Assembly: GCF_963967315.1 (NCBI RefSeq) | Contig: NZ_OZ017288.1 | Coordinates: forward strand, 90,001-122,000 | Origin: Candidatus Minimicrobia sp. QA0096 | Lineage (GTDB): Bacteria > Patescibacteriota > Saccharimonadia > Saccharimonadales > Saccharimonadaceae | Reading direction: 5' to 3' | Length of the DNA stretch: 32,000 bases | Shown here: piece after piece, positions 1 through 32,000 of the stretch | Layout of the letters: the number at the start of each line of letters is the position of its first letter | How positions within the stretch are numbered: the first letter of the stretch is position 1 | Made by a program: the position numbers and the translations under genes | The notes under the pieces: generated by a model | Databases searched by the model: none | Told to the model about the DNA's origin: nothing | The model's input: only the letters and a program-made list of their open reading frames with translations

Positions 1-765
1 CTGGCGGAATTGTCAGAAATGGAAAAGCCGACGTTTTGGATTGACAAAGAGTCTGCTAGTCAATTGGATTATAAATCGGCGGAGCGTTACGGAAAATTCA
101 AGTCGCGTAATATTCGCCTGAACATGAAAGACGCTTCCAGTCGTAGTCAGCACGTGTTGGTTCGCGCGGAAAATGTGGCGGTTGGGATTGGTGAGCGGAT
201 ATTGTTTGAGGATGTGAATATTGATTTGCGTGAAGGTGAAGCGATTGAAATTAGAGGTCGCAATGGCGCTGGTAAGACTACGCTGATTCGGATGATTTTG
301 GCGTCGGGTAAGAGTTTTGATGGCGGTCCTATTCTTTATTCTGGCGATATTTTCCTTGATCCGCAGGTTCGAATTGGTGTTTATGAGCAAGAAATTGACG
401 AGCGATATCTGTCTGATCCGCTAGAAAAAGCGATTGAAAAATTGTATATGAGTTGCGATTTGTCGATTTCTGATACGAAAATTCGGCAACTTTTGGCAGA
501 CTATTTGTTCACGGACGCTGATCGAATGACGCCGCTGGTTCGCTTGTCTGGCGGTCAAAAGGCGCGTTTTCAGATTATTGCTATGTTGGCGAACGACCCG
601 CAACTGCTGATTTTAGACGAGCCGACGAATCACTTGGATTTGCCGAGTATCGAAGAACTGGAAACGGCGTTGGCCAAATATTCCGGCGCGATTCTTTACG
701 TCAGTCACGATAATTATTTCCGCGAAAAACTTGGCGGAAAAGTTGTGCAAATTGGCGCAGAATAA
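1..765 (+). CDS. ABC-F family ATPase, C-terminal cassette (5' end lies outside the window)
   Basis: Frame 1 is open from nt 1 (LAELSEMEK...). Walker A GRNGAGKTT, ABC signature LSGGQKAR, Walker B LLILDEPTNHLD and H-loop SHD are present. There are no TM segments. Confidence 0.85.
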   Translation: MAELSEMEKPTFWIDKESASQLDYKSAERYGKFKSRNIRLNMKDASSRSQHVLVRAENVAVGIGERILFEDVNIDLREGEAIEIRGRNGAGKTTLIRMILASGKSFDGGPILYSGDIFLDPQVRIGVYEQEIDERYLSDPLEKAIEKLYMSCDLSISDTKIRQLLADYLFTDADRMTPLVRLSGGQKARFQIIAMLANDPQLLILDEPTNHLDLPSIEELETALAKYSGAILYVSHDNYFREKLGGKVVQIGAE

Positions 766-767
766 AA

Positions 768-794
768 ATTTTCCGCCAGAATTTGACGGAAAAT
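768..794. terminator. Hairpin between convergent genes; a U-tract follows only on the minus strand, so it probably terminates the glutaredoxin-like gene
   Basis: 8-bp stem ATTTTCCG (768-775) pairs with CGGAAAAT (787-794). On the minus strand the stem is followed by UUUUAUU. Confidence 0.45.
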
Positions 795-814
795 CTTGAA
801 TCGTTTTAAGAAAA

Positions 815-1102
815 TTAGTCGGACAATAAGCCGTTTTTTCGTAGCAAATCTTGTAGTTTCGGTCGATCAAAACCAAGCACTAATTCCCCGTTAATATCCG
901 TTACTGGCACGCCTTGGAAATTGCCGCCATTTTTATTTAGCAACTCCTCTTTTGCGCCAGGATCAGCCTCGATATCTTTGGAAACAAAGTCAATTCCCAG
1001 CTTCTTCAGCCATTCCATTTCCGTGTGGCAAAACGCACACCAGCTAGTGTTGTACACGACAACTTTTGTGTCTTGATGGTTGTTCGTTGTGTCTTCGCTC
1101 AT
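815..1102 (-). CDS. Glutaredoxin-like (NrdH/YruB-type) thioredoxin-fold protein
   Basis: 95 aa. CAFC (CxxC) motif follows the strand VVVYNTSW, and GVPV...LGFD follows later. Upstream there is a TGCTATAAT box and a GGGGA SD. Confidence 0.75.
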   Translation of the reverse strand: MSEDTTNNHQDTKVVVYNTSWCAFCHTEMEWLKKLGIDFVSKDIEADPGAKEELLNKNGGNFQGVPVTDINGELVLGFDRPKLQDLLRKNGLLSD

Positions 1103-1150
1103 ATATTCCCCTATTTAATAACACTTCCAATTATAGCATAACGGTTACGT

Positions 1151-1375
1151 CTATTTAGAATTCTTCGACGTCAAATGCCAATTTTTGCACCACTCGCAGT
1201 GATATATATCAATCGACAAATTCGGGTTTGCTAATTCTTGGATTTCTGCTGCTTGGCGGGCCTTTATCTCTGTTGAGAAGCGACGTTTTTTCTGGCAATT
1301 AGCCAACCCTGAAATTGACATCAATGATGTTTTTTGGCTTTTTTGACTATTTTTTGAATAATTTCGTCGCGGCAT
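1151..1375 (-). CDS. Small basic hypothetical protein, possible Cys/His zinc-ribbon
   Basis: 74-aa ORF with C-x31-HCxxC-x2-H (ANCQ...YHCEWCKNWH). A TATACT box (1386-1391) lies 10 nt upstream of the ATG. An internal start at 1321 is an alternative. Confidence 0.4.
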   Translation of the reverse strand: MPRRNYSKNSQKSQKTSLMSISGLANCQKKRRFSTEIKARQAAEIQELANPNLSIDIYHCEWCKNWHLTSKNSK

Positions 1376-1376
1376 C

Positions 1377-1406
1377 TTGCAAAATAGTATAACAGATTGA
1401 TATAGT
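1377..1406 (+). promoter_or_regulatory. Candidate atp operon promoter (TTGCAA-18-TATAGT), 8 nt upstream of the first ATG
   Basis: TTGCAA at 1377-1382, TATAGT at 1401-1406, ATG at 1415. It overlaps the divergent TATACT box on the minus strand. Confidence 0.4.
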
Positions 1407-1414
1407 GGAAAGTA

Positions 1415-1675
1415 ATGGTAAAAGAAACTGACATTTCGGCTAATGATACAGGCGATTCTGGCGCGATGATGATCTTGGCAAGGACGATGATTGGTACAAT
1501 GTGGCGAATGTTTTTGCCAACAATTGGCTTAACTTTGTTAGGATTGTGGCTGGATAATGCCAGCGGAATAAAGATGAGATGGTTACTTGCTGGAATTATT
1601 TCTGGCGCGATTATCTCAGTGATTCTCGTAGCTTTGCAAATTGCTAAAATTAAACAGCAGGAGTTGAAGAAATGA
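1415..1675 (+). CDS. AtpI/AtpZ-like small membrane protein preceding atpB
   Basis: 86 aa with two hydrophobic helices. It sits first in the atp operon and its stop overlaps the atpB start (ATGA). Confidence 0.5.
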   Translation: MVKETDISANDTGDSGAMMILARTMIGTMWRMFLPTIGLTLLGLWLDNASGIKMRWLLAGIISGAIISVILVALQIAKIKQQELKK

Positions 1676-2508
1676 TCGATTATATGGCAAGCGCTGGTCC
1701 GCATATTTCAGTAAAGGTTGACGAAGTTTTCAATGTCGCTGGCGTGTCTATTACGAATTCACACTTGATGGGATTCTTGGGATTGATTGTACTAGTGTGG
1801 GCAATGTTTCGTACTCGTGCGGCGGTTTTAGGTAAAAAGAAGCATAATTTTATTACAAGACTAATTCAGTGGACGTTCGACGGACTTTATAATACAGTTT
1901 GCCAAGTCATTCCGGACCGAAAATGGGCGCGTAAGGTTGCTCCGCTTTGTATTACACTATTTTTCTTTATCGTTGCGCAGTACTGGCTGGGACTTTTGCC
2001 GATCGTTGGTCCAATTACAATTGGCGAGCATCACACCCCACTGTTCCGCGGTGGAGTTGCGGATCTTAATATGACTTTCGGCTTGGCAATCGTAACGATT
2101 GTCGCGGCTCAGATTTACGCGTTTAAATATCTTGGCTTTAAGGGCAATTTGGGGCGATATTTCGTTAACCCGCTGCGCGATCCAATCATGTCATTTGTCG
2201 GCATTTTGGAATTGGTGGCTGAATTTTCGCGAATGCTGGGACTTAGTTTCCGCCTATTTGGTAACGTTTTGGCTGGCGAAATTCTCTTGGCGATTATCGC
2301 TTACATGACGAAGTTTTTGTCGCCCGTAGCTCTGCAACCATTCTATTTCTTTGAGTTATTTATCGGCGGTATTCAGGCGTATATTTTCTTTATGCTATCA
2401 ACTGTGTTTATTTCCCTGGGGCTGGCTCACCATGATTCACACGAGCCAATTGATGAAGTTCACTCCTCTGTTGAAACTAATAAATTAGCAACATCAGAGA
2501 GTGATTAA
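1672..2508 (+). CDS. atpB: F0 ATP synthase subunit a
   Basis: Polytopic membrane protein with the conserved LSFRLFGNVLAGE motif containing the essential Arg. Operon context supports the call. Confidence 0.9.
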   Translation: MIDYMASAGPHISVKVDEVFNVAGVSITNSHLMGFLGLIVLVWAMFRTRAAVLGKKKHNFITRLIQWTFDGLYNTVCQVIPDRKWARKVAPLCITLFFFIVAQYWLGLLPIVGPITIGEHHTPLFRGGVADLNMTFGLAIVTIVAAQIYAFKYLGFKGNLGRYFVNPLRDPIMSFVGILELVAEFSRMLGLSFRLFGNVLAGEILLAIIAYMTKFLSPVALQPFYFFELFIGGIQAYIFFMLSTVFISLGLAHHDSHEPIDEVHSSVETNKLATSESD

Positions 2509-2544
2509 ATTAGGTAATAATTAATTAAAAGGAGAATATTAACC

Positions 2545-2757
2545 ATGGAAGCATTAGCATTCACACTTACCTACGCAATCCCAGCTGCATTTGCTGCAAT
2601 CGGCGCTGCAATCGTTGGCGCAGCAGCTATGAACGCCGCTGGTCGTAACCCAGAAAAAATCAACGATCTACGTACAATGATGATCTTGGGCATTTCATTC
2701 ATCGACGCTATTGCTATTATCGGTTTCGTCGCAGCAATCGTCGGCAAAGTTATGTAG
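2545..2757 (+). CDS. atpE: F0 ATP synthase subunit c
   Basis: 70-aa helical hairpin with a GRNPE loop and a carboxylate (FIDAIAI) in helix 2. AAAGGAG SD upstream. Confidence 0.9.
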   Translation: MEALAFTLTYAIPAAFAAIGAAIVGAAAMNAAGRNPEKINDLRTMMILGISFIDAIAIIGFVAAIVGKVM

Positions 2758-2772
2758 TTTTCGGAGTAAATT

Positions 2773-3315
2773 GTGGAGAAAATATTAACACAATTTGCCA
2801 ATTCTGGCGCATCGGAAAAAGCTGGTTTGTTTGATTCGCTGGGTATTGATTGGGCTCTGTTGGCTTTTCAGACAGTAGCGTTTCTAATTCTGCTGTTTGT
2901 TTTGCGTAAATTTGTCTATCCGCCAATGATGGAAATGCTCGTCAAGCGAGAAAAAGACTTGAAAGCGGCTGACGCGGCGGCAAAATCTGCCAAGGAAAAT
3001 GCCGACCGAGCTGAAGAAATGACTGCCGAAATGATGCGAAAAGCACGAGCGCAAGCTAGCGACATCGTGGCGTCTGCTCGAGAAGAAGCGACCGAAGTCG
3101 TTGAAGAAGCGGCTAAAAAAGCGACTGCCAAATCTGAAGCTTTGATTAAAGAAGCGCATAATACGATTGCTCAAGAAATTGAAAACGCTAAGAAAGATCT
3201 GCACAATTCGACATTAGAGTTGGTAGCTGAAGCGACTGGCAAGGTTTTGGGCGAGAAAATTGATGCGAAGAAAGATACAAAGCTGATTTCGGAAGCGCTT
3301 GAGGAGGCTAAATAG
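2773..3315 (+). CDS. atpF: F0 ATP synthase subunit b
   Basis: GTG start after a GGAG SD. One N-terminal TM helix is followed by a long charged Ala/Glu/Lys coiled coil. Confidence 0.85.
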   Translation: MEKILTQFANSGASEKAGLFDSLGIDWALLAFQTVAFLILLFVLRKFVYPPMMEMLVKREKDLKAADAAAKSAKENADRAEEMTAEMMRKARAQASDIVASAREEATEVVEEAAKKATAKSEALIKEAHNTIAQEIENAKKDLHNSTLELVAEATGKVLGEKIDAKKDTKLISEALEEAK

Positions 3316-3714
3316 ATGAAGTCGGTGTCCAGGAGAAAGTTGGCAAAGTATGCAGCTGAACAGATTTTAGCTGGCAATGACGCTGTGTTGGAAGAAATTG
3401 CCGGTCTTTTGATTTATGAAAAGCACGAACGTGAAGTTGATTTGTTGGTGCGAGATATTGAGGCTGAATTGGCCGAGCGTGGTGAAATTGTAGCGTCGGT
3501 CGAGAGTGCGAGAGCGCTTGACGACAGTACAAGGCGTAAAATAGAGCAATTTCTGGCGTCTGCGGCGAGCGATAAAAATAGCAAGCCAAAAGTGTCGCTA
3601 AGAGAATCAATTGACCCGACGTTGATTGGTGGATTTAAGCTACAAACGCCGACCGCAACACTGGACGCAACGGTTTCGAAGAAGTTAAACGACTTGCGGG
3701 CGAAGAAAATCTAG
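3316..3714 (+). CDS. atpH: F1 ATP synthase subunit delta (short form, 132 aa)
   Basis: Located between atpF and atpA. The C-terminal motif [12 protein letters not shown]...[13 protein letters not shown] is typical of delta/OSCP. GAGGAGG SD upstream. Confidence 0.7.
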
Positions 3715-3722
3715 GAGGAAAA

Positions 3723-5249
3723 ATGAGCAAGATTGATGTGACAGAATTAGCCAAAAGCCTGCGGGAAAAAATCGCGCAGCTGGAGGCGACGGAAGGTTTG
3801 GAAGATGCTGGCGTGGTTATTCGCGTTGGTGACGGCGTGGCTTGGGTGCATGGTCTAAGTAGCGCTGGCTATAGTGAAGTGCTAGAAATTGAAACTGATG
3901 ACGACACGGTTGAAGCATTTGCTCTGAACTTGATGGAAGATGAAATTGGCGCGGTGATTCTTGGCGGTGAAGATAAGGTCAAGGCTGGCGCTAGCGTTCG
4001 TCGTAAGGGTTCGGTGCTAGACGTTCCTGTCGGCGAAGAGCTGTTGGGGCGAGTGGTTGATCCGCTAGGTCGGCCTCTTGACGACGGTCCAGCGATTAAA
4101 ACGAAGAAACGTGGTTTAATTGAGCGTCCTGCTATTGGCGTGATGGGTCGTAAGTCGGTTCACGAACCTCTGATGACCGGTATTATGTCGATCGATGCTA
4201 TGTTCCCGATCGGTCGTGGTCAGCGTGAGCTTATTATCGGCGACCGTCAAACTGGTAAGACGGCAATTGCTATTGATACGATGATCAACCAGGCGCGTCA
4301 AAAGACTGGCGTGGTAAATGTTTATGTGGCGATTGGTCAGAAATTGTCGAAGATCGCCAGGTTGGTCGACCGATTGAAAGAAGAAGGCGTGATGGATCAG
4401 ACGATTATCGTCGCAACCAGCCCGTCCGACGCAGCCTCTCTGCTTTATTTGGCGCCTTACGCTGGTACTGCTATGGGAGAATACTTCCGAGATAACGGCG
4501 GTCACGCATTGACGATTTATGACGATTTGACCAAGCACGCGGTGGCTTATCGACAGATGTCGCTATTGTTGCGCCGTCCACCAGGACGCGAAGCTTATCC
4601 AGGTGATGTCTTCTATTTGCACTCGCGCTTGTTGGAGCGTTCGGCCAAATTGTCAGATAAACTTGGCGCGGGAAGCTTGACGGCTCTGCCAATCATCGAA
4701 ACGCAGGCTGGCGACATTTCCGCTTACATTCCGACCAACGTGATTTCCATTACTGACGGTCAGATTTTCCTGGAAACCGACTTGTTCTATCAAGGCATTC
4801 GCCCAGCCATCTCAGCCGGTCTATCAGTTTCTCGTGTTGGTGGCGCAGCTCAGACGAAAGCCGTTAAATCTGTCGGCGGAAACTTGAAGCTCGGTCTTTC
4901 TCAGTTCCGCGAATTGGCATCATTTGCTCAATTCGGCTCAGATCTTGACGACGCGACAAAAGCTCAAATTGACCGCGGTCAGCGACTCACTGAACTTCTG
5001 AAGCAGCCACAATATCAGCCAATGAGCGTCTGGGAGCAATTTGTCAGCATTCACGCTGTGACTAGCGGTATGTTTGACGATGTTCCAGTTGCAAAGATTA
5101 AAGACGCGCAGTCTGCCCTATTGACTTATCTCTGGAAAAATTCTAAAGATGCTATGCGTGAGTTAAACAAGGGCGACAAACCTTCGGATGAGCAATTGAA
5201 ATTGATTGATGAAGCTACGAAAGAAATAGCGAAAGGATTTGAGGAGTAA
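3723..5249 (+). CDS. atpA: F1 ATP synthase subunit alpha
   Basis: Walker A GDRQTGKT. Full-length alpha-type sequence of 508 aa. Confidence 0.97.
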
Positions 5250-5252
5250 TTC

Positions 5253-7582
<2,330 letters not shown>

Positions 7583-7584
7583 TC

Positions 7585-8010
7585 ATGAAATTGTCATTAG
7601 TCACACTTATCGGTACGAAGGTTGACGAAGAAGTTTATTCGGTGTCAATTCCGACTACTGACGGCGAAATTTCCGTTTTCCCAAGCCATGAGCCGCTAGT
7701 GACGATTGCACGGGACGGCGTAATTACCGTGCGTCGACATAAAGAAGATTCCGATAATCAGTTGGAGTATTTCGCAATCTCTGGTGGCGTGGTAAAAATT
7801 GATTATTCGTCGGTGCAAATTTTGGTTGATGAAGCTGATCACGGCGATGACATCATCGAGGCGGAAACTCAGAAGGCTCTGGAGCGTGCTATTAAGGCGC
7901 GTGATGAGGCTGGCGATCAAGTTGAGCGTGAGAAGGCCAAGCAGCTTATCGATCGTCATATGGTGCGCTTGAAGGTTGCTGATCTTCATAGGCGTAAGCG
8001 ACGACGCTAA
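7585..8010 (+). CDS. atpC: F1 ATP synthase subunit epsilon
   Basis: Last gene of the operon. It has an N-terminal beta-sandwich-type sequence and a C-terminal helical region ending in the basic tail RRKRRR. Confidence 0.88.
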   Translation: MKLSLVTLIGTKVDEEVYSVSIPTTDGEISVFPSHEPLVTIARDGVITVRRHKEDSDNQLEYFAISGGVVKIDYSSVQILVDEADHGDDIIEAETQKALERAIKARDEAGDQVEREKAKQLIDRHMVRLKVADLHRRKRRR

Positions 8011-8032
8011 CTATATATCGGCAATGCTACGA

Positions 8033-8055
8033 AGGAGCCTGATTATTAGGCTCCT
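8033..8055. terminator. Perfect 8-bp hairpin between convergent atpC and the 291-aa gene (no clear U-tract)
   Basis: AGGAGCCT (8033-8040) pairs with AGGCTCCT (8048-8055). The minus-strand stop codon (8046-8048) spans the loop/stem boundary. Confidence 0.4.
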
Positions 8056-8921
8056 CGTGCTATGTCTTGCTTGAGATCCTCGATTGACACTTGCGCAATA
8101 TCGACAGTGTCATAGGAATATAGATTAGGAATGTCCTCTTCGTATGGCTTAATAAAGTACTCGATAATAAGTTCTGGGTCTAGCATCCGCTGACCGTCGT
8201 AATTGTATTGACCGCTCATTGAATAGGCGCAACTCCCAACGTCTCGCACAAACCTAGAGATTTTTGCCGAGTCTTTGTTGGTCTGCTGAAATGTTTCAGT
8301 ATCAATGCACCACGGTTTAGTGCTGATAGTAAATGCAAAGTTTTTTATTTGCGCGTCATTCATTGTATACGGTTTTTCTAGGCTGTGAAAATAGTGCATA
8401 GTGACGAATGCAGTACGGGCGATAAGCCGTGCTTTTTCTTCAGGTAGCATAGTTTCGCGGTATTCGTCGACTAGACTATCGCAGCTCCGCACGCCTTGTA
8501 TAAAATCGGTAATCACTGCCACTTCTCCATTCTCGAGGCGGATAACGCCTTTCGGCTCGAAGGTGCGAATTGCTTGAGGGTGCTCTAAGCTATTGATATC
8601 TCGCATTGTATCAATATCTTTCAATGCTGCGCGCGGTGTAAGATATGGCTTGATTGCCCAAGGTTGAGTTGCGAGAGCTACGCCCGAGCAGTATGATGTT
8701 GCATCATAAAACCCAACTTCATTGATGCTATTGCGGCGACCTTCCGAGTAATCGTCGCGAGGATCTAACCCTATATAAAGATAATCTAATGGCACACCCA
8801 ACTGGTCGGTGCCAAATAATGCAATATCTCCTGGATACAGTTGATCTACTTGTTTTCGTAAATCGATCGTATCATCAATAGCGATTGGTGTTATAGATAA
8901 ATATCTTTCGAGCTGACGCAT
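8046..8921 (-). CDS. Hypothetical protein with a possible protein-kinase-like catalytic core
   Basis: 291-aa ORF. D189-x4-N194 (NDAQIKN) is followed 13 residues later by IDTE (D207). This is the spacing of the kinase catalytic loop and the DFG-equivalent. A hinge-like VAVITDFIQG is also present. No glycine loop is visible. Confidence 0.55.
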   Translation of the reverse strand: MRQLERYLSITPIAIDDTIDLRKQVDQLYPGDIALFGTDQLGVPLDYLYIGLDPRDDYSEGRRNSINEVGFYDATSYCSGVALATQPWAIKPYLTPRAALKDIDTMRDINSLEHPQAIRTFEPKGVIRLENGEVAVITDFIQGVRSCDSLVDEYRETMLPEEKARLIARTAFVTMHYFHSLEKPYTMNDAQIKNFAFTISTKPWCIDTETFQQTNKDSAKISRFVRDVGSCAYSMSGQYNYDGQRMLDPELIIEYFIKPYEEDIPNLYSYDTVDIAQVSIEDLKQDIARGA

Positions 8922-8934
8922 AAACTATTTTATA

Positions 8935-9894
8935 TCATAAATCACGGATATTTGCAATAGCTAGGCGGACTTCATCGGTCGTCGTGGTGTGCATTAATTT
9001 CTCTCGAAGTTCCTTTGCGCCGTCAAAATCGCGAATATAAATCTTGAAAAAACGTTTTAGAGTTTCAAAAGGTCGCCCTAAAATCGGCTGGTAAGAATCA
9101 AATAAATCCAAGTGATAATTAAGAAGCGTCAATAGTTCTTCTTTGTGATTATCTGCGTCAGTTTTCGATTCACGGAAGCAGAACGGATCACTGAAAACGC
9201 CTCGCCCAATCATAATTCCATTCACGCCGGGATGCTTTCTGGTAATTTCCAAGCCATGTTCTCTGTCGCGAATGTCGCCGTTGATAGTCAAAAGAGTTTG
9301 TGGGGCAATTTCATCGCGCAGCTTAACAATCTCGTCAATCAATTCATAATGCGCCGCAACTTTGCTCATCTCTTTTTTTGTACGCAGATGAATCGTCAAG
9401 TTCACGATGTCTTGTCTGAGAATTGTCGTAAGCCACTCGCGCCACTCGTCGACATAAGTATAGCCCAGACGGGTTTTTACACTAACTGGCAATCCAGATT
9501 TTTTGGCGGCGTCAATTGCAGCTATCGCTATGTCGGGTCGGCGAATCAGAGCCGCGCCACCGCTTTTAATGGCAGATTTGGCGGGACAACCCATATTGAT
9601 ATCAATTCCGTTAAAACCAAGTTCCGCGCAGTGCTTAGCAAAAGCTTCCATATCTCCTGGCTCGCCACCCCAAATTTGCGCAATTAGTGGCTGCTCATCG
9701 TCGGTTTTAATTAATCGCCCAGCTATGGCTTTGTCGCCAGCGTGAACCCAGCCGGTAGCATTTGCGAACTCAGTGAAAAATATATCTGGTGCGCCAGCCT
9801 GTTTCACGACATGACGAAACACGACGTCAGTGACGGCTTCCATTGGTGCCAATATGAAAAATGGCTGCGGTAAATCATTCCAAAACGATGTCAT
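8935..9894 (-). CDS. dus: tRNA-dihydrouridine synthase
   Basis: 319 aa. Motifs FILAPMEAVTD and GIDINMGCPA, with a TIM-barrel FMN enzyme pattern. Confidence 0.88.
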   Translation of the reverse strand: MTSFWNDLPQPFFILAPMEAVTDVVFRHVVKQAGAPDIFFTEFANATGWVHAGDKAIAGRLIKTDDEQPLIAQIWGGEPGDMEAFAKHCAELGFNGIDINMGCPAKSAIKSGGAALIRRPDIAIAAIDAAKKSGLPVSVKTRLGYTYVDEWREWLTTILRQDIVNLTIHLRTKKEMSKVAAHYELIDEIVKLRDEIAPQTLLTINGDIRDREHGLEITRKHPGVNGIMIGRGVFSDPFCFRESKTDADNHKEELLTLLNYHLDLFDSYQPILGRPFETLKRFFKIYIRDFDGAKELREKLMHTTTTDEVRLAIANIRDL

Positions 9895-9911
9895 CTCTGT
9901 TATTTTATCAC

Positions 9912-9954
9912 AAAAAGGAGAAAACCCCTCACTCTCGTCTTTGAGAATGAGGGG
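9912..9954 (-). terminator. Strong intrinsic terminator ending the GC-rich RNA locus
   Basis: On the minus strand, the 12-bp stem CCCCUCAUUCUC / GAGAGUGAGGGG (including U-G pairs) has loop AAAGAC and is followed by UUUUCUCCUUUUU. Confidence 0.7.
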
Positions 9955-10266
9955 GATGGGGGCTCAAGCGGTTCTGCTCGGAGTTGATCTCAACGGTGAG
10001 AAAAACTGCCACGAGTGAATCTCGCGAACCCGAAACTGGGAGGGAAGCAAAACCCTTTGTTTTACTTCCCGGCGGACATGGAGGGAGTCGAACCCTCATC
10101 CTCACTCCTTATGGAGTAAGGGCACCGTTTTACATGTCCCTTGATTCTTTTCCGGATTACCGGCTGGCTGAATCACGCCAGGAGCGGACGGACGCTCTTG
10201 TGCTAACACTAAGTTAGCTTTTTCGTAGATTAAGATCTGCGACCGTCAGTTAGGATGGCTCAAAAT
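9955..10266 (-). ncRNA. GC-rich highly structured RNA of unassigned family (possibly a divergent or degenerate tmRNA-related RNA)
   Basis: A run of perfect hairpins read on the minus strand (10202-10218, 10182-10197, 10164-10181, 10152-10163, 10042-10070) surrounds a tRNA-like module and ends at a terminator. The region is open in several frames on both strands. Confidence 0.45.
10073..10139 (-). ncRNA. Closed tRNA-like module (tmRNA-TLD-like): acceptor stem and T-arm, with a 9-bp hairpin in place of the D and anticodon arms
   Basis: Minus strand reads GGACAUG-UA-AAACGGUG-CCUUACUCC-AUAA-GGAGUGAGG-AU-GAGGG-UUCGACU-CCCUC-CAUGUCC-G. There is a 7-bp acceptor stem and a canonical T-loop. No anticodon loop and no encoded CCA are present. 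Confidence 0.55.
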
Positions 10267-10449
10267 CTAGTTAGAAGACTTGAGCTCTCCCCTCTGGGCA
10301 GCTCGAGCATCGTCGCCCATCTTGCCGACATACTTGGCGGCTCGGTCATTCATGGCCTTCTGGGCGCTGTCTGCCGTTCCGTTCTGGACGGCTTCAGCAG
10401 CCTTACGGTATGCCTCCCGAGATCGGTCTTCAAAAAACACCGCCTTCAC
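10267..10449 (-). CDS. Possible small ORF (57-60 codons) in the GC-rich segment; may be an artefact of structured RNA
   Basis: GTG at 10449 or 10440, preceded by AAGAGGUGAAGG. The segment is about 60% GC by eye, against about 44% for its surroundings. I recognise no family. Confidence 0.3.
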   Translation of the reverse strand: MKAVFFEDRSREAYRKAAEAVQNGTADSAQKAMNDRAAKYVGKMGDDARAAQRGELKSSN

Positions 10450-10457
10450 CTCTTTCC

Positions 10458-10516
10458 TAAAAGAAAAGAGCTGACCTCATCTGTGCTCCTGGAGAGCACG
10501 ATATAGAATCAGCTCT
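10458..10516 (-). terminator. Intrinsic terminator of the helicase gene
   Basis: On the minus strand, the outer stem AGAGCUGA/UCAGCUCU and inner stem GUGCUC/GAGCAC are followed by UUUCUUUU. Confidence 0.6.
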
Positions 10517-10582
10517 ACCAACAAAAGCGTTTATTATAATAACACTAATTATAAAAAAATGCAACAATATACTAGAATATTT

Positions 10583-13500
10583 TTATATTTCGCCCGCCAG
10601 AAGGTCTTTTTCGAATTGCAACATTCCCTTATAATCCGCCGAATAGTCAGAAATATCCGGCAGATCTAACGTGGTGATTTTTTGCCAAATAATCTCAATC
10701 AGTTGCGTAAATTCAGTCAGTTCTTCTCTGGAGAATGTATCTTCCAAGCTAAGAATATCGCCGGTCTTCATGTCTGGCTCGACAAATTGCAATCGCCCGC
10801 CAGTAAACGTGAAATTGCCATAATCGCGTGAATGCTCGACCAGCAGCTGATAGAACATCAATTGCTGACGATATTTATGAAGTTTGATTTTCTCGTAATC
10901 GGCCGAACCTTTCCAGGAATGCGCCGGCTTGCCAGTTTTATAATCCGTTACGAAGATGGTTTTATTTTGCTTGTCGATGTCGACAACGTCAAGTTTACCG
11001 GTCAATCTGGCGTTATCTATAATTACGCCTTGGTTTGAAAAGTCTAATTCCGCCAAGTCCGTGTCATGAAAATCTGAAGATTTGGCGTTTAAGAATGCAG
11101 TCAAAGCCGACTTCCCTTTGTCTAAATACAATTGAAAATCGTCCGCTGGCAAATGCTGGCTCTCGAGGGATTTTTGGAAAAATTGGAGGATTTGTTCGGT
11201 GCTTGGCAATTGATGATCGGCGCTGAATGAGCAATGTGCTTGCTGAAGGCTGCTGTGAATCGCGGTTCCGTAAGCTGCGGCGGAATTTTTGGCGGATGGA
11301 AAATGCAGCAAATTGTTCAATAAGAAATTTTGCGGTCCGCCACGTGAAACGTCGAGGAAGTTGTTCAAATGCGTCGCAGAAAGTTTGTATGTTTCCAGCG
11401 CTGACGCCAATAAGTCCTTTAATTCCGGAACAATCGGCGAAGTTAGTCGCGTCGTCCAGTCGGTTTCAGCGAGTTTAATTTGTTCAGCTGGATCGTCGTT
11501 GGTTGGAATAACATTTGGTGTGCAATTCGTCAAGAAACTAGCGATTATCGTGTCGCTGCCAGAATCGTTGGTTTGAGAATAAGTCATGGTCAATGTGGTT
11601 TTGGCGCGAGTCATCGCCACAAAGAATAATCGAAGTCGTTCGTCGTAAGTGGCGCCCGCTGGCTGAAGTTGGAGATTTGCGGGATATCGTATAGCTCGAC
11701 TACGTGAACGAACTTTCTCACCCCAAGCGCTGTCAATTGCCCCAATTACAAAAACGTGCGGAAATTCCAGACCTTTGGATTTGTGTGCGGTCATTAAGTT
11801 TATGGCGCCGCTGAGTGAACTTGCGTGCGTGCGAATTTGTGTTAAGCGGGTTTTTGTTGAAATGTGCAAGTCAATAAACTCCAAAAAGTCTTCCAGAGTT
11901 GGATTTTTGTCGGTGATTCGGTCGCGAAGTTTTTGGCGTAAAGTGCGCAAACTTTCCAGAATTGTCAGATATGCTTCTGGGTTTTTATCTAGCTTTTCTG
12001 GCGAGAAATAGAAATTGGCGAGAGAATTAACCTGAAGGTTGCCGCTCTCGTCATTAGTTAAGCCTAATAAATTGTCCAATTGCTCTTCCAGCGGCAAATT
12101 CGGCACGTCCTTAGCGCGCTCCAAAAGCCACTCCGCAAATTCCTTAAATACGCTATTCGCCAGCATACTTTCCAGCCACAATTGCCGATTTTTGTAAGCT
12201 TGAAGACTCAATTTCCAGATGTCAAGTGCAGAAAATCCAAACGCTGGATGAGCCGTAATTTCCGGTAGTAGACTATTGGCAACGTCCAAATTATTCTGGC
12301 TAATCGCCACGACAGTTCGCGCTAATTTGTCCAGAATCTGAATTATATCTTGCTCCAGAATGTCGTCGTGACGCTCGTAATTGACAAAAAGATTTTCCTT
12401 ATAAAGATGCGGAAGAATTTCAATGAGTTCTTTGTGGTGGCGCGCAATAATCGTTATGTTTTCTGGTTTCTCGCCATTTTTTATCAGCTCGGCAATTTGT
12501 TTGGCGATTCCCGCTCGCTCTTCGCTAACGGATGAGAATTCTTGGATTTCTACTTTTGAGCCTTCGCTATTTGCGTGCGCGGTCAATTGTTTTGATAGTC
12601 CGTCAATTGTGTTTTCCAATCGATCCGCGCCTTGAGTGATGACGTCCCGCGCTGAGGATAAAATGTTCTCGGCAGAACGATAATTGTCGGTCAGAACGAT
12701 AATTTTTGGGTCGTGATAATGTTGGCGGAAACGCTGGATGTTGCCCACGTCTGCGCCTTGGAAGCTGAAGATTGCTTGGTCGTCATCACCAACCGCCATG
12801 ATGTTTGGATTATCGTCGTTCTCGCTGGTCAAATTGAACAATAATCGTAATTGCGCCAAGTTCGTATCCTGGAATTCGTCGACCATAATGAATTGGAATT
12901 GCTCCTGAAGATTTGCGCGCAGTTCTGGGTGAGATTCGCAGGCTTGAATAACGGATAAAATCATGTCGTCGTAGTCAAATAACGAACGCTCGGACAGAAT
13001 ATTTACGTATTTTTCGTAAACGTCAATTGCGGCAGATAATTTTTCTGCGGCGGTAAAATCTTTCAGGACAAATTCGCCATTGGCATTTTTTTCGCACCAT
13101 TTATTTTTCCAAGCAGTCAGTGGTTTTGTTGAGTTTTCATCAATCGCTTCCTGGGCGGCGTGCGCAATGCTCAGTGCTAAAACGTTGGCATATGGCGTGA
13201 TTGAGGCTGGCAATTTTGAGTTTTTCTCGTCAGGGTTTTTGGCGGCTAAATTGGCAATTTTCTCAGCTATCGGCGCAAACATTTCAATTGTCTTTTTCGA
13301 TATTTTGGCGGAAAATACTTGCTGAATGTCTGGTGCAATTTCGGCGATTGTGCTTTGATTGTCCTCAATAATTGCCCGTAATTCTGACGACGTTAAGCCG
13401 CTTTGCTTGAACTCGGAAATAATGCGAATGAGGTCTTTGATGTAAACAAATTCCCCGTTATTTTTCGCGCTTAATGGATTCCGCCAATCGAGATCTTCAA

Positions 13501-13879
13501 GTATGCCAGAAATGATTTGATATTGTGTCAATTCGTCAACTGGCTGAGCGTCGGCGCCACGGAAAAAATACTCGCGATGTTGATTGATGATTTCTGTGCC
13601 GAAGCTGTGGAACGTGTGAATCGCAATTTTATACGCGTCCTCACCGATAATCTGACGAAGTCGTTGGCGCATATTTGTGGCGCCGCTTTCAGTAAACGTC
13701 AAGCATAAAATACTGTTCGGTAAAGTGTCGGTCTGTTTCAGGATTTGGGCGGTGCGCATACTCAGAAGCTCGGTTTTCCCTGTTCCTGGCCCAGCAATTA
13801 CCAAAAGCGATCCGTGGATGTAGTCGACTGCTTGTCGTTGATTATCGTTTAATTTAGCGTAACGAGTATTGAAATCCAT
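10583..13879 (-). CDS. UvrD/PcrA-family helicase fused to a C-terminal PD-(D/E)xK (RecB-type) nuclease (AddA/AdnB-like)
   Basis: 1098 aa. Walker A AGPGTGKT, motif II DEFQDT, and C-terminal LDVVDID...VTDYKTGK nuclease motif. Confidence 0.85.
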   Translation of the reverse strand: MDFNTRYAKLNDNQRQAVDYIHGSLLVIAGPGTGKTELLSMRTAQILKQTDTLPNSILCLTFTESGATNMRQRLRQIIGEDAYKIAIHTFHSFGTEIINQHREYFFRGADAQPVDELTQYQIISGILEDLDWRNPLSAKNNGEFVYIKDLIRIISEFKQSGLTSSELRAIIEDNQSTIAEIAPDIQQVFSAKISKKTIEMFAPIAEKIANLAAKNPDEKNSKLPASITPYANVLALSIAHAAQEAIDENSTKPLTAWKNKWCEKNANGEFVLKDFTAAEKLSAAIDVYEKYVNILSERSLFDYDDMILSVIQACESHPELRANLQEQFQFIMVDEFQDTNLAQLRLLFNLTSENDDNPNIMAVGDDDQAIFSFQGADVGNIQRFRQHYHDPKIIVLTDNYRSAENILSSARDVITQGADRLENTIDGLSKQLTAHANSEGSKVEIQEFSSVSEERAGIAKQIAELIKNGEKPENITIIARHHKELIEILPHLYKENLFVNYERHDDILEQDIIQILDKLARTVVAISQNNLDVANSLLPEITAHPAFGFSALDIWKLSLQAYKNRQLWLESMLANSVFKEFAEWLLERAKDVPNLPLEEQLDNLLGLTNDESGNLQVNSLANFYFSPEKLDKNPEAYLTILESLRTLRQKLRDRITDKNPTLEDFLEFIDLHISTKTRLTQIRTHASSLSGAINLMTAHKSKGLEFPHVFVIGAIDSAWGEKVRSRSRAIRYPANLQLQPAGATYDERLRLFFVAMTRAKTTLTMTYSQTNDSGSDTIIASFLTNCTPNVIPTNDDPAEQIKLAETDWTTRLTSPIVPELKDLLASALETYKLSATHLNNFLDVSRGGPQNFLLNNLLHFPSAKNSAAAYGTAIHSSLQQAHCSFSADHQLPSTEQILQFFQKSLESQHLPADDFQLYLDKGKSALTAFLNAKSSDFHDTDLAELDFSNQGVIIDNARLTGKLDVVDIDKQNKTIFVTDYKTGKPAHSWKGSADYEKIKLHKYRQQLMFYQLLVEHSRDYGNFTFTGGRLQFVEPDMKTGDILSLEDTFSREELTEFTQLIEIIWQKITTLDLPDISDYSADYKGMLQFEKDLLAGEI

Positions 13880-13978
13880 AGTTTTATTTTACCATGTCGG
13901 CGGTCTTCAGAACGCGATATCAAAATTGCTATTTACAGAATTTATCTAGGGCTATATATTTAGCATAAGGAGGATTAA

Positions 13979-14296
13979 ATGAAAAACTTAAAGAAGATAA
14001 AATTTAGTCATATATATATGTTTGTGCTGACGATTGCGTTGATTTTTCTGAGTTATCAAGTCTCCTGGCTGAATGAAAAACAATATCGAAGATCAGTCCA
14101 GTCTTCCATCGATTATCTTGAAAACGCCCAAAGCATTAAGCGACTTGAGTTTTGTGTTAATCACGCCATTAAAGATTGTACTGAAGAAAATGTCGATGAT
14201 TGGAATGAAAAACATCCAGAAGATGCGTTTAAGGGTAAAAGCCACTTGGATATTTCCCGTCAAGCAATTGAAGCGGTCAGGCAAGTTGACTATTAG
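13979..14296 (+). CDS. Hypothetical membrane-anchored protein
   Basis: 105 aa. AAGGAGG SD upstream. One N-terminal hydrophobic helix (FVLTIALIFLSY). Confidence 0.6.
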   Translation: MKNLKKIKFSHIYMFVLTIALIFLSYQVSWLNEKQYRRSVQSSIDYLENAQSIKRLEFCVNHAIKDCTEENVDDWNEKHPEDAFKGKSHLDISRQAIEAVRQVDY

Positions 14297-14351
14297 ATTT
14301 CACATCTTCGTCATCTCGCGTACCTCATAAAAAAATGGTAAAATATTATCT

Positions 14352-14840
14352 ATGAATAAGGCGACGTACGACGAGCTGGCGCTGGAGCGAATTGCTAAGG
14401 AAAAATTTGGTTTTCCAATTGATGTTCAATCAATAATTTTGTGGCACGCCGATGTTAGTCGCACGGCTAAGGCGTCGGTGTTTTTGACGAATAAAAAGCA
14501 GCTGATGTTGTATTTGGAGGCGACTTCGCCGTTGATTTTGTCTGACGTTAAAAAGATAATTTCTCGAATGGGCATGCGTGCGGAATTATTTATTCCGCCA
14601 AAAGGTCAGCCGCGATATTTTGAAGACATTGGCAAGCGTAAATTCCGCGAAGTTTTTCCTGGAAGAAAGCACGTTACGGATGAAGATTTGCATTTTTATA
14701 AAACTTTGGCGCCGTATAATCCCGCCTTGGTTTTGATTTCTGAAGTGAAAAATGGCGAGATATATCAATTTGATTCTGACGCGTACGGAAATTGGCGAGT
14801 TGGCGCAAGGTTCAGGTATAGAAGGATTCAAACGAGCTAA
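14352..14840 (+). CDS. Hypothetical protein, translationally coupled to the P-type ATPase
   Basis: 162 aa. TGGTAAAAT box lies 7 nt upstream of the ATG. Its stop overlaps the ATPase start (TAATG). Confidence 0.65.
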   Translation: MNKATYDELALERIAKEKFGFPIDVQSIILWHADVSRTAKASVFLTNKKQLMLYLEATSPLILSDVKKIISRMGMRAELFIPPKGQPRYFEDIGKRKFREVFPGRKHVTDEDLHFYKTLAPYNPALVLISEVKNGEIYQFDSDAYGNWRVGARFRYRRIQTS

Positions 14841-17152
14841 TGCGCGACTACCTGGACATTATTAAGCGGAACCTACTTTCCCCTATCGTCGTGGTGATTT
14901 TTCTGCTGGCTGGCGCGCTGGTTTATGTTCGCGAATATCGTGATGCGTGGTTCATTTCCGTGGTGATTGTCGTGAATTCGACGATTGGCATTATTCAGGA
15001 GCTGAGAGCTAAGCGAGTTTTGCGGCAATTGGAGTTGATGAGCGCGCCGAAAGCTCGATTGTTAAAAGACGGAAATGTTGTCGAGGTTGGCTATGACGAG
15101 CTTAAAATTGGCGATGAAATTCTTATTCAGGCTGGCGACGAACTACCGGCGGACGCGAAAGTTATCGAGTCGAAAGGCTTGGAGCTGAATGAAAGCATGT
15201 TGACTGGCGAGTCTGCGTCGATTGAGAAAAAGGACGGCGATGTCGTGTTGGCGGCGACGACGGTTTTGGCTGGTGAAGGTGCGGCGCGAGTAATTGCGAT
15301 TGGTGACGACACGAAAGCTGGCGCGATTAGCCAAGTTTTGAAGCGTTATAAGCCAGAGCTTACGCCTCTGCAATTGGCGATTTGGCGCGCAATTTATTTC
15401 TTGACTTACGGCGCAATTGTCCTGTCGCTACTTATCGCTATCGTCTATTATTTCTCTGGCGATAATGTCGTCGTCATCTTAAAAACCATCACTTCGGCGG
15501 CGGTTACGGTTGTGCCGGAAGGTTTATTGTTGGCGAGTTCTCTGCTTTTGGCGTTCGGCTCATTGCGATTGGCTCAGGCGAAAGTCTTGCCGCAAAAATT
15601 GTCAGCAATTGAAGCCATGGCGCTTTTGAATTTGCTGGCTGTAGATAAAACAGGCACCTTAACTAGTGATGAAGTGACGCTTGAAAAAGTCGTGGCTTTT
15701 GGTGATGAAAATGACTATTCAGACTCTGACATTGCCAGTTTTGCGGCGTTAATTGCTCATGAAACCAGCGGTGGAAATATCACTGGCCGCGCAATTTTGG
15801 CGGAAGCTACGTCGCCAAAAAATACGAAAGTTTTGGAAGTGATGGCGTTTTCATCGGCGCGTAAAATGGCTGGCGTGAGGGCGAATATTGACGGTGAAAT
15901 TCGGACGTTAATGATGGGCGCGCCAGAGTTTGTGTCGAAGTTGGCGCCGGTAGATGAGGAGACCCAGAAGAATCTGAATGATTGGGCTGACAATGGCTTG
16001 CGCGTGTTGATGTTGGCTGAATTTTCGGATGATAAAACCAAATTGAAAGACTTGAAAAACGGTTCTGGAACGGCAATTGGTGCGGTTGTTCTGCGCAACT
16101 CCCTGCGTCATGGCGTTGTTGAAACGGTGGATTTTTTGCAGCGCCAAGGCGTAACTATTCGCGTAATCTCTGGCGATAACCCGCGCACAGTTCAATACAT
16201 CGCTAAGGAAGCTGGGATTAAACATCCAGAAAAGGCAATTTTAGGTGAGGATTTGGCGGCGCTTAGCGAAGATGAATTTAATAAGGCTGCCGATACTTAC
16301 ACGATTTTTGCTAGAGTTTTGCCAGACCAAAAAGAGCGCTTGATCAATCGATTTCAGCAATCTGGCAAGTTCACTGGTATGGTCGGCGACGGCGTGAATG
16401 ACGCTCTGGCTCTGAAAAGGGCTGATCTCGGTGTGGCGATGTACGCTGGTGCGCCGGCTTCTCGTCGAGTTTCCGACATTATATTGCTCAACAATTCGTT
16501 CACTTCTCTGCCGATGGGAATGAAGCTTGGCAATCAAATCATGCAGGCAATCGAAGTCATCGCTGTTCTATTTTTCCATAAAATTATTTACGGCGTGACG
16601 CTTCTTCTTGTGACGATTCTTATTGACATGAACTATCCGTATTCGCCGCGCCACATTACGTTTATGAATATCTTTCTGGTGACGATGCCGACCCTCATGT
16701 GGACGCTGTTTCCTCCCACGCCGAAGCATCGAATAAATCCGAAGCGATTTTGGCACGACACTTTGCTGGCGGTATTGCCGATTGCTTTAATTACTGGCGT
16801 GACTGTCGCGTTCACCTATTGGATTACCTCTGTTATGTTCCCTGGTCACGCTGCAGAAGTCGCAACGATGACCGTACTTACCGCGACTTTGTTTGGTGTA
16901 TATTTGGTATTCTTAGTGGGAATTATGCTGGACGTAGCTATCGATAAATCCGCCAAGCGCGCTCGCTTGCTTTATCTTCTGTCGGTAATTATTGTGGCGG
17001 CTGGAAGCTTTAGCTTTGGTTTTCTGCGCGACTTTTTCGATTTCACCGTGCCAAATTTGTTCATAATGTGGCCAGCAGCTGGCGCAATTGTCGTAGCGAT
17101 GTTAGTCCAGCTATTCATTGCTCGCTGGGCTGGTCGGCGAATTGTTCGGTAG
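14840..17152 (+). CDS. P-type cation-transporting ATPase (P2-like)
   Basis: 770 aa. Motifs TGES, PEGL, DKTGTLT and GDGVNDA, with about 8-10 TM helices. Confidence 0.9.
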   Translation: MRDYLDIIKRNLLSPIVVVIFLLAGALVYVREYRDAWFISVVIVVNSTIGIIQELRAKRVLRQLELMSAPKARLLKDGNVVEVGYDELKIGDEILIQAGDELPADAKVIESKGLELNESMLTGESASIEKKDGDVVLAATTVLAGEGAARVIAIGDDTKAGAISQVLKRYKPELTPLQLAIWRAIYFLTYGAIVLSLLIAIVYYFSGDNVVVILKTITSAAVTVVPEGLLLASSLLLAFGSLRLAQAKVLPQKLSAIEAMALLNLLAVDKTGTLTSDEVTLEKVVAFGDENDYSDSDIASFAALIAHETSGGNITGRAILAEATSPKNTKVLEVMAFSSARKMAGVRANIDGEIRTLMMGAPEFVSKLAPVDEETQKNLNDWADNGLRVLMLAEFSDDKTKLKDLKNGSGTAIGAVVLRNSLRHGVVETVDFLQRQGVTIRVISGDNPRTVQYIAKEAGIKHPEKAILGEDLAALSEDEFNKAADTYTIFARVLPDQKERLINRFQQSGKFTGMVGDGVNDALALKRADLGVAMYAGAPASRRVSDIILLNNSFTSLPMGMKLGNQIMQAIEVIAVLFFHKIIYGVTLLLVTILIDMNYPYSPRHITFMNIFLVTMPTLMWTLFPPTPKHRINPKRFWHDTLLAVLPIALITGVTVAFTYWITSVMFPGHAAEVATMTVLTATLFGVYLVFLVGIMLDVAIDKSAKRARLLYLLSVIIVAAGSFSFGFLRDFFDFTVPNLFIMWPAAGAIVVAMLVQLFIARWAGRRIVR

Positions 17153-17160
17153 GAACTTGT

Positions 17161-17316
17161 CTATCTATCCAGTAATTTGCCAAAAACGAGATATCCTATA
17201 GTCCAGAAAACGCAACCGCATAGTAAAAATATTCCGAATACTTTCAAATAATCTGCGAACGAGCTTAACTCGTACCAGCCGCTTATTAATAAACAAGGAA
17301 AAATTGTTAATATCAT
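17161..17316 (-). CDS. Small hydrophobic ORF (51 aa), or the remnant of a longer membrane protein
   Basis: MILTIFPCLLISGWYELSSFADYLKVFGIFLLCGCVFWTIGYLVFGKLLDR. It falls below the ORF-track size cutoff. The frame stays open upstream to 17430 with no start codon. Confidence 0.25.
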   Translation of the reverse strand: MILTIFPCLLISGWYELSSFADYLKVFGIFLLCGCVFWTIGYLVFGKLLDR

Positions 17317-17399
17317 GACGATAAAATGTATGGCGGATTGTTTAAGTAATGACCATTTTTCAATGTCGTATATTACAGATGCGGCTGCGACTATGTAGA

Positions 17400-18713
17400 T
17401 TACGCTTTCTTGTCCAAAACCACAAGGTGCTCAATGTGCGGCGTTCTCGGGAAGAAATTGTAGCCTTGATGATGCGCGATTTCGTATTTTTCCTGAAGCA
17501 GGCTGACGTCTCGCGCTTGCGTGACTGGATTACAGCTCAGATAAATAATCCTAGGCGGCTCAGTTTCCAGCAGTCGATTAGTAACATCCGCGTGAAGTCC
17601 AGCGCGCGGCGGATCAACGATGACAATTTGTTCGCCCGTTATATATTCCAGAGATTTTTCGCTCGGCGCCAAAATCGCCTTGGCATTCGGTCGATTCAGC
17701 TTGGTGATATTCCTCTGCATTTCCGCGACGGCATGTTCGTTAATCTCCACCAGCGTCACGTCATCGCCTCCAATTGTCAAACCAATTGTTCCAACTCCAG
17801 AATAAAGGTCAAGGGTCGGCATTTTTTCACTGCAATCGATCCACGCTTTCATGTCGCTTAAAGCTTTTTCGTAAACGGGAATGTTGACTTGGAAAAATCC
17901 TTCGCAAGCGTAGTTGAAGGCGACGCCTAAAATCGTGTCGCTCAGTGTTGTGTCACCGAGTTTGTTCAAACGTTCGGTGATTCTACTGGCTGGGCTTTTG
18001 GGGTCGGAATAGATTATTTCGCCACCTTTGGCTGATAATAATTTGGCTTCATCGTCGGAAATCAGATTTTCTATCTTATCTTTTACGTACAATTGCCAGA
18101 CAGCGTTTCCCTGTTGATCTGAGCGAATCAAGAGTGTTTTTAATTGGCGAGCGACAATCGGCTTTTCTAGTAATAGGTTGCGGATTTCAATTGCCAATTT
18201 ATTTATGCTCGGATGTGCCAAGCTGGTTCCGTCAACGATGACCTTCCCTTTGCCGCCACGCTTGAAAAACGCCAAGTCTAAAGTTTCCTTTTCGTCGTCG
18301 TCCGTTTTGTCGCCAAACCAACTGAACTCGACTTTGTTGCGATAATTAAATTCCACGCCGTCGGAAAATACCTTGATTTTTTCAGGCAATGTGATGTTGT
18401 GAAGTAAAAAAGCCTCTTCGATTAGCGACGCTTTGTGTGATTGCTCGCTGGACATCGGCATTATTTGCCAAGGACTGGTGCTTAAATAGCTATTTTCATC
18501 CTTCGGTGTAATTCGCTCTGGGCTTTCCTCGATAATTTCCGCCACTATTCCTTCGACGAAGTGTGATTTTTTCTTTGTCACGCGAATCGTTACTAATTCA
18601 CCAGGCAGCCCTCCCCAGACGAATGCTTTGCGGCCGTCGTCAAGTGTCCCGATGGCTTGCCCGCCGCCAACGATTTTTTCCAATCTTAAAGTCTCAAAAA
18701 TTTGTTTTCTCAT
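17400..18713 (-). CDS. 23S rRNA (uracil-5)-methyltransferase, RumA/RlmD family
   Basis: 437 aa. N-terminal TRAM-like region, SAM motif LDLYSGVGTIG, and catalytic Cys in YLSCNP. Confidence 0.85.
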   Translation of the reverse strand: MRKQIFETLRLEKIVGGGQAIGTLDDGRKAFVWGGLPGELVTIRVTKKKSHFVEGIVAEIIEESPERITPKDENSYLSTSPWQIMPMSSEQSHKASLIEEAFLLHNITLPEKIKVFSDGVEFNYRNKVEFSWFGDKTDDDEKETLDLAFFKRGGKGKVIVDGTSLAHPSINKLAIEIRNLLLEKPIVARQLKTLLIRSDQQGNAVWQLYVKDKIENLISDDEAKLLSAKGGEIIYSDPKSPASRITERLNKLGDTTLSDTILGVAFNYACEGFFQVNIPVYEKALSDMKAWIDCSEKMPTLDLYSGVGTIGLTIGGDDVTLVEINEHAVAEMQRNITKLNRPNAKAILAPSEKSLEYITGEQIVIVDPPRAGLHADVTNRLLETEPPRIIYLSCNPVTQARDVSLLQEKYEIAHHQGYNFFPRTPHIEHLVVLDKKA

Positions 18714-18757
18714 TAGGTTATATTATATCAGGATGTGTGGATTTTTTCTGTCTGGCG

Positions 18758-18766
18758 TGCTATAAT
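18758..18766 (+). promoter_or_regulatory. Extended -10 promoter (TGCTATAAT) for tRNA-Gln
   Basis: TG at 18758-18759 and TATAAT at 18761-18766, 20 nt upstream of the tRNA 5' end. Confidence 0.45.
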
Positions 18767-18786
18767 CGTCATTGTCCTGGCAATAG

Positions 18787-18861
18787 TGGGACGTCGCCAA
18801 GTGGTAAGGCACTGGGTTTTGGTCCCAGCATTCGCAGGTTCGAATCCTGCCGTCCCAGCCA
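18787..18861 (+). tRNA. tRNA-Gln (anticodon UUG), CCA encoded
   Basis: Cloverleaf folded by hand. Acceptor UGGGACG/CGUCCCA, D-stem GCC/GGC, anticodon stem CUGGG/CCCAG with loop UUUUGGU (UUG at 18819-18821), T-arm GCAGG-UUCGAAU-CCUGC, then G-CCA. Confidence 0.93.
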
Positions 18862-18937
18862 AATTTGAACAGACATAAACAGTCGCTCTTTTGGGCGATT
18901 TTTTGTTTTTATATTAAATTTCAGAAACAGAGTGGTG

Positions 18938-19519
18938 CTATTTTATAAAAATACCCAGTAAGCCGATGATTAAAGATATTATGGAGATGATAGTTGGTAT
19001 CCAGAATTTTTTAGATTGTACTCTGCTTGTATAATATAATGCTTTCATTCTTTCTTTTATTATGTTGATTTTTTCGTAAAATCCTCTCAAAAAATATTCG
19101 TAGTCATTAATCACCCATTCGTCATATAACAGATCTCCAGTATCGCCGTTGTATGCGCCGCTAAGTTCTGTATTGTCACGATTAGTCATAGTCTCTATAT
19201 ATTTAGCCTGCCTGTCTATACTTTCAATAATTAATTGTATGTCAGATTTTTTAATTTCATAATTATCAAATAGTTTAGAGTATTGGTTAAGCAATAGAAA
19301 TGGCGTCTCTCTCATTACTCTTGCCGCTCCAAATTCAGTGAGAGCGCGCACTTCGTTGTTTGTATATTCAAGGCTTTCTTTACAGGTGTTTATTTTCTTG
19401 TCTATTATACTATCTATATAGATTATCTCCGGTTTTATAGAGGTCTTGTAAATAAAAGTTTTCGCAGTATTATAGAATATTTTCTTGATTGTATGTCTCT
19501 GATTGTATTCTCTTGTCAT
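18938..19519 (-). CDS. Hypothetical AT-rich orphan protein with a C-terminal TM anchor
   Basis: 193 aa. The sequence is visibly more AT-rich than its neighbours. C-terminus FWIPTIISIISLIIGLLGIFIK. TACAAT box lies 6 nt upstream of the ATG. Confidence 0.6.
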   Translation of the reverse strand: MTREYNQRHTIKKIFYNTAKTFIYKTSIKPEIIYIDSIIDKKINTCKESLEYTNNEVRALTEFGAARVMRETPFLLLNQYSKLFDNYEIKKSDIQLIIESIDRQAKYIETMTNRDNTELSGAYNGDTGDLLYDEWVINDYEYFLRGFYEKINIIKERMKALYYTSRVQSKKFWIPTIISIISLIIGLLGIFIK

Positions 19520-19571
19520 GTCAATATTGTATCAACTTTTGTATACCCTAGTATTATTTAAATTTATGAAT

Positions 19572-19604
19572 CTATAAAAAAGTCCCCACTCGCTAGTGAG
19601 GACT
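19572..19604 (-). terminator. Intrinsic terminator of greA
   Basis: On the minus strand, the 10-bp stem AGUCCUCACU / AGUGGGGACU has loop AGCG and is followed by UUUUUUAUAG. Confidence 0.7.
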
Positions 19605-19629
19605 AAACTGTCGTGGTGGACAATTGAGA

Positions 19630-20088
19630 TTAGCTAATGTTGATAACCTGTAGCTGCTTGGTCGCCAAGCCGTTTTTCCAGGAAACAGTTTCGGATTTCT
19701 TGTGATTTAGCAAGCTTTTTCCCAACGGACTATCCACGGAAATTCGCCCGTCCAGAGGGTTTGCCTCCATGCTGTGAACTAGCGTATAGCGGAAAATTTT
19801 TCCCTGTTGATCCATCAAATCCACGACTGAGCCGATAGCAATTTTCAATCGATCGCGCTTCCTTGGCAGCGGCTTAGCGTGACGTAAAATATCCTTTTTC
19901 ATAAAGATTTTTGATTGGATATTTTCCAGTTGCGTAATTACATCGTTGCGGCGTAATTTGTCATCGCGTGATTTGGCGCGCCCAATTTCTTTCAATTCTA
20001 ATATGAGCGCTTTTTCCGAAATCTCTAGTCCAGAAATTTCTTTCTGAAGCTCCTTGAATCCTTTTTTACTTAAAAATGTTGTACTCAT
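19630..20088 (-). CDS. greA: Transcription elongation factor GreA
   Basis: 152 aa. N-terminal coiled coil and C-terminal ISVDSPLGKSLLNHKKSETV motif. Confidence 0.85.
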   Translation of the reverse strand: MSTTFLSKKGFKELQKEISGLEISEKALILELKEIGRAKSRDDKLRRNDVITQLENIQSKIFMKKDILRHAKPLPRKRDRLKIAIGSVVDLMDQQGKIFRYTLVHSMEANPLDGRISVDSPLGKSLLNHKKSETVSWKNGLATKQLQVINIS

Positions 20089-20165
20089 ACTTCCCCTTTC
20101 GGATCGACAATTTTGCCAATCAACAATCCTATTACAACATCTAATTCTGAAAAATAGCTGAAAAT

Positions 20166-21116
20166 TTACAGAATTGGCAAGGAAATTGTGAAAATGGTTG
20201 AGTTTTTTGATGTAGTAACAGAGATTTGTCCGTCCAGTGCTCTTGTCAATTGTTCCGCTAATGGCAACCCTAATCCATAGCCTTTCGTCTGTTGGTTGCC
20301 GCGGAAAAATCGCTCAAAAACGTGTGGTAAGGTTTGCTGTGAAATTGTGCCGTCGTTGATGAAGTTGACAGTGATGTTTTGTTTTGATGGGATAATGCAA
20401 ATTTTTACCACAGAATTTTTCGGGCTATGTTTCAATGAATTGTCGAGTAAAATTGCGCACAATTCTCGCGTGGCGGTGTGATGAAGCGGAATATTTATGT
20501 GTTCTGGGCAATTCATTTTAACTCGCGCTTCGGCTTTCCGTTCGCGGACGAGTTCGGATATCAATTCCGTCAAATTGAAATTTTTATCTTCCAGTGCCAA
20601 CTTATTTTCCGTCCGCGATAACTCCAGAAGCATCGCTGTAAGCTCCGTCAGTTTGTTGATCTCTTCCAGATTACTTTCCAGAGTTTCTGTAAGTTCTGCC
20701 TTGTTCGCTTTCCAATTTTTTAACGCAAACTCAGTCTCTGCTTTCATGATTGCCAAAGGTGTTCGGAGCTGATGGCTGGCATTAGCAACAAATCGCGATT
20801 GAGCTTTGTGGGCGGTTTCTATCGGTCGCAAAGTAATTTTTGCCAATAAATACGAGCACCAACCGCCAGCGAGCAGAACGATAAGATTTATATAGCCCAA
20901 ACTAATCAAAAGATTTCGAGTTGAATTATCTATTCTCTCTGACAAATTAATTGCAGGAAAATCACCCTCCCTTTGAACGATAATTTTATGAATTTGCGCA
21001 TCAACTTCCGAGCGCGCCACCTGAAAAATAATACTACTAAACAGTAAACTAACGATCATCAAAATCATCAAATACCAGCCTGCCAACTTAATTGTTGCTG
21101 AAGTAAAAATTTTCAT
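20166..21116 (-). CDS. Sensor histidine kinase of the intramembrane-sensing type (two TM helices, about a 35-aa loop)
   Basis: H-box ASHQLRTPL, N-box DNSLKHS, G-box GYGLGL. There is no substantial extracellular domain. Confidence 0.88.
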   Translation of the reverse strand: MKIFTSATIKLAGWYLMILMIVSLLFSSIIFQVARSEVDAQIHKIIVQREGDFPAINLSERIDNSTRNLLISLGYINLIVLLAGGWCSYLLAKITLRPIETAHKAQSRFVANASHQLRTPLAIMKAETEFALKNWKANKAELTETLESNLEEINKLTELTAMLLELSRTENKLALEDKNFNLTELISELVRERKAEARVKMNCPEHINIPLHHTATRELCAILLDNSLKHSPKNSVVKICIIPSKQNITVNFINDGTISQQTLPHVFERFFRGNQQTKGYGLGLPLAEQLTRALDGQISVTTSKNSTIFTISLPIL

Positions 21117-21781
21117 GATTCAATCTTATAGCCGAAGCCGCGCACGGTTTTTATCAATTGTTTTTTGAACGGTTTGTCGATTTTTTGGCGTAGATTTTTT
21201 ATGTATGCCTCGACATTATTCGGTAAAATATCAGCGTCAAAATCCCAAACGTGATCAATCAGTGTTTCTTTACTGAGAATCTGATTCGGATGCTGCATCA
21301 AATATTCCAGCAGCGCATATTCTTTGCTTGTGAGGTCGATAATTTTTCCTGCGCGAGTTACCGTCTGTTGTTGCTTGTCAATTGTCAAATCGTCAATTTG
21401 CAGAATGTCTGGCTGGCTAATCGGTGGACGACGAAGCAAAGCTCGCACGCGCGCCAACAATTCATCAATTGCAAAAGGCTTAGTCAAATAATCATCGGCT
21501 CCCACGTCCAGCCCGAGCGTTTTATCTTCGGTCGTACTCAGTGCCGTCAGAAACAGAATTGGCATATTTTTCCCGTTTTCGCGCAATTTTTTAACAATCT
21601 CCGTGCCCTCTAATTCCGGCAGCATTCGATCAACAATCAACAAATCATACGGCTGACTATCTGCCAAATTAAAGCCCTCTTCTCCGTCGTACGCCGCATC
21701 AGCCGCGTATTTTTCGCGCTTCAAAGATTCGGTTATGACCCTCGCAATTTTTCGTTCGTCCTCAATTACTAGCAGTCGCAT
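21113..21781 (-). CDS. OmpR-family response regulator
   Basis: Receiver domain (DLLIVDRMLP, K in LTKPF) plus a winged-helix C-terminus (VRGFGYKI). Its stop overlaps the kinase start. Confidence 0.92.
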   Translation of the reverse strand: MRLLVIEDERKIARVITESLKREKYAADAAYDGEEGFNLADSQPYDLLIVDRMLPELEGTEIVKKLRENGKNMPILFLTALSTTEDKTLGLDVGADDYLTKPFAIDELLARVRALLRRPPISQPDILQIDDLTIDKQQQTVTRAGKIIDLTSKEYALLEYLMQHPNQILSKETLIDHVWDFDADILPNNVEAYIKNLRQKIDKPFKKQLIKTVRGFGYKIES

Positions 21782-21812
21782 ATTTATATTATATCTTTTT
21801 TCCCACGCTAAG

Positions 21813-21821
21813 TGTTATAAT
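21813..21821 (+). promoter_or_regulatory. Extended -10 promoter (TGTTATAAT) for the ABC transporter operon
   Basis: TG at 21813-21814 and TATAAT at 21816-21821, followed by AAGGAGG (21835-21841) and the ATG at 21845. Confidence 0.45.
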
Positions 21822-21844
21822 TTTATTTAAAGAAAAGGAGGCGT

Positions 21845-22594
21845 ATGCCAGATAATAAAAAAATGGTTGAGATTCGTCATTTTAAGATGAGTTTCGGCGA
21901 TAAAACTGTTATTAAAGACCTGAGTTTTGATGTTTTTCGCGGCGAAGTTTTTGGTTTTTTGGGAAGTAATGGTTCGGGAAAAACTACGACGTTGCGTGCA
22001 TTATTGGGACTATATCAGCCGACTGCGGGCGATTTATTGATAAACGGCAAGCCATATTCGGTGGAAAGTCAGATTCGCCTCGGATATCTTCCGGAGGAAC
22101 GCGGCTTGTATAAAAAAGAAAAAGTCTTAGACGTGATGCTTTACTTTGGTCAATTGAAAGGTCTGAGTCGCAAAGAAGCTAAGGATTTTTCTATGAAGTT
22201 TTTGGAGCGCGTCAATTTGAGCGACAAGGCTAATGTACAACTTGATAAATTATCTGGCGGACAGCAACAGAAAATTCAGCTTGGCGTAACGATTATGGGT
22301 GATCCAGAACTGCTGATTATGGACGAGCCAGCCAAAGGTTTTGATCCAGTGAATCGTCGTTTGTTGATGAACATAATTGAGGAACAGCGAAAAGCTGGCG
22401 CGACAATTATTTACGTTACACACCAGATGGAGGAAGTTGAAAGATTGTGCGATCGCTTGATTTTATTGAAAGACGGTCAAGCGGCGGCATACGGAACATT
22501 GGAAGAAGTAAAAAAACAATTTGGCGGCGCGTCAATGGACGACATTTTTGTCCAAGTTTACGGTGGCGAAGCGAAGGAGTTGAGTGATGAGTAA
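21845..22594 (+). CDS. ABC transporter ATP-binding protein
   Basis: Walker A GSNGSGKTT, signature LSGGQQQK, Walker B LLIMDEP. Confidence 0.92.
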   Translation: MPDNKKMVEIRHFKMSFGDKTVIKDLSFDVFRGEVFGFLGSNGSGKTTTLRALLGLYQPTAGDLLINGKPYSVESQIRLGYLPEERGLYKKEKVLDVMLYFGQLKGLSRKEAKDFSMKFLERVNLSDKANVQLDKLSGGQQQKIQLGVTIMGDPELLIMDEPAKGFDPVNRRLLMNIIEEQRKAGATIIYVTHQMEEVERLCDRLILLKDGQAAAYGTLEEVKKQFGGASMDDIFVQVYGGEAKELSDE

Positions 22595-23819
22595 AATGCA
22601 TAATTTGGGGACGGTTTTCAAATTTGAAACGCTTAGAACACTGAAGAAACCGACGTTTTGGTTGACGGCCTTGGGATTCCCCTTGTTGATTGGCGTGCTG
22701 TATGGCATTATGTTTTGGTCGCAAAGCACGACTATTGAAGCGTCAAAAAATCTGGAAAAGCAAGAATTTTCACTGGAAGTCACGGACGATTCGAAGTTAG
22801 TGAAGCCAGAATTACTGGCGGCAATTAAAGCCAAAACCGCCAAGTCGAAAGAATCTGGAATTGACGACGTAAAAAATAATAAGGTTGATGCGTATGTTTA
22901 TTTTCCAAAAGATTTGAGCAAGCAAAAGGTCGAAGTTTACGGTAAAGATGTTGGGTTATTCCAAAACGGAAAATACGGCGCGGTGGCACAGAGTTTATTG
23001 AGTCAATCAGTAGCAAGTGACGTTAATCCAGCACAAGTTGCGATTTTACGCGACAAAGTCCAATTGTCATCAACTACATATCTGGACGGAAAAGAGCACG
23101 GCGGCATTAATGAGATGATCGTGCCGGGAATGTTTTTGGCTATTTTGTTCATTCTCATCAGTATTTTTGGCAATCAAATGCTCATTAGCACCACCGAGGA
23201 AAAAGAAAATCGCACAGTTGAAATGTTACTCACGACCGTTAAAACTGACACTTTGATTACGGGTAAAATTCTGTCTTTGATGGTGTTGGCTTTGATTCAG
23301 ATTTTGGTGATTGTTTTGCCGGTTTTGGCGGGCTATTTGGCGTTTGGCTCGAAGCTGCAATTGCCTAATCTGGACTTGAGTACGCTCGTGTTTGATCCTG
23401 TGAGAATTGGTCTGGCGATCATAATTTTCTCCGCCAGCTTCACTTTATTTACGGGAATGTTGGTGACTTTGGGCGCGATGATGCCGACCGCCAAAGAAGC
23501 CAGCCAGTGGTTCGGAATTGTGATTATGCTATTCATTGGTCCATTTTACGGAATCACGGCGTTCGTTTCCTTCCCTGATTATTTCTTCGTTAAGTTCTTA
23601 TCGCTATTTCCATTCACCGCACCGATTCCATTGTTGTTACGAAACGCAATAGGCAATTTGCCGATTTGGGAAGCTTTGCTCGGTACGGCAATTTTGGTCG
23701 CTACAGCGGTGTTTGTTATGTGGCTATCCGTGCGCGTTTTCCGCTACGGCGCGATGTCTTATGATAGTAAATTATCTCTGTCGGCGTTGCGAACACGCCG
23801 AAAAGCTGGTAAAGTTTAG
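22584..23819 (+). CDS. ABC-2 (NatB-like) transporter permease
   Basis: 411 aa. One N-terminal TM helix, a large extracytoplasmic loop, and a C-terminal cluster of TM helices. It overlaps the ATPase gene by 11 nt. Confidence 0.8.
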   Translation: MMSKMHNLGTVFKFETLRTLKKPTFWLTALGFPLLIGVLYGIMFWSQSTTIEASKNLEKQEFSLEVTDDSKLVKPELLAAIKAKTAKSKESGIDDVKNNKVDAYVYFPKDLSKQKVEVYGKDVGLFQNGKYGAVAQSLLSQSVASDVNPAQVAILRDKVQLSSTTYLDGKEHGGINEMIVPGMFLAILFILISIFGNQMLISTTEEKENRTVEMLLTTVKTDTLITGKILSLMVLALIQILVIVLPVLAGYLAFGSKLQLPNLDLSTLVFDPVRIGLAIIIFSASFTLFTGMLVTLGAMMPTAKEASQWFGIVIMLFIGPFYGITAFVSFPDYFFVKFLSLFPFTAPIPLLLRNAIGNLPIWEALLGTAILVATAVFVMWLSVRVFRYGAMSYDSKLSLSALRTRRKAGKV

Positions 23820-23821
23820 GT

Positions 23822-24955
23822 ATGAAAGTACGTATAGAGATAGACACGAAAACATTTGTGCGATTTTGGCTGGTCGTTATGGGATTTGGTCTGGCTGGTC
23901 TGGCAATTTATTCCGCAAAGGATGCTCTGGTTTTATTGGGAATTTCTCTGTTCTTGGCGCTGGCGCTAAATCGTCCAGTTGCAGCAATTGCTAGGAAGCT
24001 TCCTGGAAAAAGTCGATTGGGCGGCACGGCACTGGCATATACGACGCTGGTTTTGCTTTTGGGTTGTGTGGTCTGGTTTGTTATTCCGCCAATTGTCCAA
24101 CAATCCGCCAAATTCGTCGAGAGCATTCCGAGTATAATCGACCAAGCAAGCTCACAGTGGCGTGGCGTTAATGATTTCATTGATAAGAACAATTTGCGCC
24201 CGCAGGTCGATTCGATGATGGAAAACATCAAGCAGCAATCTTCGTCTTGGGCGACGAGCGTCGGCACGAATTTATTATCCAGTGTTGGCTCTTTGGCGTC
24301 ATTCTTGGGCTCGCTATTCTTGGTGCTGGTGCTGTCATTCCTGATGCTCCTCGAGGGTCCAACTTGGGTGAAGCGTTTGTGGGGATTGTATAACGACGAA
24401 GAAAAAATGGAGCGTCATAAGAAGCTGGTTGGCCGAATGTATAACGTGGTCACGGGTTATGTTTCTGGACAATTGACGGTTTCTGGAATCGATGCGATAT
24501 TATCAGGTTTCGTGGTGTTTGTGCTGAGTTTGACATTCCCTGTCATAAATTCCAATTTGGCAATGCTCACCGTTATGGCAACGTTTGTGTTGACGCTAAT
24601 TCCGATGTTTGGCGCAACGATTGCTGGCGCGTTGATATCACTACTGCTATTCTTCAATAACATGACAGCTGGCGTTATTTACGCAATTTATTTCGTGATT
24701 TACCAACAGATTGAGAATAACTTTGTCTCTCCTTCTATCCAATCAAAGAAGGTTGAGTTGTCGGCTCTGACTGTCTTGGTCGCGGTGACAATTGGTTTGT
24801 ATGTTGGTGGTCTATTGGGCGGTTTGGTTGCTATTCCAGCCGCTGGCGTCGTGAAGGTTTTGCTGGACAATTACTTGGAGCAAGCCAAGTCTAACCGCGT
24901 TGAAAGCGAAAAACCTCTTAATAAATTAGTTAAGAAATTGAAAAACGAAGATTAA
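23822..24955 (+). CDS. AI-2E (PerM/YhhT) family transporter
   Basis: 377 aa polytopic membrane protein with the typical family architecture, including IPMFGATIAG and ENNFVSP-like motifs. Confidence 0.82.
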   Translation: MKVRIEIDTKTFVRFWLVVMGFGLAGLAIYSAKDALVLLGISLFLALALNRPVAAIARKLPGKSRLGGTALAYTTLVLLLGCVVWFVIPPIVQQSAKFVESIPSIIDQASSQWRGVNDFIDKNNLRPQVDSMMENIKQQSSSWATSVGTNLLSSVGSLASFLGSLFLVLVLSFLMLLEGPTWVKRLWGLYNDEEKMERHKKLVGRMYNVVTGYVSGQLTVSGIDAILSGFVVFVLSLTFPVINSNLAMLTVMATFVLTLIPMFGATIAGALISLLLFFNNMTAGVIYAIYFVIYQQIENNFVSPSIQSKKVELSALTVLVAVTIGLYVGGLLGGLVAIPAAGVVKVLLDNYLEQAKSNRVESEKPLNKLVKKLKNED

Positions 24956-24972
24956 TTAGCACGAAATAAAAT

Positions 24973-24998
24973 ATAGCCCGTTGAATCTAGCGGGCTAT
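24973..24998. terminator. Hairpin shared by the convergent AI-2E transporter gene and cysS
   Basis: ATAGCCCG (24973-24980) pairs with CGGGCTAT (24991-24998). The cysS stop codon lies in the stem. On the minus strand AUAUUUUAUUU follows. Confidence 0.5.
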
Positions 24999-26428
24999 TT
25001 CCGTGTCCAAATGCTGCCGCTTGGCGTATCACGAACGGCAACGCCAGCCTGAAGAAGTTCATCGCGAATTCTGTCGGATTCTTCCCAATTTTTCTCTGCG
25101 CGTGCTTGACGTCGCTGGATAATCAACCTCTTCAAATCGTCAGTAATATCAGGCGTAGACTCAGCCAAATCCAGCCCTAAAATCTCGTCAATCTCATCAA
25201 TAAACTGTACTAAACTCTGTCGATGAATTTTATCCAGCGGCGTATGATCCAACTTTGAAAATACTTCATCAATCAACGCCAGTGCGCCTGGAGTATCCAA
25301 ATCATCGTTCAATTTCTCGACCAATGCCTGACGTCCCGCTAATAACGAAACTGAATCGTCCTGCTCGTCCTTATCGTCGTCATCTTCCAGTGTGTCGTGA
25401 GTTTGATGTCTCAGAACCGCGTAATCCCGCCAATGATTCAATCGTGCCTGCGCTGCTTCCAGGATTTCCCAGGTAAAATTCCCTTCCGTTTGATAATGCT
25501 TACTGAGAATCGCCAGCTTAAACGCCATCGGACTAAACCCTCGCGAAATAATATCTTCCAGCGTAATAATATTACCCAGTGATTTGCTCATCTTTCGGCC
25601 GTCAACTTTTATGTGATTATTATGTAGCCAAATCTGAGAAAATTGTTTTCCAGTCAGACTTTCGCTCTGGGCAATTTCATTCGTGTGATGAACTGGAATA
25701 TGATCAATCCCACCCGCGTGAATATCAATAGAATCTCCAAGTGTTTCACGGGCAATTGTCGAACATTCCAGATGCCAGCCAGGAAAACCGACTCCCCACG
25801 GACTATCCCATTCCATATCGCGCTTGGCGTCTTTTGGTGAAAACTTCCATACGGCGAAGTCGGTAATATTGCGCTTTCCTTCAACGCTTACTCTGGCGCC
25901 AGCCTCCAGTCCCGCTATGTCCAGCCGCGCCAATTTCCCGTAATCCTTCAAAAGCGACGTGTCAAAATACATGCCGTCGCCGTCGATTTTATATAAAAAT
26001 CCTTTTTCGTCCAGTCCTTTTGCGAAGTCAATCTGCTGCTGAATATAATCCGTCGCCCGCACCAAGTAATCTGGTTTTATCAATTTCAGCACGTCGTAAG
26101 CCTCGTGATTGGCTATGGAAATATATCTTTCCGCCACATCCCAGGCAGTCTTCCCTTCACGACGCGCACCTTTTTCCATTTTGTCCTCGCCGTTATCGTC
26201 ATCACTGGTCAAATGTCCAACGTCGGTGATGTTTTGCGTTCGAATAACGGGAATATCTTGCCAGCGTAACAATCGTACTAACACGTCCCAGTAAATATAG
26301 CCAACCCAGTTGCCGATGTGCGGTTGCGAATAAACCGTTAGACCACAGGTGTAAAATCTGACCGTTTCTCTGTCAAGCGGCGTCAGTTTGTCTTTTCGTC
26401 TAGTGAGCGTGTTATAGAGTTTTATCAT
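24995..26428 (-). CDS. cysS: Cysteine--tRNA ligase
   Basis: HIGN (HIGH) motif, KMSKS motif, and N-terminus MIKLYNTLTRRK. I moved the start from the ORF-track position 26590 to 26428. The promoter TTGAAA-17-TACAAT lies 7 nt upstream of 26428, and a terminator lies inside the longer ORF. Confidence 0.93.
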   Translation of the reverse strand: MIKLYNTLTRRKDKLTPLDRETVRFYTCGLTVYSQPHIGNWVGYIYWDVLVRLLRWQDIPVIRTQNITDVGHLTSDDDNGEDKMEKGARREGKTAWDVAERYISIANHEAYDVLKLIKPDYLVRATDYIQQQIDFAKGLDEKGFLYKIDGDGMYFDTSLLKDYGKLARLDIAGLEAGARVSVEGKRNITDFAVWKFSPKDAKRDMEWDSPWGVGFPGWHLECSTIARETLGDSIDIHAGGIDHIPVHHTNEIAQSESLTGKQFSQIWLHNNHIKVDGRKMSKSLGNIITLEDIISRGFSPMAFKLAILSKHYQTEGNFTWEILEAAQARLNHWRDYAVLRHQTHDTLEDDDDKDEQDDSVSLLAGRQALVEKLNDDLDTPGALALIDEVFSKLDHTPLDKIHRQSLVQFIDEIDEILGLDLAESTPDITDDLKRLIIQRRQARAEKNWEESDRIRDELLQAGVAVRDTPSGSIWTRK

Positions 26429-26435
26429 TAGTTCT

Positions 26436-26464
26436 ATTGTACGGCACTCTGGCTGGTTTTTCAA
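26436..26464 (-). promoter_or_regulatory. cysS promoter TTGAAA-17-TACAAT, 7 nt from the ATG (leaderless mRNA predicted)
   Basis: On the plus strand, -10 is the reverse complement at 26436-26441 and -35 at 26459-26464. There is no SD before the ATG. Confidence 0.55.
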
Positions 26465-26471
26465 AATTGGT

Positions 26472-26496
26472 ATAAAAAACAGCCCCAGTTGGGACT
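26472..26496 (-). terminator. Intrinsic terminator of the 216-aa gene
   Basis: On the minus strand, AGUCCC-AACU-GGGGCU is followed by GUUUUUUAUA. Confidence 0.6.
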
Positions 26497-26568
26497 TAAT
26501 AATTTCAAGGAAGAAATGACAGACAGTATTATTACAAAACGCCGCCTGCCATTTCTCCTGGGAGAAGG

Positions 26569-27219
26569 TTAGTCCTGAGGACGTTTCCACTCTAGAAGGG
26601 TCTTAACCCTTCCGAGCAGATTGTGCAGCTGGGAGATTTGGTACTCCCTCAACTGAAGAGTGTCAGAATCGTCGATCAAGATATGGACATTCTCCTCCAC
26701 CTGCAGTGCAGGTACAGCGATCTCTACGAGATAGTCTCCGAGATTTGGTACACTCTTCCTGTGTTCTTCCAAGGCGTGCACCGCCTTTCTCAGGACAGAG
26801 ATGACTGCGCCGTTTAGACGCTTCATCATTCTGCTGTGATGCAGTACGAGCTCGTTGTATGTTGACATAACCTCCCAAGCCCGCCAGGGTTGAGTCTTAG
26901 CTGCAGCTCCCGCTGCAACAAATACATCAACGATCTTTTCCTCCGTTGAACGCGAAGCACTCACTACTCTGCGAACAGAGTGATTCTTGACGTCAAGCGA
27001 CGACGTCAAGATGTCGTACAGAACAGACATGATTGAGAGGTATCCTTCAGTCATGCTGGCAGTGAGGTCTTCCCTCTTCGAGTCTGGAATTTTACCAGAT
27101 TCCCGAAGCGTGCGTCCGATTTCATTGATGGAACTCTCCAGTTTCAAGAAGAGCTTAATGTCGCTCTCTTTGAAAGAAAACTCCCAAGCCAGCGCGACAT
27201 CATCTTTCTGTCGGGACAT
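26569..27219 (-). CDS. Hypothetical, predicted all-helical protein with foreign composition
   Basis: 216 aa. About 50% GC by eye, with C/G-ending codons unlike its neighbours. GGAAAGGG SD upstream, plus its own terminator. I recognise no family motif. Confidence 0.65.
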   Translation of the reverse strand: MSRQKDDVALAWEFSFKESDIKLFLKLESSINEIGRTLRESGKIPDSKREDLTASMTEGYLSIMSVLYDILTSSLDVKNHSVRRVVSASRSTEEKIVDVFVAAGAAAKTQPWRAWEVMSTYNELVLHHSRMMKRLNGAVISVLRKAVHALEEHRKSVPNLGDYLVEIAVPALQVEENVHILIDDSDTLQLREYQISQLHNLLGRVKTLLEWKRPQD

Positions 27220-27486
27220 AATCCCTTTCCTGTCTTCTCACCCCTGGGCGGTTAAGTGACGTTTTGCCACAAGGTGAGATTTCACGCCTCTTCTCTGCTT
27301 TTTATAAAAGGAATAAAAACTCACCTTGTATATAACTGTCTGTCAAAGTACGCTTTCGGACAAAGATTTACTTGACTTGTCAACAAAAGCTGGTGTCATT
27401 TATATCACACTTATATTAAAAAGTCAACTCTAACCTAGTCCTGTCAGGGTCTAAGACATCGTAGCTATGTCGCCAGATAAGCCCTT

Positions 27487-28359
27487 ATGTTTGACAGAAT
27501 AGACTATTTAACACATAATAGAGAACTTATGGGAGAAGCGTATTTTATGCATCCGCCTGTATCTGGATATGACAGGCCCCTTTCACTGGACTCTTTGAAG
27601 CGCATGAAAGAGGGGCTAATCACTGCTTTGGAAAAACCTTGCGTAATTAACGACTTAGGACAGTTGGCGCTAAATTTATATAACACGGCTCAAATGCTGG
27701 AGCCTATGGAATATATTGAAGGTGAAGATTTGGGTGATAGCTATCCTGACTCAGACTGGCCAGATAAAAATATAATACCGCTTGTTAGTAGCGATAAGTT
27801 TGTTGTTTCTGGAAGGCAGATATCTCCTATGCCAGTGCAAAAAGATAGAATAAGCGATACTTTTGCCAGTGAAAGTTCTGCCAGAATGTGTATTGATGAT
27901 ATGTATCGCGCCTTAGATAATTATCCGCCCACAAAAATAGAAAGAACAGATGTTGGCGGTTTTTGTAGTAATAGCATCTACAATATGGGCAATTCAAGAG
28001 TATATCTTCGCCCTATTGTTAGTGTGGCTCGTAATGCATTGATGTGTATTAATATTGCTACATTAGCACACGAGACATCTCATGCTCATGATTGTGTCAC
28101 GAATCCAGTTTTGGAAGTATGTTCTAATGATAGTAAAGAGATTCTTTGTTTTGAGTTGCGAGCCTATGCTGTAGGTAAGGTACTTCAGGACTATCTGAAA
28201 CGCGATCAAGGAGTAAGGTTTATCTGCCCTAGCGTATCGGACCGAGTAGAAAAGGTGCGAAGAAAAGTTAACGGACCTCTACAGTCTGAAAATGCATTTG
28301 ATGTAAATGATGATCTGATAAATCAACTAGATAGAGCAGGCCTGAGAAATATATATTGA
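27487..28359 (+). CDS. HExxH zinc-metallopeptidase-like hypothetical protein (the true start is probably 27529)
   Basis: LAHETSHAHD contains HExxH, with candidate third-ligand Glu residues 15-30 residues downstream. There is no signal peptide. The composition is AT-rich. Confidence 0.7.
   Translation: MFDRIDYLTHNRELMGEAYFMHPPVSGYDRPLSLDSLKRMKEGLITALEKPCVINDLGQLALNLYNTAQMLEPMEYIEGEDLGDSYPDSDWPDKNIIPLVSSDKFVVSGRQISPMPVQKDRISDTFASESSARMCIDDMYRALDNYPPTKIERTDVGGFCSNSIYNMGNSRVYLRPIVSVARNALMCINIATLAHETSHAHDCVTNPVLEVCSNDSKEILCFELRAYAVGKVLQDYLKRDQGVRFICPSVSDRVEKVRRKVNGPLQSENAFDVNDDLINQLDRAGLRNIY
27491..27519 (+). promoter_or_regulatory. Near-consensus promoter TTGACA-17-CATAAT, 9 nt upstream of the ATG at 27529
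   Basis: TTGACA at 27491-27496 and CATAAT at 27514-27519. It lies inside the first 14 codons of the ORF-track model. Confidence 0.5.
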
Positions 28360-28371
28360 TAGCGTAGTGGA

Positions 28372-29352
28372 TTAATATTCTGTTTGTAGAGCCTGATCCG
28401 TTGCCGTGACTAATTCTCGGACGATTTCATCATAGCTTTCATATACACGGAATCCTGCCGCGTACGGATGACCGCCACCGCCAAAATATCCAGCCACGGT
28501 GTCGGCGATTGGTAAATTACCCCGTAAGCGCGCAGTCAATTTGCCGTCAGGGTAAGTTTTAATAACGCAACTAAGTGCCACGCCTTCAACCAGCCGCAGT
28601 TCGTCGCCAATCAACGCACCGGGGTTATAGGCGTCGCTGTAGGCTTGGATTTCTTCAAATGGCACATGCACCAGCGCCAGTTGTCCGTCTAATAAATATT
28701 CGATTCGCTCGATCAATTTTCCCTTGTACGCCAAAATTTCTGGCGATTTTTTCATAAATTCGCGTCGTCGCTCTTCAATTTCCGCGTTGGAAGCGCCCAG
28801 TTCTGTAAGTTCTCCCGCCGTATGGAAAGTCTGAGCCGTGGTGTTTTGCGTAGTAAGCCCCAGGCTATCGCTCATAATGGCTATCAATAAATCTTCGGCC
28901 GCCTGAGGATTTATCTTCCAGTCGGAATGCTTGAACAGTTTATACAATAATTCCCCGGTCGCCACGACGGTTTCTGATAACATAATATGATCAAAGCTAA
29001 GTGTCGATTCGGCTGTGTGATGATCGATAACTAGAGTTGGGTGTGTTTCTAAGAAATGTCGCGCTCCAGGAGTTTCTAATACCTTACTGAGGAGCACGTC
29101 CGCGCTTGTATCGACAATTATCGCGGCGTCGGCTTGAAACGGAAAGTCGTTCTGCACTCGATCCCAACCGCGAATATAATGAAGATATTTCGGTATGTCT
29201 ACTGGACAATATAAAGTAACAGTCTTTCCTAGGTCGCTTAAGACTTCTTCTAGCGCCAAGCTTGAACCCAGGCTGTCGCCGTCGGGATTTTCGGCTTGAA
29301 TAATAACTATATTGTTTGCGGATTGAATGAATTGTTTAGCTGTATCTAGCAT
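28372..29352 (-). CDS. nrnA: DHH/DHHA1 phosphoesterase (NrnA-like oligoribonuclease/pAp phosphatase)
   Basis: Motifs DGDSLGS, VIDHHT and GGGGHPYAAG. Confidence 0.85.
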   Translation of the reverse strand: MLDTAKQFIQSANNIVIIQAENPDGDSLGSSLALEEVLSDLGKTVTLYCPVDIPKYLHYIRGWDRVQNDFPFQADAAIIVDTSADVLLSKVLETPGARHFLETHPTLVIDHHTAESTLSFDHIMLSETVVATGELLYKLFKHSDWKINPQAAEDLLIAIMSDSLGLTTQNTTAQTFHTAGELTELGASNAEIEERRREFMKKSPEILAYKGKLIERIEYLLDGQLALVHVPFEEIQAYSDAYNPGALIGDELRLVEGVALSCVIKTYPDGKLTARLRGNLPIADTVAGYFGGGGHPYAAGFRVYESYDEIVRELVTATDQALQTEY

Positions 29353-29486
29353 ATTATTTATTATAACAAATGATTTTTACTCTAATATAATATACATTGT
29401 TTTTAATTACATAAGTGGTATAATATGTGATGGACTATTAAAAGTACTGCACAATCGAAAAAACATAAACATTTTTATAAATTATT

Positions 29487-29515
29487 ATTGACAAAATATA
29501 AAGATTGTGCTAGTA
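29487..29515 (+). promoter_or_regulatory. Promoter TTGACA-17-TAGTAT (with TGc extension) for the LPXTG protein gene
   Basis: TTGACA at 29487-29492 and TAGTAT at 29510-29515. AAGAGGAG SD precedes the ATG at 29561. Confidence 0.55.
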
Positions 29516-29560
29516 TGAGGACATAAAGCCTGAAGATAGGGCTGGAAAAGAGGAGTTTTT

Positions 29561-30727
29561 ATGAACAAATTTAAGAAAATCGGCATTGCTATCTCTTTGG
29601 GATTCGCTATGCTCGGTGGAATCTGGTTGGCATCACCTTCACAGGCTGCCGGCTGTAACAGTTTTAACGTTGTATACTGTGGTACACATTCTATGTCAGA
29701 ATTGCAAACAGCATACAGCCGTACAGAAATTAAAGAACTATACAAAGAGTGGTACGTTACCGAGACTATGGTTCAAGGTGGCTCAAACATGCGTGAAGGT
29801 GTAGTTGACGCAAACGGCAACATTACAGTTGACGGTCGTGTTGTAGCTACAAACGCTATAACCGTACAGTCTAAAGCTGGTACTCGTCAGCCTCAGCCAC
29901 AACGTAGCTACAAGACCTCAAACGGATATACTTACTACCAATATACAACTGGTCAGAGCTTCGTTGACGGACCTAAGAGCTACAATATTTACGCATGGTT
30001 TGACAATAACGGCTCATTTATCACTGGTGTGATTAAAGACTGTGGTAACCCAGTTTGGGGTAACCCAACAACACCTCCAGTAAAGCCTGCTCTAACATGT
30101 GACGCTTTGCAAGTAACTGAAATTTCTCGTAACACCTTCAAATTCAGCGTTAAAGCAACTGCCAAGGGTGGCGCATCTATCACCAGCTACACATACAACT
30201 TCGGTGACAACAACATCAAGACAACTAACTCATCAGAAATTCAATACACTTACGCAAAAGAAGGCAACTACACAGTTACTATTACTGTAAACGGTAAAGA
30301 AACTGGTGAAGTTAAGAGGCAAAACCCTAACTGTCAAAAAACTGTTACGGTTAAGCCAGAGCCAAAAATGATCGTTTGCGACCTTAATACTAAGAAATAT
30401 CCAACAGAAATTAAGGAATCAGAATTCGACAAGAGTAAGCATTCAAAGAATCCAAACGATTGTAAAGAAGCGCCTGCTAAGATTAAAATCTGCGTAATCG
30501 AGAAAAAAGAGATTCGTGAAATCAAGAAGGAAGAGTACAACGAGTCAAAGTACACAACTGACTTAAGCAAGTGTCAGGAAACTCCTACACCAAACACTCC
30601 TTCAACACCAACACCTAGCCCAGAATTGCCAAAGACTGGTGCAAGTGACGCGATCATGTCAGCACTAGGCCTAGGTGGACTAACTACAGCTACTATCGCT
30701 TACATCGCTAGCCGCCGCCAAATGTAA
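29561..30727 (+). CDS. Sortase-anchored (LPXTG) surface protein with a PKD-like domain and two Cys-bracketed repeats
   Basis: Signal peptide ending SQAA/G. PKD-like segment YTYNFGDNN...GNYTVTITV. C-terminal LPKTG, a hydrophobic helix, and an RRQ tail. Confidence 0.88.
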   Translation: MNKFKKIGIAISLGFAMLGGIWLASPSQAAGCNSFNVVYCGTHSMSELQTAYSRTEIKELYKEWYVTETMVQGGSNMREGVVDANGNITVDGRVVATNAITVQSKAGTRQPQPQRSYKTSNGYTYYQYTTGQSFVDGPKSYNIYAWFDNNGSFITGVIKDCGNPVWGNPTTPPVKPALTCDALQVTEISRNTFKFSVKATAKGGASITSYTYNFGDNNIKTTNSSEIQYTYAKEGNYTVTITVNGKETGEVKRQNPNCQKTVTVKPEPKMIVCDLNTKKYPTEIKESEFDKSKHSKNPNDCKEAPAKIKICVIEKKEIREIKKEEYNESKYTTDLSKCQETPTPNTPSTPTPSPELPKTGASDAIMSALGLGGLTTATIAYIASRRQM

Positions 30728-30747
30728 TAGGTCAAGCTAGCAACGAA

Positions 30748-30778
30748 ATACCCGCCGAGATGGCGGGTATTTTTATTG
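30748..30778. terminator. Intrinsic terminator between the convergent LPXTG gene and recR
   Basis: ATACCCGCC-GAGA-TGGCGGGTAT is followed by TTTTTATT on the plus strand. Confidence 0.7.
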
Positions 30779-30796
30779 GTGATGAAGCTGTTGAGT

Positions 30797-31414
30797 TTAT
30801 AACTGTTTTCGACCTTCTAGTGCGTGAGTTAGCGTAATTTGGTCTGCGTACTCAAGGTCAACGCCGACTGGAATACCCCTAGCCAAGCGTGTGATGGTCG
30901 TATTCAGCCCAGCCTCTTGGATATATCTTTGCAAAAACAGTGCTGTTGATTCGCCTTCTACTGAAGCGTTCGTAGCGATGATAATCTCTTGAACGTCGTC
31001 TGTTTTTATACGCTCAATTAGTTCTGGGATATGCAATTGCTCTGGTCCAATATTGTCAATTGGTGAGATAACGCCGCCCAGCACGTGGTATGTGCCCAGG
31101 AACTGCCCTGTTCTTTCTATAGCGACAATGTCTAGCGGCTCCTCGACTACACAAACGACTTTCTTATTCCTGTTCGAATCTGCGTATAAAGGCGACACAT
31201 CGTCATCTGAGTCGATCAACGCAAATGTCTTCGGGCAGGTTTTTACGCGGTCGTGTAATCGGTCTAATGAATGCGCTAATTGCTTTGCGGATTTGGGATT
31301 GCGGCGTAAAACCGCGTAGGCATATCTTTCAGCCGTACGCGGTCCAACTCCAGGTAGATTACCAAAATCATCAATTAAAGCAGTTAGAGCTTTTGGTAAA
31401 ATGTCGATTGACAT
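30797..31414 (-). CDS. recR: Recombination protein RecR (zinc-finger motif degenerate)
   Basis: HhH motif LPGVGPRTAERYA. Toprim motifs VCVVEEPLDIVAIERTG and ATNASVEGESTA. C-terminus GIPVG..LEYAD. Confidence 0.9.
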   Translation of the reverse strand: MSIDILPKALTALIDDFGNLPGVGPRTAERYAYAVLRRNPKSAKQLAHSLDRLHDRVKTCPKTFALIDSDDDVSPLYADSNRNKKVVCVVEEPLDIVAIERTGQFLGTYHVLGGVISPIDNIGPEQLHIPELIERIKTDDVQEIIIATNASVEGESTALFLQRYIQEAGLNTTITRLARGIPVGVDLEYADQITLTHALEGRKQL

Positions 31415-31418
31415 GGCT

Positions 31419-31709
31419 TTAGAATGGCAAGTTGCCCAAGCCGCCCATCAATGGCTTCATAGTTTCAGCAGCGACTTCCTGAGCCTTTGTCATACCGTCG
31501 CGAACTGCGATTTCGATCCAGTGTTCCAACTCTTCGATATTCTCCAAGTCGACCATTTCTGGGTCAATCTTTACAGACTTAATCTTTAACTCGCCAGTGA
31601 TTTGCACGATCACAGCGCCATCGCCAGCCTCAACTTCGATGATTTCTTTGCCTAATTGTTTCTGTGCTTTGCGTAATTGTTGCAGCATTTTTACCTGATC
31701 AAACGCCAT
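31419..31709 (-). CDS. ybaB: YbaB/EbfC nucleoid-associated DNA-binding protein
   Basis: 96 aa. Typical sequence (MLQQLRKAQKQL...VEAGDGAV...ITGELKIKSVKIDPE) and ybaB-recR synteny. AAGGAGG SD upstream. Confidence 0.88.
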   Translation of the reverse strand: MAFDQVKMLQQLRKAQKQLGKEIIEVEAGDGAVIVQITGELKIKSVKIDPEMVDLENIEELEHWIEIAVRDGMTKAQEVAAETMKPLMGGLGNLPF

Positions 31710-31741
31710 ATTCCTCCTTATTTAACACTTACAATTATACC

Positions 31742-32000
31742 CTATTTGCGGTCGGATGTGTAGATATAGAATCGGTCGCCGTCTTTATGGTCATTGACAA
31801 TTACTGACGACAAGTGCCCAGAGTAAGTCTGCGGAATTTGAGACTTTACGCTGTGGCTAACATATAAAGTCTGTCCGACGTTTGCTGGCGCTGTGTGGAT
31901 AATTGATATCTGGTGATAGTTGTGTTTTTTAAGCGCTTCGTAAATCGGTGATTCTTCTTTACTAACCAATAACGAGAATGAATCGGTCGGCGCGGTATTT
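31742..32000 (-). CDS. C-terminal fragment of a larger protein that runs off the window (dnaX by synteny only)
   Basis: The minus-strand frame is open to nt 31999 beyond the listed TTG. The dnaX-ybaB-recR order is common, but the visible sequence has no diagnostic motif. Confidence 0.4.
   Translation of the reverse strand, partial: NTAPTDSFSLLVSKEESPIYEALKKHNYHQISIIHTAPANVGQTLYVSHSVKSQIPQTYSGHLSSVIVNDHKDGDRFYIYTSDRK

Follow-up and report, generated by a model that had tools for sequence, protein, structure and literature searches.

The minus strand between positions 10564 and 9912 of the window (the whole 32-kb stretch of DNA that was analyzed) constitutes, with good support, a single transcription unit of ~615 nt that is specific to the oral Saccharibacteria (Nanosynbacter and its relatives). 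In order, the unit is made up of a promoter-like block, a structured leader, a gene of 57 codons, a structured RNA of ~370 nt, and an intrinsic terminator. It is well supported that the structured RNA consists of a conserved 5′ core with five hairpins and two pseudoknots, a variable middle, and a conserved 3′ core, and that the middle contains a real, selected “top half” derived from tRNA or tmRNA. This module is not a tmRNA gene, nor is it a tRNA that takes part in decoding, and the RNA that contains it is undescribed, being covered by no Rfam family and by no paper.

The locus was found to be syntenic in ~90 contigs from Saccharibacteria (Candidatus Saccharibacteria, Nanosynbacter, and TM7), with the small ORF preceded by the helicase gene (or by another gene) and followed by the RNA and then by dus; the comparison with relatives that an earlier note on this DNA had recommended shows a conserved locus. 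The small protein and the structured RNA are co-encoded in every locus, and dus is always the immediate downstream neighbor of the unit. The earlier note had remarked that the stretch is GC-rich, and the GC content is 0.51–0.55 across the locus versus 0.37–0.47 in the flanks. The stems of the RNA and an ORF rich in Ala, Gly, and Arg account for this excess. The fold z-score of a 396-nt stretch against shuffled sequences was determined to be −8.4, and the values across the RNA of the locus range from −4.3 to −8.4.

No further copies of the element were found in the 32-kb window, and a covariance model of the 5′ core gave exactly one match per locus; a repeat or miniature transposable element was rejected on both counts. 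A search of viral contigs for the small protein and the locus found neither, whereas the query of a 15-mer viral scan was too short and returned chance matches only. No integrase or mobile genes were found in the flanks of the ~90 loci. A match in Nocardia (L029) is spurious, since it is partial and dus is not nearby, and an “integrase” (P0149) that clustered with P0032 is unrelated to it in sequence and is thus a clustering artefact.

The unit begins with a putative promoter-like block at 10564–10533 (TTGCAT, a 17-nt spacer with TG, and TATTAT overlapping TATAAT), and transcription would start near 10525–10530. The block is identical in 16 of 16 close loci, in which the adjacent 3′ end of the helicase gene varies, and the more distant loci have TTGACA-17-TATNNT at the equivalent place. 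The block was not called in a scan with a consensus promoter. The leader (10517–10458) folds into a hairpin at 10516–10467 that is followed by a U tract, with a fold z-score of −3.5; the predicted partner of the U tract is the Shine–Dalgarno region. Compensatory variants of the hairpin were found (GUGCUC..GAGCAC versus AUGCUU..AAGCAU), and in other clades it is enlarged to a three-way junction. The segment 10458–10516 had previously been read as the terminator of the helicase gene, and the locus as boxed in by two terminators. The downstream terminator stands. The upstream hairpin belongs to the leader of the small gene because it lies downstream of the 100% conserved promoter-like block and is kept in L157, which has a gene other than the helicase upstream.

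The small gene and its Shine–Dalgarno sequence occupy 10454–10267. The Shine–Dalgarno sequence AAGAGGUGA (10454–10446), GTG codons at 10449 and 10440, and the TAG stop codon (10269–10267) are present as had been noted, and we assign the start to the GTG at 10440 because the relatives align ATG there, which gives 57 codons. The ORF has 125 homologous protein clusters. Third codon positions are variable at 52 of 53 sites, compared with 32–35 for the first and second positions, and dN/dS is 0.05–0.26. The proposed check for codon-type conservation thus identifies a real protein gene, as judged from the substitution pattern. AlphaFold2 predicts a three-helix bundle with a pLDDT of 84. The small protein gave no significant match in Pfam or NCBIfam (E ≤ 10), and neither a profile search of the PDB nor a Foldseek search of the PDB returned anything significant. 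The protein is weakly basic and has no match to an RNA-binding fold. Its C-termini are variable (..KSSN, ..LKK, and ..KKW) and unlike degradation tags. Two other roles for the ORF, as a tag frame and as an ArfA- or BrfA-like rescue factor, were rejected on the basis of its own Shine–Dalgarno sequence and start codon, its folded and conserved product, the weakly basic character of the protein, and the variable C-termini.

The 5′ part of the RNA overlaps the end of the gene. Hairpin H0 (10285–10258) is predicted to form over the last codons and the stop codon, and a stop-codon hairpin recurs in other clades with different sequences. It is followed by the 5′ strand of the first pseudoknot, PK-a (GACGG, 10247–10243), which pairs with CCGUC (10191–10187) in the loop of hairpin H3. 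PK-a is 98.8% paired in 33 sequences, with two-sided changes at 2 of its 5 pairs (GACAG/CUGUC and GACGA/UCGUC). Hairpin H1 (10241–10224) has two-sided changes at 5 of 7 pairs. The four consecutive hairpins of the earlier note come next, and two-sided changes were found in each: H2 (GCUAAC/GUUAGC, 10218–10202; 6 of 6 pairs, 98% paired), H3 (GAGCG/CGCUC with the loop UCCGUC, the partner of PK-a, 10197–10182; 4 of 5, 97% paired), H4 (CUGGC/GCCAG, 10181–10164; 3 of 5), and H5 (CCGG/CCGG, 10163–10152; 2 of 4). Hairpin H5 is missing from some clades. Across the core, two-sided changes were observed at 22 of 37 pairs, and 94% of the cells are paired versus 20–51% in slid controls, so that compensatory changes back the hairpins in the covariation analysis that had been called for.

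The second pseudoknot, PK-b, would join the loop of H4 (GAUUC, 10174–10170) to GAAUC (10147–10143) within the A-rich tract AAAGAAUCAA (10150–10141). It is 96.9% paired, the only changes are compatible with G·U pairs, and there are zero double changes; it is conservation alone that points to PK-b as a probable pairing. The PK-b strand ends 3 nt before the tRNA-like module, and the spacing to the first module is 2–3 nt in 75 loci. A long-range pairing between GCUCAAG at the end of the ORF and CUUGAGC in the 3′ core is unconserved in other clades and was dropped.

The tRNA-like module of the window (10139–10073, 67 nt) is of the type that we call A and resembles the tRNA-like domain (TLD) of tmRNA. 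The anatomy given in the earlier note was recovered in full: an acceptor stem GGACAUG/CAUGUCC (10139–10133 with 10080–10074), an AUAA-capped 9-bp hairpin (10121–10100), a T arm GAGGG-UUCGACU-CCCUC (10097–10081), and G73 (10073). The distance from the 5′ strand of the acceptor stem to the T arm is 45 nt, including 11 unpaired nucleotides, the 22-nt capped hairpin with its loop of 4 nt, and a 2-nt linker. The unpaired 11 nt make up the D region, and their GG (10126–10125) can form the tRNA elbow. The capped hairpin, which varies freely, occupies the place of the anticodon arm or of tmRNA helix P2. For the module alone the z-score is −5.0, and the fold originally drawn accounts for 89% of the ensemble. 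Position 3:70 is A10137–U10076, and the trailer is CCG. The 12-bp acceptor/T stack and the elbow provide a tRNA top half that is readable by RNase P.

Among 25 diverse variants, 99.7% of the acceptor and T-arm cells are paired and double changes were found at 7 of 12 pairs, and the T loop UUCGANN and the GG of the D region are present in 33 of 33 variants. Synonymous sites between the clades are saturated (dS of 1.8–2.4, or too saturated to estimate), and the conclusion that the pairing is under selection, and has been maintained despite this saturation, is well supported. The middle arm is hypervariable and unalignable between strains. The number of tRNA-like modules in the variable middle ranges from 0 to 2; several unrelated modules also occur there, and the middle as a whole reaches up to 670 nt. 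A strictly matching module is missing in 13 of 70 distinct complete RNAs, although 3 of the 13 hold near-matches.

Type-A variants have G1–C72, G2–C71, and A3–U70 in all cases and G73 in nearly all, whereas the relatives of type B (for example L027, 3588–3656) have the alanine-type G3·U70 with A73 in 10 of 10 distinct variants, with variation in the pairs 4:69 to 7:66. The two types stand side by side in four RNAs. In some relatives G-CCA is encoded after the acceptor stem, and in most copies CCA is degraded to CCG or CUG. The genuine tRNA-Gln gene of the window encodes CCA. Two relatives (L025 and L027) exceed the Rfam threshold for tRNA with scores of 43.6 and 45.9 bits, respectively, versus 29; both have a true D arm, yet neither has an anticodon loop. 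In other relatives the best Rfam score is that of the tRNA-like domain of tmRNA, and in L064, L067, and L073 either the D arm or the T arm is gone. The identities that ARAGORN assigns to the relatives are inconsistent (Glu, Ser, Arg, Trp, or unknown). The 22-mer GGGTTCGACTCCCTCCATGTCC from the 3′ half of the module is also the 3′ end of tmRNAs called by ARAGORN in two phage contigs (L090 and L092), and the tag of these tmRNAs ends in ..VALAA. RNAs of the L062 type carry GAUUCUGGA, which we take to be the D-loop motif of the E. coli tmRNA.

The module is followed by the 12-bp hairpin H6 (10070–10042), which had been noted as one more hairpin before the terminator. It is predicted to fold with a C-rich single strand, CUCCCAG, at its 3′ side, and in other strains it is swapped for different modules. 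The 3′ core (10031–9960) is a three-way junction closed by GGGUUC/GAGCCC, with a fold z-score of −6.6, and its closing helix covaries (GGGCUC/GAGCCU, GGACU/AGUCC, and GGCUAG/CUAGCC). The motif CAGAACCGCU (9976–9967) is identical in 19 of 20 diverse loci, the exception being L155 with a single C-to-U change. The intrinsic terminator (9954–9912) is made of a 12-bp stem and loop (9954–9925) and the U tract UUUUCUCCUUUUU, as previously described, and the stem covaries between clades. Hairpins H0 and H1, both pseudoknots, and the three-way junction are features that the first reading of the sequence had missed.

The RNA was compared with the known families. At the gathering thresholds of Rfam, searches of the window and of 18 loci returned only genuine or near-genuine tRNAs, and a permissive search (E ≤ 10, 1 kb) returned matches to the tRNA clan that are limited to the tRNA-like domain, plus noise. 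The suggestion of an undescribed RNA is thus borne out, since no family reaches its threshold across the region. The tmRNA model (RF00023) scores 17.0 bits against a gathering threshold of 47, with 306 model positions deleted, and the match covers the tRNA-like domain only. The score of the window copy with the tRNA model (RF00005) is below 17 bits, compared with a gathering score of 29. ARAGORN called neither a tRNA nor a tmRNA in this region of the window, though it called the phage tmRNAs.

The module shares with tmRNA an acceptor stem and a T arm with a tRNA-type T loop. The doubts that had been raised about a canonical tmRNA all hold, namely A3–U70, G73, the missing CCA, and acceptor strands that are only 60 nt apart. 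The alanine identity of G3·U70 and A73 is absent from the window copy and is confined to the relatives of type B. No mRNA-like domain, resume codon, tag ORF, or pseudoknots were found between the halves of the module, and a cloverleaf D arm and a 7-nt anticodon loop are absent from the window copy. Neither smpB nor ssrA was found in the 32-kb window. A typical Nanosynbacter genome is ~0.7 Mb, and the window is therefore ~5% of the genome, so the absence of ssrA there says little. Literature searches gave nothing specific on ssrA or smpB in Nanosynbacter.

A permuted, two-piece tmRNA was rejected on two grounds. The T arm comes after the 5′ acceptor strand, and it is the anticodon side of the module, not the acceptor end, that is closed. 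A Y RNA, as had also been suggested, is not supported. No match to YrlA was found at E ≤ 10, and no TROVE domain, as expected of a linked rsr (Ro60) gene, among the proteins of the window, and the topology is reversed, the acceptor end being closed in YrlA and the RNA ends lying on the anticodon side. A viral 3′ tRNA-like structure does not fit, with ~160 nt, including the terminator, lying 3′ of the module and an acceptor stem that is a plain helix. The earlier idea of an mRNA with a 3′ tRNA-like structure is supported, in that the ORF is a real gene and the element lies in its structured 3′ RNA.

We tentatively propose that the module is a processing module for RNase P and RNase Z that leaves the mRNA of the small gene with a pseudoknot-locked 3′ end, a reading that we hold to be possible rather than probable. 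It is put forward because the enzymes that process tRNA ends read precisely those parts of the module that are conserved. RNase P would cut at the 5′ end of the module, near 10139/10140, and RNase Z or an equivalent enzyme would cut 3′ of G73. The upstream product would be the small-gene mRNA with the new 3′ end ..AAAAGAAUCAAG, 3 nt past the PK-b strand. PK-b would shield this end from 3′ exonucleases, and the module would be freed as a small tRNA-like RNA. The relatives of type B should, in addition, be recognized by alanyl-tRNA synthetase. Several observations sit poorly with the proposal. The module is dispensable, given the 13 RNAs that have no strict match to it. PK-b is kept in the module-less RNAs L026, L070, L071, and L089 and therefore does not need the module, RNAs of the L062 type have the module without GAAUC, and PK-b is without a double compensatory change. 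The ~170 nt of conserved structure 3′ of the module is left unexplained by a simple “3′-end maker”. All type-B variants retain G·U at 3:70 together with A73 while the neighboring pairs change, and this pattern of substitution suggests selection for aminoacylation, beyond processing.

The same retention argues for a module that acts in trans as an aminoacylated, anticodon-less tRNA-like RNA, either as a TLD-only paralogue of tmRNA that works with SmpB and EF-Tu, in the manner of the jakobid mitochondrial tmRNA, or as an amino-acid donor outside translation. G3·U70 with A73 is the alanine identity set of tRNA-Ala and tmRNA, and if the relatives of type B are charged, they would represent a new kind of tmRNA paralogue. 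The acceptor set of type A (G1–C72, G2–C71, A3–U70, and mostly G73) resembles what we take to be the anticodon-independent identity set of SerRS. The tandem arrangement of the two types, the best Rfam alignments to the tRNA-like domain of tmRNA, the identity of the 22-nt 3′ end to that of real tmRNAs, and the G-CCA of some relatives point the same way. The window copy, however, is no AlaRS substrate with A3–U70 and G73, CCA has decayed in most copies even though tRNA-Gln in the window encodes it, about a fifth of the distinct RNAs have no module, and neither smpB nor ssrA is linked to the locus. We regard aminoacylation as unlikely. Its fullest form is distinctly unlikely: in these genome-reduced epibiotic bacteria, the modules would be released from the 3′ RNA of the small gene as charged, anticodon-less tRNA mimics and TLD-only tmRNA paralogues, with alanine on the G3·U70/A73 type and perhaps serine on the GGA...G73 type of the window copy, acting in ribosome rescue or as amino-acid donors or decoys, and the hypervariable arm would be shuffled by recombination under diversifying selection. 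The module may instead remain uncut as an exchangeable structural or protein-docking domain of a large noncoding RNA or RNP, such as an RNAIII-like regulator or a partner of the small protein, with the elbow as the docking surface. The conserved cores on either side of a middle in which modules are swapped, the near-invariant single-stranded CAGAACCGCU and the C-rich linkers, which resemble binding sites, and the constant association of the small protein, the RNA, and dus are consistent with such a domain. We consider it rather unlikely, since the small protein is weakly basic without a match to an RNA-binding fold, and such a domain would not account for the retention of a perfect 7-bp acceptor stem with an open end where any helix would serve.

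The modules could also be decaying tRNA pseudogenes that are now neutral in an intergenic spacer. Some relatives still score as tRNA, three have lost the D or T arm, the module is wholly missing in some lineages, the CCA trailer is degraded, and the ARAGORN identities are inconsistent. Neutral decay would nevertheless have destroyed the stems, and it is at odds with 99.7% pairing, double changes at 7 of 12 pairs, and an invariant T loop and GG across synonymous-saturated clades; we give this explanation little credence. The earlier note had also offered a highly divergent ssrA, and a functional ssrA of this kind for the genome is hardly credible. The weak tmRNA match of 17 bits, the ORF and pseudoknots close by, and the lack of a canonical tmRNA in the 32-kb window speak for it, but it is refuted by the anatomy. 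The acceptor strands are separated by a capped 9-bp hairpin and not by a coding domain with a tag frame and a string of pseudoknots, and the ORF and pseudoknots lie 5′ of a closed tRNA-like domain. Moreover, the ORF comes with a Shine–Dalgarno sequence and a start codon and has a folded, conserved product with C-termini that are not tag-like, the window copy has A3–U70, G73, and no CCA, and some strains are without the module. It is very improbable that a mobile element with tRNA or tmRNA genes as its targets left the module behind as an att site or as a decayed piece of foreign DNA. The region 3′ of the module does vary by whole-module replacement between strains, and the GC content is above that of the flanks. 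The latter is accounted for by the ORF and the RNA stems, however, and an att scar would keep the 3′ half only, whereas both halves of the module are present. The locus is syntenic and vertically inherited, its stems show compensatory changes, no integrase or mobile genes flank it in the ~90 loci, and it does not occur in the viral contigs.

Genomes are tiny in the Saccharibacteria and in other CPR bacteria. With this locus, the Saccharibacteria gain a large structured RNA with strong support from covariation. Its middle is modular, it contains two pseudoknots, and it is linked both to dus and to a conserved, unannotated three-helix protein. In addition, a bacterial tRNA/tmRNA top half is kept under selection outside translation. 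According to a TM7x transcriptome paper, validated small RNAs are lacking for that strain, and Saccharibacteria are now cultivable and naturally transformable (PMC10633639).

With the tRNA-like domain of tmRNA, the module has in common the acceptor stem, the T arm, a GG analogue of the D loop, and a helix where the anticodon arm would otherwise be, to which are added the 22 identical nucleotides in the phage-borne tmRNAs, the G3·U70 and A73 of the relatives, and the adjacent pseudoknots. It differs in that the helix is capped after 9 bp and encloses neither an mRNA-like domain nor a resume codon, a tag frame, or PK1–4, and in the A3–U70, G73, and CCG trailer of the window copy, the long 5′ extension, and its dispensability in some strains. 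A canonical tRNA (RF00005) has the same 7-bp acceptor stem, U8, UUCGANN T arm, and elbow nucleotides, but the window copy is without a D stem or a 7-nt anticodon loop and is ARAGORN-negative. The tmRNA of jakobid mitochondria retains its alanine identity and is a stand-alone gene. It too is a tRNA mimic of the tmRNA kind that is closed and has no coding domain; the window copy differs in its lack of G3·U70 and in being part of a longer RNA.

The 3′ tRNA-like structures of TYMV and TMV follow the same order of ORF, stop codon, pseudoknots, and tRNA-like structure in the 3′ UTR. The viral structures are at the very 3′ end, have a pseudoknotted acceptor, and are aminoacylated, whereas here the acceptor is an ordinary helix that is followed by ~170 nt and a terminator. 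If the processing proposal is true, the locus would be a bacterial counterpart of the MALAT1–mascRNA route to a protected mRNA 3′ end. The proposed likeness to MALAT1/MEN-β and mascRNA is that an A-rich tract engaged in a higher-order structure is followed immediately by a tRNA-like module. MALAT1 and MEN-β, whose 3′ ends are made by RNase P, are eukaryotic nuclear lncRNAs with a protective triple helix, whereas here a 5-bp H-type pseudoknot would give the protection in a bacterial mRNA, the cleavage is putative, and the conserved RNA continues 3′ of the module. In GOLLD, tRNAs are associated or embedded. Although a search of 1 kb at a threshold as loose as E ≤ 10 gave no match of this kind to any Rfam model, the RNA described here resembles GOLLD, ROOL, and RNAIII in its conserved cores with variable inserted domains and, like RNAIII, combines a small ORF with a long structured 3′ domain.

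Direct reading of the minus strand bears out every element position in the earlier note: a small ORF with GTG codons at 10449 and 10440 and a TAG stop at 10269–10267, a Shine-Dalgarno sequence, AAGAGGUGA (10454–10446), four perfect hairpins (10218–10202, 10197–10182, 10181–10164, and 10163–10152), a 67-nt tRNA-like module (10139–10073), a 12-bp hairpin, H6 (10070–10042), and, after the conserved 3′ core of the RNA, an intrinsic terminator with a 12-bp stem (9954–9925). The module consists of an acceptor stem (GGACAUG/CAUGUCC), U8-A9, an AUAA-capped 9-bp hairpin, a T arm (GAGGG-UUCGACU-CCCUC), G73, and a CCG trailer. The folding energy of 10300–9905 was determined to be 8.4 standard deviations below that of shuffles, and the GC content is 0.51–0.55 at the locus versus 0.37–0.47 in the flanks. 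The module alone has a fold z-score of −5.0, and the fold drawn for it previously accounts for 89% of the ensemble. The structure at this locus is far beyond chance.

The small ORF is a real gene. In those relatives that have an ATG, it aligns with the GTG at 10440, which gives 57 codons. The third codon position varies at 52 of 53 sites among 53 distinct alleles, the first at 35 and the second at 32, and pairwise dN/dS values range from 0.05 to 0.26, with dS saturated between clades. AlphaFold2, supplied with 51 sequences, predicts a confident three-helix bundle (pLDDT 84, pTM 0.66). No significant match to the small protein was found in Pfam, NCBIfam, the PDB sequence profile, or a Foldseek search against the PDB, and the source records annotate it as a "hypothetical protein". 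An antisense ORF of 83 codons (10255–10506, plus strand) overlaps the gene; it is a by-product of the GC-rich sequence, since the codon-position pattern fits the minus-strand frame.

Successive protein searches returned 39 and then 125 clusters of homologues, on contigs from human oral metagenomes and from genomes of Candidatus Saccharibacteria, Nanosynbacter, or TM7. A 437-residue "integrase" (P0149) is grouped in the same 90% cluster as the 57-residue protein (P0032) without visible similarity, which is probably a clustering artefact. Approximately 90 loci share the gene order UvrD/PD-(D/E)XK helicase, small ORF, 338–670 nt of noncoding sequence, and dus. In more distant relatives the small ORF still adjoins dus, also in L157 (49% amino acid identity), where another gene stands in for the helicase; the spacer is only 160 nt in the L151 clade. 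The locus was not found in the viral contigs searched, and no repeat copies were found within the window. Given this conserved synteny, the absence from viral contigs, and the single copy, the locus is chromosomal and vertically inherited. The same observations speak against the suggestion that it is a remnant on foreign DNA, and an att-site remnant is very improbable.

Between the helicase stop codon (10585–10583) and the leader hairpin lies a 50-nt AT-rich block (10533–10582, minus strand) that is 100% identical in the 16 strains with close loci, while the neighboring 3′ end of the helicase gene varies; its conservation exceeds that of the flanking coding sequence. From 10564 to 10533 it reads TTGCAT, 17 nt with TG, and then TATTAT/TATAAT, and TTGACA-17-TATNNT occupies the same place in more distant loci. 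A consensus promoter scan made no call here; we read the block as a strong putative promoter. The hairpin that follows (10516–10467) covaries and becomes a three-way junction in other clades. It is kept in L157 despite a different upstream gene and is missing in L151 although the helicase is present, and it therefore belongs to the transcript of the small gene. Of the two terminators previously thought to enclose the locus, the downstream one stands, whereas the "helicase terminator" is the leader of the small-gene unit. In the predicted fold the U tract of the leader pairs with the region of the Shine-Dalgarno sequence, an interaction that may be regulatory.

The noncoding RNA was analyzed with a covariance model, R1, which extends from just after the stop-codon hairpin (10285–10258, with an equivalent of different sequence in other clades) up to the module. 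The model gives one strong match per locus (68–124 bits; 40 bits for the rearranged L075) and in the window matches 10250–10142 only. In the alignment 94% of cells are paired, compared with 20–51% when the 3′ partners are slid, and 22 of the 37 pairs have changed on both sides. All four hairpins described before are supported by this pairing and covariation, together with one that had been missed, H1 (10241–10224). Two pseudoknots were also found. PK-a joins GACGG (10247–10243) to CCGUC (10191–10187), part of the GAGCG hairpin loop. Its strands are 98.8% paired and have twice, independently, changed on both sides (GACAG/CUGUC and GACGA/UCGUC). PK-b joins GAUUC (10174–10170), in the loop of the CUGGC hairpin, to GAAUC (10147–10143), which sits in an A-rich tract, AAAAGAAUCA; it is 97% paired, and the case for it is one of conservation, since its changes are only G·U-compatible. 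After H6, the 3′ core forms a three-way junction (10031–9960, z = −6.6) whose closing helix covaries. Of the 20 diverse loci shown, L157 and L026 among them, 19 have its motif CAGAACCGCU (9976–9967) without change; L155 departs from it by one C-to-U change. No pairing partner for the motif was found, and a similar GA(A)ACCGCU recurs between H1 and H2 in more distant clades.

Distant clades carry extra structured modules of about 100–250 nt between the two cores (L072 2880–3260; L075 730–960; L155 3400–3760), one beginning CCUCCGCUACAGG... and another GGGGUAUGC..., and in the L075–L079 clade the insert takes the place of both PK-b and the tRNA-like module. None of these inserts matched Rfam. 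The RNA at the locus, in the window and in the relatives, is not covered by any Rfam 15 family, a literature search found no description of it, and a transcriptome paper on TM7x states that this strain has no validated small RNAs. tRNA-like modules are already a known kind of element. New here are the variant and its setting, in which the 3′ RNA of a small-protein gene in bacteria, itself a modular RNA not described before, carries a closed top half resembling that of tmRNA.

The module sits in the variable center of this larger conserved RNA, starting 2–3 nt after the PK-b strand, and 33 distinct versions were found. Where present, its top half is under purifying selection. Within 25 diverse variants, 99.7% of the acceptor-stem and T-arm cells are paired (40–61% in slid controls), and 7 of 12 pairs have changed on both sides. 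Every version has the T loop UUCGANN and a D-region GG, nucleotides that build the elbow of tRNA. The middle arm, which stands between the 5′ strand of the acceptor stem and the T arm, varies freely and cannot be aligned between versions: L025 and L027 have a true D arm and a capped 12-bp helix and pass the Rfam tRNA threshold (43.6 and 45.9 bits), the L062 type has a tmRNA-like GAUUCUGGA, and the window's copy lacks the D stem entirely. The window and L001 encode identical small proteins with different middle arms, and the window shares its arm with the L013 clade, in which the small protein is 87% identical; this points to recombination. Three acceptor types were distinguished in 70 distinct complete RNAs. 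The type of the window's copy (type A), A3-U70 with G73, occurs alone in 39 and in tandem in 4, and 1 more RNA has A3-U70 with A73; G3·U70 with A73 (type B), the set that gives tRNA-Ala and tmRNA their alanine identity, occurs alone in 6 and in tandem in 4; and G3-C70 with G73 occurs in 7, five with a Trp-like CUCCAAA loop. The G·U at 3:70 is invariably combined with A73 and persists while neighboring pairs change. The module can be lost: 13 of the 70 RNAs have no strictly matching copy, three of these having near-matches (L080 and L081, in both of which ARAGORN calls a tRNA-Trp, and L067, with one T-stem mismatch) and another, L064, a degraded remnant only.

The earlier note had offered a highly divergent ssrA as one explanation. 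A 22-mer spanning the T arm and 3′ acceptor strand of the window's module, GGGTTCGACTCCCTCCATGTCC, occurs without mismatch as the 3′ end of two tmRNAs that ARAGORN calls on AT-rich IMG/VR phage contigs (L090 1628–2015 and L092 6654–7040), where it forms the last 22 nt before ACCA and equals the 3′ half of the module. These tmRNAs begin with GGGCAUG, encode the tag AEDNVISYDFVSRDA(K)VALAA, and end in ACCA; what separates the window's module from their tRNA-like domains is an A in place of G3 in the acceptor stem. This 3′ end also occurs in a third gene, which is tmRNA-like. The defining anatomy of ssrA is missing. In ssrA the coding domain and pseudoknots lie between the two halves, whereas here nothing of the kind lies there, and the ORF and pseudoknots are 5′ of a closed module. 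The small ORF comes with a start codon and Shine-Dalgarno sequence of its own, and the C-termini of its products are unlike degradation tags. The Rfam tmRNA model aligns with the tRNA-like domain only, deleting 306 internal positions, and scores 17 bits for the window and 22–25 bits for relatives of type B; the gathering score is 47. ARAGORN called nothing at the module. The Rfam and ARAGORN checks suggested earlier gave no canonical tmRNA at the locus, and neither smpB nor ssrA was found within the 32-kb window. On this anatomy, a divergent ssrA is hardly credible.

The simplest role for the module is that of a processing signal, because its conserved parts are those read by RNase P, RNase Z, the CCA-adding enzyme, EF-Tu, and AlaRS. 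RNase P would cleave at G10139, leaving a small-gene mRNA that ends in ..GAAUCAAG with its 3′ end tied into PK-b, and the module would come free as a small RNA; the same logic as in MALAT1/mascRNA is proposed for this 3′ end. We hold this model tentatively, at somewhat below an even chance, and PK-b survives without the module, which itself is lost in about a fifth of the distinct RNAs. That the module serves as a docking domain within a larger RNA or ribonucleoprotein, in keeping with its place inside a conserved RNA, has a modest chance. Type B strictly keeps G3·U70 together with A73, and type A likewise keeps GGA...G73, which resembles a Ser identity set; this hints at aminoacylation by the two synthetases that ignore the anticodon. 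The pattern favors a charged tRNA mimic acting in trans, to which we give a small chance. Neutral tRNA decay would suit the remnant in L064, and is improbable beside the selection on the top half.

Several related genes were noted. L091, a GC-rich viral contig of 150 kb with 37 tRNA genes within 7.7 kb, has a tmRNA-like gene at 400–770 (5′ GGGCAUGCCCGGUUUCGAC..., 3′ ...GGGUUCGACUCCCUCCAUGUCCA) that ARAGORN missed. On the phage contig L158 (8717–8855, minus strand), a tRNA-like gene, GGGCGCA...UGUGUCCA, with G3·U70 shares its T arm and 3′ acceptor strand with the L025-type module and carries about 70 nt extra between the D and T arms; ARAGORN does not detect it. The hosts of the L090 and L092 phages could be Saccharibacteria. 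The window contains a single canonical tRNA, tRNA-Gln (UUG; 18787–18861), whose gene encodes CCA, whereas the module trailers are CCG, CUG, or CCA; next to this tRNA (span 17400–18861) is a TRAM-domain gene of the tRNA (uracil-5-)-methyltransferase family. Directly after the terminator U tract, an extended −10-like TGTGATAAAAT stands 7 nt upstream of the dus ATG at 9894 (9894–9925, minus strand), and the string GTGATAAAATAACAGAGATG varies hardly at all among the Nanosynbacter-like loci shown; dus may be translated from a leaderless mRNA.

Follow-up and report, generated by a model that had tools for sequence, protein, structure and literature searches.

The window analysed here (the whole 32,000-nt stretch of Candidatus Minimicrobia sp. 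QA0096 DNA) carries, between a cysS gene and an nrnA-like gene, a 1.97-kb interval occupied by two divergent, unannotated genes, A and B, together with the signals collected in table 1. For cysS, ATG 26428 is the true start, the listed GTG start at 26590 being over-extended; a TTGAAA-17-TACAAT promoter lies at 26464-26436 on the minus strand and, as the −10 box ends 7 nt before ATG 26428, the cysS mRNA is taken to be leaderless. The two flanks are 97-99% identical at the amino acid level in close relatives. Neither A nor B matched any housekeeping family in profile searches, in line with the preliminary description, which had seen no recognisable housekeeping role for either.

Table 1. Features of the nrnA-cysS interval and of its flanks (positions in the window).
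Feature	Position	Strand	Remarks
cysS	24995..26428	-	conserved flank; Pfam tRNA-synt_1e, 3.7e-84
Intrinsic terminator of the slot-1 transcript	26481..26496	-	6-bp GC-rich stem and T-run
IR-R	26517..26532	-	right-hand cassette repeat, 37-52 nt past the gene A stop; pairs with IR-L
Gene A	26569..27219	-	216 aa; cytoplasmic, seven-helix-bundle orphan; one of at least seven alternative slot-1 cargo ORF families
SD and purine block	27223..27245	-	AGGAAAGGG, 27223-27231; GGGGTGAG, 27238-27245
Leader hairpin 2 (23 bp)	27266..27332	-	RNAalifold consensus; co-varies with cassette type
IR-L	27331..27346	-	TTGACAGACAGTTATA (minus strand); bounds the exchangeable cassette on the left
Hairpin 1	27352..27391	-	transcript 5′ end; part of the portable constant module; includes TTGACTTGTCAA
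Portable promoter	27399..27427	-	−35 TTGACT (27427-27422), 17-nt spacer, extended −10 TGATATAAA (27407-27399)
Gene B control region	27429..27519	+	conserved upstream block, near-palindrome 27436-27453, promoter 27491-27519
Gene B	27529..28359	+	276 aa; cytoplasmic zincin-like protein
Gene B motif HETSHAHD	28069-28092	+	zincin motif
Gene B Glu209	28153-28155	+	putative third zinc ligand
nrnA-like DHH/DHHA1 phosphoesterase	28372..29352	-	conserved flank; Pfam DHH, 1.1e-11

The nrnA-cysS gap measures 28-53 bp in 14/17 outgroup Saccharibacteria loci, the remaining three containing inserts of 0.6-1.5 kb, and direct abutment of nrnA and cysS is the ancestral arrangement. Within the Nanosynbacter clade, the gap spans 600-4030 bp and houses many unrelated orphan genes; on clustering, this cargo gave over 15 families that recur, besides singletons, and the cassette types are patchily spread over the tree built from the flanks. 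With respect to close relatives, gene A and its module form a clean indel (26470-27437), and gene B forms a separate one, from 27428-27438 to 28372-28389, with a junction that varies with the comparison locus. The boundary between the two abutting, independently inherited control modules is placed at approximately 27428-27437. The variable accessory locus of the preliminary description is thus real and had even been understated, while the single divergent operator region assumed to serve both genes resolves into two.

Among the 42 species-level genomes with a complete interval, 5 carry both genes, 6 only A, 12 only B and 19 neither, corresponding to an odds ratio of 1.3 (Fisher p=0.73). These values contradict the two-gene cassette proposed earlier, as do the promoters, which are separate, with A having its own terminator; a lack of co-occurrence in other genomes was among the grounds that the preliminary description had named for dropping the module. 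We assign a probability of approximately 0.6 to the reading of the interval as a lineage-specific cargo hotspot harbouring two independent expression modules rather than a two-gene system. A literature search returned nothing specific on a hotspot or hypervariable locus of this kind in Saccharibacteria.

Module 1, on the cysS side, would be a constant docking and expression site, opening with the strong extended −10 promoter and the hairpin at the 5′ end and closing with an intrinsic terminator. The exchangeable cassette within it would run from IR-L through a structured leader hairpin, an SD and a single ORF to IR-R, the ORF being here that of the orphan helical protein A and, in sister genomes, a member of one of at least six unrelated families. 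Module 2, on the nrnA side, would correspond to the leaderless gene B, gained and lost separately. The portable promoter of module 1, read like the transcription start from sequence alone, is conserved (18/18), also in an alignment of 87 copies that precede unrelated ORFs; its −10 box lacks a T at position 6, which explains why it was missed by the promoter scan. Hairpin 1 contains 13 pairs, many of them G.U, and is 99.1% paired in 87 distinct copies (slid controls, 35-54%). The palindrome TTGACTTGTCAA previously reported in this region does exist, but it is not conserved as such and is the 5′ strand of hairpin 1. The terminator ascribed to gene A was recovered by a scan, and it belongs to the constant docking site common to all cassette types; homology with loci carrying other cassettes extends up to 26506-26526. 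At the opposite end, the shared sub-module spans 27341-27427, and type-specific DNA begins at IR-L.

The 10-bp inverted repeat that had been proposed to form a stem in the leader of gene A (27269-27278/27320-27329) proved to be the base of the longer leader hairpin 2. The latter is 99.1% paired in 19 distinct leaders (slid controls, 44-56%; MFE z = −3.3), with double changes in 8/20 pairs and compensatory changes in 10 pairs versus 4.5 ± 1.4 in shuffles (0/500 reach 10), values that draw on only three to five independent cassette types, so that the shuffle statistics overstate independence. The SD-like AGGAAAGGG is found 4-12 nt before the ATG, as anticipated, and the purine block GGGGTGAG upstream of it is able to form an alternative helix with the 3′ arm of hairpin 2 (98% paired; covariation in 2 pairs / 10 cells, 0/500 shuffles; slid controls, 47-60%). 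The alternative helix forms in constrained folding once the 5′ arm of hairpin 2 is blocked, and these constrained folds leave the SD unpaired rather than sequestered. With its conserved helices backed by compensatory changes, this is a generic structured mRNA leader. No Rfam family reached the gathering threshold (the best, RAGATH-10, scored 25.5 bits versus 41.2), and a riboswitch is unlikely in view of the missing Rfam match, the variable apical loop and the long, near-perfect hairpin. The leader was also considered as a site for a conserved upstream ORF, an idea discarded since its subtypes differ by 2-nt indels that disrupt the frame.

The repeats IR-L and IR-R are 16 nt long and 88% complementary in a repeat search, and they form a covarying inverted repeat of about 13 bp. 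They pair with at least 12/16 matches in 75/101 cassettes versus 5/101 for an in-ORF control, which corrects only partly for the bias due to picking the IR-R positions as best matches. Covariation is observed at 8 positions, and the helix is present in the MFE structure of the 918-nt transcript with a pair probability of 0.94. IR-L and IR-R most likely pair in the mRNA, which would join the two UTRs and so enclose the ORF, possibly for end protection or translational control, and they would also mark the points of cassette exchange. The repeats could, however, act in DNA, instead of or besides RNA. In the extreme form of this proposal, repeats and hairpins are primarily DNA recombination sites of mobile cassettes, served by a recombinase in trans, and not mRNA structures, by analogy with integron attC sites, Xer/pdif modules and MITE-like terminal inverted repeats. 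We consider it possible, if doubtful. It accounts for the coincidence of the type-specific DNA boundaries with IR-L and IR-R, for the core TGACARRCAG common to all cassette types, for the presence of the same cargo families at different hotspots and for the tandem stacking of cassettes described below. It is at odds with the prevalence of G.U over A.C (25:8) and the covariation outside the core, which fit sense-strand pairing, and with the helix formed in the thermodynamic model of the mRNA. The intervals also contain no integrase, transposase or Xer-like gene, target-site duplications and common junction sequences are lacking, and inverted cassettes were not found, with 125 instances in forward and none credible in reverse orientation in the consensus assemblies. 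Five apparent reverse matches were spurious short ORFs, and an invertible segment was rejected. The DNA-site and mRNA roles are not mutually exclusive.

As for how cassettes are exchanged, natural transformation followed by homologous recombination is the probable route. Natural competence is found in Saccharibacteria, N. lyticus among them, with DNA integrating by means of flanking homology of about 1 kb (PMC10633639). As some cassette families are found at more than one hotspot, recombination in or close to the repeats is also likely. No recombinase was identified; the intervals showed neither integrase or transposase ORFs nor att sites in the form of direct repeats at their flanks, and the junctions vary with the combination of cassettes. 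Among the properties expected of a genomic island, the patchy distribution and the atypical composition are both present.

The promoter/hairpin module is not confined to this site. A metagenome scan, in which the taxonomic origin of the contigs was assumed from sequence similarity and GC content, yielded at least 120 loci, with the full hairpin in 98/125 instances. The ORFs downstream belong to at least 22 families and occur at six or more genomic sites, adjoining der, nrnA, glgB-like, trmH-like, pepN-like and greA genes; families F18, c7 and c29 are each found at two different sites, and in three loci (L017, L029 and L096) several cassettes follow one another in tandem, every one of them with a module of its own. 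The module pattern also matched 3 viral contigs. Matches to known families of defence or anti-defence are all but absent from the cargo, and PADLOC returned no family for A, B and 9/10 other cargo proteins scanned. Cargo family c26 is a Tad4 homologue (Pfam PF25186, 42.8 bits versus a cut-off of 25, E = 7.3e-11), encoded at L206 (5391-5803) behind the same promoter/hairpin module, with a putative inhibitory activity; phages use Tad4 to inhibit ThsB, the TIR protein of Thoeris (PMC13402655). A viperin-like radical-SAM gene was detected in the nrnA-cysS hotspot of one genome (L051; PADLOC pVip models, 1.6e-15). The gene A cassette looks like a repeat-flanked type that has not been described earlier, docked at a shared, recurring promoter.

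Several known systems share part of these properties. Integron cassettes and Acinetobacter pdif modules are single-ORF units with imperfect inverted or palindromic bounds, stackable and interchangeable, and the single-ORF, repeat-bounded, stackable units described here resemble them; however, no integrase or Xer gene was identified here, each cassette has its own promoter module instead of a shared Pc, and the ORF lies between inverted repeats for which pairing in the mRNA is predicted. With defence/anti-defence islands and core-flanked hotspots the locus shares a hypervariable cargo of small orphans, which includes the Tad4 homologue and the viperin-like radical-SAM protein, but its units comprise one gene, mobile-element hallmarks are missing and the cargo is mostly without defence-family matches. 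In the minimal mobile elements of Neisseria, variable genes between conserved flanks are swapped by transformation and homologous recombination (PMC3082526, PMC1538595). As in those elements, small, integrase-less alternative gene sets occupy a fixed site between core genes of a naturally competent (PMC10633639), human-associated bacterium and are patchy among close relatives. The differences are that the unit is inserted in a promoter/hairpin/terminator site that stays constant, that it has covarying inverted-repeat bounds, and that the constant module occurs at six or more sites, with cargo families moving between them. Highly similar promoter regions upstream of many non-homologous genes within a genome lineage are also typical of putative mobile promoters (PMC3575422), to which the unit reused here adds a 5′ RNA hairpin whose structure is under selection and the coupling with IR-flanked cassettes and hypervariable hotspots.

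Gene A had been singled out for its composition, and the ORF is indeed atypical (GC, 49.5%; GC3, 57.1%), its GC3 being the highest among the 28 window genes (mean, 45.1 ± 5.5%) and its codon fit to the rest of the window the worst (−1.335 versus about −1.12). Its homologues form 399 clusters on Nanosynbacter-type contigs, none with a protein name, across which the length is kept; among the homologues listed (identity ≥69%), no contig is named other than Nanosynbacter. The AlphaFold model is of good quality (pLDDT, 86; pTM, 0.80), and yet no fold match was found in PDB or BFVD, where only generic or designed helical bundles were retrieved (TM ≤ 0.37). No sequence relative outside its own clade emerged from Pfam, NCBIfam, PADLOC, PHROGs and PDB sequences, and a search of viral contigs did not return the gene. 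The possibility that all slot-1 ORFs belong to one hyper-diverged family was rejected for A because hhalign links it to none of the others, the only relations detected being that of F23 with F26 (70%) and a translated leader common to F18 and F26.

For gene B, of the two starts initially considered, 27529 is supported by the length of the homologues (270-282 aa) and by the position of the promoter, whereas 27487 is not. This promoter (TTGACA-17-CATAAT, 27491-27519) is followed by 9 nt (27520-27528) and then by ATG 27529, which would make the mRNA leaderless. The control region is approximately 95% conserved among B-carrying loci, with TTGACA-17-TATAAT in relatives and an 11/12 match in the window; the near-palindrome at 27436-27453 pointed out earlier is conserved in these loci, and its position coincides exactly with the border of the B indel. 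The gene is AT-rich, as stated previously (GC3, 31.4%, −2.5 SD), and the LAHETSHAHD sequence with its HExxH motif could be extended to an invariant HExxH...E pattern: H181, E182, H185, E209 and A212 are invariant across 41 proteins of 17-43% identity, the first three also in 31 close family members. E209 (ExxA), 23 residues past H185 in a predicted helix (202-227), may act as a zinc ligand. The family is small (97 clusters), so far only on Saccharibacteria-type contigs, and distant relatives that were looked up lie among housekeeping genes on small contigs. The AlphaFold model of B is poor (pLDDT, 45) and the Foldseek match obtained with it carries no meaning, so that the zincin fold is deduced from the motifs and from one profile match, that of the family with the core of an ArdC-like phage protein (hhalign, 82.6% probability over 53 columns). 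Matches with Pfam were sub-threshold (SprT-like, 6e-4 in 2/41; M76, M91, M78), and a profile search against PDB gave E ≥ 0.1. From its motifs, B is a metallopeptidase-like HExxH...E protein of a small orphan family with an ArdC-like core. It shares the HExxHAxD...E core with ArdC C-terminal, MPTase-PolyVal and DUF6782-type peptidases, but, unlike ArdC, it is chromosomal, and in place of the ssDNA-binding domain ArdC-N, which it lacks, its N-terminal 170 aa are unique. Neither B nor its relatives matched ArdcN or MPTase-PolyVal, and no member reached any Pfam peptidase cut-off.

The two genes evolve rapidly. With dN values of 0.006-0.014, dS of 0.30-0.35 and dN/dS of 0.02-0.04 for the flanks, gene A has a dN of 0.232 (25 times that of the flanks), a dS of 0.72 and a dN/dS of 0.32, and gene B a dN of 0.157, a dS of 0.29 and a dN/dS of 0.48 that rises to 0.8-1.0 for codons 126-175; overall, their non-synonymous rates are 15-25 times those of the flanks. 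The pN/pS ratio of A is uniform along its length (0.33-0.51), its alleles are mosaic, and B is frameshifted or split in L022, L038, L043 and L050. A and B are accessory proteins, dispensable and mosaic, that evolve fast. Oral Nanosynbacter live as obligate parasites attached to the surface of other bacteria. Our leading guess is that A and B most likely each act alone in biological conflict, namely in host-bacterium or phage interactions. The dN/dS values below 1 and the B pseudogenes are equally compatible with relaxed constraint. That A and B are lineage-specific passengers, decaying or near-neutral and without a role in conflict, is nevertheless an unlikely reading: the dN/dS of 0.3-0.5, and not above 1, the uniform pN/pS of A, the broken copies of B and the lack of both genes in 19/42 genomes speak for it, but HExxH...E is invariant in B down to 17% identity, A folds confidently and keeps its length, both promoters are near-consensus and strongly conserved, the leader of A is under structural selection and the module drives a Tad4 homologue elsewhere. 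A more specific and rather improbable version of the conflict role would count dozens of small, rapidly diversifying orphans, such as the Tad4-type TIR inhibitor, zincin B and helical A, as a phage-like arsenal that defeats the immunity of the Actinomycetota host or protects incoming DNA. The portable promoter with its 5′ hairpin dock, the IR-bounded leader-ORF unit and the paired UTRs would then make up an undescribed cassette system, shuffled among at least six chromosomal hotspots and among strains.

A recent horizontal acquisition, suggested in the preliminary description by the pattern of the minus-strand gene, is very improbable for the pair, whether from a phage, a plasmid or a foreign bacterium. 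The opposite shifts in composition of A and B and the likeness of the B core to the ArdC-type peptidases found on conjugative elements and phages are in its favour, but the relatives of A listed are of Nanosynbacter type, a search of viral contigs with B gave one weak ArdC-like match, mobility genes are lacking and, for B, the dS equals that of the flanks and the gene is present in every major sub-clade. Finally, hardly any credit can be given to A and B as a toxin/immunity, toxin-antitoxin or anti-phage pair of a protease effector and a helical partner with a shared control region, a reading prompted by two adjacent, divergent, unannotated genes in a variable locus and by the zincin peptidases of some toxin-antitoxin and defence pairs, but contradicted by the chance-level co-occurrence, by other loci, in which B is often alone, accompanied by FAM2 or FAM6 proteins, or present as paralogues in tandem, and in which A is alone or with CYTH, by the promoter modules, separate and separately inherited, by the differing histories (dS, 0.72 versus 0.29) and by the lack of PADLOC, Pfam and NCBIfam matches. 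The comparison across genomes suggested at the outset went against this pair, neither gene matched a known toxin-antitoxin or defence family (PHROGs also included), and the divergent, separate modules reveal neither co-transcription nor a shared autoregulated operator. The ImmA/IrrE M78-Xre and RosmerTA pairs likewise combine, at a variable locus, an HExxH protein with a small neighbour that has no annotation; however, A and B lack an HTH partner and co-occurrence, PADLOC found none of these systems, and the M78 match in the B family is marginal (1/41 members).

At about 0.7 Mb, the genomes of Saccharibacteria are usually called streamlined and highly syntenic. As a cargo hotspot, the nrnA-cysS interval points to a part of such a tiny genome being reserved for the rapid turnover of orphan genes, with a modular organization in which a promoter and 5′ hairpin are reused, repeat-bounded ORF units are exchanged and several docking sites are available. 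To our knowledge, very little is known of what determines the choice of the host bacterium by Saccharibacteria, and the locus yields a tractable list of candidate genes for host interaction or counter-defence in bacteria that can be transformed, along with an uncharacterised zincin family and an orphan helical fold. The leader and UTR-pairing architecture, which has no Rfam match, is a possible expression device for Patescibacteria, and the Tad4 homologue among the cargo raises the idea that bacterial parasites of bacteria may share anti-immunity tools with phages.

The interval between the nrnA-like gene and cysS is a lineage-specific hotspot. The cysS neighbourhoods of 80 species-level genomes were retrieved and the window proteins mapped onto them, the window itself deriving from a Nanosynbacter-type Saccharibacterium (homologues are named Candidatus Nanosynbacter or Saccharibacteria). 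nrnA and cysS are only 28-53 bp apart in 14 of 17 outgroup Saccharibacteria loci (cysS 63-75% identical), with inserts of 0.6-1.5 kb in the remaining three; in the Nanosynbacter clade they are 600-4030 bp apart, and the gene content between them differs by species despite 97-99% identical flanking proteins. The combinations found include the two ORFs A and B together, B alone, A alone, a CYTH protein with a 71-aa ORF and A, FAM2 (a 171-aa family) alone or with B, FAM6 (beta-rich, 225-257 aa), tandem B paralogues, HxxEH proteins, a radical-SAM/GreA-like/CYTH set and several singletons. Comparison of the interval across genomes, the content of which differs even among close relatives, confirms the variable locus proposed in the preliminary description. 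The latter had also read A and B as a two-gene toxin/immunity or anti-phage-style module. Among 42 complete intervals, 5 contain both genes, 6 only A, 12 only B and 19 neither, so that co-occurrence is at chance (odds ratio 1.3, Fisher p=0.73), and on a flank-based tree the cassette types are scattered, with sister genomes that differ. Since A and B are independent of each other and the types so distributed, a toxin/immunity pair is refuted on that description's own terms.

Among the retrieved comparison loci (L-numbers), L051 (8232-9935) has a 3.7-kb nrnA-cysS interval with radical-SAM, GreA-like and CYTH proteins; the radical-SAM protein gives a weak pVip/viperin-like PADLOC match (1.6e-15), and a duplicated cysS 5' fragment (101-aa ORF, 82% identical to window 26153-26419) resembles a trace left by recombination at this site. 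FAM11 (299-316 aa; positions 548-1447 and 182-1132 of the L035 and L040 intervals), with an N-terminal HxYEH motif (HxxEH, inverted zincin-like) and no Pfam match, may be another orphan metallopeptidase-like cargo. A 51-61% identical paralogue of the 71-aa CYTH-companion ORF occupies a fixed position approximately 9 kb from cysS in many genomes (L011 103-315, L012 1066-1278, L013 1109-1321 and others). The gene of a PKD-domain LPXTG-type surface protein is far more variable than the other flanks (84-99% identity in the close clade, 43-76% elsewhere) and is duplicated in L037-L040 and L045.

Window coordinates of the genes and sequence elements discussed
Feature	Position	Strand	Description
TRAM/tRNA-U5-methyltransferase gene	17400-18713		flank of greA site
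greA-site hotspot	18713-19630		second variable interval
greA-site orphan	18938-19519	minus	193 aa, 31% GC, no Pfam match
greA	19630-20088		flank of greA site
cysS	24995-26428	minus	flank of nrnA-cysS interval
cysS promoter	26464-26436		leaderless
A terminator	26481-26496		
IR-R	26517-26532		inverted copy of IR-L
A	26569-27219	minus	216 aa, between cysS and nrnA-like gene
Purine block	27238-27245		GGGGTGAG, ~20 nt before ATG
Hairpin 2	27266-27332	minus	long leader hairpin
IR-L	27346-27331		16 nt after hairpin 1, TTGACAGACAGTTATA
Hairpin 1	27352-27391	minus	extreme 5' end of predicted transcript
Slot-1 promoter		minus	-35 TTGACT, 17-nt spacer, extended -10 TGATATAAA; conserved in every copy
B promoter	27491-27519		TTGACA-17-CATAAT
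B	27529-28359	plus	276 aa, between cysS and nrnA-like gene
nrnA-like DHH phosphoesterase	28372-29352	minus	other flank of interval
PKD/LPXTG protein gene	29561-30727	plus	

Of the two starts initially considered for B, ATG 27529 was retained and 27487 discarded, most homologues being of 270-282 aa. The B mRNA is taken to be leaderless because the promoter ends 9 nt (27520-27528) before this ATG, an arrangement that relatives keep, there with a perfect TATAAT. The cysS promoter emerged from a promoter/terminator scan, and, as far as promoter positions indicate, the mRNAs of cysS and B both appear to lack a leader, with 7-9 nt between the end of the -10 box and the ATG. Unlike these two genes, the cassette genes at slot 1 (the cysS-side site that holds A or alternative cargo ORFs) have a leader of approximately 175 nt with an SD. 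The scan also recovered the terminator previously attributed to A. A 531-aa cysS call from GTG 26590, overlapping the 3' end of A, was rejected as an ORF-finder artefact.

The atypical composition noted for A and B was borne out, the two being the GC3 extremes of the 28 window genes: A has the highest value (57.1%; mean 45.1 +/- 5.5%) and the poorest codon fit by a wide margin, and B has the lowest value (31.4%). Both proteins evolve fast. Nei-Gojobori estimates within the close clade gave dN, dS and dN/dS values of 0.006-0.014, 0.30-0.35 and 0.02-0.04 for the flanks (cysS, nrnA, AI-2E), of 0.232, 0.72 and 0.32 for A, and of 0.157, 0.29 and 0.48 for B, in which amino-acid change is approximately 15-fold above the flanks. 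The dS of B matches that of the flanks, with which it has thus diverged in step, and a recent horizontal acquisition of this gene is therefore ruled out. Along B, pN/pS is highest (0.8-1.0) at codons 126-175, which immediately precede the HExxH helix, and several genomes carry frameshifted or split copies of the gene. For A, the higher dS and the visibly mosaic alleles point to older allelic lineages undergoing recombination.

What had been described as one 267-bp divergent control region consists of two adjacent modules with separate inheritance. Pairwise DNA comparisons revealed that approximately 26469 is joined straight to approximately 27438 in B-only genomes, and 27427 straight to 28373 in FAM2-only genomes; from these clean breakpoints near 27427/27438 it follows that the two modules abut and are inherited separately. 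The block 27226/27268-27427 recurs upstream of the unrelated slot-1 ORFs A, FAM2, F18, F23 and F26, and its promoter-proximal part (27341-27427) also upstream of FAM6, F20 and F13. Promoter, hairpin and terminator form a constant docking site.

The RNA elements are under structural selection. Across 19 distinct leaders, pairing in the consensus structure reaches 99.1% (slid controls, 44-56%), compensatory double changes are found at 10 pairs versus 4.5 +/- 1.4 in column shuffles (0/500 shuffles as high), and the MFE z-score is -3.3; the leader matched no Rfam family. The 10-bp inverted repeat that had been proposed as a leader stem does form the base of the conserved hairpin 2. The palindrome TTGACTTGTCAA, also reported initially, is present, within the 5' strand of hairpin 1, but its symmetry is not conserved. 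An alternative helix is possible between the purine block GGGGTGAG and the 3' arm of hairpin 2 (98% paired, 10 compensatory cells; slid controls, 47-60%), and in every leader type the two arms and the block vary in concert. This concerted change, along with the alternative pairing, suggests a putative switch; constrained folds revealed no occlusion of the SD by the alternative helix.

The exchangeable units, each consisting of leader and ORF, are bounded by inverted repeats that coincide with the limits of type-specific DNA. IR-R lies 26-140 nt past the cargo stop codon, and the two repeats match at 12 or more of 16 positions in 75 of 101 distinct cassettes versus 5 of 101 for an in-ORF control region. 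Approximately 13 positions are paired; eight of these take several Watson-Crick forms depending on the cassette type, and among mismatches G.U outnumbers A.C (25:8). When the predicted 918-nt A transcript was folded thermodynamically, the MFE structure contained the IR-L:IR-R helix with a pair probability of 0.94, versus 0.06 for a local hairpin past the A stop codon (26512-26556; AGAAATGACAG / CTGCCATTTCT, 11 nt, 91% complementary), which overlaps IR-R and would compete with the helix. No cassette inverted relative to the promoter was found, and an inverton is therefore not supported.

The module formed by promoter and hairpin 1 recurs at several genomic sites. A metagenome scan with a 20-nt hairpin-1 pattern identified at least 120 loci, the 3' half of the hairpin being also present in 98 of 125 pattern instances and the promoter motif in 75 of 125. 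Hairpin 1 is 99.1% paired across 87 distinct copies (slid controls, 35-54%), and the many G.U pairs among them speak for a helix in the sense-strand RNA. The ORFs behind the module belong to at least 22 families, nearly all orphans, and its upstream neighbours mark at least six chromosomal sites (der, nrnA, glgB-like, SpoU/trmH-like, pepN-like and greA). The cargo families F18, c7 and c29 each occur at two different sites, and some intervals contain tandem cassette pairs, every cassette with its own module. At the greA site, a second variable hotspot, the orphan gene is present in the window and L011 and absent from L021, and approximately 3 kb of other DNA is found instead in L010, L024 and L028; a module copy is present there in L038-L040 and L045. 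The 20-nt pattern was also detected on three contigs classified as viral in IMG/VR (L216 11262-11384, L217 and L218), of which L216 has the full hairpin and a c22-type leader with a different upstream promoter.

A and B gave no credible match in Pfam, NCBIfam, PADLOC or PHROGs, and none among PDB sequences. The AlphaFold model of A is confident (seven helices, pLDDT 86, pTM 0.80), with no meaningful structural neighbour in PDB or BFVD, the best being designed helical bundles (TM <= 0.37); that of B is poor (pLDDT 45). An exhaustive profile search for B yielded a family of no more than 97 clusters (50% identity), nearly all of them full-length (260-320 aa). The HExxH motif recognized at the outset stands, H181, E182 and H185 being invariant, with E209 and A212, in 41 members (17-43% identity); the ExxA 23 residues on completes a gluzincin-type active-site pattern. 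Zincin matches in Pfam and PDB are all sub-threshold. The sole relative from a viral contig, an ArdC-like protein, combines ArdC-N with marginal DUF6782/MPTase-PolyVal matches; the B-family profile aligns with its catalytic core over 53 columns (hhalign, 82.6% probability). On these grounds, B, which does not qualify for any curated family, is best described as a probable member of an uncharacterised zincin-like family with a core resembling that of ArdC-type peptidases. Distant relatives of B (approximately 25% identical; P0295, P0292) are convergent with an S4/pseudouridine-synthase gene in L089, L092 and L093, in L092 immediately downstream of der, a docking site of the module in Nanosynbacter-type contigs.

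Cassette exchange would proceed by natural transformation followed by homologous recombination; competence and integration via 1-kb homology arms are documented in N. lyticus and relatives (PMC10633639). Part of the recombination may take place at or near the IR repeats, which would explain cargo movement between sites, and the UTR pairing, with the 5' hairpin, would protect or regulate the mRNA. As for the cargo, the c26 family, a 135-147-aa ORF downstream of der/engA (L206 5172-5880; also L167 and L118), has the same expression architecture as slot 1 (promoter, hairpin 1, hairpin 2 and inverted repeats) and matches Pfam PF25186 (7.3e-11, 42.8 bits, cut-off 25), i.e. Tad4, a type I Thoeris inhibitor with which phages block ThsB, the TIR protein of Thoeris (PMC13402655; see also bioRxiv 10.1101/2025.06.06.658234). 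This homology, the small, orphan, patchy and fast-evolving character of the cargo genes, the viperin-like radical-SAM gene in the hotspot of one genome and the ArdC-like core of B are suggestive of a role in biological conflict, with relaxed constraint on the cargo as a serious rival. That a bacterial parasite of bacteria maintains a phage-like counter-immunity arsenal seems unlikely.

In its behaviour the nrnA-cysS hotspot resembles the minimal mobile elements of Neisseria (PMC3082526, PMC1538595), and the recurring promoter fits what has been described as promoter reuse or putative mobile promoters (PMC3575422). As far as could be found in the literature, three features exceed the published descriptions of similar systems: the coupling of a reusable promoter and 5' hairpin to IR-bounded single-ORF cassettes, the covarying pairing between 5' and 3' UTRs, and the use of several hotspots in the 0.7-Mb genome of an epibiont.
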